11,477 bases of DNA from a virus (taxonomy: Duplodnaviria; Heunggongvirae; Uroviricota; Caudoviricetes). Under the pieces are notes generated by a model that searched no databases, was not told the DNA's origin, and was given only the letters and a program-made list of their open reading frames with translations. Made by a program: the position numbers and the translations under genes. The stretch is taken from IMG/VR virus record IMGVR_UViG_2778261182_000004; one strand, 5' to 3'. Shown piece after piece: positions 1 through 11,477 of this stretch (positions within the stretch are counted from its first letter, which is position 1; the number at the start of each line of letters is the position of its first letter).

Positions 1-1264
1 GCCCCCCCCCAACCAGTCCCAGTGCCCCACTTAACAGACGACTCCCCACTGACGTGACAGTATTCAGCGTTGTCTGTGCTGCTGTTCTGGCCGCAATATT
101 ACGGGTAAGTGATGCCTGGGCAGCAGCCAGTTTCGCTTCTGCGGCTGCCTGTCTTTCAGTACCACGGGTAGCCGCGACCGCCTGTTGCGCACGATAAACC
201 GCCGCACGCGCCCTGGCGGTTGCTATCTGCGTCCCCCGGAGCTGCGCTTCCGCAAGAGCCACTTCGTTTCTGGTTGCAGTAATTAATCCGGCAGTTGCAG
301 ATCCAGCAGAAGACGCCATATTGCCAAAATATCGGGCTACCCCGACGGCAACCAGAGCACCGGCAGCGGTTGCCACGGTGTCAATATTGCCTGCAAGACC
401 ATTCAGCACACCAGAGAGCGTCTTCGTCACTCCGCTTGCCTCGTTCGCACCACCAACCCAGGCCATAAAGGCGTTTTCAACTTTGGTTGCAGAGGATGAA
501 ACCGTATCAGGCATTGCTGCATATTCATCACGCAACGCCCCAAGCTGACTAATCAGTGCAGGAACAACCTTATCGGCGGTCAGTTTTCCGTTATCCGCCA
601 TGGCCTTCAGATCCTTACGGGCAACGCCCATTCCCGCAGCCAGCGCACGAATAACACGATCACCGCTCTCATTCACGGCGTTAAATTCTTCACCGCGCAG
701 CACTCCCTGCGCCAGTGCCTGGCTGAACTGCGTGATCACCGAACTGGCTTCTGCTGTACTGGCACCGGATAATTTCAGGCCCGTGGAGATCGCCTCGGTG
801 ACTTTCAGTACCTCCTCAGAACTGTAACCATACTCCCGCATGGAAGCTGCAGAGCGGGCAAAAAGGCTGGCGTTATCAGAAAAAGTCGTTCCCGTTCTCT
901 GGCTGATTGCCATTAATTCACGTTGTGATGCCTGAAAATCATCACTGGACTGTGAGGCCTGCTTCAGACGGGCATTGACTGAATTCCACTCATCGGCGAG
1001 AGAAATAAGATGACCGGTAGCAAAAGCCCCGGCAAATGCCCCCGCCATGTTCAGTGCCGAAGATTTAGCTGTATTTATCTGATCCGTCACTTCTGCCAGT
1101 GCACGCCGCATTTCACTGGATGCAGTAGCGGACTGTCGGCCTCCGTTCTGCATGGTGCGGTAGTAATCCTGCCCCATACGCGAAGCCCGGGCGATCTCTG
1201 ACTGGAATGACCGGGAGTTTGCCGAAATTTTAATAATCAGTTCACGTAATGTCGCCACACTCAT
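1..1264 (-). CDS. Tail tape measure protein, N-terminal 421 codons (3' end beyond window)
   Basis: ATG at 1264..1262. I checked every codon of this minus-strand frame down to position 2 and found no stop. Translation begins MSVATLRELIIKISANSRSFQSEIARASRMGQDYYRTMQNGGRQSATASSEM... Follows G/G-T as expected. Not in the ORF track because it is incomplete. Confidence 0.8.
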   Translation of the reverse strand, partial: MSVATLRELIIKISANSRSFQSEIARASRMGQDYYRTMQNGGRQSATASSEMRRALAEVTDQINTAKSSALNMAGAFAGAFATGHLISLADEWNSVNARLKQASQSSDDFQASQRELMAISQRTGTTFSDNASLFARSAASMREYGYSSEEVLKVTEAISTGLKLSGASTAEASSVITQFSQALAQGVLRGEEFNAVNESGDRVIRALAAGMGVARKDLKAMADNGKLTADKVVPALISQLGALRDEYAAMPDTVSSSATKVENAFMAWVGGANEASGVTKTLSGVLNGLAGNIDTVATAAGALVAVGVARYFGNMASSAGSATAGLITATRNEVALAEAQLRGTQIATARARAAVYRAQQAVAATRGTERQAAAEAKLAAAQASLTRNIAARTAAQTTLNTVTSVGSRLLSGALGLVGGG

Positions 1265-1274
1265 TCTCCGGACG

Positions 1275-1296
1275 AAAAAAAACCGCCGAAGCGGTT
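1275..1296 (-). terminator. Hairpin plus U8 between the G-T stop and the tape measure start
   Basis: Minus-strand AACCGC UUCG GCGGUU then eight U; ends 13 nt before the tape measure ATG. Confidence 0.35.
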
Positions 1297-1304
1297 ATGT
1301 TGAC

Positions 1305-1616
1305 TCACTGAGACACGGTTAAAAGCGCGTTTTCCAGCCCGGCAAATGGATCTGAGGCGCCTTCTGTCTGCTCCTGCTCCCACTGAAGAAGCACATCATT
1401 CAGTGGGACTTTAACCCCCTGCGCACCGTAAACAGCTGAAACAATCTGGGCAGCCCGGATATCAGCCCGTTCGTCCCCCAGCGGGCTGAACCTGTCAAAT
1501 TCTGCCCACATCATGATTTCTGATGCGGACATTTCCCGGCGTAACTCTGACAATGTGCGCCCCATCCTGAGCGCCAGCATCATCAGAAAACGCATCCCCG
1601 GAAGCGCTACTTTTTT
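1305..1616 (-). CDS. T portion of the G-T tail assembly chaperone fusion, made by -1 frameshift from G
   Basis: The 1305..1595 ORF is in the -1 frame relative to G and stays open back to the slippery site. Conserved G/G-T arrangement upstream of tape measure genes. Confidence 0.65.
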   Translation of the reverse strand, partial: KKVALPGMRFLMMLALRMGRTLSELRREMSASEIMMWAEFDRFSPLGDERADIRAAQIVSAVYGAQGVKVPLNDVLLQWEQEQTEGASDPFAGLENALLTVSQ

Positions 1617-1993
1617 TTAACCTCTCCGGCATCACTGATCAGTTCCAGAGACTGCCGAAGAAGCCGCGCATGCACCGGGCCATACACGGCAATCACCTGT
1701 TCACGATCATCCTCTGAAAATACGGGTTGCAGTCCGGTATCACACAGAACATCAATGAACAGTTCAACATCTGCCTCCAGATTTCGGCGGGCACGCTCTG
1801 CAACGGATGGCGATGTATCATCTTCCCTGGCTTTAACGATCTCCTGCCAGCGCAACCAGGCTTCTGCAGAAGGTTCCCGTAACACAACCGTTGCTCCTTC
1901 CCATTCAGGCACATCAACGGTTTTATGACGAAACCCAGACATCGTTGCCAGTGCCAGATTACGGATATTTTTAGTCATCACATCCATCCTCAT
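1607..1993 (-). CDS. Tail assembly chaperone G
   Basis: 128 aa, ends EVKKK then TAG at 1609..1607, with the slippery run at its 3' end. Confidence 0.75.
   Translation of the reverse strand: MRMDVMTKNIRNLALATMSGFRHKTVDVPEWEGATVVLREPSAEAWLRWQEIVKAREDDTSPSVAERARRNLEADVELFIDVLCDTGLQPVFSEDDREQVIAVYGPVHARLLRQSLELISDAGEVKKK
1610..1616 (-). promoter_or_regulatory. Programmed -1 ribosomal frameshift site (A AAA AAG)
   Basis: Minus-strand mRNA reads GAG GTT AAA AAA AAG TAG. A -1 slip on A_AAA_AAG continues as GTA GCG CTT CCG GGG ATG CGT TTT CTG..., exactly the frame of the track ORF 1305..1595. Confidence 0.7.
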
Positions 1994-2697
1994 TAACTGA
2001 CGGTAACAGTGCAGGAAGTGGAGGTCACCTTGTTAACCGGGCTTGCTGAATCAGAAATCTCGCAGGTATACGCACCTGCATCACCGGATGCTGCTGATGC
2101 CTTACTGAACGTTGCCGCCGTCTGTCCGGAAACAGGAGAACTACCTTTCTTCCAGACATAAGAATAAGGCGGCACACCACCGGCAGCCTCAACCACCATT
2201 TCGAGTTTCGCTCCGGCAGAAACCTGCAGCGTGCTGTTTAAATCGACCTTCACTTTCAGCGGCGCTGTCGTCAGCACAGGTTTACCTTTCAGGCGCAGGG
2301 AAAACGTTGCAGCCACAACACCATTGGTTCCTGCAGACCAGGTATGCTGACGCACCTCTGCCATAAAGGTAAATCCGTTGCCTGACGGAAAAATAACTTT
2401 AAAGCCATACGTGGTGTCATTGTCATAGGCACTGCGCAACGCGTTCTGGGCAGCATTGAGGTAAAAGTTGCCTGACATGGAAATCTCTGACGCGGCACCA
2501 AGGCCGTTAATATTTTCCTGCTCAGCAGAACACAGCGTGGTGACATCAATATCCTGCTTTTGTCCTGCGGTAAACTGCACCTCTTTGATTGTACAGCTCA
2601 GGCCAAGATAGCTGGCAGAATCCAGGGTTTCTGCTGTTACCGGTGCAGACGAAATCATAATTTTCGTCAGTTGCGAACGCTCAAAATTAGAGGACAT
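1993..2697 (-). CDS. Major tail protein with C-terminal Ig-like domain
   Basis: The ORF track starts at 2748 and would translate through the hairpin above. An ATG at 2697..2695 (MSSNFERSQ...) has AGGAG 7 nt upstream and is my preferred start. The C-terminal ~85 residues look like an Ig-like decoration domain. TAATG overlap with the G chaperone start. Confidence 0.8.
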   Translation of the reverse strand: MSSNFERSQLTKIMISSAPVTAETLDSASYLGLSCTIKEVQFTAGQKQDIDVTTLCSAEQENINGLGAASEISMSGNFYLNAAQNALRSAYDNDTTYGFKVIFPSGNGFTFMAEVRQHTWSAGTNGVVAATFSLRLKGKPVLTTAPLKVKVDLNSTLQVSAGAKLEMVVEAAGGVPPYSYVWKKGSSPVSGQTAATFSKASAASGDAGAYTCEISDSASPVNKVTSTSCTVTVS

Positions 2698-2710
2698 ACT
2701 CGTCTCCTGA

Positions 2711-2736
2711 AAATAAAAAACCCGCCAGCGGCGGGT
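2711..2736 (-). terminator. Hairpin plus U-run upstream of the major tail protein start
   Basis: Minus-strand ACCCGCC GCTG GCGGGT then TTTTTTATTT. Confidence 0.45.
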
Positions 2737-2756
2737 GGATAAAATCATTAACGACC

Positions 2757-3101
2757 TCAGGCTATTGCCTGAAATTCAAGCGTGGCTCTGCTCAGACGGG
2801 AGTCAGGATCATACCCCTGCGTTTTAGAAATAACGGAGGGTGCCAGTTGCCTTACCGCATCAAGCGCCTGCTCACGGATATCATCTGCGTCATCAGGTAC
2901 TGTTGCCCAGACATCGATCTGCACGGTAATTCTGGATTCAGCCTGACCATCAAGCACATCAGACGCCGTGTCAGACACCACAGAAAACACCAGCCACGGC
3001 GGAGATACCGCAGGCTTTCCCTCCGTCAGCGGGACCACATAAGGATAAACCTGTCCTCCGGCCAGTTGAGACAGCAGGGAATACAGTGTGGCTTCCCTCA
3101 T
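2757..3101 (-). CDS. Putative tail terminator protein
   Basis: 114 aa, immediately upstream of the major tail gene, with an ATGA overlap to the preceding gene. Assignment by synteny only. Confidence 0.45.
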   Translation of the reverse strand: MREATLYSLLSQLAGGQVYPYVVPLTEGKPAVSPPWLVFSVVSDTASDVLDGQAESRITVQIDVWATVPDDADDIREQALDAVRQLAPSVISKTQGYDPDSRLSRATLEFQAIA

Positions 3102-3547
3102 TTACTTAAGACCTCATCAATAGCCTGATTCATTCGCTGTATGGCAACCTGCGCCGCCAGCTCCTCTGTCGTATCGAAAGCCGGGCGAATGAATGGATGC
3201 GCGGGCATGTTTATCGTTCCCAGCTCCACAAAGCGCCAGTAAAACGCATTTCGGGGATCGCTGGCTTTCATGCTGTTATCACTGTTTCCGGTTCGCAGGT
3301 TCCGTCCGCGAATGTGGACACCCGAGATAATTTCCCCCCGACGTTTTGAACGCTGCGTGAGAACAACCACATTTTTCTTCAGTTTCCCGGTTCGCTCCGG
3401 CGCACGTTCAACAACTGCATCCCGCATAACTTCAGCACCGGCACGGGTGGCATCGCGCAGAACCTTATTGTTTTCTGCCCTGCTGAGCGTATCCAGATCC
3501 CGTGCAATATCCGCCAGGCCGGAAAAATCAAGACTGAAATCCATCAC
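3098..3547 (-). CDS. Neck or tail-completion protein (HK97 gp10-like)
   Basis: 149 aa. The track start at 3547 is a GTG; an ATG at 3544..3542 shares one base with the upstream TGA stop and may be the real start. Confidence 0.55.
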   Translation of the reverse strand: MMDFSLDFSGLADIARDLDTLSRAENNKVLRDATRAGAEVMRDAVVERAPERTGKLKKNVVVLTQRSKRRGEIISGVHIRGRNLRTGNSDNSMKASDPRNAFYWRFVELGTINMPAHPFIRPAFDTTEELAAQVAIQRMNQAIDEVLSK

Positions 3548-3882
3548 ACACTCCCCGTCAGGCTGCAGAGTATTTCAAGCCGGGTGGCGCGAGCATCCGG
3601 TATTGGTGGACCTTCTATACCAAGAGTGACCCCTTTAAATGCACCGGTCAGCACTTTCAGACGTGAAGTCGCTGTCACATCGCGCCGGAATCTCATCCAG
3701 ACTCTGACCGTAGCCTGAGCGGTTTCTGCTCCGCCTGAGATTCTCTCCCTCCCGCTGATACCCTTAACTTCTGCCCATACGGTTGCCCCCTCCGTCATTG
3801 TCTCCACCGGATGTCCTGACGGAGAACGGACGGTGGTGACATTCAGAATAATTACGCGATCACGTAATCTGCCCGCCTGCAT
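3544..3882 (-). CDS. Head closure / head-tail joining protein
   Basis: 112 aa; AGGAGGAGG upstream of the ATG; second gene of the connector cluster. Confidence 0.6.
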   Translation of the reverse strand: MQAGRLRDRVIILNVTTVRSPSGHPVETMTEGATVWAEVKGISGRERISGGAETAQATVRVWMRFRRDVTATSRLKVLTGAFKGVTLGIEGPPIPDARATRLEILCSLTGSV

Positions 3883-3890
3883 GCCTCCTC

Positions 3891-4208
3891 CTACAAAGGA
3901 ATAAAACGATAAGGCTCCAGCAGAGAAGAAAAACCAAACGGGACTGGTGCCTTGCTGACATCTGAGGAATTTTCCCGGTTTTCGTACCAGTGTCCGACCA
4001 GCAACATGAGCGCCAGCAAAACATCATCAGCTATAAGCACCCCGTCAGGATCACCTTCCGGCACCGTCTCCTCATAAAGCTTACGGTTGATAAAATTTTC
4101 TGCCTTGCGGCAGGCCGCCCGGAAATACAGCATCAGTAACTCATCATCAGTTGCATCATCTGTATCAATACGGCACTGCGCCCTGAGTTTTTCCACTATT
4201 GCTGCCAT
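3891..4208 (-). CDS. Head-tail connector or adaptor (gp6-like)
   Basis: 105 aa, first gene after the capsid gene; AGGAG about 5 nt upstream of the ATG. Assignment by position and size. Confidence 0.6.
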   Translation of the reverse strand: MAAIVEKLRAQCRIDTDDATDDELLMLYFRAACRKAENFINRKLYEETVPEGDPDGVLIADDVLLALMLLVGHWYENRENSSDVSKAPVPFGFSSLLEPYRFIPL

Positions 4209-4241
4209 CTAAAACTCCTGCCCGCAACACTGTACGGGCAT

Positions 4242-4263
4242 AAAAAAACCGCGTCGGCGCGGT
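4242..4263 (-). terminator. Intrinsic terminator or attenuator after the capsid gene
   Basis: Minus-strand transcript reads ACCGCG CCGA CGCGGT then T7, 22 nt after the capsid TAA stop. A second hairpin (GCCCG/CGGGC, 4220..4239) follows before the AGGAG of the next gene. Confidence 0.55.
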
Positions 4264-4284
4264 CTGTAACAGAACAACGTGTGG

Positions 4285-5502
4285 TTATTTGCCAGTGAGC
4301 GCCTTAATGGCTGCCACATCTTCCAGCACACAGTCAAAACGATGGAAAGCCAGAAATGCCACCTGATCAAACTCAGCATAACGCTCAACCAGACGTTTCA
4401 GTTCCATATAAGTAACGCGGCGAATGATAAAGCGGTTGAAATCCCCCAGGAAAATGAATTTTTTCCCGGTACCAATCCCGTCAATAGCCTGATCAATAAC
4501 ATAAGGGATCCCCAGCACAGTAGCTGGCGTACCGCCTGCAATATCCGGCAGCCATAACGGGCGTTTCTGTCCATCCTCCATCTCTTCAATAGTCTGCAAT
4601 GTGGCATCATTGAATGCCCAGCGGTATTTCGGCCCACCACGATATGCCGGATCAATGGCATGTTTCAGGGCATTCATTTCTTTCCAGGTGAAAGCGGCAG
4701 AAGCTGCAGTCTGGATAGTTCCCGTCACCGACGCTGCCAGCCCTTTTGGCTGTAACGGTGATCCCGTTCCGGTCCCCTGAACCAGATATTTTGCCTCTCC
4801 ACGACCAATACGCTGGGCAATACGGTTTGCCAGATAAGATTCAATATCCACCCCACTGTCCTGGAGCAGCTCATTGGACACACGAATTATTTTTGATGAC
4901 AGCTTTTTAGCCCCCAGAATAGCAGTCCCGAACGTCACATCCTGCTCCGTTGCGGCTGTATTTTCCGCCAGCAGTTCGCCCTCTTCAGTCGTGCCGTCAG
5001 ACGTTGACCAGGTGATATCCTGCCCGGTTGATGTGGTCAGAAGTTGTGCCACACTGGCAATCCCGCCATAAGCCTTCATGGTGTCAATGATTTTGTTACG
5101 CATCTGCGTGGGCACCGTATATCCGCCCTGAGAATCCGTTGTTACACTCTGAGCCCGCAGTTCACGCATCAGATTACGCTCTTCAGCATTCAGTTCTGCA
5201 AATCCGGCACGCAGAAAACGGTTAAATGCCGCAGCACGCTTCTCTTCCACCGCCTTTTTCCCGTTCTCCGCCTCATTATTCTGGCGCTCTTCCGGCCCGG
5301 ACTCATCCACATATGCCTGATCCTGACGGCGCAACTCTTCTTCACGGGCGATTTGCTCATCCAGCGCATCCAGCTCAGCTTTCGCCCTGTTCCACTCAGC
5401 CCGTTGCTCATCAGTCCATGCGTTATCACCAATTTTTTCATGCAGTGCACGCATATCCTTTGCAATGGTGTTTCGTTTTTGCTTCATCTCATGAAGTTTC
5501 AT
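4285..5502 (-). CDS. Major capsid protein, HK97 fold, with N-terminal delta (scaffolding) domain
   Basis: 405 aa; the first ~100 residues are charged and Ala/Glu/Arg-rich (coiled-coil-like), followed by a capsid-like body. No separate scaffold gene. Confidence 0.9.
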   Translation of the reverse strand: MKLHEMKQKRNTIAKDMRALHEKIGDNAWTDEQRAEWNRAKAELDALDEQIAREEELRRQDQAYVDESGPEERQNNEAENGKKAVEEKRAAAFNRFLRAGFAELNAEERNLMRELRAQSVTTDSQGGYTVPTQMRNKIIDTMKAYGGIASVAQLLTTSTGQDITWSTSDGTTEEGELLAENTAATEQDVTFGTAILGAKKLSSKIIRVSNELLQDSGVDIESYLANRIAQRIGRGEAKYLVQGTGTGSPLQPKGLAASVTGTIQTAASAAFTWKEMNALKHAIDPAYRGGPKYRWAFNDATLQTIEEMEDGQKRPLWLPDIAGGTPATVLGIPYVIDQAIDGIGTGKKFIFLGDFNRFIIRRVTYMELKRLVERYAEFDQVAFLAFHRFDCVLEDVAAIKALTGK

Positions 5503-5516
5503 CGTCAGTAGTATCC

Positions 5517-6116
5517 TTATGCATTAAGAAGGGTCAAAAGGCGCTCACGCGCCATTCGTTCATTAACAGCTTTCTTCAGCGCACCACTCGCCCGCGCTTC
5601 CTGCCAGGCTTTCATTGAGCGGACACCGGAGTCTGCGTCCTGATAGGCCGGATATGTCACCGGGCTGACATCATACAGACGGGAAATGCGCGTGATTTCC
5701 CGGATAACAATCCCCTCGTCATCTCCATACCAGCTCTCTCCGTCACGAGCGACACGAAACGCGAACGAGGACTGATTAATGTCACCACGCAACATCGGAG
5801 ACAGCACCAGGTCACAAATAGTCGGAGTATCCGGTGCAACAATGTCATAACGTAAACCGCGTTCATCCACCGACAATGACAACGTGCCGGCAGAACTTCG
5901 TCCGAGAATGAAATTAGGATCATGATTAAACAAGCCTCGTACATCATCATTCAGTACATCGTCAAAAGCCCCCGGCTTGATGATTTCACGAAATCCCCAC
6001 AGAGGTTCTGAACGACTGTTAAATACCGAGCCATACCCCAGAATGTGGGTCGGGGCATTATCATATTGTTCCGCCCGCACCTCCCCGCTGTAACAGCGCG
6101 TTTCACGGTCATTCAT
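5517..6116 (-). CDS. Prohead maturation protease (HK97 family)
   Basis: 199 aa, between portal and major capsid gene, the canonical position and size for this protease family. Confidence 0.85.
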   Translation of the reverse strand: MNDRETRCYSGEVRAEQYDNAPTHILGYGSVFNSRSEPLWGFREIIKPGAFDDVLNDDVRGLFNHDPNFILGRSSAGTLSLSVDERGLRYDIVAPDTPTICDLVLSPMLRGDINQSSFAFRVARDGESWYGDDEGIVIREITRISRLYDVSPVTYPAYQDADSGVRSMKAWQEARASGALKKAVNERMARERLLTLLNA

Positions 6117-7335
6117 CGTTCTTTTCCTCTTTGCCTTTCGTATCTTTAAAGTTATTCAACGGATTTGCTGCATTTACGCTGACCAGCATTTCATCCAGAC
6201 CGTCAACCGGGTTCATGTCCTCAAATGCCCTGGCTTCATTCCGGCTCATCCAGCCATCTGTAATGGCAAAGTGATAGAACTGCGCACGCTCCTGTGGGGT
6301 CCCACGGAGCAACCCCGTGAGGTTGAAACGAACGTAATACCCGGCAGCCCGTTCTGTACGGGTAAACAGGCGACGGTTAAGCTCCTGCTCCCAGTTCGCA
6401 ACCCAGGGCATCATCGTGTAGCGAACAAACTGAATCGCCTGCTGCGTAATATTCGAAAATGTGGCTTTTTCCAGGTCATTAATCATGTGCGCCGGGACAT
6501 TAAAAATCCCGGCAATCATCGACCTGTTCAGCTTGGTCATATCAATGATCTGAGCATCCACCGGAGAAACTGTCAGAGCGCGGTAATCCAGTTGCGCAGG
6601 CAGCAGCATGGTTTTATTTTCCTGACTGCGAAGCGCTGTCACCGCCCGCTGCCACATATTTTTAAGCCTGCTCCAGCTCTGTTCGTTCAGTTCATTTTTC
6701 ACAGAGATAATCCCGGCAGGACGGGCATTACCGTTAAAAAAAGCACTGGTATACTGCTGACCACTCATTCCCATACCAATGGTTTCAGCATGCTGCATGA
6801 TCGGACTCAGTCCCATTTTCTGATTGTTTCCCAGCGCCCTGATATGGATCATGTCGTCCGGACTTACCGCAAATGCACCCTCTTCGTTATACACACCGTA
6901 GGTATGACGCCCTCCGGTGTTAAGTAACGTGGTTTCCCATGGCATACAGCATTCAAGACTGGTAACCTCGCCACGACGATTACGTTTCACCCACGTATAA
7001 CCATTGCCCCACCCCAGCACATGACGCTGCTTCAGTTCCCGCCACTTATAGCTGGTCTGCCAGGCATTCGGTTCATCATGAACGAGCCAGAACAACGGGT
7101 GATCGCGTGCCGGCTGAACATGCTCATTCGTTTTTCGCATCACATGCAGGGGCATCTGAGCCACACTGGATGAAATAACATAAATACAGGCATAGACAGC
7201 AGCCAGCTTCATGGATGTTTCCGGACTGACATACACATCCCGGGCAAAAATATTATCCGTCTCAGCGGCCTCTCCGGTTACCGGAACCGAGGGATTTTCC
7301 AGAGGCTCACTGCGAAACAGAGCATCAAGAAGCAT
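6109..7335 (-). CDS. Portal protein
   Basis: 408 aa; AGGAG 6-7 nt upstream of the ATG; follows TerL and its stop overlaps the protease start. Confidence 0.85.
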   Translation of the reverse strand: MLLDALFRSEPLENPSVPVTGEAAETDNIFARDVYVSPETSMKLAAVYACIYVISSSVAQMPLHVMRKTNEHVQPARDHPLFWLVHDEPNAWQTSYKWRELKQRHVLGWGNGYTWVKRNRRGEVTSLECCMPWETTLLNTGGRHTYGVYNEEGAFAVSPDDMIHIRALGNNQKMGLSPIMQHAETIGMGMSGQQYTSAFFNGNARPAGIISVKNELNEQSWSRLKNMWQRAVTALRSQENKTMLLPAQLDYRALTVSPVDAQIIDMTKLNRSMIAGIFNVPAHMINDLEKATFSNITQQAIQFVRYTMMPWVANWEQELNRRLFTRTERAAGYYVRFNLTGLLRGTPQERAQFYHFAITDGWMSRNEARAFEDMNPVDGLDEMLVSVNAANPLNNFKDTKGKEEKNDE

Positions 7336-7465
7336 GTTTTCTCCTCATGGACACCACCAGTGCATAAAGCAGCAGCAAACAGCCAGACAGCATCAGAGAC
7401 GCTGGCAGACCTGCATACAGATAAACGCCAGCAGTGAGCAGACCGAAACCGATCAGCCCGGTCAT
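7325..7465 (-). CDS. Hypothetical 46-aa hydrophobic protein in the TerL-portal gap
   Basis: My own translation: MTGLIGFGLLTAGVYLYAGLPASLMLSGCLLLLYALVVSMRRKHAS. ATG at 7465..7463, 17 nt after the TerL stop; TGA at 7327..7325, overlapping the portal start by 11 nt. No clear Shine-Dalgarno. Not in the ORF track. Confidence 0.3.
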   Translation of the reverse strand: MTGLIGFGLLTAGVYLYAGLPASLMLSGCLLLLYALVVSMRRKHAS

Positions 7466-7482
7466 ATCAGTAATAAGCTGTT

Positions 7483-9240
7483 TCACAGAATTAACAGGTC
7501 CTCATCAGGATCAAGCGTGGACAGAAAGTCATTCACGTCCCCGCCATTTACCAGAAAGCGGCTCATGGCCGTAAAAAGCGCAACAGGGCCGTCGATTTTG
7601 GCTTCAGGCGTGGATTTATTCGGGAAGATATTGTCGTTTTTGTCCGGTTTTACCGTAACGTTAGACATCATCCAGTTCATGACCGGATGATTGCTGTGAT
7701 GGAAACGCCCGGCATAGACCAGTGATTCCGTTTCCTTCATGGCCTCTGACAGATTGCGGACCGTCTGCGGAACCTCCACCAGCGGTATCCCTTCTTCAGC
7801 CAGTGCCAGGCTGAACTGCATCGCGCTCCACGGGTCAAATCCCAGTTCCCTGAGGTTTTCACCACCAATCCATTCCAGTAAGTCACTTTTTATCTGAGCA
7901 TGATCGATAACATCACCATCCGTCAGAATCAGCTTATCCATCTCCGCCCACTTCCGGTAAAGTTCTGCCTGCTGCCGCGAGCATCGTTCCAGCCGTCCTT
8001 CCGGGAGCCAGAATTTAAAATCGGCATGAACATGCCCGTTATCCGTTCGCCAGAGTTTTGCCGCCGCACAGATATCAATCTTATGAGCAAGGTCAACGCC
8101 GACCCACATGGGATACGTTTTCAGCTCATGTCGTGGGGCAATGTATTCGCACTTCTCCCACTTAATCATGTCCATCCAGGCAGACTCGGCAGTGACCCAC
8201 ACATTCATGTGTTTGGTAAAAAAATTCACCCGCGCAGAGACCTGCTCCTTCGCTTTTTTCGCCAGACGACGCAGATCATCCCAGCGTTTACAGATGCCCA
8301 GGCCAGGATTCGCTTTCTGCCAGACCGTTTCATCAAACGGATCATCTCCCTCATCGAGGGTGTAAATGATCGCAAAGTAAGAGTCGTCTTTTACAGCGCC
8401 CTCCACGTCGCTGTTATAGCCACGCAATACCTTGATGGCGTAATCACGCTGCTCGTAACAAATCCCTTCCTTGTTAAACCCTGCCGTGGTGATACCAAAT
8501 AAAAGGGACTGCAGACGGGCACCGGTTGCCGTTTCCAGAACGTCCCACACGTCACGGGTTTTATGTGCATGCAGCTCATCAATAATGGCGCAGTGGATGT
8601 TCAGACCGTCCAGGTTGTTTGCATCCGAGGAAAGCGGTTCAAATTTTGATGCGCTCTGCTCCTGGTAAATCGCCAGCTTGTTGAAGTCAAACAACCGCCC
8701 GAGTGTCGACCGGGCTTTTCTGACCATATTTTTGGCGTCTTCAAACACGATTCTGGCCTGATCACGCGTGGTTGCGGCTGAATACACCTCAGCCCCGCCT
8801 TCACCATCTGCCCCCGTCATATACAGACCAATACCCGATGACAGGGTTGATTTTGCGTTTTTACGGGCAACTTCGTTGTACGCCGTCCGGAACCGGCGCA
8901 CCATCACCGGGCGTCCGCTGCCATCGCTGCGCATGACAACTTCCCCGGTCTCTTCATTCACCAGCGGAATGACAAAACCAAAAATATTAATGAGGATAAA
9001 TACATGCCAGTCCATCAATTCAATGGGCTGGCCTGCCAGCGCCCCTTTCACATGAGGCACAAATTTGTAGAAATTCAGGATGTGCTGCGCACGGGGTTCA
9101 CTGAAATAAATCCCCCGCTCTTCGCCATACTTCAGATCATCAAGAAAACGCTGGCAGGCCAGACGGACAAATTCGCCAGCGACTATTTCTCCTGCAACAA
9201 CACGTTCGGCGTAGCGGATCCCGTCAGCCACTTTTGCCAT
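7483..9240 (-). CDS. Terminase large subunit
   Basis: 585 aa; ATPase-like N-terminal half with a Walker-A-like KNAKST, nuclease-like C-terminal half; located between TerS and portal. Confidence 0.9.
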   Translation of the reverse strand: MAKVADGIRYAERVVAGEIVAGEFVRLACQRFLDDLKYGEERGIYFSEPRAQHILNFYKFVPHVKGALAGQPIELMDWHVFILINIFGFVIPLVNEETGEVVMRSDGSGRPVMVRRFRTAYNEVARKNAKSTLSSGIGLYMTGADGEGGAEVYSAATTRDQARIVFEDAKNMVRKARSTLGRLFDFNKLAIYQEQSASKFEPLSSDANNLDGLNIHCAIIDELHAHKTRDVWDVLETATGARLQSLLFGITTAGFNKEGICYEQRDYAIKVLRGYNSDVEGAVKDDSYFAIIYTLDEGDDPFDETVWQKANPGLGICKRWDDLRRLAKKAKEQVSARVNFFTKHMNVWVTAESAWMDMIKWEKCEYIAPRHELKTYPMWVGVDLAHKIDICAAAKLWRTDNGHVHADFKFWLPEGRLERCSRQQAELYRKWAEMDKLILTDGDVIDHAQIKSDLLEWIGGENLRELGFDPWSAMQFSLALAEEGIPLVEVPQTVRNLSEAMKETESLVYAGRFHHSNHPVMNWMMSNVTVKPDKNDNIFPNKSTPEAKIDGPVALFTAMSRFLVNGGDVNDFLSTLDPDEDLLIL

Positions 9241-9722
9241 CAGTCTCTCGCTTTTAAAAGCTCTGCCAGCGGATCAACATCATCCGGTCCGGCGGTATTT
9301 ACTTTCGCCCGGCTTGCCGGTGACATACCAAATTCTGCAAGCATCGCCCGGATCCGCTTCCAGGCATCCGCTTTCATCGCAGCAGCCGGGTGTGCCTTAA
9401 TCAGCACATCACCGTTCTGCGTTTCCGTGCGGTAGGTGTACCCCTCAACATCGAGTGTTTCGCAGTGATGCCGGTATTCGGTATAGGCTTCCACCAGTAG
9501 CTCAAGCGCACGCGCATCAAGCTGAGAAATGATCCCTTCCGCATTCAGCTCTTCTGCCATTCGCCTGAACCAGTACTTCCCCTGCGCCCCTAAATGTCGC
9601 GGAGTTTTAGGTATCCCTTTTTCATCCTTTTTAGCGGTTTTTTTGGGGTCTTTAACGGGGCGCTTTGAGGGGTTGCCTCGTATCAAATGCAGGCGTGGCG
9701 GGGTTTTCGGGGGTCCAGACAT
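9240..9722 (-). CDS. Terminase small subunit (P27-family-like)
   Basis: N-terminal PPKTPPRLHLIRGNPSKRP resembles the GNPxKRP motif I recall for P27-family small terminases. Its TGA stop shares an ATGA overlap with the TerL start. Confidence 0.75.
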   Translation of the reverse strand: MSGPPKTPPRLHLIRGNPSKRPVKDPKKTAKKDEKGIPKTPRHLGAQGKYWFRRMAEELNAEGIISQLDARALELLVEAYTEYRHHCETLDVEGYTYRTETQNGDVLIKAHPAAAMKADAWKRIRAMLAEFGMSPASRAKVNTAGPDDVDPLAELLKARD

Positions 9723-9869
9723 AATCGGTTTTACCTATCAATCATTCAATCACATTCCAAAAAAAAGTTTTCGAACCTGCGGCGATGCGAGGAAGGGTCA
9801 GGCGGCGGTACTGAGCAGCCAGAGCTGCAGAGATTTGACCCGCCCCTCCCCTACAGATGGGAACTGTTA
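9723..9869. other. Intergenic region between HNH and TerS; possible cos / terminase recognition region
   Basis: 147-bp non-coding gap in an otherwise compact operon, at the position where HK97-like phages carry cos. GC-rich core (GGGTCAGGCGGCGGTACTGAGCAGCCAGAGCTGCAG) after an A-rich tract. Assignment is positional only. Confidence 0.25.
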
Positions 9870-10220
9870 TCAATTGATGCGTTCGCGCGCTGTTTTTGCT
9901 TTATGACAGGGCCAGCACAGACTCTGCAGGTTACTGTCTGCATCCGTGCCACCATGAGCTTTCGGAATGATGTGGTCCACAGTTCTGGCTTCAACGGCTA
10001 TCCCATTGCGCAGGCAGTTCTGACACAGATGATTATCACGCTTCAGTATGCGCGCACGTATGGCATCCCATTTCGAGCCATAGCCACGCTGGTGGCGGCT
10101 CAGTCCGCGCTGGTGCTGCACCCAGCCTTCACCCCGATGTTTATCGCAGTAACCAGAACTGTCTGTGGTTGTACCTGCACATCCACGCTTACGGCAGGCG
10201 CGTGGGATTAGTGATGGCAT
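9870..10220 (-). CDS. HNH endonuclease, terminase-associated (HK97 gp74-like)
   Basis: Cys and His pattern (C..C...H...C..C, DHIIPKAHGG, CWPCH) typical of HNH zinc-finger nucleases; GAGGAG upstream of the ATG; sits immediately upstream of the small terminase gene. Confidence 0.85.
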   Translation of the reverse strand: MPSLIPRACRKRGCAGTTTDSSGYCDKHRGEGWVQHQRGLSRHQRGYGSKWDAIRARILKRDNHLCQNCLRNGIAVEARTVDHIIPKAHGGTDADSNLQSLCWPCHKAKTARERIN

Positions 10221-10263
10221 AGAATTGCGCTCCTCTAAAAAAATATTCTGCTCTCACCGTCGG

Positions 10264-10446
10264 TCAGTTCTGCATACACTGCCGGACACTATCAACAATT
10301 TCGCAGACCTGAGAAGCTGTATCGAAAAGCTGGTGCGCCTTATCCAGGCTGACGCATCCCACCAATAAAAAAGGCACCAGTATCGCTACCAGTGCCCATT
10401 TCGCCGCCGTTCGCGGCATTCTGTGTGTCCAGTGTTTTCGGCTCAT
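10264..10446 (-). CDS. Hypothetical small lipoprotein or signal-anchored protein with Cys-containing C-terminal region
   Basis: ORF track 60 aa. Segment MPRTAAKWALVAILVPFLLVGC is a canonical signal peptide ending in a lipobox-like LVGC; the short mature part has three Cys (VCEIVDSVRQC). The real start may be the internal Met (ATG 10419..10417). Confidence 0.45.
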   Translation of the reverse strand: MSRKHWTHRMPRTAAKWALVAILVPFLLVGCVSLDKAHQLFDTASQVCEIVDSVRQCMQN

Positions 10447-10447
10447 A

Positions 10448-10561
10448 TCACCACCAACGCACAGCCCAAATCAGAACAGCGACCGCCACAAGGCGAATTG
10501 CAAAGGCCGCAGCCCTTGTCAAATCAAGGCTCGCGGGAGTTTCCACTTCAATACCTTTCAT
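10448..10561 (-). CDS. Hypothetical 37-aa membrane peptide, polar N-terminus and C-terminal hydrophobic segment
   Basis: My own translation: MKGIEVETPASLDLTRAAAFAIRLVAVAVLIWAVRWW. ATG at 10561..10559 with GAGG 9 nt upstream; TGA stop at 10450..10448, 1 nt before the next gene's ATG. Below the ORF track size cutoff. Confidence 0.3.
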   Translation of the reverse strand: MKGIEVETPASLDLTRAAAFAIRLVAVAVLIWAVRWW

Positions 10562-10652
10562 AATGGACAACCTCAAAAAGAATCTTTTATACTTTCCCAC
10601 GAGGATTTTCTCCGTACTCACTACTCACAATTTCCTCTTTGACGTGAAAACT

Positions 10653-10687
10653 AAAAACCCCGGACTGTTCCAGCAGCCGGGGTTTTT
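10653..10687. terminator. Bidirectional intrinsic terminator
   Basis: AAAAA CCCCGG aCTG ttccag CAG CCGGGG TTTTT: a GC stem of about 9 bp with one bulge, flanked by an A-run and a T-run, so either transcript ends in a U-run. Confidence 0.6.
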
Positions 10688-10789
10688 GCTATCTGATGCT
10701 GTACCCCTTACTTTCACTCATCGTAACCCCAGAAAAGAGCCTGCGTGAGTTGAGGGTGTTCAGCACTTCAGCGTCATTTTTTAAACTGC

Positions 10790-11335
10790 TTAAACTGCTA
10801 CGCGCTCTTTCATCCAGCCGTAGACAAACGACTCGTTGGCCTCGCGTTTTTCTGCCAGCTCCAGATAGCGGTCGCCCTGCGTGCAATTCAGCGCCTTCAG
10901 CATCACCAGTTCGCCGTCTTTGCCGCGTTTTTGCAGATAAGTCCGTAGTGCATTAATCGTGCGGGGGCCGATACGCCCGTCTGCGTCCATATCCGGGAAC
11001 AATTTGCCTTGCAGGTTGAAAACGTTCAGCCAGCGCTGGAGCATTTTCGATGCTACGGACGGCCCCATATTCACACCGGTATCACACAACTCTGCAGCAA
11101 TATCAGAGGATAATGCGGCCACCTGATCAAAGCGTGGTCCGAACCAGTAATCCTCCTCAAGGATTTCCAGCGCCTGTTCGCGTGTCAGGTCACGCATATC
11201 GCCCTGATATCCGTGAGCGCGGGCGACTTTTTCCGTAATACCCCATTTTGTCGGTCCGCCTTTATCATCCGGGTGATTGACGTAACCGCCCTCTTTTCCC
11301 AGAACTTCGTCAAAAATTTCATCTTTCGACTTCAT
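10790..11335 (-). CDS. Endolysin, GH108-like N-terminal domain with probable peptidoglycan-binding C-terminal domain
   Basis: N-terminal motif EGGYVNHPDDKGGPTKWGIT matches my recollection of the glycoside hydrolase 108 family; no signal or SAR segment. The ORF track starts at 11356 on a TTG codon; an ATG at 11335..11333 preceded by GAAGG about 7 nt upstream is the more likely start. Confidence 0.75.
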   Translation of the reverse strand: MKSKDEIFDEVLGKEGGYVNHPDDKGGPTKWGITEKVARAHGYQGDMRDLTREQALEILEEDYWFGPRFDQVAALSSDIAAELCDTGVNMGPSVASKMLQRWLNVFNLQGKLFPDMDADGRIGPRTINALRTYLQKRGKDGELVMLKALNCTQGDRYLELAEKREANESFVYGWMKERVAV

Positions 11336-11336
11336 A

Positions 11337-11477
11337 TCAGCGCCTTCGTAATACAAAGATTTTTGAAACGTTTCCGCGTGCGCGAATCACCAACACGCAG
11401 AACAGCAGATTAAGCCCAACCGCCAGCCAGTTCGCCGCTAACGGGCGACCGCACAGATAGCTGAGTGGCGCAAAGGC
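11337..11477 (-). CDS. Putative holin, C-terminal part only (5' end beyond window)
   Basis: My own translation of the minus strand from 11477 gives 46 open codons, AFAPLSYLCGRPLAANWLAVGLNLLFCVLVIRARGNVSKIFVLRRR, ending TGA at 11339..11337, one nt before the endolysin ATG. Hydrophobic stretch plus basic tail and position directly upstream of the endolysin fit a holin. Not in the ORF track because it is incomplete. Confidence 0.4.
   Translation of the reverse strand, partial: AFAPLSYLCGRPLAANWLAVGLNLLFCVLVIRARGNVSKIFVLRRR

Follow-up and report, generated by a model that had tools for sequence, protein, structure and literature searches.

A probable programmed −1 ribosomal frameshift in the tail assembly chaperone gene pair of a Caudoviricetes genome

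Two small genes, G and T, stand side by side in the tail gene region of a virus recorded in IMG/VR as IMGVR_UViG_2778261182_000004 (Caudoviricetes), and they are read in different frames. Are they expressed as two separate genes, or do some ribosomes pass from G into T by shifting back one nucleotide? RefSeq/PGAP and most phage records give G and T as two genes with no join. We analyzed a stretch of 11,477 nt, called the window here, and conclude that this siphophage pair of tail assembly chaperone genes is very probably expressed through a programmed −1 ribosomal frameshift. The feature is real, it was correctly interpreted in a preliminary description of this DNA, and it is already known; the locus changes no concept. 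Its value lies mainly in annotation, as RefSeq omits the joined G-T product and starts T at a non-conserved internal ATG. Once the shift is recognized, the protein can be annotated correctly with 224 aa, and the identity of the downstream tape measure gene is confirmed.

Anatomy of the G/T junction

Every gene at the G/T locus is encoded on the minus strand (Table 1). The anatomy of the site is directly observed, and the same holds for the homology and evolutionary conservation described below. The 3' end of G reads GAG GTT AAA AAA AAG TAG. The slippery heptamer A AAA AAG forms the last two sense codons of G and lies within a run of eight As (1618-1611); exactly as the preliminary description had stated, it directly precedes the stop codon. 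With its TAG immediately 3' of the heptamer, the site may represent a 'shifty stop' context. In the −1 frame the same region reads GGT TAA AAA AAA GTA GCG CTT CCG GGG ATG and stays open from 1616 to the TGA at 1307-1305. The −1-frame TAA directly before the heptamer and the 0-frame TAG directly after it confine a productive frame change to a 10-nt overlap. The claim that the open −1 frame corresponds to the downstream 96-codon ORF is borne out, since the 101-codon stretch contains this ORF, and the junction proposed earlier agrees with the translation. The predicted junction peptide is ...EVKKK|VALPGMRF..., also written as ...EVKKKVALPGMR... or ...VKKKVALPGMRF....

Table 1. Features of the G/T locus and neighboring elements in the window
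Feature	Coordinates	Strand	Description and basis
Major tail (tube) protein gene	1993..2748	-	C-terminal Ig-like domain; directly upstream of G; phrog_158 1.4e-109
Alternative in-frame G start	ATG 1993	-	Would give 128 aa
Gene G, tail assembly chaperone	1607..1978	-	123 aa from ATG 1978; ORF list, translation, PF06222, PDB 2OB9
−1-frame stop TAA	1617..1619	-	Directly 5' of heptamer; −1 translation
Slippery heptamer A AAA AAG, G frame	1610..1616	-	Sequence and pattern match
0-frame stop TAG	1607..1609	-	Directly 3' of heptamer
T segment, −1 frame	1305..1610	-	101 codons: VALPG, then the 96-codon ORF from ATG 1595; PF06223, phrog_14766, phrog_337
96-codon ORF inside T segment	1305..1595	-	Starts at ATG 1595, TGA at 1307-1305
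Terminator-like hairpin AACCGCTTCGGCGGTT then T run	1273..1296	-	Between T and tape measure gene; consensus scan
Tape measure gene, 5' part	1..1264	-	Runs off the window; PF20155 TMP_3 2.8e-57, phrog_339 8.7e-191

The start of G is placed at ATG 1978. PGAP begins the homologue at the equivalent position, and the PF06222 match starts at residue 6 of the 128-aa form, which is the residue encoded by ATG 1978. The G-T fusion would then have 224 aa, or 229 aa from ATG 1993. The predicted fusion is as first described, except that its size is 224–229 aa, depending on the start, instead of about 230 aa.

The gene order, major tail gene, G, T and tape measure gene, fits the G/GT loci of long-tailed phages. 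Pfam tail-tube and Ig matches in the major tail gene product are weak. The tape measure gene was correctly placed downstream; it begins 40 nt after T, with a start at ATG 1264 or GTG 1258 (PGAP takes the GTG equivalent, the record of phage Evi the ATG equivalent). Between T and this gene lies a terminator-like hairpin. Putative rho-independent terminators are also listed in the HK97 and HK633 records, in each case right before the tape measure gene.

The bare motif does not exceed chance: the window has five copies of AAAAAAG where 2.3 are expected, and a count of five was attained in 13 of 200 shuffles. As the bare count is not significant, it was rejected as evidence, and frame, position and conservation were used instead. 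The 15 minus-strand genes contain ten in-frame X_XXY_YYZ heptamers, and only two of these open a long −1 ORF, the second one being at the terS/terL overlap. Unlike the bare motif, the placement of the heptamer exceeds chance.

Protein families and known G/GT systems

The product of G matches Pfam family PF06222 (Phage_TAC_1) over profile positions 1-124 of 124 (3.9e-58, 195.2 bits, cut-off 25) and the 'Tail assembly chaperone' chain of PDB entry 2OB9 (2e-49); it also matches phrog_344. T matches PF06223 (Phage_tail_T) over profile positions 1-70 of 73 (5e-20, 72.1 bits, cut-off 25.9) and phrog_337. A single family of 224 columns, phrog_14766, spans G and T together, with T at positions 129-221. 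When the fused protein was used as a tblastn query, 227 phage records matched, and in 198 of them one place covered at least 80% of the query. Among the 60 matches listed, all such places consist of two pieces, one per frame.

Among the closest known systems are HK97 gp13 and gp13-14 (NC_002167, 7472..8145; gp13 structure, PDB 2OB9), which belong to the same protein families. The HK97 record states that gp13-14 is 'translated due to a -1 frameshift', and this homologue is ~61% identical to the window's protein. The HK97-like phages HK75, HK633, HK446 and HK544 match the fused query with 61.5% identity over 100% of its length. HK97 and the window share the order of major tail gene, G, T and tape measure gene, the length of the −1 ORF and the junction pattern K|V..PG..FLM. 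Two features differ. The HK97 shift site, CGG GAA AAG UCU, is non-canonical and lies five codons before the G stop, whereas the window's heptamer abuts the stop. In HK97 an extra 'moron' gene (gp15) also separates T from the tape measure gene; in the window this space holds the terminator-like hairpin only.

Phage lambda gpG/gpGT provides the classical comparison (Levin, Hendrix & Casjens 1993; Xu, Hendrix & Duda 2004, 2013, 2014; as cited in the review PMC5009743). According to that review, both G and a minor G-T product are made in lambda and both are required for tail assembly. Lambda resembles the window in shifting by −1 on a heptamer that has A AAG as its last four bases and stands close to the end of G, in its T family (PF06223) and in the location of the locus, with V (major tail gene) on one side and H (tape measure gene) on the other. 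The junction is again K|V, and lambda ...AGK|VFDGELSFALKLAREMGR lines up with KKK|VALPGMRFLMMLALRMGR of the window. In contrast, the lambda heptamer is G GGA AAG and lies six codons before the G stop, and its T has 144 aa versus 101. The G proteins also belong to different families: in Pfam, G of the window matches PF06222 only, while lambda G matches PF06894 (Phage_TAC_2) only. The locus would work like lambda G while standing outside the sequence family of lambda gpG. The earlier statement that a chaperone G is joined to T therefore stands for both protein identities (PF06222 and 2OB9 for the chaperone, PF06223 for T), but the chaperone is of HK97 type and not of the lambda gpG family. In BLASTP, the fused protein of the window and lambda GT show no significant similarity, although the weak alignment does cross the junction, so homology with lambda is carried by the T-domain Pfam model only, to which lambda T scores 54.1 bits.

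A programmed shift of this kind was catalogued by Sharma et al. (2014, NAR 42:7210; PMC4066793, Table S4), who flag their cluster A_AAA_AAG_25, named 'tail assembly chaperone', as true, meaning that a frameshift is expected there. Its representative is ECs1801 of an E. coli O157 Sakai prophage, and no conserved SD was reported for it (PMC4066793). The window and this cluster share motif, gene function and host group. Homologues from Stx phages, 63% identical to the window's GT, carry AGA AAA AAG TAG, and ECs1801 may be of this type or of the window type.

Conservation of the slippery site and the −1 frame

The comparative set of 125 loci was reduced to 30 lineages at the level of 85% G identity, and G identity ranges from 42 to 100%. 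Every lineage keeps a −1 ORF of 96-105 codons, and its shift codon, in the homologous place, is A AAG or A AAA. The site is A AAA AAG in 22 lineages, A AAA AAA in one, G GAA AAG (HK97 type) in four and GCA AAG plus stop in three. A canonical heptamer is therefore kept in 23 lineages, and the shift codon is AAG in 29. In lineages with A AAA AAG, the run is preceded by an A in codons for K, E, R (AGA) and G (GGA) alike. The retention of A whatever residue is encoded points to selection on the nucleotide itself. With the two-frame layout present in 30/30 lineages and the HK97 homologue annotated alike, the assignment to the conserved G/G-T mechanism of long-tailed phages holds.

In PGAP and several phage records T is a separate 96-aa product, 'phage tail assembly protein T', that begins at the equivalent of ATG 1595, as would be expected if T were an independent gene that merely lies next to G and starts at ATG 1595 or at the conserved ATG 1583. 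The latter is −1-frame position +10, and 27 of the 30 lineages have it. However, position +6, which corresponds to ATG 1595, is Met in 10 lineages and Thr, Val, Gly or Ile in the other 20, and CUUCCGGGG precedes this ATG with no spacer and makes a poor SD. Residues further upstream are better conserved. Position +1 is Val in 26/30 lineages and position +4 is Pro in 27/30, with CCG, CCC, CCT and CCA all used; position +8, downstream of this ATG, is Phe in all 30. This conservation with synonymous codon turnover indicates that −1-frame residues upstream of ATG 1595 are under selection at the amino acid level. Since the −1-frame TAA directly precedes the heptamer and no start codon lies between, Val+1 and Pro+4 can be translated only by ribosomes that come from G. 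Met+10, for its part, is one residue of the invariant F-L-M-x-L-A-L motif in the T domain, and the HK97 homologue is annotated as frameshifted. Initiation of T at ATG 1595, which had been named as the scenario that would speak against a shift, is thus opposed by the comparative data, and an independent T gene is extremely unlikely, while some independent initiation may occur at the +10 ATG. In the sense of Xu, Hendrix & Duda (2004), the locus very probably belongs to the G/GT class: its gene order, its −1 frame with a slippery site and its conservation in relatives all correspond. T also has no conserved start codon to itself, and its coding signal runs from the slip site onward, with the reservation that Met+10, within the T motif, may serve as a start.

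Homopolymer variants raise the question of whether a single G-T gene has been split by a frameshift mutation or a sequencing error in the A run of a decaying prophage. Deposited sequences contain an A7 run in L055, L093 and P0006, in which G is extended in the +1 frame, and an A6 run in ETEC1734, in which G and T are fused in frame and flagged as a pseudogene. The IMG/VR records 2529292907_000015 and 2531839448_000005 are also among these A6 and A7 variants. The protein collection also holds a few fused G-T proteins of 191-225 aa (P0001-P0003). These have 1-6 members each and come from short contigs, and in P0001 the A run is 2 nt shorter; we rejected them as a natural single-ORF form and regard them as indel variants or errors. 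The split A8G form, on the other hand, is the overwhelming majority, found in 60 of 62 window-like loci of the IMG/VR sample (the other two have an A7 run). The 121-nt segment occurs with 99% identity or more in 664 E. coli genomes, and the two-frame architecture persists in every one of the 30 lineages, even at 42% identity. Decay has practically no probability as an explanation.

The same tract could also act at the level of transcription. If RNA polymerase slipped on the eight As (T8 on the template strand) and added one more, an A9 mRNA would encode the same G-T protein, and mass spectrometry alone cannot separate the two mechanisms. The site does sit in an 8-A homopolymer, runs of nine A or T are efficient slippage sites for bacterial RNA polymerase (PMC5009743), and the A6 and A7 variants imply that the tract is prone to some slippage, at least by polymerases or in sequencing. 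Eight As, however, is less than the length cited for efficient slippage (PMC5009743). Run length at homologous sites is 9, 8, 7, 6, 4 (HK97 GAAAAG) or 3 (GCAAAG), whereas the A AAG frame stays constant, and the terminal G in 29/30 lineages fits the shiftiness of tRNA-Lys on AAG instead. We consider polymerase slippage very unlikely as the source of G-T, in comparison with a ribosomal shift.

Slip geometry, RNA context and proposed mechanism

Slipping, its rate and its role in tail assembly are described here by analogy with lambda and HK97. Most ribosomes on G would terminate at UAG 1609-1607 and release the 123-aa chaperone. A few would slip back 1 nt on A AAA AAG, with tRNA-Lys re-pairing from AAG to AAA, and would then read GUA GCG CUU and so on into the 224-aa G-T fusion. 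In the slip, this tRNA-Lys might move together with the tRNA-Lys in the P site, or it might occupy the P site and slip by itself, with UAG standing in the A site. By the lambda gpG/gpGT analogy, the G part, common to both products, would coat the tape measure protein, recruitment of the major tail protein would fall to the T part, and the slip rate would thereby fix a high G:GT ratio.

The two geometries make different use of the stop codon. A single P-site tRNA-Lys slipping on A AAG with UAG undecoded in the A site, the extra As being an enhancer only, would be a 'shifty stop', a concept that PMC5009743 and PMC4066793 cite to Weiss et al. 1987. It is nested within the preferred programmed frameshift, which covers both geometries, and competes only with the tandem version. 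The stop directly follows the shift codon in 19/30 lineages, and in the three lineages with only GCA AAG TAA a tandem slip is impossible, as GCA cannot re-pair. In the remaining 11 lineages sense codons follow the shift codon (five in the HK97 type, eight in the Serratia type, four in L036 and one in L017 before the stop), which means that the stop is not required in the family. The full heptamer in 23/30 lineages suggests that P-site re-pairing matters, and tetramers alone are barely shifty in reporters (PMC4066793). We consider the single-tRNA slip rather unlikely.

We looked for RNA elements that could stimulate a −1 shift at the heptamer. In E. coli dnaX (gamma/tau), an SD-like element upstream and a strong hairpin downstream lead to ~50% shifting. 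The dnaX site uses the same heptamer, with tRNA-Lys shiftiness on AAG (PMC4066793), and gives its products in a 1:1 ratio (PMC5009743). There the shifted product is the shorter one, whereas in the window it is the longer one, and neither the SD-like element nor the hairpin is conserved at the window's site. The window does have an SD-like GGAGAGG at 1627-1621, 4-7 nt upstream of the heptamer, but the position reads GGCGAGG in close relatives and unrelated sequence in other lineages; being confined to the window, it was rejected as a stimulator. Folding of the window with upstream sequence pairs the heptamer flanks (z = -3.0), and 140 nt of downstream sequence alone fold strongly (z = -3.68). 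RNAalifold on 20 diverged relatives gave 0 consensus pairs, and the downstream fold was rejected as a conserved stimulator. A local GCGCUC...GGGCGC hairpin lies ~38 nt downstream, too far for a classical stimulator, and overlaps the conserved LALRMGR peptide motif; it was also rejected. An Rfam scan of the whole window found no family at threshold. The locus thus has no dnaX-type stimulated signal, i.e. a conserved SD-like element ~10 nt upstream with an equally conserved, stable hairpin 5-9 nt downstream. For A_AAA_AAG_25, a 130-nt downstream hairpin was reported in 85% of members, with negligible stability excess (PMC4066793), in contrast to the more distant relatives of the window, across which no conserved structure was found.

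For efficiency in E. coli, A_AA.A_AA.G ranks in the top three heptamers (PMC4066793). Heptamers of this class shift at ~0.3% in a reporter with no stimulators, and at up to ~3.7% with a favorable 3' context (PMC4066793).

The length variants allow a further, quite unlikely reading, in which the A8 tract would be a length-variable switch. A8 would give G and little GT, A6 or A9 would give GT only and A7 would give neither in functional form. RNA polymerase slippage could also add measurably to GT, and the G:GT ratio would then be set by two slippage processes and be tunable by mutation. In a related form, the minimal signal of the whole family would be a single-tRNA slip on A AAG helped by an adjacent stop, and the canonical heptamer an enhancer that has evolved more than once, as may be proposed because three site types occur at one homologous codon.

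For the programmed frameshift itself, the lineages form a well-populated comparative series for the recoding catalogue, with A AAA AAG, A AAA AAA, G GAA AAG and GCA AAG-stop at one homologous codon. The prophage module is widespread, being present in 902 of 5426 complete E. coli genomes (~1 in 6).

Anatomy of the G-T junction

Every gene in the window lies on the minus strand. The ORF of G, the tail assembly chaperone gene, ends with GAG GTT AAA AAA AAG TAG (1624→1607, minus-strand reading), and its last heptamer abuts the stop codon, as the preliminary description stated. At the slip stretch the -1 frame reads GGT TAA AAA AAA GTA GCG CTT CCG GGG ATG CGT. Past the TAA it has 101 open codons, ending at TGA 1307-1305, and the final 96 form the downstream ORF with ATG 1595 to which that frame had been assigned. 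If the ribosome slips by -1 at the heptamer, translation yields the expected junction peptide, ...EVKKK-VALPGMRF..., and a fusion of 224 aa (G start at ATG 1978) or 229 aa (ATG 1993), compared with the earlier estimate of about 230 aa. The initial observation is correct in every detail. The slip could be tandem or P-site-only, and both would give the identical protein.

Two in-frame ATGs for G lie within 1978-1995 and give 123 aa (ATG 1978) or 128 aa (ATG 1993). ATG 1993 overlaps the stop of the major tail gene (TTAATG), and AGGATGGA stands just before ATG 1978. The 128-aa form, from mechanical ORF listing, is probably five residues too long, because Pfam homology and the PGAP start both begin at 1978.

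Features of the window discussed in the text
Feature	Position	Strand	Remark
Heptamer A AAA AAG	1616-1610	-	in G frame
G stop TAG	1609-1607	-	0 frame
-1-frame stop TAA	1619-1617	-	closes -1 frame directly 5' of heptamer
Hairpin AACCGC-UUCG-GCGGUU + U run	1273-1296	-	strong, intrinsic-terminator-like
Heptamer T TTA AAA	9252-9258	-	in frame, three codons before terS stop
terS	9240..9722	-	terL overlaps via ATGA
terL	7483..9240	-	

G covers the entire profile of PF06222 (Phage_TAC_1; 3.9e-58) and the T segment matches PF06223 (Phage_tail_T; 5e-20). The PHROGs family phrog_14766 (224 columns) is matched at positions 1-121 by G and 129-221 by T; since it spans both, already-fused versions of the protein define a family. 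The G part also matches PDB entry 2OB9, 'Tail assembly chaperone' (2e-49), which is HK97 gp13. The major tail protein gene lies upstream of G (phrog_158, 1.4e-109). The tape measure gene, anticipated immediately downstream, begins 40 nt past T (PF20155 2.8e-57; phrog_339 8.7e-191). An HK97-like late operon makes up the remainder of the window, in the order GH108 endolysin, HNH endonuclease, TerS, TerL, portal, S78 prohead protease, HK97-fold capsid protein, four connector proteins and tail genes. Inside this operon, the terminator-like hairpin separates the T stop (1305) from the tape measure start (1264/1258). Putative terminators are annotated directly ahead of the tape measure genes in the HK97 and HK633 records, where they flank a 'moron' gene (gp15) absent from the window.

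Conservation of the slip site

The bare motif AAAAAAG is not beyond chance, with five occurrences on both strands of the window against 2.3 expected, and at least five in 13 of 200 shuffles. Its placement in G is unusual. Ten in-frame X_XXY_YYZ heptamers occur among 15 minus-strand genes, and only two open a long -1 ORF, the G site (101 codons) and the terS heptamer T TTA AAA. The -1 frame of the latter is the overlapping terL frame, where a hypothetical slip would add 589 codons and produce a TerS-SERL-TerL fusion; it is probably a trivial by-product of gene overlap. The decisive evidence that the G site is beyond chance is comparative.

Scanning one genome per bacterial and archaeal species yielded 46 loci, viral contigs encoding relatives of G gave 80, and a few named phages were added; six obviously disrupted loci were dropped. 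At 85% G identity the remaining 125 loci group into 30 lineages, which are 42-100% identical to the window; the lineages are not fully independent, and counts are given without a p-value. A -1 ORF of 96-105 codons runs from the homologous codon in all 30. The shift codon at that position is A AAG in 29 lineages and A AAA in one, so its Lys is encoded by AAG rather than the commoner AAA in 29 of 30. The site is A AAA AAG in 22 lineages, A AAA AAA in one, G GAA AAG in four (including HK97 itself) and GCA AAG with a stop directly after in three. Where the site is A AAA AAG, the run is preceded by A whether the codon before it encodes Lys, Glu (GAA), Arg (the rare AGA, in Stx phages) or Gly (GGA). 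The AAG preference and the constant A point to selection on nucleotide sequence rather than on a Lys-Lys peptide.

The HK97-type site, CGG GAA AAG UCU, is five codons before the stop and does not fit the canonical X XXY YYZ. At the Klebsiella/Pantoea-type site, GCA AAG UAA, a single-tRNA slip is the only one possible. These non-canonical homologous sites (loci L005, L133 (HK97) and relatives; L018, L030-L037) provide, within one family, a natural series of different sites at the same codon.

Alternative readings: independent start of T and polymerase slippage

Translation of T from ATG 1595 had been named as a case that would overturn the frameshift reading. In the -1-frame peptide of the 30 lineage representatives, position +6 after the slip, the window's ATG 1595, is Met in just 10 (Thr 13, Val 3, Gly 3, Ile 1). 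Position +1 is Val in 26, +8 is Phe in all 30, and +4 is Pro in 27, encoded by CCG (7), CCC (9), CCT (5) and CCA (6). Conservation at +1 and +4, with Pro in all four codons, indicates amino-acid-level selection on codons 5' of ATG 1595. The window has a -1-frame stop ahead of these codons and no start codon in the interval, so that only ribosomes coming from G can translate them. The sequence before ATG 1595, CUUCCGGGG without a spacer, also makes a poor ribosome-binding site. Met at +10 is kept in 27 of 30 lineages, but as a residue of the T domain's invariant F-L-M-x-L-A-L motif. Independent initiation at this Met is unlikely and is not needed.

RNA polymerase slippage would give the same product, since an A9 transcript encodes exactly the same fusion, and the A8 tract invites it. 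However, the documented cases of efficient slippage are runs of nine (PMC5009743), and run length ranges from 3 to 9 across the family with the A AAG frame unchanged. On this comparison polymerase slippage cannot be the conserved mechanism, with a minor contribution possible in the window; ribosomal frameshifting is the preferred reading.

Run length also varies among deposited relatives (loci L055, L093 (IMG/VR) and L135, E. coli ETEC1734, NZ_CP122801.1 2068200 region; proteins P0001 and P0006). With an A7 run, G continues in the +1 frame to a length of 160 aa (P0006, 54 member sequences), and an A6 run joins G and T in frame, that G being flagged as a pseudogene by PGAP. Such variants reflect either errors in sequencing a homopolymer or true indel alleles.

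Stimulators, known systems and annotation

On E. coli ribosomes A_AA.A_AA.G ranks among the top three heptamers in efficiency, since the pairing of tRNA-Lys(UUU) is poor with AAG and perfect after re-pairing with AAA (PMC4066793). In a reporter without stimulators such heptamers show ~0.3% shifting, and a favourable 3' context raises this ~12-fold, to ~3.7% (PMC4066793). The latter would be of the order of the G:GT ratio of 30:1 reported for lambda (PMC5009743). The SD-like GGAGAGG that lies 4-7 nt upstream of the heptamer in the window lacks conservation in relatives. The downstream 140 nt fold unusually well (z = -3.68); RNAalifold found no conserved pair in 20 diverged relatives, and an Rfam search gave no match. 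Among the elements sought by sequence comparison (SD-like element, downstream fold, Rfam), we found no candidate for a conserved stimulator. A 0-frame stop directly follows the shift codon in 19 of 30 lineages and could work as a 'shifty stop' (Weiss et al. 1987, as cited in PMC5009743); it is not obligatory, because HK97-type and Serratia-type sites lack it.

The HK97 homologue is annotated as 'translated due to a -1 frameshift'. The lambda junction, ...AGK followed by VFDGELSFALKLAREMGR, aligns with KKK followed by VALPGMRFLMMLALRMGR in the window; the slip sits at the homologous place and has the same Lys-Val junction. Window G falls outside PF06894, the Pfam family of lambda gpG; the G-T product combines a chaperone of HK97 type with a T domain of lambda type. 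Of the two bacteriophage cases that Sharma et al. 2014 list as expected and true, one is the prophage cluster A_AAA_AAG_25, 'tail assembly chaperone', with no conserved SD and only a marginal hairpin (PMC4066793). That lambda has a G/GT frameshift, conserved across tailed phages, is textbook knowledge (Levin 1993; Xu 2004, 2013, 2014, as cited in PMC5009743). The frameshift site is real, and its interpretation as the conserved G/G-T frameshift of long-tailed phages is supported. Both the mechanism and the family to which this case belongs were already known.

In 869 of 5426 complete E. coli genomes, prophages share 95-99% identity with the 901-nt region surrounding the site, and 902 genomes have some kind of match; 11 E. 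coli phage records match as well, Evi and phi467 among them. All annotated records inspected have G and T as separate genes, T starting at the equivalent of ATG 1595, and none has a joined G-T CDS. In practice the finding matters only in that annotations of a very common E. coli prophage currently omit the joined product. Phage vB_EcoM-606R7 (L001, ON470580.1 5563-6236) has three overlapping 'tail assembly chaperone' CDSs over the G-T region (372, 138 and 207 nt) and a normal A8G slip site; this looks like an annotation artefact.

Follow-up and report, generated by a model that had tools for sequence, protein, structure and literature searches.

[quoted passage not shown]

What is encoded between the gene for the large terminase subunit (TerL) and the gene for the portal protein was the question raised by the stretch of viral DNA studied here (11,477 nucleotides, IMG/VR record IMGVR_UViG_2778261182_000004; hereafter the window). 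A preliminary description, made from the letters alone, had pointed to a 147-bp gap at this junction, and the interval that separates the TerL stop from the portal ATG, positions 7336–7482, does measure 147 bp. An ATG-initiated ORF of 46 codons had been reported to lie there, and such an ORF is present on the minus strand, running from the ATG at 7465–7463 to the TGA at 7327–7325 with the product MTGLIGFGLLTAGVYLYAGLPASLMLSGCLLLLYALVVSMRRKHAS. All genes at the TerL-portal locus are encoded on the minus strand, in the module order HNH, terminase small subunit (TerS), TerL, small gene, portal, S78 protease, and HK97-fold capsid protein. The following genes of the window are relevant to the analysis.

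10790–11356: GH108 endolysin (GH108 and PG_binding_3), a separate gene upstream of HNH and TerS
9870–10220, minus strand: HNH endonuclease, which opens the conserved module (Pfam HNH, E 4e-16)
9240–9722, minus strand: TerS, assigned to the P27/Terminase_4 family
7483–9240, minus strand: TerL, 585 aa (Pfam TerL_ATPase and TerL_nuclease)
7325–7486, minus strand: gene for a small predicted membrane protein, 53 codons plus stop, product (V->M)KQLITDMTGLIGFGLLTAGVYLYAGLPASLMLSGCLLLLYALVVSMRRKHAS; its frame is in the ORF listing, it matches PHROG 7105, and it is kept in more than 140 related loci
6109–7335, minus strand: portal protein, 408 aa (Pfam Phage_portal, E 1.9e-100)

The frame of the ORF had been identified correctly, but its start had probably been placed too far downstream. 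The features that bear on the start and on the contacts with both neighbours are the following.

7483–7486, minus strand: GTGA overlap in the sequence, formed by the GTG start of the small gene (7486–7484) and the TGA stop of TerL (7485–7483)
7463–7465, minus strand: internal ATG, codon 8 of the small gene; relatives have no conserved Met here
7341–7345, minus strand: portal Shine-Dalgarno sequence AGGAG, 5 nt before the portal ATG
7325–7335, minus strand: 11 nt common to the end of the small gene (stop TGA 7327–7325) and the start of the portal gene (ATG 7335–7333)

The frame stays open for seven codons upstream of the ATG at 7465, as far as the GTG, which is 21 nt further upstream. At the position where start and TerL stop coincide, IMG/VR relatives have ATGA in 61 of 80 loci and GTGA in the other 19, and in more distant loci the start is found within 10 nt downstream of the TerL stop. 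Residue 8 is L, V, I, or A instead of Met in relatives, and L, V, or I in most of 76 aligned sequences. Because ATGA or GTGA is present in all 80 loci and residue 8 is not a conserved Met, the most likely start is the GTG at 7486, which would give a gene of 53 codons. The ORF that had been described as filling a gap is thus real, but the gap itself is closed once the start is moved.

As had been remarked, no Shine-Dalgarno sequence precedes the ATG at 7465. Since the small ORF has no ribosome-binding site of its own, ribosomes that finish TerL would restart at the overlapping GTGA or ATGA; the GTGA overlap is the likely site of such termination-reinitiation coupling, and the missing Shine-Dalgarno sequence would be explained by a start that is coupled to the overlapping TerL stop. 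The reported overlap of the 3' end with the ribosome-binding site and start of the portal gene was also borne out, the AGGAG and the portal ATG both lying inside the ORF. The AGGAG is embedded in Arg codons (AGG AGA) of the tail of the small protein, and its counterparts in relatives are purine-rich (AGGGGG, GGAG). The geometry of the 11-nt overlap is identical in 77 of the 80 IMG/VR loci. Ribosomes ending the small ORF would stop 8 nt beyond the portal ATG, and this distance, together with a portal Shine-Dalgarno sequence inside the small ORF, suggests that TerL, small gene, and portal are chained in translation. We therefore consider it probable that the small protein is a late product, translated from an mRNA shared with TerL and portal by ribosomes restarting at the overlapping GTGA/ATGA.

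A programmed frameshift that would fuse TerL to the small protein was considered and rejected. Relative to TerL, the small ORF lies in the -1 frame, yet this frame is closed by TGA TGA seven codons upstream of the GTG; the open stretch contains no slippery heptamer, and further upstream the nucleotide sequence shows no conservation.

To learn how widely the gene is distributed, loci were gathered through portal alignments, yielding 61 loci from bacterial genomes in addition to those from IMG/VR. An intact syntenic ORF of 47–69 codons was found in 80 of 80 IMG/VR relatives and in nearly all of the bacterial genome loci (about 57 of 61), which extend from Enterobacterales to Halomonas and Pseudomonas. 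Loci of Halomonas, Marinobacter, Pseudomonas, and Idiomarina carry the ORF even with portals that are only 57–62% identical. Phages of Morganella, Shigella (SfV), Edwardsiella, Klebsiella, and Salmonella have an ORF of 52–53 codons at the same site. The placement between TerL and portal was seen in six phage records and in three contexts reached through homologous proteins, namely an Achromobacter prophage with an intact ORF, a Pseudomonas prophage, and a metagenome contig, all with the same gene order. A search with the single sequence against 1.8 billion representatives returned only 20 matches. The comparison of the interval across related phages, which had been proposed as a check, revealed no frameshifts or stops except in two visibly decayed prophages (L063 and L066).

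Substitutions in the small gene follow the pattern of coding DNA. Among 31 unique 53-codon sequences with a median nucleotide identity of 61%, none has a stop in the frame of the small gene, whereas every one of the other five frames is interrupted in 19–31 of the 31 sequences. Column entropy in the same set is 0.92, 0.56, and 1.35 at codon positions 1, 2, and 3, so that variability decreases from position 3 through 1 to 2. Among close IMG/VR relatives, the pooled Nei-Gojobori dN/dS of the small gene is 0.24, obtained from 272 unsaturated but non-independent pairs; by the same method, it is 0.05 for the portal gene and 0.19 for the last 150 TerL codons. The small protein evolves faster than its neighbours, with 46–62% identity where portals are 79–88% identical, and its sequences group by host clade, as in the type shared by Xenorhabdus, Proteus, Providencia, and Morganella. 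These results show, with hardly any doubt, that the frame is protein-coding and under purifying selection, and that the gene belongs, as a fixed component, to the head and packaging module of gamma- and betaproteobacterial prophages.

A chance ORF in a spacer rich in Leu codons had been offered as the alternative. For a single sequence this would be a reasonable view, since ORFs of 46–53 codons are not unusual (the window holds 48 mechanical ORFs of at least 60 aa, so that length as such is not above chance) and no Shine-Dalgarno sequence is present. Judged across the alignments, conservation of the small ORF is far above chance: 31 diverged sequences free of in-frame stops, the coding periodicity, 80 intact loci out of 80, and a dN/dS below 1 leave the chance reading a negligible probability. 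An antisense ORF on the plus strand (7211–7690, 159 aa) was dismissed as spurious, all three antisense frames being interrupted by stops in 28–31 of 31 relatives.

The gene had also been called unlisted, which does not hold for the public databases: RefSeq, GenBank, and UniProt already carry it as a hypothetical or putative membrane protein. The protein is deposited as UniProt A0A0G3JUA5_ECOLX; its RefSeq entry reads 'MULTISPECIES: hypothetical protein [Enterobacteriaceae]', with the CDS annotated in E. coli; the corresponding CDS of phage Evi is named 'FIG00643696: hypothetical protein'; and the exact protein occurs on at least 1000 contigs, again as a hypothetical protein. It matches PHROG 7105 over its residues 1–52 and profile positions 1–52 of 52 (E 9.4e-20), as do eight diverse homologues, including those of Halomonas, Pseudomonas, Idiomarina, Xenorhabdus, and SfV (E 1e-9 to 3e-22). 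The gene is thus already in databases as a hypothetical protein and belongs to PHROG 7105, a family without assigned function. No Pfam family was matched by the small protein even at E ≤ 1, and no NCBIfam match reached the cut-off. A match to PHROG 502 ('membrane protein'; E 1.3e-6, residues 4–50) is far weaker than that to PHROG 7105, and other family members match PHROG 502 at 1.7e-5 to 0.04 or not at all. A search with PADLOC gave no match at E ≤ 1 for the window protein, orf3 of phage D3, or a Marinobacter homologue. Our literature search found no paper characterising the small protein and no experiment on translation, membrane location, or phenotype for any member of the family.

The option of a small membrane protein, in contrast, was upheld, in that frame, length, hydrophobicity, and basic tail are kept across Gamma- and Betaproteobacterial prophages. 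Where one or two transmembrane helices had been expected, AlphaFold2, run with 76 sequences, gives a confident hairpin of two helices (residues 2–25 and 27–51, mean pLDDT 85.6), which maps onto the gene as follows.

7412–7483, minus strand: predicted helix 1, residues 2–25, hydrophobic core about 8–23 (AlphaFold2 and column conservation)
7411–7409, minus strand: predicted turn at the invariant G26 (AlphaFold2 and alignment)
7334–7408, minus strand: predicted helix 2, residues 27–51, hydrophobic core about 28–46 (AlphaFold2 and alignment)
7328–7348, minus strand: basic C-terminal tail MRRKHAS in the sequence; the mean net charge of the tail in the family is +2.8

In the 76 sequences, M1, G10, G13, G20, Y22, G26, L31, G35, and A42 are invariant or nearly so, and position 7 is always acidic (D/E7). 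Four glycines, G13, G20, G26, and G35, are invariant across the family. Helix 1 carries the basic K/R2, the acidic D/E7, the near-invariant G10, the invariant G13 and G20, and the conserved Y22, and helix 2 carries the conserved A30, L31, L38, and A42 along with the invariant G35. The product is very probably a two-helix hairpin inserted in the inner membrane. The basic C-terminal tail together with K/R2 and D/E7 at the N-terminus places both ends in the cytoplasm by the positive-inside rule, and with the monomer model this predicts a very short periplasmic turn at G26. The small residues of the helices, G10, G13, and G20 in one and G35 and A42 in the other, suggest tight helix packing and possibly oligomerisation. 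A fold search with the model against the PDB and BFVD returned nothing with E below 0.6, as expected for a hairpin of 53 residues. A reading of helix 1 as a signal peptide or lipoprotein signal was discarded, since neither a conserved Cys nor an A-x-A site is present, what would be the n-region contains an invariant acidic residue, and helix 1 is followed by another conserved helix.

We then considered whether the small gene belongs to the operon and with which neighbour it travels. A consensus scan of the minus strand between 6900 and 8000 detected no sigma-70-like promoter and no intrinsic terminator, and the GC content of the small gene (0.50) is close to that of its neighbours (0.505–0.52). 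In five pairs of loci, the TerL proteins are only 37–39% identical, while the last 15 TerL residues (73–100%), the small protein (72–94%), and the portal (87–96%) are shared. Among TerL types that otherwise diverge, the C-terminal tail of TerL, ...DFLSTLDPDEDLLIL, is thus conserved in company with small gene and portal. The small gene stays with the portal when the body of TerL is swapped, though this co-inheritance may reflect physical linkage only. In most of the distant portal relatives, TerL abuts the portal.

Comparison with characterised phages places the gene in a wider context. Pseudomonas phage D3 has, in the same position, orf3 (PHROG 4810), whose start overlaps the TerL stop and whose end overlaps the portal start; like the window protein, its product of 54 aa has two hydrophobic helices and a basic tail (FIRKGLTSE). 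It differs in lacking the conserved acidic residue at position 7, and D3 as a whole differs in having a ClpP-type protease and a portal only 26% identical to that of the window. The window protein matches PHROG 4810 weakly (E 3e-4), and hhalign aligned D3 orf3 with the profile of the window family at E 3.8e-5 and a probability of 71%, over only 29 columns, so that the score could partly reflect transmembrane composition. A search with D3 orf3 found three clusters, and the D3-like loci of IMG/VR all keep an orf3 counterpart. Sequence and placement together make D3 orf3 a remote counterpart of the small gene. Lambda also has a small gene in this slot, that for gpW between terminase A and portal B, but gpW is a soluble head-completion protein; the window protein, a predicted hydrophobic hairpin, has no Pfam match, the gpW family included.

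We know of no membrane step in HK97-like phages, whose models of head assembly and packaging have, to our knowledge, no membrane component. HK97 has homologous TerL (29% identity) and portal (28%) proteins but no such small gene, its TerL stop overlapping the portal start. For DNA packaging in vitro, HK97 needs no more than TerL and procapsids (PMC9410871). As this occurs without the small protein, a role in the chemistry of packaging is unlikely, and any role would be accessory or lineage-specific.

The only well-known precedent of which we are aware for a membrane step in tailed-phage head assembly is gp40/gp20 of T4, whose genes 40 and 20 do not lie next to each other. It is on the inner membrane that the portal initiator of T4 assembles, helped by gp40 (PMC9958956). 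A phage-encoded helper for portal assembly at the inner membrane thus exists, although its likeness to the window protein is functional only.

Taken as a whole, the best explanation of the locus, and on balance a probable one, is a genuine 53-codon gene for a membrane hairpin. More tentatively, and with low confidence, the product may be a late inner-membrane accessory protein that acts on the portal side of head assembly. The hairpin might then keep the nascent portal ring or else the packaging complex at the inner membrane, or act there as its chaperone, in a manner analogous to T4 gp40, its role being accessory and outside packaging chemistry. A narrower proposal, which we find rather unlikely, casts the hairpin as a membrane partner dedicated to the portal vertex within a single large lineage of HNH/cos HK97-fold siphophages; its Gly-lined helices would oligomerise in the inner membrane and dock the portal ring or the portal-bound C-terminal tail of TerL, and docking would lead to prohead nucleation or packaging at the membrane.

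Two other membrane functions have to be weighed against a portal-side role. Small phage membrane proteins often serve superinfection exclusion or host modification, and a moron-type protein that blocks DNA entry of related phages or alters the envelope, comparable to HK97 gp15 or T4 Imm, would agree with the filing of PHROG 502 under 'moron, auxiliary metabolic gene and host takeover' and with a protein that diverges faster than its neighbours and groups by host clade. We judge it unlikely, because the consensus scan showed no promoter or terminator belonging to the gene, its GC content is like that of its neighbours, it is probably chained by translation inside the late structural operon, and it is present in essentially every relative instead of sporadically. 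Moreover, PADLOC gave no match, and the far stronger PHROG match is to 7105, which carries no function label. A late holin-like protein that aids or delays permeabilisation in the manner of a pinholin or antiholin is distinctly improbable, even though the architecture resembles that of class II holins and pinholins such as S21 of phage 21, with two transmembrane helices, a Gly/Ala-rich helix 1 (Gly-rich in the window protein), and a basic cytoplasmic tail, and late co-expression would suit such a role. The window protein matches no holin family or other family in Pfam even at E ≤ 1, and it is encoded in the packaging module, outside the lysis cassette and away from the separate GH108 endolysin gene. 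It is also shorter than these proteins, characterised holins being longer than 47–53 aa, and in a related Pseudomonas locus a canonical Phage_holin_3_1 gene lies upstream.

The gene might instead matter only as a translational coupler, in which translation of a short ORF links the end of TerL to the start of the portal gene and sets their ratio, the peptide being incidental. Overlaps at both ends of the ORF, the portal Shine-Dalgarno sequence inside it, its faster evolution relative to the neighbours, and the direct TerL/portal overlap with which HK97 manages are all compatible with this. A coupler, however, could be much shorter than the 47–69 codons at which the length is held, and an incidental peptide accords poorly with a dN/dS of 0.24, four invariant glycines, an always acidic position 7, and hydrophobicity and a basic tail maintained across two proteobacterial classes. 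The tail is not a mere by-product of the portal ribosome-binding site either, as homologues of Halomonas and Marinobacter have longer basic tails that terminate ahead of the portal start region (L045 and L053), so that the tail remains basic even where ORF and portal start region do not overlap. We consider this reading very unlikely.

Our findings suggest that a head and packaging module whose other products are soluble includes, as a fixed part chained to its neighbours in translation, the gene for a predicted two-helix membrane protein. The gene is retained in hosts ranging from Enterobacterales to Pseudomonas and Achromobacter and has a counterpart in phage D3 but none in HK97. Its product may be the sign of an accessory step specific to this lineage, which could be the placing of portal assembly at the membrane or an unrelated membrane function exerted late. 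If the hairpin were indeed a membrane partner of the portal vertex, it would be the first membrane-associated head-assembly factor outside T4-like phages, and D3 orf3 and ORFs like it would add to the examples. For annotation, the small gene should be called from the GTG or ATG that overlaps the TerL stop, as some records miss the gene or start it wrongly.

Two minor observations concern existing records. The SfV reference genome carries no annotation of the small gene, and in a few E. coli records the gene begins at the internal ATG. A 46-aa version is deposited as 'putative membrane protein'.

The hydrophobic small gene at the junction of the large terminase subunit (TerL) and the portal belongs to a phage late operon on the minus strand of the window, whose features are, in transcription order:

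10790-11356, minus strand, GH108 endolysin
9870-10220, minus strand, HNH endonuclease
9240-9722, minus strand, small terminase subunit (TerS)
7483-9240, minus strand, TerL, large terminase subunit
7325-7486, minus strand, small gene, 53 codons
6109-7335, minus strand, portal
5517-6116, minus strand, S78 prohead protease
4285-5502, minus strand, HK97-fold capsid protein

The order HNH, TerS (Terminase_4), TerL, small gene, portal, S78 protease, capsid, connector was also found in three distant members, from Achromobacter, Pseudomonas veronii and a metagenome contig. The GC content of the small gene is that of its neighbours and no promoter-like or terminator-like site was found on its strand, which argues against a moron. 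Between endolysin and HNH endonuclease, a 60-aa ORF (10264-10446, minus strand) with a signal-like hydrophobic stretch, ending ...LLVGC, may encode a lipoprotein, possibly an o-spanin; no Pfam family matches it.

The preliminary description had recognized, in a 147-bp gap separating TerL from the portal, a 46-codon ORF that begins with an ATG, encodes a hydrophobic product with the tail MRRKHAS and overlaps the portal ribosome-binding site and start at its 3' end. All of this was reproduced: 147 nt separate the TerL stop from the portal ATG, the frame runs from the ATG at 7465 to the TGA at 7327-7325, and its 3' end includes the portal Shine-Dalgarno sequence (AGGAG, 7345-7341) and ATG (7335). 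The ORF is correctly observed; its start and length have to be revised, since the frame stays open for 7 more codons upstream, as far as a GTG (7486-7484) sharing bases with the TerL stop (GTGA), giving 53 codons at 7325-7486 in the ORF listing. Relatives invariably have ATG or GTG on the TerL stop, they conserve the residues preceding the Met proposed earlier (K/R, basic, at position 2; D/E, acidic, at position 7), and position 8, that Met itself, is L, V or I in most sequences. Nor is the ORF unlisted, as public records already annotate it as hypothetical: the 53-codon version is found in RefSeq and GenBank, and a 46-aa version, named "putative membrane protein", in a few records. The missing Shine-Dalgarno sequence is real, the bases upstream encoding the conserved TerL tail ...LDPDEDLLIL and containing no conserved ribosome-binding site. 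A 4-nt stop/start overlap is a classic termination-reinitiation arrangement, and we infer that initiation by this route at the conserved overlap with the TerL stop accounts for a start that has no Shine-Dalgarno sequence.

Since 48 mechanical ORFs of 60 aa or more occur in the window, a 50-codon ORF carries little weight in a single sequence, and relatives were compared. A tblastn search against phage genomes yielded the same junction ORF in Escherichia, Morganella, Edwardsiella, Klebsiella, Salmonella and Shigella phages, with 52-53 codons, an ATGA or GTGA start on the TerL stop and an end 11 nt inside the portal, save in Salmonella phage F1055, where the 52-codon ORF overlaps the portal by about 7 nt. 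Among 61 bacterial genome loci fetched by portal alignment, nearly all carry a 47-69-codon hydrophobic ORF at this junction, including loci of Halomonas, Marinobacter, Salinicola, Pseudomonas and Idiomarina with no more than 57-62% portal identity to the window. The two exceptions are visibly decaying prophages: in "Ca. Symbiopectobacterium endolongispinus" (L063, 2855-3109) the small ORF is frameshifted and the adjoining portal truncated, and in Xenorhabdus beddingii (L066, 1363-3483) the TerL tail and small gene are deleted, leaving a 706-aa in-frame TerL-portal fusion. The ORF is intact in all 80 IMG/VR relatives, with an ATGA (61) or GTGA (19) start context, and in 77 it starts 151 nt before the portal start and overlaps the portal by 11 nt.

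Across 31 unique sequences of 53 codons (median nucleotide identity 61%), the frame of the small gene is stop-free; the remaining five frames are each interrupted by stops in 19-31 of these sequences. Column entropies of 0.92, 0.56 and 1.35 at codon positions 1, 2 and 3 are as would be expected where a sequence encodes a protein rich in hydrophobic residues. For 272 pairs of close relatives whose synonymous divergence is unsaturated, dN/dS (pooled Nei-Gojobori) was 0.24, compared with 0.05 for the portal and 0.19 for the last 150 TerL codons, values that serve as an indicator and not a formal test, the pairs being non-independent. Our results demonstrate that the small gene is real, conserved and part of the operon. 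The preliminary description had also considered a chance ORF, to be recognized by stops or frameshifts in homologous phages; none occurs in those that look functional, and the stop-free frame, coding periodicity and intact IMG/VR copies make this explanation extremely improbable. A plus-strand 159-aa ORF (7211-7690), antisense to the TerL end, small gene and portal start, was rejected as a gene and is a mechanical ORF, antisense frames having stops in 28-31 of 31 relatives.

In an alignment of 76 family sequences, M1, G10, G13, G20, Y22, G26, L31, G35 and A42 are invariant or nearly so, position 7 is always acidic, and the C-terminal tail averages a net charge of +2.8. Where the ORF ends before the portal start region, as in loci L045 and L053, the basic tail is even longer; the tail is therefore a protein feature and not only a side effect of the portal ribosome-binding site. 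AlphaFold2, supplied with this alignment, gave helices at 2-25 and 27-51 (mean pLDDT 85.6), and the positive-inside rule predicts both ends to be cytoplasmic, with a minimal periplasmic turn at G26. The product is thus a predicted inner-membrane hairpin and, on this basis and that of comparative conservation, the small membrane protein suggested earlier was the right option. No match was obtained in Pfam, in NCBIfam above cut-off or in PADLOC, and fold searches with the model returned nothing meaningful.

A small hairpin protein in the TerL-portal slot recurs and is not universal. HK97, with TerL and portal homologous to those of the window (29% and 28% identity), lacks the gene, and its TerL stop overlaps the portal start. 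Like the window gene, orf3 of Pseudomonas phage D3 (L076, 2107-2271) overlaps TerL and portal and encodes a 54-aa protein with two TM segments and a basic tail; it defines PHROG 4810 (E 2e-26), aligns to the window family profile (hhalign E 3.8e-5) and is kept in all D3-like IMG/VR loci, the more distant ones having a 53-aa variant. With still more distant portals, TerL abuts the portal in most cases, and one IMG/VR contig (L227, 2268-2447) has another two-TM ORF of 59 aa in the slot, weakly matching PHROG 7105. These two ORFs, from different portal lineages, are a hint that junction hairpin proteins form a broader, loosely related class.

Two types of TerL, with only 37-39% identity over 560 residues, occur among the relatives. 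When loci of different TerL type are compared (five pairs: L035/L044, L031/L034, L027/L032, L026/L033 and L036/L061), identity is 73-100% over the last 15 TerL residues, 72-94% for the small protein and 87-96% for the portal. This places the recombination boundary shortly before the 3' end of TerL and indicates that the small gene moves with the portal block. Such a pattern would fit a portal-related role, and would equally arise from simple physical linkage. The TerL end common to both types, DFLSxLDPDxDLLxL (7483-7530 in the window), is acidic and a candidate portal-docking motif.

The small protein would be made late, translationally chained between TerL and portal. Our tentative preference is for an accessory role on the portal side, at the inner membrane, because of the strict synteny, the co-inheritance with the portal across TerL swaps, the counterpart in a different portal lineage and the precedent of T4, in which gp40 helps the portal initiator to assemble on the membrane (PMC9958956). 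An essential or catalytic role is disfavoured, since HK97 lacks the gene and its TerL and procapsids suffice for DNA packaging in vitro (PMC9410871), and since the small protein evolves several times faster than the portal. A membrane protein for superinfection exclusion or host modification is a rather unlikely alternative to this accessory role, a holin-like or lysis-timing one is slightly less probable again, and a translational coupler whose peptide is incidental ranks just below that. The interest lies in why a membrane hairpin is hard-wired between terminase and portal in a large phage lineage, a question on which our search of the accessible literature found no paper.

The small gene is already known as an object, a member of PHROG 7105, and not as a function. 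The match to PHROG 7105 is full-length (E 9.4e-20), with further matches to PHROG 502 ("membrane protein", moron category; E 1.3e-6) and PHROG 4810 (E 3e-4), and its diverse homologues all fall in PHROG 7105. The exact 53-aa sequence, present on at least 1000 contigs, is UniProt A0A0G3JUA5_ECOLX and RefSeq "MULTISPECIES: hypothetical protein [Enterobacteriaceae]", and similar DNA occurs in 931 of 5426 complete E. coli genomes. A profile search yielded 149 clusters at 90% identity, including Achromobacter and many Pseudomonas and Halomonas, all unnamed or labelled "membrane protein"; when the single sequence was searched exhaustively against 1.8 billion representatives, 20 were found. In the SfV reference genome (L004, NC_003444.1), the small ORF is intact yet unannotated (1501-1662, record 2289-2450; sequence MKSLIADVIGLAGFGLLTCGVYLQFGMAPALILSGALLLVGALAMARRGTRAA) and the portal is annotated from locus position 1604, 48 nt upstream of the start that all relatives use (1652), probably a mis-annotation. 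In the closest E. coli genome match, KFu019 (L001, 5575-6318), TerL, upstream of the small gene, is annotated as an N-terminally truncated pseudogene and adjoins a second, different HK97-type head module in a rearranged prophage region.

Follow-up and report, generated by a model that had tools for sequence, protein, structure and literature searches.

A predicted HK97-type cos region between the HNH endonuclease and small terminase genes of a prophage family common in Escherichia coli

HNH endonuclease genes are established neighbours of cos and the terminase genes (PMC3592412) and, in phage HK97, the HNH protein gp74 stimulates terminase cutting at cos (PMC9410871; PMC13595911). The window analysed here, a stretch of 11,477 nucleotides of tailed-phage DNA, carries a non-coding gap between an HNH gene and a small terminase gene, which raises the question of whether the gap holds cos and, if so, at which bases the DNA would be cut. 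The relevant genes all lie on the minus strand:

10790-11356, minus strand: GH108-type endolysin gene
9870-10220, minus strand: HNH endonuclease gene, 116 aa (Pfam HNH PF01844, E 4e-16, model positions 1-47 of 47)
9723-9869, minus strand: non-coding gap of 147 bp, very probably holding the cos region (ORF list; unannotated in RefSeq relatives)
9240-9722, minus strand: small terminase (TerS) gene, 160 aa, P27 family (Pfam Terminase_4 PF05119, E 1.6e-25)
7483-9240, minus strand: large terminase (TerL) gene, 585 aa (Pfam TerL_ATPase and TerL_nuclease domains)
7325-7486, minus strand: conserved 53-codon ORF between the terL and portal genes, with no Pfam match
6109-7335, minus strand: portal gene
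5517-6116, minus strand: S78 prohead protease gene
4285-5502, minus strand: HK97-fold major capsid protein gene

The open reading frames and the Pfam matches agree on the layout described in the initial annotation, with an HNH gene beside the small terminase gene and 147 bp between them. The gap, which had been called one of only a few sizeable non-coding stretches, is longer than any other intergenic stretch in the terminase-head operon, where the remaining junctions overlap or measure at most 76 nt. In RefSeq, a 97.5%-identical E. coli prophage is annotated with identical gene calls and an empty gap, and relatives name TerS 'phage terminase small subunit P27 family'. The HNH protein has an N-terminal zinc-ribbon-like segment (CxxxxC...CxxxH) and, after it, a catalytic HNH domain that is intact by Pfam, and matches over its full length the terminase-associated HNH protein of Geobacillus virus E2 (PDB 5h0m, E 2.7e-14). 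The window covers part of the prophage only, and the prophage family is very common in E. coli, with matches in 1523 of 5426 complete genomes and a best identity of ~97%.

Two features flanking this module were recorded on the way. The only terminator-like hairpin detected, with 11 pairs followed by a T-run, lies at 10372-10397 on the minus strand, in the interval that separates the lysis-region ORFs from the HNH gene, upstream of the latter; the window's best E. coli matches stop at ~10220 or 10455, which points to a mosaic joint near the hairpin. At the place of the 53-codon ORF, relatives carry a small ORF that RefSeq lists as a hypothetical protein of 53 codons, and phiP27 (P27p37) and SfI (gp03) have a 60-codon ORF annotated 'membrane protein'.

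To locate a cut site within the gap, we aligned it with the cos regions of characterised HK97-like phages, joining the two ends of any record opened at cos or close to it and reading all sequences in the direction of transcription. Megablast of the region had retrieved phiP27, the record of which has a 10-nt "cos-site" feature in the equivalent gap. With slashes marking the limits of the overhangs, the window reads GGGGAGGGGCGGGTCAAATC-TCTGCAGCTCTGGCTGCTCAGTAC/CGCCGCCTGA/CCCTTCCTCGCATCGCCGCAGGTTCGAAAACTTTTTTTT and the HK97 record ends GGGGGGGGATCAAATC-TTCAAAACCTTTGCCCCAAATGAC/CGCCGCCAAA/, its start being GTTTGAATTTAACGCTAACCCGATTTTTTTAG. SfI reads GGGGCGGGTCAAATC, 24 nt ending in GGAC, then /TGCCCGCCCC/ and the record end, and phiP27 reads GGGAC/CGCCCGCCCC/GTC. 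The HK97, SfI and phiP27 sites all fall on 9798-9807 of the window, where CGCCGCCTGA aligns base for base with CGCCGCCAAA, the terminus of the right end of HK97 virion DNA. The architecture of the gap thus equals that of the joined HK97 record ends, which supports the earlier proposal that cos lies between the HNH and terS genes as in HK97. Read on the minus strand, the gap consists of a G-rich box (G-box), 24 nt, CGCCGCCTGA, 11 nt and ATCGCCGCAGGTTCGAAAACTTTTTTTT:

9832-9851, minus strand: G-box GGGGAGGGGCGGGTCAAATC, candidate upstream cos subsite, lying 24 nt from the predicted inner nick on the side packaged last
9798-9807, minus strand: predicted cohesive end with a 10-nt 3' overhang, 5'-CGCCGCCTGA-3', from the alignment with HK97, SfI and phiP27
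9759-9786, minus strand: ATCGCCGCAGGTTCGAAAACTTTTTTTT, candidate site for recognition by the small terminase, at +12 to +39 relative to the top-strand nick

The ends used in this alignment differ in kind. For HK97, the cos numbering from the cleavage site (T16, C:G at 21, A:T at 24-29 and a 9-bp A-tract; PMC11331095) agrees exactly with bases 1-31 of the GenBank record, so we take the record junction as the mapped top-strand nick; its 3' overhang is described in PMC9410871, and the last 10 nt of the record are CGCCGCCAAA. In the latter paper, the HK97 overhang measures 10 nt according to the legend of Figure 1 and 12 nt according to the Discussion, where lambda has 10 nt; the two numbers may have been swapped, and PMC11331095 gives 10 nt for HK97. 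The 10-nt cos of SfI, TGCCCGCCCC, emerged as a gap when the sequenced virion DNA ends were compared with the prophage (PMC3636060), and the phiP27 cos, CGCCCGCCCC, is a depositor annotation. Two further records were set aside as evidence: the SfV record breaks 7 nt from the aligned site and its cos mechanism is described as postulated (PMC3636060), and the Providencia phage PSTRCR_117lys record, which starts near the site, is circular. The records of closely related phages are not linearised at cos.

Because the HK97, SfI and phiP27 sites align on these bases, we predict a 10-nt 3' overhang CGCCGCCTGA with nicks at 9798/9797 on the minus strand and 9807/9808 on the plus strand, the 3' polarity being assigned by analogy. 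This base-level prediction at 9798-9807 takes the place of a cos somewhere in the gap. Since the SfI and phiP27 core has one C more than the window core, the 3' limit of the predicted overhang could shift by 1-2 nt. Compared with the 10-nt cos of the P27 group, NGCCCGCCCC, the window overhang has one C fewer and another 3' end, and is closer to HK97 CGCCGCCAAA. Altogether, we consider it very probable that 9723-9869 serves as cos region for a temperate phage of the HK97/phiP27 type that is integrated in E. coli.

Intergenic spacers are common before terminase genes, and the gap could in principle be an untranslated spacer or an expression signal of the late operon (a promoter, a terminator or a region of translational coupling), with cos elsewhere in the prophage. 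A T-run after a weak 3-bp palindrome (GTTCGAAAAC) at 9759-9772 would fit such a signal. However, a scan for promoters and terminators detected nothing resembling either within the gap, and an Rfam scan of 9200-10500 at a permissive threshold returned nothing inside it. The sole Rfam match in that interval, tp2 at 9610-9692 on the plus strand within terS (23.7 bits against a gathering score of 50, E 0.41), is a sub-threshold chance match. Searching the gap for repeats revealed no inverted repeats of 7 nt or longer, and its direct repeats are 7-nt chance ones only. We also rejected as a gene a 43-codon ORF at 9742-9873 on the minus strand: it has a TTG start that overlaps the HNH stop, neither a family match nor a start signal, it spans every cos block, and single-base differences in T-run length among relatives alter its C-terminus. 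In further disagreement with a spacer or expression signal, the HK97-type cos motif is confined to the gap within the window, the composite GGGGCGGGTCAAATC-N20-28-GNACNGCC occurring once in 11.5 kb and in 0 of 200 shuffles, and the conserved blocks coincide with the mapped HK97 and SfI ends. We regard this reading as very improbable.

A second alternative is headful packaging, in which TerS would recognise the conserved sequence of the gap, or use it as a pac site, with no fixed staggered cut being made there. The window by itself gives no direct evidence on termini, and the small terminases of pac and cos phages have a common fold (PMC9410871). Against headful packaging, TerL has as homologues the cos enzymes of HK97 (E 8e-42) and of phiP27/SfI-type phages, the gene for an HNH partner, a hallmark of the cos group (PMC3592412; PMC13595911), is present, and HK97 has the identical cut-site core, ACCGCCGCC. 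There is accordingly very little chance, in our judgement, that the prophage is packaged by the headful mode.

A third reading places cos in the gap and the cut at the G-box itself, since the plus strand there, CCCGCCCC (9839-9846), resembles the SfI/phiP27 overhang GCCCGCCCC; over 9838-9851 the plus strand reads ACCCGCCCCTCCCC, an 8/9 match to the SfI core. Yet phiP27, SfI and HK97 carry both elements, and in each of them the mapped or annotated end is the terS-proximal one, 24 nt past the G-box. The end of one metagenome contig (L101, 42,325 bp) also lies after its G-box, not within it: the contig terminates 23 nt past the box, at CCCAGGAC (ending in GGAC), which is the predicted inner nick position. 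As support from a physical end this is a single, anecdotal case, and an IMG/VR search for window-type right arms at contig starts found none. We think a cut at the G-box highly unlikely and retain 9798-9807 as the predicted site.

The G-box recurs at the same place well beyond these phages. The same box with 24-nt spacing to the predicted or mapped inner nick is found in the window, HK97, SfI, phiP27 and mEp235, the box having been noted across loci L010/L011 (HK97), L001, L003, L008 and L014-L213. To avoid circularity, we used TerL homology as the sole criterion for gathering 80 loci from contigs that represent one genome per species. Enterobacterales among them have 73-91% identity, apart from Lonsdalea at 36%, and distant taxa 36-44%. 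Of the 80 loci, 76 were usable, and in these we scored the 370 nt before terS. A G-rich box was present in this zone in 67 of the 76 loci, and the exact 9-mer ACCGCCGCC in 35. In 45 of them an AC(C)GCCG-like core lay no more than 50 nt past the box, compared with 8 such pairs in 724 kb of control sequence taken from the same loci. The loci surveyed, and the related boxes before terS more generally, range from enterobacterial phages to those of Halomonas, Desulfovibrio relatives, Planctomycetota and Gemmatimonadota.

A search of IMG/VR with the exact G-box 15-mer gave a consistent picture. The 15-mer occurs in at least 120 stretches, and ~110 of the matches listed are in an HNH/terminase context. 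Among the matches listed, 83 of 121 occurrences have exactly 20 nt between the box and the GNAC in front of the nick, corresponding to the 24-nt spacing. In a non-redundant subset of these matches, the ORF downstream of the box encodes a Terminase_4 protein in 22 of 27 cases and the ORF upstream an HNH protein in 15 of 24, the latter as called by a crude ORF picker. In GC-rich phages the box overlaps the HNH stop codon, and it is more conserved than any of the proteins.

From these data we tentatively propose, with somewhat less than even confidence, that the G-box, of consensus GG(G)AGGGGCGGGTCAAATC(Y)CT, is an unnamed and near-universal third subsite of HNH-associated cos, located ~24 nt upstream of the inner nick. 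It might dock the HNH protein, or a complex of HNH with TerL, and so fix the distance to the cut; another possibility is a termination signal resembling cosQ, recognised while the box is inside the portal channel or close to it. A full-text literature search with the G-box sequence returned unrelated papers only and no name for the box, the key older literature being beyond its reach. A tRNA T-arm-like reading of GCGGGTCAAATC was rejected by eye, as the loop is one base short and the flanks are unpaired.

Several loci from this survey have unusual arrangements. In the GC-rich, 42.3-kb metagenome contig L101, the G-box overlaps the final HNH codons (9425-9467; ...GRGGSNL and stop). The IMG/VR contig L045 has two G-box/cos/terS starts (3492-3506 and 6363-6377) on the same strand, 2871 bp apart, which could reflect a tandem element, a satellite or an assembly artefact. 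The Symbiopectobacterium purcellii chromosome holds at least 5 copies of the packaging module (L134, L135, L136, L151, L165). In L134, L136, L138 and L140, the G-box and cos core are kept and the sequence just upstream is, by eye, unlike the HNH 3' end found elsewhere.

On the terS-proximal side of the predicted cut, the putative TerS site comprises a GC core, CGCCGC (+14 to +19), followed by an A/T tract, GAAAACTTTTTTTT (+26 to +39). The HK97 small terminase binds at +15 to +29, where it recognises a single G:C pair of ACCCG and depends on the A-tract next to it (PMC11331095), and the position and grammar of the window site match this HK97 site, with its ACCCG core and 9-bp A-tract. Because the window TerS has no detectable sequence similarity to HK97 gp1, with which BLASTP gave no alignment, the site model is transferred from HK97 by position and grammar alone.

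The comparison of related gaps points in the same direction. When 21 distinct gaps of the window type are compared, three elements are invariant, namely the G-box, ACCGCC in the cos core and CATCGCCGCAGGTTCGAAAAC (9766-9787); the spacers vary, and the T-run that follows CATCGCCGCAGGTTCGAAAAC varies in length by one base. Among the TerL-selected loci we distinguished the arm types A (CGCCGCAGGTT), A2 (ACCCGCAGGTT), B (CGCCGCGAAAT) and C (ACCCGCGAAA). Type A, A2 or B is found in 32 of 36 loci with a TerS at least 49% identical to that of the window (the other 4 have no recognised motif), and type C in 11 of 18 loci with a TerS closest to that of phiP27 (the other 7 have no recognised motif), with zero cross-occurrence between the two groups. 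Since its sequence changes with the TerS clade, the block at 9759-9786 is likely to be the small-terminase binding site by analogy with HK97; the arm types and the invariant block lend support to TerS binding there, short of proving it.

The two sides of the predicted cut also appear to have separate histories. DNA similarity between the window and phiP27 (~86%) extends over the HNH gene and the left arm and ends at the overhang. Five IMG/VR hybrids (L047, L071, L115, L121 and L122) join a phiP27-type HNH gene and left arm to a window-type right arm and terS, and in all five the crossover lies within the 10-nt overhang, which makes the cut site a module boundary. Judged from these sequences, exchange moves the HNH gene together with the left arm and G-box, and terS and terL together with the right arm. 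The exchange pattern of the hybrids suggests that one HNH protein (90% identical) serves terminases that are just 37% identical.

We propose the following sequence of events, modelled on HK97, to which we add a putative role for the G-box. A small-terminase ring would bind the GC-core and A/T-tract site at 9759-9786 on concatemeric DNA, by analogy with HK97, and would recruit and position the large terminase, the cut being aided by the HNH protein encoded directly upstream. Two nicks 10 nt apart, at 9798/9797 on the minus strand and 9807/9808 on the plus strand, would leave the 3' overhang CGCCGCCTGA. Packaging would then proceed towards terS, terL and the head genes, that is, along falling window coordinates, so that the HNH gene and the G-box would enter the head last. 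At the next cos, site-bound TerS would stall the motor and trigger the terminal cut, and the G-box at 9832-9851, 24 nt upstream of the inner nick, would act as a third cos subsite on the terminating side.

A base-level cos prediction helps to orient the genome records of this prophage family and to foresee which plasmids or satellites a common E. coli prophage family may mobilise, and is useful for building cos-based packaging vectors. The combination of a G-box at a fixed distance, a nick site and a TerS-specific arm offers a simple rule for finding cos in phages with HNH proteins and P27-type terminases across many phyla, and the G-box points to a further candidate DNA element in the well-studied HK97 packaging system.

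Among known systems, HK97 shares with the window the order HNH (gp74), cos, terS (gp1), terL (gp2), portal, protease and HK97-fold capsid. The two TerL proteins have the same Pfam domains (29% identity to gp2, E 8e-42) and the HNH proteins are homologous (36% identity to gp74 over 70 aa, E 1e-10). In the DNA, both have a G-rich box with TCAAATC at its end, then 24 nt of spacer and CGCCGCC, the cut-site core ACCGCCGCC being identical in the two, and a GC core and A/T tract 12-30 nt downstream. They differ in that the window TerS belongs to Terminase_4, whereas gp1 has no Pfam match; in the N-terminal zinc-ribbon-like CxxxxC...CxxxH segment of the window HNH protein, which gp74 lacks (grouping in PMC3592412); in gap length, 147 bp in the window and 368 bp in HK97; and in the last three bases of the overhang, TGA in the window and AAA in HK97.

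The phiP27/SfI/SfV group has cos at the same position relative to the G-box. The window HNH protein is 90% identical to P27p34 of phiP27, the G-box and left cos arm are ~86% identical in DNA, and TerS matches Pfam Terminase_4 as do those of phiP27, SfV and mEp235. In contrast, TerS is just 21% and TerL 37% (E 4e-115) identical to the phiP27 proteins, the right cos arm is unrelated to that of phiP27, SfI and SfV (ATCGCCGCAGGTT in the window and TTTTTATACCCGCGAAA in the group), and the window core, CGCC-GCC, has one C fewer than their CGCCCGCC. The closest named phage of the window TerS/TerL type is mEp235 (Hendrixvirinae, Nochtlivirus), together with related enterobacterial prophages. A four-way TerL alignment gave identities of 39%, 40% and 86% to the window, the last of which we assign to mEp235 because it is listed last in that alignment. 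The core GGACCGCCGCCTAGCC and the right arm ATCGCCGCAGGTTAGAAAACTTTTTT are common to mEp235 and the window, whereas the mEp235 gap measures 200 bp, with an A/T-rich insert before the G-box; mEp235 records carry no end information because they are linearised at the terS ATG or elsewhere.

The organization of the predicted site also resembles lambda cos (cosQ, cosN and cosB), in that a nicking site is preceded by an element on the terminating side and followed by a region that the small terminase binds. Lambda cos has 12-nt 5' overhangs, is cut by the gpNu1/gpA terminase with no HNH protein, and has a cosB with R sites and an IHF site. The window has no sequence similarity to lambda cos and its TerL has no GpA-type Pfam match, and the gap has no lambda-like R-site set, as it holds no inverted repeats and only 7-nt chance direct repeats. 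By sequence comparison, the nearest kin of the module are mEp235-type phages for TerS and TerL and phiP27 for the HNH protein and left arm, with a cut-site core identical to that of HK97, and the predicted cos module of this prophage belongs to the already known HNH-associated, HK97-type class.

Follow-up and report, generated by a model that had tools for sequence, protein, structure and literature searches.

Two small envelope-protein genes of prophage lysis cassettes: a lipoprotein gene that alternates with Rz/Rz1 and an optional transmembrane peptide gene

The locus and its two small genes

The window analysed here is the whole 11,477 nt stretch of DNA of a virus of the Caudoviricetes (IMG/VR record IMGVR_UViG_2778261182_000004). 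It carries two small genes on the minus strand, here called ORF1 and ORF2. They are preceded by an endolysin gene (10790..11335, minus strand) with GH108 and PG_binding_3 domains (E 1e-26 and 1e-25, respectively). The gene of an HNH endonuclease (9870..10220, minus strand) starts 43 nt past the ORF2 stop codon, and that of a P27-family small terminase follows it. No terminator was found between the ORF2 stop and the HNH gene. Between the endolysin gene and ORF1 lies a bidirectional intrinsic terminator (10660..10690, both strands), AAAAACCCCGG...CCGGGGTTTTT, which consists of a hairpin and a T-run (10690..10660) with A/T runs on each side. The original prediction of a terminator with an AT-rich flank was thus correct.

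In its short form, ORF1 runs from ATG 10561 to the stop at 10448 (minus strand) and encodes 37 amino acids, MKGIEVETPASLDLTRAAAFAIRLVAVAVLIWAVRWW. A Shine-Dalgarno motif, GAGG, is located 9 nt 5' of this ATG, and the product matches phrog_4493 (E 7e-16). As had been predicted, the peptide has a polar N-terminus and a hydrophobic segment near its C-terminus, A17-V34, with R23 inside the segment. ORF1 has one transmembrane segment and two candidate starts, ATG 10561 and GTG 10600. Translation from the latter, a conserved in-frame start, would add an N-terminal extension (10562..10600, minus strand) and yield a 50-aa protein with the additional residues GKYKRFFLRLSI, which bring four extra positive charges. 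The upstream start is GTG in the window type and in the version linked to Rz, and ATG in divergent variants; the same region shows an in-frame 3-nt indel among variants, and the 50-aa form outscores the 37-aa form against both phrog_4493 and phrog_1115. Since the upstream start is conserved, as ATG in the divergent variants, the true start of ORF1 is uncertain, and the support for the longer form is not decisive because an antisense promoter occupies the same DNA.

ORF2 begins a single nucleotide after ORF1, at a junction that reads TGG TGG TGA T ATG. It encodes a 60-aa prolipoprotein (ATG 10446 to stop 10266..10264, minus strand; phrog_7528, E 5e-38). The signal region comprises a long basic n-region, M1-K16, and an h-region, W17-L27, followed by the lipobox L28-V29-G30-C31 (10365..10354). 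The mature part, C31-N60, has 30 residues including the lipidated cysteine (29 beyond it) and carries Cys48 (10305..10303) and Cys57 (10278..10276). A lipoprotein of about 60 residues with an LVGC lipobox and cysteine in its mature part, 1 nt behind the peptide gene, is what had been expected at 10446..10264. In an alignment of 18 sequences L28, V29, G30, C31 and C48 are invariant and C57 is retained in at least 90%; the more distant relatives examined keep the lipobox, C48 and C57, and LAGC-type lipobox variants are present in other homologues. The residue at position +2 after the lipobox cysteine is V, A or T among homologues. Unusually for a lipoprotein, conservation of the mature half does not exceed that of the signal-peptide half. 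The M1-R9 extension is conserved as protein across genera and this favours the 60-aa start over a 51-aa start. Many annotations use the 51-aa start.

Both genes are real coding genes under purifying selection. The original prediction named loss of the reading frame in relatives as a possible objection; we find both frames kept, with pN/pS of 0.08 for ORF1 (pS 0.43; 1.6 and 4.2 in the other frames; 6 distinct DNA sequences) and 0.20 for ORF2 (0.96 and 2.0 in the other frames; 56 distinct DNA sequences). That ORF1 is merely conserved non-coding DNA was ruled out because its synonymous divergence is high and its non-synonymous divergence low. A protein identical to ORF1 is indexed in 7,098 blocks of a public collection. 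A tblastn search of ORF1 against the phage collection returned no match, probably owing to the low-complexity filter.

Neither product could be assigned to a characterized family. Pfam (searched to an E of 1), NCBIfam and PADLOC gave nothing for ORF1 or ORF2, and the sole family matches of both are PHROGs of unknown function, so that the description as small envelope-protein genes without known family, a single-pass peptide and a lipoprotein, holds. A sequence search of the PDB gave matches at chance level only. Among 1.84 billion representative proteins, profile searching recovered only 23 clusters, all of one narrow enterobacterial family, and found no bridge from them to any known family. 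ORF1 matched no holin family in Pfam or PHROGs and resembled no known toxin family; the cassette already contains two holin-family genes besides it. ORF2 showed no match to Rz1 (PF06085) in Pfam at E up to 1, and an hhalign comparison with the Rz1 of a Stx phage gave 3% probability, aligned over the signal peptide only. Literature searches turned up nothing relevant on the two peptide sequences, on phiSTEC1575 or on the Pfam holin.

The AlphaFold2 model of ORF2 is a single helix (residues 12-59) of low confidence, with a pLDDT of 67. The mature part has a net charge of about -2 and a hydrophobic moment of 0.28 versus 0.16±0.08 in shuffled sequences (p about 0.09). Given the negative net charge and the non-significant amphipathicity, a membrane-active mechanism is not obvious for ORF2. 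On the DNA level, the part coding for the signal peptide contains a terminator-like hairpin of 11 pairs followed by TTTTTTATT (10372..10397, minus strand), which is also found in two diverged versions of the locus, L031 and L008. Synonymous diversity is 0.088 in codons 17-31 versus 0.19-0.22 in the remaining gene. The GC content of ORF2, 0.52-0.57, is in line with that of the neighbouring genes.

A predicted antisense promoter over the ORF1 start region

A TATAAA-like element had originally been noted next to the pair. The sequence is better read as TATACT (approximately 10588..10593), the -10 box of a conserved promoter on the plus strand. This predicted sigma-70-like promoter, TGGACA and TATACT separated by 18 nt (10564..10593, plus strand), overlaps the ORF1 start region. 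Its position and its 18-nt spacer are constant across three to four diverged versions. The boxes read TGGACA/TATACT in L086, TAGTCA/TATAAT in L031 and TTGTCA/TATACT in L008, and in each of these three it is the sole promoter match in the region scanned. Between the two ORF1 classes, about 8% of positions differ within the promoter block versus about 20% in the ORF1 body. On the coding strand no sigma-70 promoter was found, including the interval between the terminator and ORF1.

Promoter and terminator together suggest a putative cis-antisense small RNA of about 88 nt (10600..10690, plus strand), with lengths of 68-94 nt in relatives. It would be complementary to the ORF1 leader and the GTG-start region. 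The Rfam family of the P22 sar RNA gives a weak match (23 bits versus a gathering score of 43, E 0.087), which was not recovered in a larger search. The version of the locus linked to Rz has another stem sequence in its terminator and the same design of hairpin plus T-run.

Lysis cassettes and the alternation with Rz/Rz1

ORF2 is located downstream of an endolysin gene in all 83 loci inspected. In 36 of them it follows an M15 peptidase gene by a few nucleotides, 23 are arranged as in the window, and in 15 ORF2 comes after GH108 and two other small transmembrane ORFs. The order of the cassette is holin, holin, endolysin and ORF2 last, whichever endolysin or packaging module is present. The genes can be closely interlocked: in locus L070 the endolysin stop overlaps the ORF2 start, and in Yersinia the overlap is a 4-nt ATGA. 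A relative of ORF2 with 63% identity ends a three-gene cassette of Phage_holin_3_1, M15 and lipoprotein. Downstream of the pair the modules vary, with P27 HNH/Terminase_4, lambda Nu1/GpA or Terminase_2. Thus, ORF1 and ORF2 travel with the lysis cassette and not with packaging or tail modules.

Pairing of the two genes is not obligatory, and ORF1 is optional for ORF2. It had been proposed to search for co-occurrence of the pair in other prophages; ORF1 is missing from 36 of the 83 ORF2 loci and also from phiP27 and Yersinia, and among 5,426 complete E. coli genomes full-length ORF2 is present in 298 and window-type ORF1 in 126. Conversely, in EHEC-type prophages ORF1 precedes Rz (PF03245) at a distance of 1 nt, a situation seen in thousands of contigs of Stx-type prophages, where it also precedes complete canonical Rz/Rz1 pairs. 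The junction with the next gene, ...TGGTGGTGA-N-ATG, is conserved in both the ORF2 and the Rz context. ORF1 occurs together with three types of endolysin, two types of holin and both kinds of distal gene.

ORF2 alternates with Rz/Rz1. Out of 80 cassettes retrieved by their Phage_holin_3_7 holin, 59 end in ORF2, four end in canonical Rz/Rz1 and none carries both. About 13 of the 80 have neither, so that such prophages may be defective or may not need the outer-membrane step. In phage GER2 the order is S-R-ORF1-Rz/Rz1, and ORF2 is left as a pseudogene with four stop codons. Within 4 kb around 80 ORF2 loci we found no match to Rz/Rz1 and no other credible lipoprotein. The whole genomes of phiP27 and phiSTEC1575-Stx2k have no Rz/Rz1 homologue and no i-spanin-like membrane protein of type II, and their lysis regions no lipoprotein other than ORF2.

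A partner i-spanin, a type II inner-membrane protein with an N-terminal transmembrane domain and a periplasmic coiled coil, was found neither in the window nor within 4 kb of the 80 loci. One of the holins might have been a misannotated i-spanin; this was ruled out, as both are multi-pass proteins that match PF16931 and PF05449. The phiP27 homologue of ORF2 has been catalogued computationally as a separated o-spanin singleton, with an i-spanin placed at 20348..20542 from a TTG start (Kongari et al. 2018, PMC6139136). From its sequence context this published i-spanin looks spurious: it is antisense to a 90-aa ORF matching phrog_36812, and the segment that contains it is missing from most ORF2 loci. 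Published spanin pairs have 62-300 periplasmic residues in total, of which the value of 62 is the phiP27 call itself (PMC6139136). ORF2 offers 29 residues, or 45 if 16 from the ORF1 N-terminus are counted, which is below this range. The original prediction that neither gene looks like a spanin therefore stands as far as the canonical definition goes; against it is the o-spanin entry for phiP27, which is computational only (PMC6139136). By sequence, ORF2 does have the features by which an o-spanin would be recognized, namely a lipobox, no Asp at +2 and a position always distal to the endolysin.

Proposed role in lysis and competing explanations

Both genes belong to the lysis gene set of prophages; they are real, the product of ORF1 has transmembrane and that of ORF2 lipoprotein features, and ORF2 alternates with Rz/Rz1. 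With slightly less than even confidence, and judging from genomic position, we read ORF2 as a stand-alone outer-membrane lipoprotein that would carry out the outer-membrane step of lysis, and ORF1 as an accessory inner-membrane peptide. Four other explanations have to be weighed against this.

Accessory or regulatory lysis proteins have precedents in antiholins, T4 RI, Mu releasin and LambdaSo Lcc6. The latter is a 65-aa transmembrane protein needed at the holin step (bioRxiv 10.1101/2024.01.23.576932), and with small membrane proteins of this kind known, ORF2, ORF1 or both might regulate lysis, through its timing or through endolysin or holin activity, without any dedicated outer-membrane step. 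The range of endolysins, holins and distal genes that accompany ORF1 is what a general modulator would show, its possible dual start recalls holin/antiholin pairs, and the 13 or so cassettes devoid of both ORF2 and Rz/Rz1 fit as well. We nevertheless consider this unlikely, since a lipoprotein of the outer membrane would be badly placed to act on inner-membrane holins, and the strict alternation of ORF2 with Rz/Rz1 in one slot, together with its decay in GER2, where Rz/Rz1 is present, points to equivalence with the spanins and not to a regulator. Small outer-membrane lipoproteins with disulfides, such as Llp, block receptors, and the pair was initially placed in a moron position and linked to superinfection exclusion. 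A lipoprotein expressed from the prophage, along with the peptide, could serve that purpose, serum resistance or another benefit to the host; morons are known from the interval that separates lysis from packaging genes, which holds Bor in lambda and a Bor homologue in some relatives, and a terminator precedes ORF1. Our data do not favour this framing and make it distinctly improbable. ORF2 is on the late-gene strand close to the late genes and overlaps the endolysin stop in relatives, no coding-strand sigma-70 promoter and no terminator after ORF2 (before the HNH gene) were found, and its GC content does not deviate from that of its neighbours. An exclusion protein specific for a receptor would be expected to travel with the tail genes, but ORF2 is tied to the lysis cassette across packaging modules and tail types, from the myovirus phiP27 to the lambda-like phiSTEC1575-Stx2k, and matches no PADLOC defence model and, to an E of 1, no Pfam family.

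The adjacency and translational linkage of the two genes in the window might suggest a miniature two-component spanin, in which ORF1, with a periplasmic N-terminus and a C-terminal transmembrane domain, would be the i-spanin and ORF2 the o-spanin, and both would bridge and fuse the membranes. Kongari et al. allow that a type I inner-membrane protein whose transmembrane domain is C-terminal could act as i-spanin, and the ORF2 homologue is listed as an o-spanin in the same work (PMC6139136). This arrangement is highly improbable in view of the 36 ORF2 loci without ORF1, the lack of ORF1 in phiP27 and Yersinia, the excess of ORF2 over window-type ORF1 in complete E. coli genomes (298 versus 126) and the Stx-type prophages in which a complete Rz/Rz1 pair follows ORF1. 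The periplasmic residues would number about 16 + 29 at most, too few to cross the periplasm, and the 50-aa form of ORF1 would leave its +4 N-terminus in the cytoplasm. For ORF1 taken by itself, a type I toxin-antitoxin-like system can be envisaged, with a toxic peptide that is repressed by the cis-antisense RNA at 10600-10690 independently of ORF2. A single-pass peptide of 37-50 aa, a conserved antisense promoter of fixed 18-nt spacing facing a bidirectional terminator, a predicted RNA that covers the upstream start and the Shine-Dalgarno sequence as Sok does over mok and sar over ant, and the weak sar match are all compatible with it. We regard it as rather improbable, because no promoter for the peptide gene was found between terminator and ORF1, the 1-nt junction conserved in both contexts suggests that the late lysis transcript includes ORF1, the sar match falls short of the family threshold and is not reproducible, and similarity to known toxin families is lacking.

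Among known outer-membrane lysis proteins, ORF2 resembles lambda Rz1 in being a small prolipoprotein of 60 aa with a lipobox, an outer-membrane sorting signal and conserved periplasmic cysteines, and it shares with Rz/Rz1 the last slot of the cassette, in which they alternate. It differs from Rz1 in its mature part of about 29 residues, which is helical and not proline-rich, and in the lack of PF06085 similarity. Unlike the two-component spanins it is without a partner i-spanin, both in the window and in two complete phage genomes. In the unimolecular spanin T1 gp11, too, the spanin slot is filled by one gene, whose product has a lipoprotein signal at its N-terminus. ORF2, however, has no C-terminal transmembrane domain, ends at residue 60 with a polar C-terminus (…VDSVRQCMQN), and is about 100 residues shorter than gp11, so that it cannot connect two membranes. 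With the disruptin of phiKT (gp28) it would share a short, probably helical form, a proposed action on the outer membrane that needs no partner in the inner membrane, and occurrence in phages without spanin; disruptin is cationic, amphipathic and devoid of a signal sequence, in contrast to ORF2, which is lipid-anchored and net negative and has two cysteines. Cor, Llp and Bor are also small phage lipoproteins with cysteines in the mature part, but their genes accompany tail or receptor-binding genes or are independently transcribed in the lysogen, whereas ORF2 is co-oriented with the endolysin gene, sometimes overlaps it and is independent of the tail type. As regards ORF1, it is a very small single-pass peptide of a lysis cassette with a possible dual start, like Lcc6 and the dual-start products of holin/antiholin genes, and it has a conserved predicted antisense promoter facing a bidirectional terminator, as in hok/sok and P22 ant/sar. 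It has no sequence similarity to any of these, and unlike them no promoter of its own was detected.

If ORF2 is a stand-alone outer-membrane lipoprotein, we picture the following course of events. Its product would appear late, at the same time as the holins and the endolysin; after export it would receive its lipid at Cys31 and be cleaved by signal peptidase II. The Lol pathway would then deliver the mature lipoprotein to the inner leaflet of the outer membrane, a destination predicted from the residue after the cysteine, which is not Asp. There, the mature part of about 29 residues, probably mainly helical and mildly amphipathic, may disrupt the outer membrane as the third step of Gram-negative lysis, the same step that the Rz/Rz1 spanins perform in the sister cassettes. 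The two conserved cysteines would probably form intermolecular disulfides or support an oligomer. ORF2 appears to act without a dedicated inner-membrane partner and, having no partner protein, may break the outer membrane in a new way. ORF1 would be a separate, optional inner-membrane peptide between the endolysin and the following outer-membrane gene, be it ORF2 or Rz, to which it may be translationally linked through the conserved junction. It probably modulates lysis and is probably restrained by the cis-antisense RNA. That ORF2 defines a new class of outer-membrane disruptor, a disulfide-capable lipopeptide of about 29 residues, partnerless and interchangeable with Rz/Rz1, and that ORF1 with its antisense promoter is an unrecognised regulated component of Stx- and P27-type lysis cassettes, is conceivable but on the doubtful side.

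Disruption of the outer membrane is the least settled step of lysis by phages of Gram-negative hosts, and in roughly one of seven phage genomes a spanin cannot be recognised (PMC6139136). In the present case a very small lipoprotein takes the place of Rz/Rz1, in cassettes that are otherwise identical, in genetically tractable coliphages, including the Shiga-toxin phages phiP27 and phiSTEC1575-Stx2k. If ORF2 works alone, a breach of the outer membrane could start at its inner leaflet and need no bridge across the periplasm, and ORF2 would provide a minimal peptide for studying the mechanism of this breach; the database entry of a two-component spanin in phiP27 would then have to be corrected. 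ORF1 and its predicted antisense promoter, for their part, are situated in the lysis cassettes of EHEC Stx prophages, where the timing of lysis governs the release of the toxin.

Two small genes between the lysis and packaging genes

All genes in the lysis-to-terminase part of the window lie on the (-) strand. In 5' to 3' order, the end of a holin gene is followed by a GH108/PG_binding_3 endolysin (11335..10790), a GC-rich hairpin with an A-run and a T-run at its flanks (10690..10660), ORF1 (10561..10448, 37 aa, MKGIEVETPASLDLTRAAAFAIRLVAVAVLIWAVRWW) and, after a spacer of 1 nt, ORF2 (10446..10264, 60 aa, MSRKHWTHRMPRTAAKWALVAILVPFLLVGCVSLDKAHQLFDTASQVCEIVDSVRQCMQN). An HNH endonuclease gene (10220..9870) comes 43 nt past ORF2, with no terminator in these 43 nt; the P27-family small terminase and then the large terminase are located 3' of it. 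ORF2 exhibits a basic, unusually long n-region, a hydrophobic core of 14 residues and the lipobox LVGC. Its mature part has 30 residues, i.e., 29 past the lipid-carrying Cys, and includes two further cysteines. The coordinates and description of both ORFs in the original prediction are correct.

Relatives were drawn from IMG/VR contigs, phage records and bacterial assemblies and provided full-length ORF2 at 94 loci (56 distinct DNA sequences) and ORF1 at 45 loci (6 distinct DNA sequences). The pN/pS ratio of ORF2 is 0.20 in the annotated frame versus 0.96 and 2.0 in the other two, and that of ORF1 is 0.08 (pS 0.43) versus 1.6 and 4.2. About one fifth of the nucleotides differ between the two main ORF1 alleles, yet only five residues change, all conservatively. 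Loss of the frames in related prophages had been named as evidence against the two genes; both frames are kept, and ORF1 and ORF2 are real genes. Neither matches Pfam, NCBIfam or PADLOC, and the sole matches are the PHROGs phrog_4493 (ORF1) and phrog_7528 (ORF2), whose function is unknown.

Across E. coli, Salmonella, Cronobacter, Citrobacter and Yersinia, residues L28, V29, G30, C31 and C48 of ORF2 are invariant and C57 nearly so. The N-terminal motif M-x-R-x-H-W-T-H-R is also kept, which supports the start of the 60-aa form. Searched against 1.84 billion representative proteins, the ORF2 profile retrieved 23 clusters, all of small lipoproteins with the common motif C-x(14-17)-V-C-x(8-9)-C, a very narrow family. 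In ORF2, conservation of the signal-peptide half equals or exceeds that of the mature half, and synonymous diversity falls to 0.088 in codons 17-31 versus approximately 0.2 in the rest of the gene. Within this stretch, the codons of the hydrophobic core form an almost invariant 11-pair hairpin followed by TTTTTTATT (10397..10372, (-) strand), which resembles an intrinsic terminator. It may act as an internal attenuator or simply reflect a chance run of Leu/Val/Phe codons; likewise, either an RNA-level element or a signal-peptide requirement may constrain codons 17-31.

ORF2 at the end of lysis cassettes

Among phage records, two Stx phages are nearest: phiSTEC1575-Stx2k, with both ORFs, and phiP27, with ORF2 only. 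We classified 83 ORF2 loci by the upstream neighbour. In 36 of them an M15 endolysin lies approximately 14 nt before the ORF2 start and ORF1 is missing, while 23 show the arrangement of the window. Another 15 carry GH108 and a terminator, then a diverged ORF1 variant of 48 aa, a further transmembrane ORF of 44 aa and lastly ORF2. One locus, L070, has an overlap of the GH108 stop with the ORF2 start, and in a few cases a gene is inserted between endolysin and ORF2. In Yersinia enterocolitica, endolysin and ORF2 are joined by an ATGA overlap, and a relative at 63% identity is the last gene of a three-gene cassette (Phage_holin_3_1, M15 peptidase, lipoprotein). The packaging genes 3' of ORF2 vary, being of the P27 HNH/Terminase_4, lambda Nu1/GpA or Terminase_2 type. 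With an endolysin upstream throughout and packaging genes that vary, ORF2 is thus a constant last gene of the lysis cassette, and not part of the packaging block.

The 44-aa transmembrane ORF (MSDSIIKLARILCVVVGL...) lies between the ORF1 variant and ORF2 in L031, L050 and similar loci, and in L096 a 93-aa soluble protein (phrog_33497, 2587-2868) occupies the same slot. PP818812.1, "Actinobacillus phage vB_Apl-pPE4", carries an E. coli-type cassette of two holins, M15, a KilA-N insert and an unannotated ORF2 with 93% identity; such a cassette is unusual for a phage of Pasteurellaceae and points to an enterobacterial source or a wrongly assigned host. Outside the window, locus L001 shows Rfam matches to the STnc100 sRNA (30-38 bits, below the gathering score of 47) at 159-356 and 939-1138; they lie before the holin genes, close to tRNA genes located ahead of the lysis cassette.

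The GC content of ORF2 is that of its neighbours, and neither a coding-strand promoter nor a 3' terminator was found for it in the window scan, which argues against an autonomous insert. The observation of two small genes is confirmed, as is their reading as real envelope-protein genes of unknown family. The proposed moron does not agree with the constant endolysin neighbour, the normal GC content and the lack of an own promoter or terminator, which point to lysis-cassette components; nor can the two genes form an obligate pair, as ORF1 is missing from many ORF2 loci.

ORF1 and its antisense strand

Among 5,426 complete genomes of E. coli, 298 have full-length ORF2 and 126 have window-type ORF1. 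In Stx-type and EHEC prophages, a close ORF1 allele (37 aa, 3001-3114 in the EHEC loci L086-L095) follows the gene of the SAR lysozyme R and precedes Rz, with the next start codon exactly 1 nt away, as in the window. Both alleles have index entries in thousands of assemblies; records that name the product of the Rz-linked one call it hypothetical or uncharacterised, and we found no literature on it. The two contexts share a bidirectional terminator of the same design with different stem sequences, a nearly invariant block of approximately 38 nt, an ORF1 with many synonymous changes, and the junction CGTTGGTGGTGA-N-ATG. Since ORF1 is missing at many ORF2 loci and also precedes Rz, it is best regarded, from its distribution, as an accessory ahead of whichever outer-membrane gene comes next and not as the partner of ORF2.

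The invariant block carries, opposite the ORF1 start, a sigma-70-like promoter on the (+) strand (TGGACA, 18 nt, TATACT; 10564..10593). Position and spacing are the same in the Rz-linked allele (L086; TGGACA/TATACT), the 48-aa variant (L031; TAGTCA/TATAAT) and a 45-aa variant (L008; TTGTCA/TATACT), and in each of these three it is the sole promoter-like site of the scanned region. The "TATAAA" element of the original prediction is the complement of this -10 box. Running from the promoter into the bidirectional terminator (promoter and terminator together at 10564-10690), a putative cis-antisense small RNA of approximately 70-95 nt (about 88 nt in the window) is predicted, complementary to the ORF1 leader. 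A weak, sub-threshold Rfam match of the antisense region to the P22 sar RNA (23 bits, E 0.087) was not seen again when the search was enlarged, and serves as a lead only. The frame upstream of ORF1 is open from an in-frame GTG at 10600 (ATG in diverged variants), and the stretch carries an in-frame 3-nt indel among variants, so that a 50-aa form of ORF1 with a +4 N-terminal extension is possible. Coding constraint and promoter constraint would both fit the conservation of the block.

A predicted lipoprotein in the place of Rz/Rz1

With the Phage_holin_3_7 holin instead of ORF2 as query, 80 cassettes were retrieved. ORF2 is the cassette end in 59 and the canonical Rz/Rz1 pair in four, and none has both. 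In approximately 13, a deletion has cut ORF1 short and taken the distal gene with it; the remaining ones are cut at contig ends or broken by insertions. Conversely, no Rz/Rz1 match or other credible lipoprotein was found within 4 kb at any of 80 ORF2 loci. Phage GER2 (MG710528) has a complete S-R-ORF1-Rz/Rz1 cassette, and its ORF2 homologue (approximately 3489-3671 in L084) is interrupted by four in-frame stops and survives only as a pseudogene. In whole-genome scans, neither phiP27 nor phiSTEC1575-Stx2k showed an Rz/Rz1 homologue or a protein of i-spanin layout; further candidates for a lipoprotein are limited there to one of 275 aa from the early region and one of 141 aa encoded upstream of stx. 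The alternation, the GER2 pseudogene and the two genome scans are positional and evolutionary evidence that ORF2 may provide what Rz/Rz1 provides elsewhere, the outer-membrane step of lysis.

In the IMG/VR loci L165-L187, a recurrent deletion cuts ORF1 after MKGIE, approximately 190 nt past the GH108 endolysin. These prophages have neither ORF2 nor Rz/Rz1, and the next gene, in opposite orientation, encodes a lambda Bor-like lipoprotein; the prophages may be lysis-defective or have no need of an outer-membrane step.

phiP27 has been listed among the "separated" two-component spanins as a singleton family (Kongari et al. 2018, PMC6139136), its o-spanin at 20706..20861 and i-spanin at 20348..20542 having the shortest periplasmic lengths of that survey (32 + 30 residues). 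A match to a known spanin had been named as evidence against the original prediction. The listed o-spanin is indeed the ORF2 homologue, in a 51-aa version, but the listed i-spanin looks wrong. It is a TTG-start ORF (NC_003356; L003 2671-2865), lies antisense to a 90-aa ORF matching phrog_36812 (E 5e-19), and falls within an inserted segment that is missing from most ORF2 loci, and is thus probably a false call. As a small lipoprotein of apparent outer-membrane type in a lysis cassette, ORF2 fits the o-spanin half of a two-component spanin, but it has no partner i-spanin, and the system is too short to span the periplasm. There is no homology to Rz1. The C-terminal transmembrane domain of unimolecular spanins is missing, and in contrast to the cationic disruptins, ORF2 has a net charge of approximately -2 and a lipoprotein signal.

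The best joint explanation, which we put forward tentatively and at somewhat short of even probability, is that a lipoprotein without a partner occupies the spanin slot, accompanied by an optional small membrane peptide that is probably under antisense control. Late, antiterminated transcription would pass through the terminator upstream of ORF1, and both ORFs would be translated, with coupling favoured by the 1-nt junction. The ORF2 product would undergo lipoprotein processing and be sorted to the outer membrane. Once the endolysin has removed the murein, the short, helical, Cys-bearing lipopeptide would destabilise the outer membrane, probably in oligomeric form. The AlphaFold2 model is one helix of low confidence; in this helix Cys48 and Cys57, nine residues apart, would face opposite sides, which makes intermolecular bonds more plausible than intramolecular ones. 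The breach of a membrane by 29 residues is the weakest point of this explanation and, if true, the source of its interest. For phiP27, the spanin assignment in the literature needs to be revised.

Follow-up and report, generated by a model that had tools for sequence, protein, structure and literature searches.

How does a phage with a holin and a soluble endolysin breach the outer membrane when its lysis cassette contains no canonical spanin? In roughly 13-15% of phages that infect Gram-negative bacteria, no spanin can be identified. To our knowledge, the disruptin is the only solved alternative for outer-membrane breach in spanin-less phages. The window analyzed here, an 11,477-nucleotide stretch of caudoviral DNA, raises this question at one of its ends. 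A first-pass annotation noted the absence of a recognizable spanin ahead of a terminator and offered two alternatives: spanin function is encoded elsewhere, or a downstream pair of small membrane protein genes substitutes for it. Of these, the comparison of related loci favours downstream substitution, and for the lipoprotein of the pair only. This region forms the distal end of a lambdoid lysis cassette of the phiP27 type, in which holin_8 (beyond the window) is followed by holin_3_7, GH108 muramidase, an insert of a terminator and a 37-aa gene, 60-aa lipoprotein and HNH/terminase. The genes run on the minus strand throughout, and the features are as follows.

11337..11477, minus strand: C-terminal part of a holin of the 92-aa class (46 codons and a stop; the gene extends beyond the window end).
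10790..11335, minus strand: endolysin of 181 aa with an N-terminal GH108 catalytic domain and a C-terminal PG_binding_3 domain.
10689..10721, minus strand: 10-codon ORF (MSESKGYSIR and a stop), read directly in the sequence.
10646..10687, both strands: hairpin resembling a bidirectional intrinsic terminator (stem-loop 10658-10682, with an A-run on one side and a T-run on the other).
10448..10561, minus strand: small membrane protein of 37 aa (MKGIEVETPASLDLTRAAAFAIRLVAVAVLIWAVRWW) whose transmembrane segment is C-terminal (phrog_4493, 3.3e-23).
10264..10446, minus strand: lipoprotein precursor of 60 aa (phrog_7528, 5.3e-38; lipobox LLVG-C31).
10364..10396, minus strand: terminator-like hairpin GGCACTGGTAGCGATACTGGTGCC with a U-run, within the signal-peptide codons of the lipoprotein gene.
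9870..10220, minus strand: HNH endonuclease (PF01844, 4.1e-16), the first gene of a P27-type packaging module.

The HNH gene delimits the lysis module on its downstream side. In the complete reference prophage, a Q gene is located upstream of the cassette, and transcription of the cassette is part of a Q-antiterminated lambdoid late operon. The ORF 11477..11337, whose translation ends in LLFCVLVIRARGNVSKIFVLRRR and a stop, aligns with profile positions 42-79 of 80 in Phage_holin_3_7 (PF05449, E 2.5e-7), and its C-terminal 46 residues alone reach 31.1 bits against a family cut-off of 25.4. The fragment also matches the holin family phrog_217 (3e-14) and is identical to the C-terminus of a 92-aa 'phage holin family protein' at a related locus (L001). 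The holin stop codon TGA (11339-11337) is separated by a single T (11336) from the endolysin start codon ATG (11335), and the junction described in the first-pass annotation, a holin C-terminus followed after 1 nt by an endolysin, is thus confirmed by the TGA-T-ATG arrangement and the PF05449 match.

The endolysin had been assigned to the GH108 type rather than to the T4-lysozyme or lambda R type, and this assignment is correct. A profile search against glycoside hydrolase families returns Glyco_hydro_108 (PF05838) over the full profile length (positions 1-85 of 85, 1.2e-26, 93.5 bits against a cut-off of 21.2), and PG_binding_3 (PF09374) is matched at 1.3e-25 (89.8 bits against a cut-off of 24.6). 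The protein carries EGGYVNHPDDKGG, and its EGGY catalytic-loop motif lies in GKEGGYVNHPDDKGGPTKWGI (residues 13-33), which aligns identically in Sen1395. Residues 2-180 match Sen1395 (PDB 6V3Z) at 1.8e-106 and the protein matches the endolysin family phrog_315 at 6e-55; the score against the NCBIfam 'holin-associated N-acetylmuramidase' is 75 bits, under the equivalog cut-off of 240. Sen1395 was experimentally shown to be a peptidoglycan hydrolase in vitro (Geiger et al. 2020, PMC6996933). The window endolysin shares the two-domain architecture and EGGY motif of the GH108 muramidases Sen1395 and TtsA (PDB 6V3Z and 6V40) at near-identical length, and its gene, unlike that of TtsA, adjoins holin genes. 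The endolysin contains neither a signal sequence nor a SAR segment and therefore should depend on the holin. It is an ordinary phage copy of the GH108 family, by homology a soluble and Sen1395-like muramidase, and offers nothing new by itself.

What follows the endolysin gene? As originally described, the endolysin stop is followed by the 10-codon ORF and then by the bidirectional terminator. The stretch of the ORF is not conserved in the alignment with M15-type relatives, and the ORF is probably not a gene. The hairpin folds with -24.7 and -23.8 kcal/mol on the two strands and is confined to loci that carry both the terminator and the 37-aa gene; the homologous place in Stx-type cassettes, upstream of the 37-aa gene, has a hairpin of different sequence. 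Together, terminator and 37-aa gene make up an insert that only a subset of cassettes carries. The view of the terminator as the cassette end has to be abandoned because the late operon is Q-antiterminated and because, in many relatives, the lipoprotein gene directly adjoins the endolysin gene or overlaps with it, and no terminator intervenes.

Does the region encode a spanin of any known type? Nothing in it matches a spanin family of Pfam, PHROG or NCBIfam. Phage_lysis (PF03245) and Rz1 (PF06085) give no match in the region even at E <= 10, the PHROG families matched by the two small proteins are not annotated with a function, and neither the 37-aa protein nor the lipoprotein has a match in Pfam (E <= 10), NCBIfam or PADLOC. 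No lipobox ORF is embedded in the endolysin gene. A canonical spanin of the Rz/Rz1 or T1 gp11 type was found neither in the window nor in the near-identical prophage of E. coli AH19B041, which is complete and likewise free of annotated spanins. The lipoprotein ends in VRQCMQN without a C-terminal hydrophobic or transmembrane segment and thus does not qualify as a unimolecular spanin of the T1 gp11 type. Between the endolysin and HNH genes, no ORF encodes a type II (N-in, C-out) inner-membrane protein with a periplasmic coiled coil as an adjacent i-spanin, and the tight cassettes of relatives leave no space for an i-spanin gene. Neither the window nor the whole reference prophage has a lipobox ORF other than the 60-aa lipoprotein. 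This lipoprotein is also the only credible lipobox ORF in a same-strand scan from -3.5 to +2.5 kb at 95 sites, and the identical scan recovered Rz1 in control loci. The earlier statement that no spanin-like gene lies downstream or embedded holds for canonical and for embedded spanins but not for the downstream lipoprotein, which is 90% identical to a protein that a published census lists as an o-spanin.

That census classifies phiP27 as encoding a separated two-component spanin, with the o-spanin at 20706-20861 and the i-spanin at 20348-20542 (Kongari et al. 2018, PMC6139136); the assignment is bioinformatic only. The phiP27 o-spanin and the window lipoprotein have mature parts of 30 aa each and the same cassette type, and the census table gives 83% helical prediction for the former (PMC6139136), while the latter is likewise modelled as a helix. 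The homologue is already known under the label 'o-spanin' (PMC6139136), but the paired 'i-spanin' is not conserved. The census i-spanin ORF encodes 64 aa from a TTG start, runs antisense to a 90-aa ORF and is absent from the window. Because it was found solely at the phiP27 locus among ~100 loci, the phiP27 pair is not a conserved two-component system. The standard census hence scores this type of cassette as having a spanin on the basis of a non-conserved inner-membrane partner. The combined periplasmic lengths in the census range from 62 to 300 residues, and the minimum of 62 comes from the phiP27 pair (PMC6139136), which is itself doubtful. A literature search for experimental work on the lysis genes of phiP27 or LT-II prophages yielded nothing usable.

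The lipoprotein itself has a lipobox of the o-spanin type (LLVG-C31-V), with Val rather than Asp at +2. Its N-region (MSRKHWTHRMPR) is basic and conserved, and the hydrophobic region and lipobox are invariant (alignments A1 and A3). The lipobox, Cys48 and signal peptide show little or no variation, and purifying selection is visible; conservation is stronger in the signal peptide and cytoplasmic N-region than in the mature part. Cys48 is invariant and Cys57 (Cys58 in one subclade) is conserved, as expected of the periplasmic cysteines of spanins. The mature part of 30 aa is predicted to be helical with a heptad-like hydrophobic face and has a net charge of -2. The AF2 model of the lipoprotein is a single helix of residues 12-59 (pLDDT 69), and the mean hydrophobic moment of the mature part, 0.28, is unexceptional since 10% of shuffles reach that value. 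When the lipoprotein alignment was searched as a profile against solved structures, only a designed repeat protein and chance matches came back.

Where does the lipoprotein gene reside in other phages? The locus survey covered ~100 related loci with the endolysin in view and six truncated loci without it. Wherever the endolysin is in view, the lipoprotein gene comes after one or more holins and an M15 or GH108 endolysin, often just -4 to +15 nt from the endolysin stop. An M15 gene is followed by the lipoprotein gene after 14-15 nt at 36 loci, and the gaps after a GH108 gene are -4 and +4 nt at two loci; the GH108 and lipoprotein genes overlap in Yersinia loci and at locus L113. At loci L110-112, a different holin (holin_3_1) and M15 precede the lipoprotein gene, with a spacing of 6 nt. 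The modules downstream of the lipoprotein gene differ among relatives (HNH+TerS_P27, Nu1, Terminase_2 and others), and the gene thus travels with the lysis module. Across the surveyed loci, it is the constant last gene of the cassette type.

The lipoprotein furthermore occupies the slot of Rz/Rz1, given that the same 37-aa gene precedes Rz/Rz1 in Stx-type prophages at an identical TGATATG junction (TGGTGGTGATATG), the second TGA-T-ATG junction in the window. Phage GER2 is the only locus with both Rz/Rz1 and the lipoprotein, and its lipoprotein gene is a frameshifted remnant. The lipoprotein family is narrow, being confined to Enterobacteriaceae and Yersinia, and the synteny evidence is therefore phylogenetically shallow. 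A second, profile-based search of a 5.8-billion-protein database found no members beyond these groups. Because the search did not widen the family, no distant homologue with an i-spanin partner came to light. The place of the gene in a lysis cassette is suggestive and is not proof of a lysis function.

Could the 37-aa protein be the inner-membrane partner of the lipoprotein? The small pair at 10264..10561 exists as first described, with the 37-aa membrane protein gene followed by the lipoprotein gene. The 37-aa gene is a real coding gene because the window and Stx-type copies differ by ~16 synonymous and 5 conservative replacement changes, counted by eye in the alignment. It is present on at least 1000 contigs. 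Besides ATG 10561, the gene has a possible alternative start, an in-frame GTG at 10600, whose product would be 50 aa long with a basic N-terminus. Each start has a Shine-Dalgarno-like sequence 9 nt upstream, and the intervening 39 nt hardly vary, which is compatible with a coding role, a regulatory role or both. If the pair were a miniature two-component spanin, the lipoprotein would be the o-spanin and the 37-aa protein (type I, N-out and C-in), or an unrecognised inner-membrane protein, its partner, and the two would bridge and fuse the membranes like Rz/Rz1. The translational coupling of the two genes in the window (TGA-T-ATG), the conserved periplasmic cysteines and one natural in-frame fusion of a transmembrane segment to the lipoprotein (P0005) agree with such a device, as do the census class of phiP27 and the remark in the census that an i-spanin could also be a type I inner-membrane protein whose transmembrane segment is C-terminal (PMC6139136). 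However, the 37-aa gene is missing from most lipoprotein-bearing cassettes, including 38 of the 38 tight endolysin-lipoprotein junctions as well as the Yersinia, Citrobacter, Lelliottia and holin_3_1 loci, and it precedes either the lipoprotein gene or a complete Rz/Rz1 pair. The tight three-gene cassettes contain no coiled-coil inner-membrane protein, and the census i-spanin ORF is not conserved. In addition, the 30 aa of the lipoprotein and the periplasmic tail of at most 16 aa from the 37-aa protein add up to ~46 residues, under the census minimum of 62 and too short to bridge the periplasm. A miniature spanin is accordingly quite improbable, and we infer from the distribution of its gene that the 37-aa protein serves lysis cassettes as an optional accessory and is not an obligate partner of the lipoprotein. 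The suggestion that the downstream pair substitutes for a spanin is thus favoured by the comparison for the lipoprotein and not for the 37-aa protein.

Is the lipoprotein a lysis protein at all? Small prophage lipoproteins are often cargo, and morons, which are prophage cargo unrelated to lysis, also lodge at lysis/packaging junctions, a hot spot of insertion; lambda bor lies directly after Rz. The lipoprotein could by this token serve in superinfection exclusion, receptor blocking or serum resistance (in the manner of Bor, Cor or Llp), which would leave the cassette truly spanin-less. The terminator ahead of the small pair in the window, which resembles the upstream edge of a moron, and the narrow, host-specific family are in line with this explanation. 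Nonetheless, we regard it as unlikely. The lipoprotein and endolysin genes always point in the same direction, and the overlap or spacing of <=15 nt between them often leaves no room for a promoter specific to the lipoprotein gene. No sigma-70-like promoter was found on the strand of the lipoprotein gene, nor did the small pair have a convincing one. The gene segregates with holin and endolysin genes, not with tail or receptor genes, and has decayed in the sole phage that also carries Rz/Rz1. Moreover, the hairpin inside its signal-peptide codons would block its expression absent antitermination. The stem of this hairpin is nucleotide-invariant and its loop variable in six genes from several genera and metagenomes, and the exact stem occurs at 95 sites. 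At codons of invariant residues, synonymous change is found in 1 of 6 cases within the stem versus 11 of 13 elsewhere (Fisher p = 0.0095).

Another explanation makes the lipoprotein, with or without the 37-aa protein, an antiholin-like or Lcc6-like regulator of lysis timing or of holin/endolysin action instead of an outer-membrane disruptor, and the outer membrane would then fail passively or through another factor. Lcc6 of LambdaSo, a small membrane protein of 65 aa required at the holin step, provides a precedent; the two holin-family genes of the cassette suggest elaborate timing control, and the stronger conservation of the N-region and signal peptide relative to the mature part hints at an inner-membrane function. 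This role also seems improbable. The lipoprotein accompanies unrelated holins (holin_8 and holin_3_7, or holin_3_1) and unrelated endolysins (M15 or GH108), which argues against a specific holin or endolysin partner. Its invariant lipobox indicates that lipidation and export matter, and its gene stands at the junction homologous to the Rz/Rz1 place of sister cassettes.

How might the lipoprotein act? We propose, with about even confidence, that it is a partner-less outer-membrane lysis lipoprotein of the phiP27-type cassette. The lipoprotein would be made late, exported by Sec, lipidated at Cys31 and, given Val at +2, sorted to the outer membrane, in whose inner leaflet it would reside. From there, an amphipathic helix of 29 residues, coiled-coil-like and probably disulfide-linked via Cys48 and Cys57, would destabilise the outer membrane after the endolysin has removed the wall. 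It would act without a dedicated phage inner-membrane partner, since no conserved adjacent i-spanin candidate exists and the lipoprotein and the 37-aa protein are too short for the periplasm. A host or distant phage protein could serve as its inner-membrane partner. The disruptive mechanism is conjecture because the helix of ~4.4 nm cannot reach the inner membrane. We know of no lone outer-membrane lipoprotein that has been shown to replace a spanin.

Lambda Rz1, like the window lipoprotein as predicted, is an outer-membrane lipoprotein with a 60-aa precursor and conserved periplasmic cysteines, and the Rz/Rz1 genes have the same late-operon place after the endolysin. In contrast to lambda, the window contains neither an Rz-like inner-membrane coiled-coil subunit nor an embedded gene architecture, and the mature lipoprotein is predicted to be helical and has no prolines, whereas mature Rz1 is proline-rich and unstructured. 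Colicin lysis proteins are lipoproteins of very small size (mature part ~30 aa); their production permeabilises the envelope, and their stable signal peptide contributes to this effect. The window lipoprotein resembles them in size, and the signal peptide is the most conserved part of its family. It differs from them in belonging to a phage late operon instead of a colicin operon, in its helical mature part and in two extra cysteines, and it does not match Lysis_col (PF02402) at E <= 10. The disruptin gp28 of phage phiKT is a small single protein that has been proposed or shown to stand in for spanins in a cassette without them and is cationic and antimicrobial-peptide-like. The mature window lipoprotein is instead predicted to be lipid-anchored and is anionic (net -2), and together with its hydrophobic moment of 0.28 this separates it from disruptins. 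Of the two small proteins, only the 37-aa protein would offer a cationic stretch of this kind, in a hypothetical N-terminal extension of 13 residues whose translation is putative. The mature lipoprotein shows no sequence similarity to disruptin, colicin lysis proteins or Rz1, with no Pfam match even at E <= 10.

A more specific form of the partner-less proposal, which we advance tentatively, is that the lipoprotein is a self-sufficient third kind of outer-membrane lysis effector, neither spanin nor cationic disruptin. The effector would be a lipid-anchored, disulfide-stapled helix of 30 residues, possibly aided by a signal peptide that is unusually conserved, rich in His and Arg and, as is the case for the stable ones of colicin release proteins, remains in the inner membrane, and the intragenic hairpin would restrict its expression to Q-modified late transcription.

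The cassette type is common and tractable, as the lipoprotein gene is found in 307 of 5,426 complete E. coli genomes, and the prophages that carry it include Stx2e, Stx2k and LT-II toxin prophages. If it can complete lysis by itself, the lipoprotein would represent a new minimal mechanism of outer-membrane disruption and a possible small lytic module. If it does not, widespread toxin-carrying prophages would be functionally spanin-less, which bears on the release of both toxin and virions.

A likeness of the lipoprotein to the N-terminal half of Lpp (Braun's lipoprotein) was considered and set aside: hhalign gave 42% probability over 27 columns, mostly signal peptide, and Pfam LPP was not matched. 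As a weak lead, the mature lipoprotein and Lpp share the hydrophobic register, with the lipid cysteine as the reference point, and by eye they agree at 7 of 28 residues.

All genes in the window lie on the minus strand, and the region of its lysis cassette contains the following features.

11477-11337, minus strand: C-terminus of a holin whose ORF runs off the window end; the translation ends in NLLFCVLVIRARGNVSKIFVLRRR before the stop
11335 (ATG) to 10790-10792 (stop), minus strand: endolysin, 181 aa, N-terminus MKSKDEIFDEVLGKEGGYVNHPDDKGG, with Glyco_hydro_108 and PG_binding_3 domains
10721-10689, minus strand: 10-codon ORF, MSESKGYSIR and a stop, 3' of the endolysin stop
10658-10682, both strands: GC-rich hairpin with an A-run before and a T-run after, folding at about -24 kcal/mol on either strand
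10561-10448, minus strand: 37-aa protein MKGIEVETPASLDLTRAAAFAIRLVAVAVLIWAVRWW with a C-terminal hydrophobic segment; phrog_4493, function unassigned there
10446-10264, minus strand: 60-aa lipoprotein precursor MSRKHWTHRMPRTAAKWALVAILVPFLLVGCVSLDKAHQLFDTASQVCEIVDSVRQCMQN; phrog_7528, function unassigned there
10396-10364, minus strand: terminator-like hairpin GGCACTGGTAGCGATACTGGTGCC followed by the U-run TTTTTTATT, located by a terminator scan in codons 17-28 of the lipoprotein gene (signal peptide)

The truncated ORF at the window end aligns with the C-terminal half of the Pfam family Phage_holin_3_7 at E 2.5e-7, which clears the curated cut-off, and, as a second match, with the holin family phrog_217. 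Its TGA (11339-11337) is followed by a single T and the endolysin ATG at 11335, in agreement with the 1-nt spacer reported in the first-pass annotation. The GH108 assignment made there is confirmed by a profile search, in which the endolysin matches Glyco_hydro_108 across the full profile (1.2e-26) and PG_binding_3 (1.3e-25). The best match among solved structures is Sen1395 from Salmonella Enteritidis (PDB 6V3Z, E 1.8e-106, residues 2-180), a two-domain muramidase that hydrolyzes peptidoglycan in purified form and is a phage-type homologue of TtsA, the typhoid-toxin secretion muramidase (PMC6996933). By these matches, the endolysin is an ordinary representative of an already known, well-characterised family. 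As also described earlier, its stop codon is followed by only the 10-codon ORF and then the bidirectional terminator. The first-pass observation thereby holds in all its details.

Does the cassette encode a spanin? A canonical one is indeed missing, because no Rz/Rz1-like or gp11-like gene is present in the cassette and a reading-frame scan found no lipobox ORF embedded in the endolysin. A lipoprotein is required in every known spanin system. A scan of all reading frames for lipobox ORFs, which yields Rz1 in control loci, detected none in the window besides the 60-aa gene. The best E. coli match, strain AH19B041 (96% identity across 1.8 kb), makes an entire prophage visible: integrase, early genes, Q antiterminator, methyltransferase, tRNAs, holin_8 (130 aa), holin_3_7 (92 aa), GH108, 37-aa gene, 60-aa gene, HNH, terminase, head and tail. 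The annotation of this complete prophage includes no spanin, and the 60-aa gene is its only credible lipobox ORF; two further hits, one a TTG-initiated ORF on the other strand and one a weak ORF of 37 aa, were rejected as implausible. At 95 lipoprotein sites, the flanking -3.5/+2.5 kb contains no other credible same-strand lipobox ORF.

The earlier view that the cassette ends at the terminator, with no spanin-like gene downstream, is wrong. Past the terminator, two small genes are tightly packed, and the TGA of the 37-aa gene is separated by one T from the ATG of the 60-aa ORF (TGA-T-ATG, as at the holin/endolysin junction). The 37-aa gene is common to P27-type cassettes, such as that of the window, and Stx-type sister cassettes, whose prophages carry a class II holin and a T4-lysozyme-family endolysin. 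The TGGTGGTGATATG junction after the 37-aa gene is identical in both types, and their homology spans the terminator region up to the ATG after this gene and ends there. Past the same ...CGT TGG TGG TGA T ATG junction, the next gene in Stx-type prophages is Rz (PF03245), with Rz1 (PF06085) embedded. Judged by this shared junction, the lipoprotein occupies the Rz/Rz1 slot. In phage GER2 (L004), the 37-aa gene (intact), Rz/Rz1 and a phosphatase cargo gene in reverse orientation lie upstream of a lipoprotein remnant (4480-4680), which is frameshifted, unannotated in the record and still preceded by a GTGGTGATATG junction remnant. This frameshift, a single case, is what redundancy between Rz/Rz1 and the lipoprotein would predict.

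The 60-aa ORF product is, from its sequence layout, a textbook lipoprotein precursor with a basic N-region, a hydrophobic core, the lipobox LLVG-C31, Val at +2 and a 30-residue mature peptide. Aligned homologues from Escherichia, Salmonella, Citrobacter, Cronobacter, Enterobacter, Lelliottia and Yersinia show little or no variation across the hydrophobic region and lipobox (A18 to C31); they all have Cys48, and position 57/58 carries a further, conserved cysteine. Residues 1-16 form an unusually long His/Arg-rich N-region with the conserved motif M-x-R-K-H-W-T-H-R-x-P-R, maintained at the protein level through synonymous changes. Since Met10 is not conserved and R3, T7, H8, R9 and P11 are retained despite synonymous codon changes, translation starts at M1 rather than at the M10 of some annotations. 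This conservation shows that the ORF is a real gene. The AlphaFold model is a single helix from 12 to 59 at moderate confidence, and the mature peptide (net charge -2) has conserved hydrophobic residues at 34, 37, 40/41, 44, 47/48, 50/51, 54 and 57/58 that form a heptad-like face. Unusually, conservation is higher in the signal peptide than in the mature part. Colicin release proteins have stable signal peptides, and the conserved signal peptide resembles them in this respect; the lipoprotein has no sequence similarity to that family.

The 37-aa ORF is likewise, by its substitution pattern, a real gene. Alignment of the window and Stx-type copies, counted by eye, gives approximately 16 synonymous and 5 conservative replacement differences, indicating strong purifying selection, and one version of the protein occurs on at least 1000 contigs. 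Translation could alternatively begin at an in-frame GTG (10600), which has a Shine-Dalgarno-like sequence of its own and would extend the N-terminus by 13 residues of basic character; hardly any variation is seen in the 39 nt that separate the candidate starts (ATG 10561, GTG 10600). The gene lies at 10448-10600 in the window, at 3130-3282 in GER2 and at 4001-4114 in L016-L023. In a tblastn survey of relative loci, the terminator and the 37-aa gene form an insertion carried by only a subset of cassettes, and the gene is optional in lysis cassettes. For both small proteins, NCBIfam, PADLOC and Pfam gave no match, the last even at E <= 10. In an E. coli protein (P0005, 89 aa), the transmembrane segment of the small membrane protein is naturally fused in frame to the lipoprotein (…RWWCMTRKHW…), apparently through loss of the junction TGA stop.

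The lipoprotein gene was surveyed in more than 100 loci from annotated phages, IMG/VR, GTDB genomes and assembly look-ups, with components mapped by tblastn. In the approximately 100 loci with an endolysin in view (six truncated loci have none), it always lies downstream of the holin(s) and an endolysin, which is an M15_4 peptidase or a GH108 enzyme. The M15 stop precedes the lipoprotein start by 14-15 nt in 36 loci, the GH108-lipoprotein gap is -4 and +4 nt in L090 and the Lelliottia locus L106, and the two genes overlap in Yersinia enterocolitica and one further metagenomic locus. A third cassette (L110-112) combines a different holin, Phage_holin_3_1, with M15 and, after 6 nt, the lipoprotein gene. 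The downstream module varies among HNH plus TerS-P27, lambda-type Nu1/gpA, Terminase_2 and extra ORFs; in the window, an HNH endonuclease gene and P27-family terminase genes follow directly. Thus, the constant upstream lysis genes, varied downstream modules and tight junctions identify the lipoprotein gene as the lysis module's conserved final gene, and its distribution indicates that it is independent of endolysin, holin and packaging-module type. A cargo lipoprotein without a lysis role is unlikely. The gene is carried by 307 of 5,426 complete E. coli genomes, where it is annotated as "hypothetical" or not at all.

Kongari et al. (2018) surveyed 677 phage genomes for spanins and entered PhiP27 as a "separated" two-component spanin with an inner-membrane subunit (i-spanin) at 20348-20542 (64 aa, 32 periplasmic residues) and an outer-membrane subunit (o-spanin) at 20706-20861 (51 aa, 30 mature residues, 83% predicted helix); each is the sole member of its family, and the pair is the shortest spanin of the census, with 62 periplasmic residues (PMC6139136). 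This o-spanin is the M10-start version of the lipoprotein in the window (90% identical). The i-spanin ORF (L002 5272-5466, minus strand; 20348-20542 in the record) starts with TTG, is antisense to a 90-aa ORF (L002 5210-5482) within a phiP27-specific insert, is found in the phiP27 locus alone among lipoprotein-bearing loci and is absent from the window. Moreover, tight endolysin-lipoprotein cassettes make such an ORF impossible. Given its start codon, antisense position, restriction to phiP27 and impossibility in tight cassettes, the assignment is unsupported, and the ORF is probably not a gene. The cassette's third gene, catalogued as an "o-spanin" on weak grounds, appears to be an orphan. 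A literature search found no published experimental work on the P27-type lysis cassette.

The census lists 31 genomes with a lipoprotein and no linked i-spanin, and its authors concede that other topologies might serve, such as type I proteins whose transmembrane segment is C-terminal (PMC6139136). A mini two-component spanin is quite improbable. The 29-residue mature helix measures approximately 4.4 nm, and at most 16 extra residues from the 37-aa protein still leave the lipoprotein short of the inner membrane. Because there is no inner-membrane subunit and its helix cannot reach the inner membrane, the lipoprotein cannot be a canonical spanin, and a lipoprotein that acts on the outer membrane without a partner is favoured, with about an even chance of being correct. 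That the protein instead regulates lysis, with the cassette truly lacking a spanin, has a low probability.

In lambdoid late operons, terminators generally do not stop RNA polymerase once Q has modified it. For the partner-less lipoprotein, we propose that the bidirectional terminator would be read through in this way, given that the AH19B041 prophage has a Q gene, and that the lipoprotein would thus be made together with the other lysis proteins. It would then be lipidated, sent to the outer membrane and carry out or assist the third lysis step. The gene is common, and the lambda Rz/Rz1 complementation system offers a direct test of its role.

The hairpin inside the lipoprotein gene may add a further layer of control. 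Its stem is identical in nucleotides in six lipoprotein genes from several genera and metagenomes, with differing loops (GCGA, GCAA, GCTG), and the exact stem is present at 95 sites. Among codons for invariant residues, synonymous change is seen in one of six within the stem and in 11 of 13 elsewhere (Fisher p = 0.0095). The invariant stem and this contrast point to constraint at the nucleotide level, which would fit a terminator or attenuator inside the gene at 10364-10396. The hairpin may be a Q-dependent gate or attenuator that, without Q, would silence the lipoprotein gene and the packaging genes.

In the AH19B041 prophage, the large terminase gene is split (L001 3263-18513) by an integrated element of approximately 15 kb with its own integrase, DUF927 primase-like gene, HK97-type capsid, protease, portal, HNH and small terminase, which resembles a satellite or a PICI-like element; the TerL gene of the window (7483-9240) is intact. 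In 'Actinobacillus phage vB_Apl-pPE4' (L005, PP818812.1), attributed to Actinobacillus pleuropneumoniae, an inserted KilA-N gene separates the endolysin from an unannotated lipoprotein gene; the cassette is of the E. coli type, with a 93% identical lipoprotein, and the host attribution looks odd.
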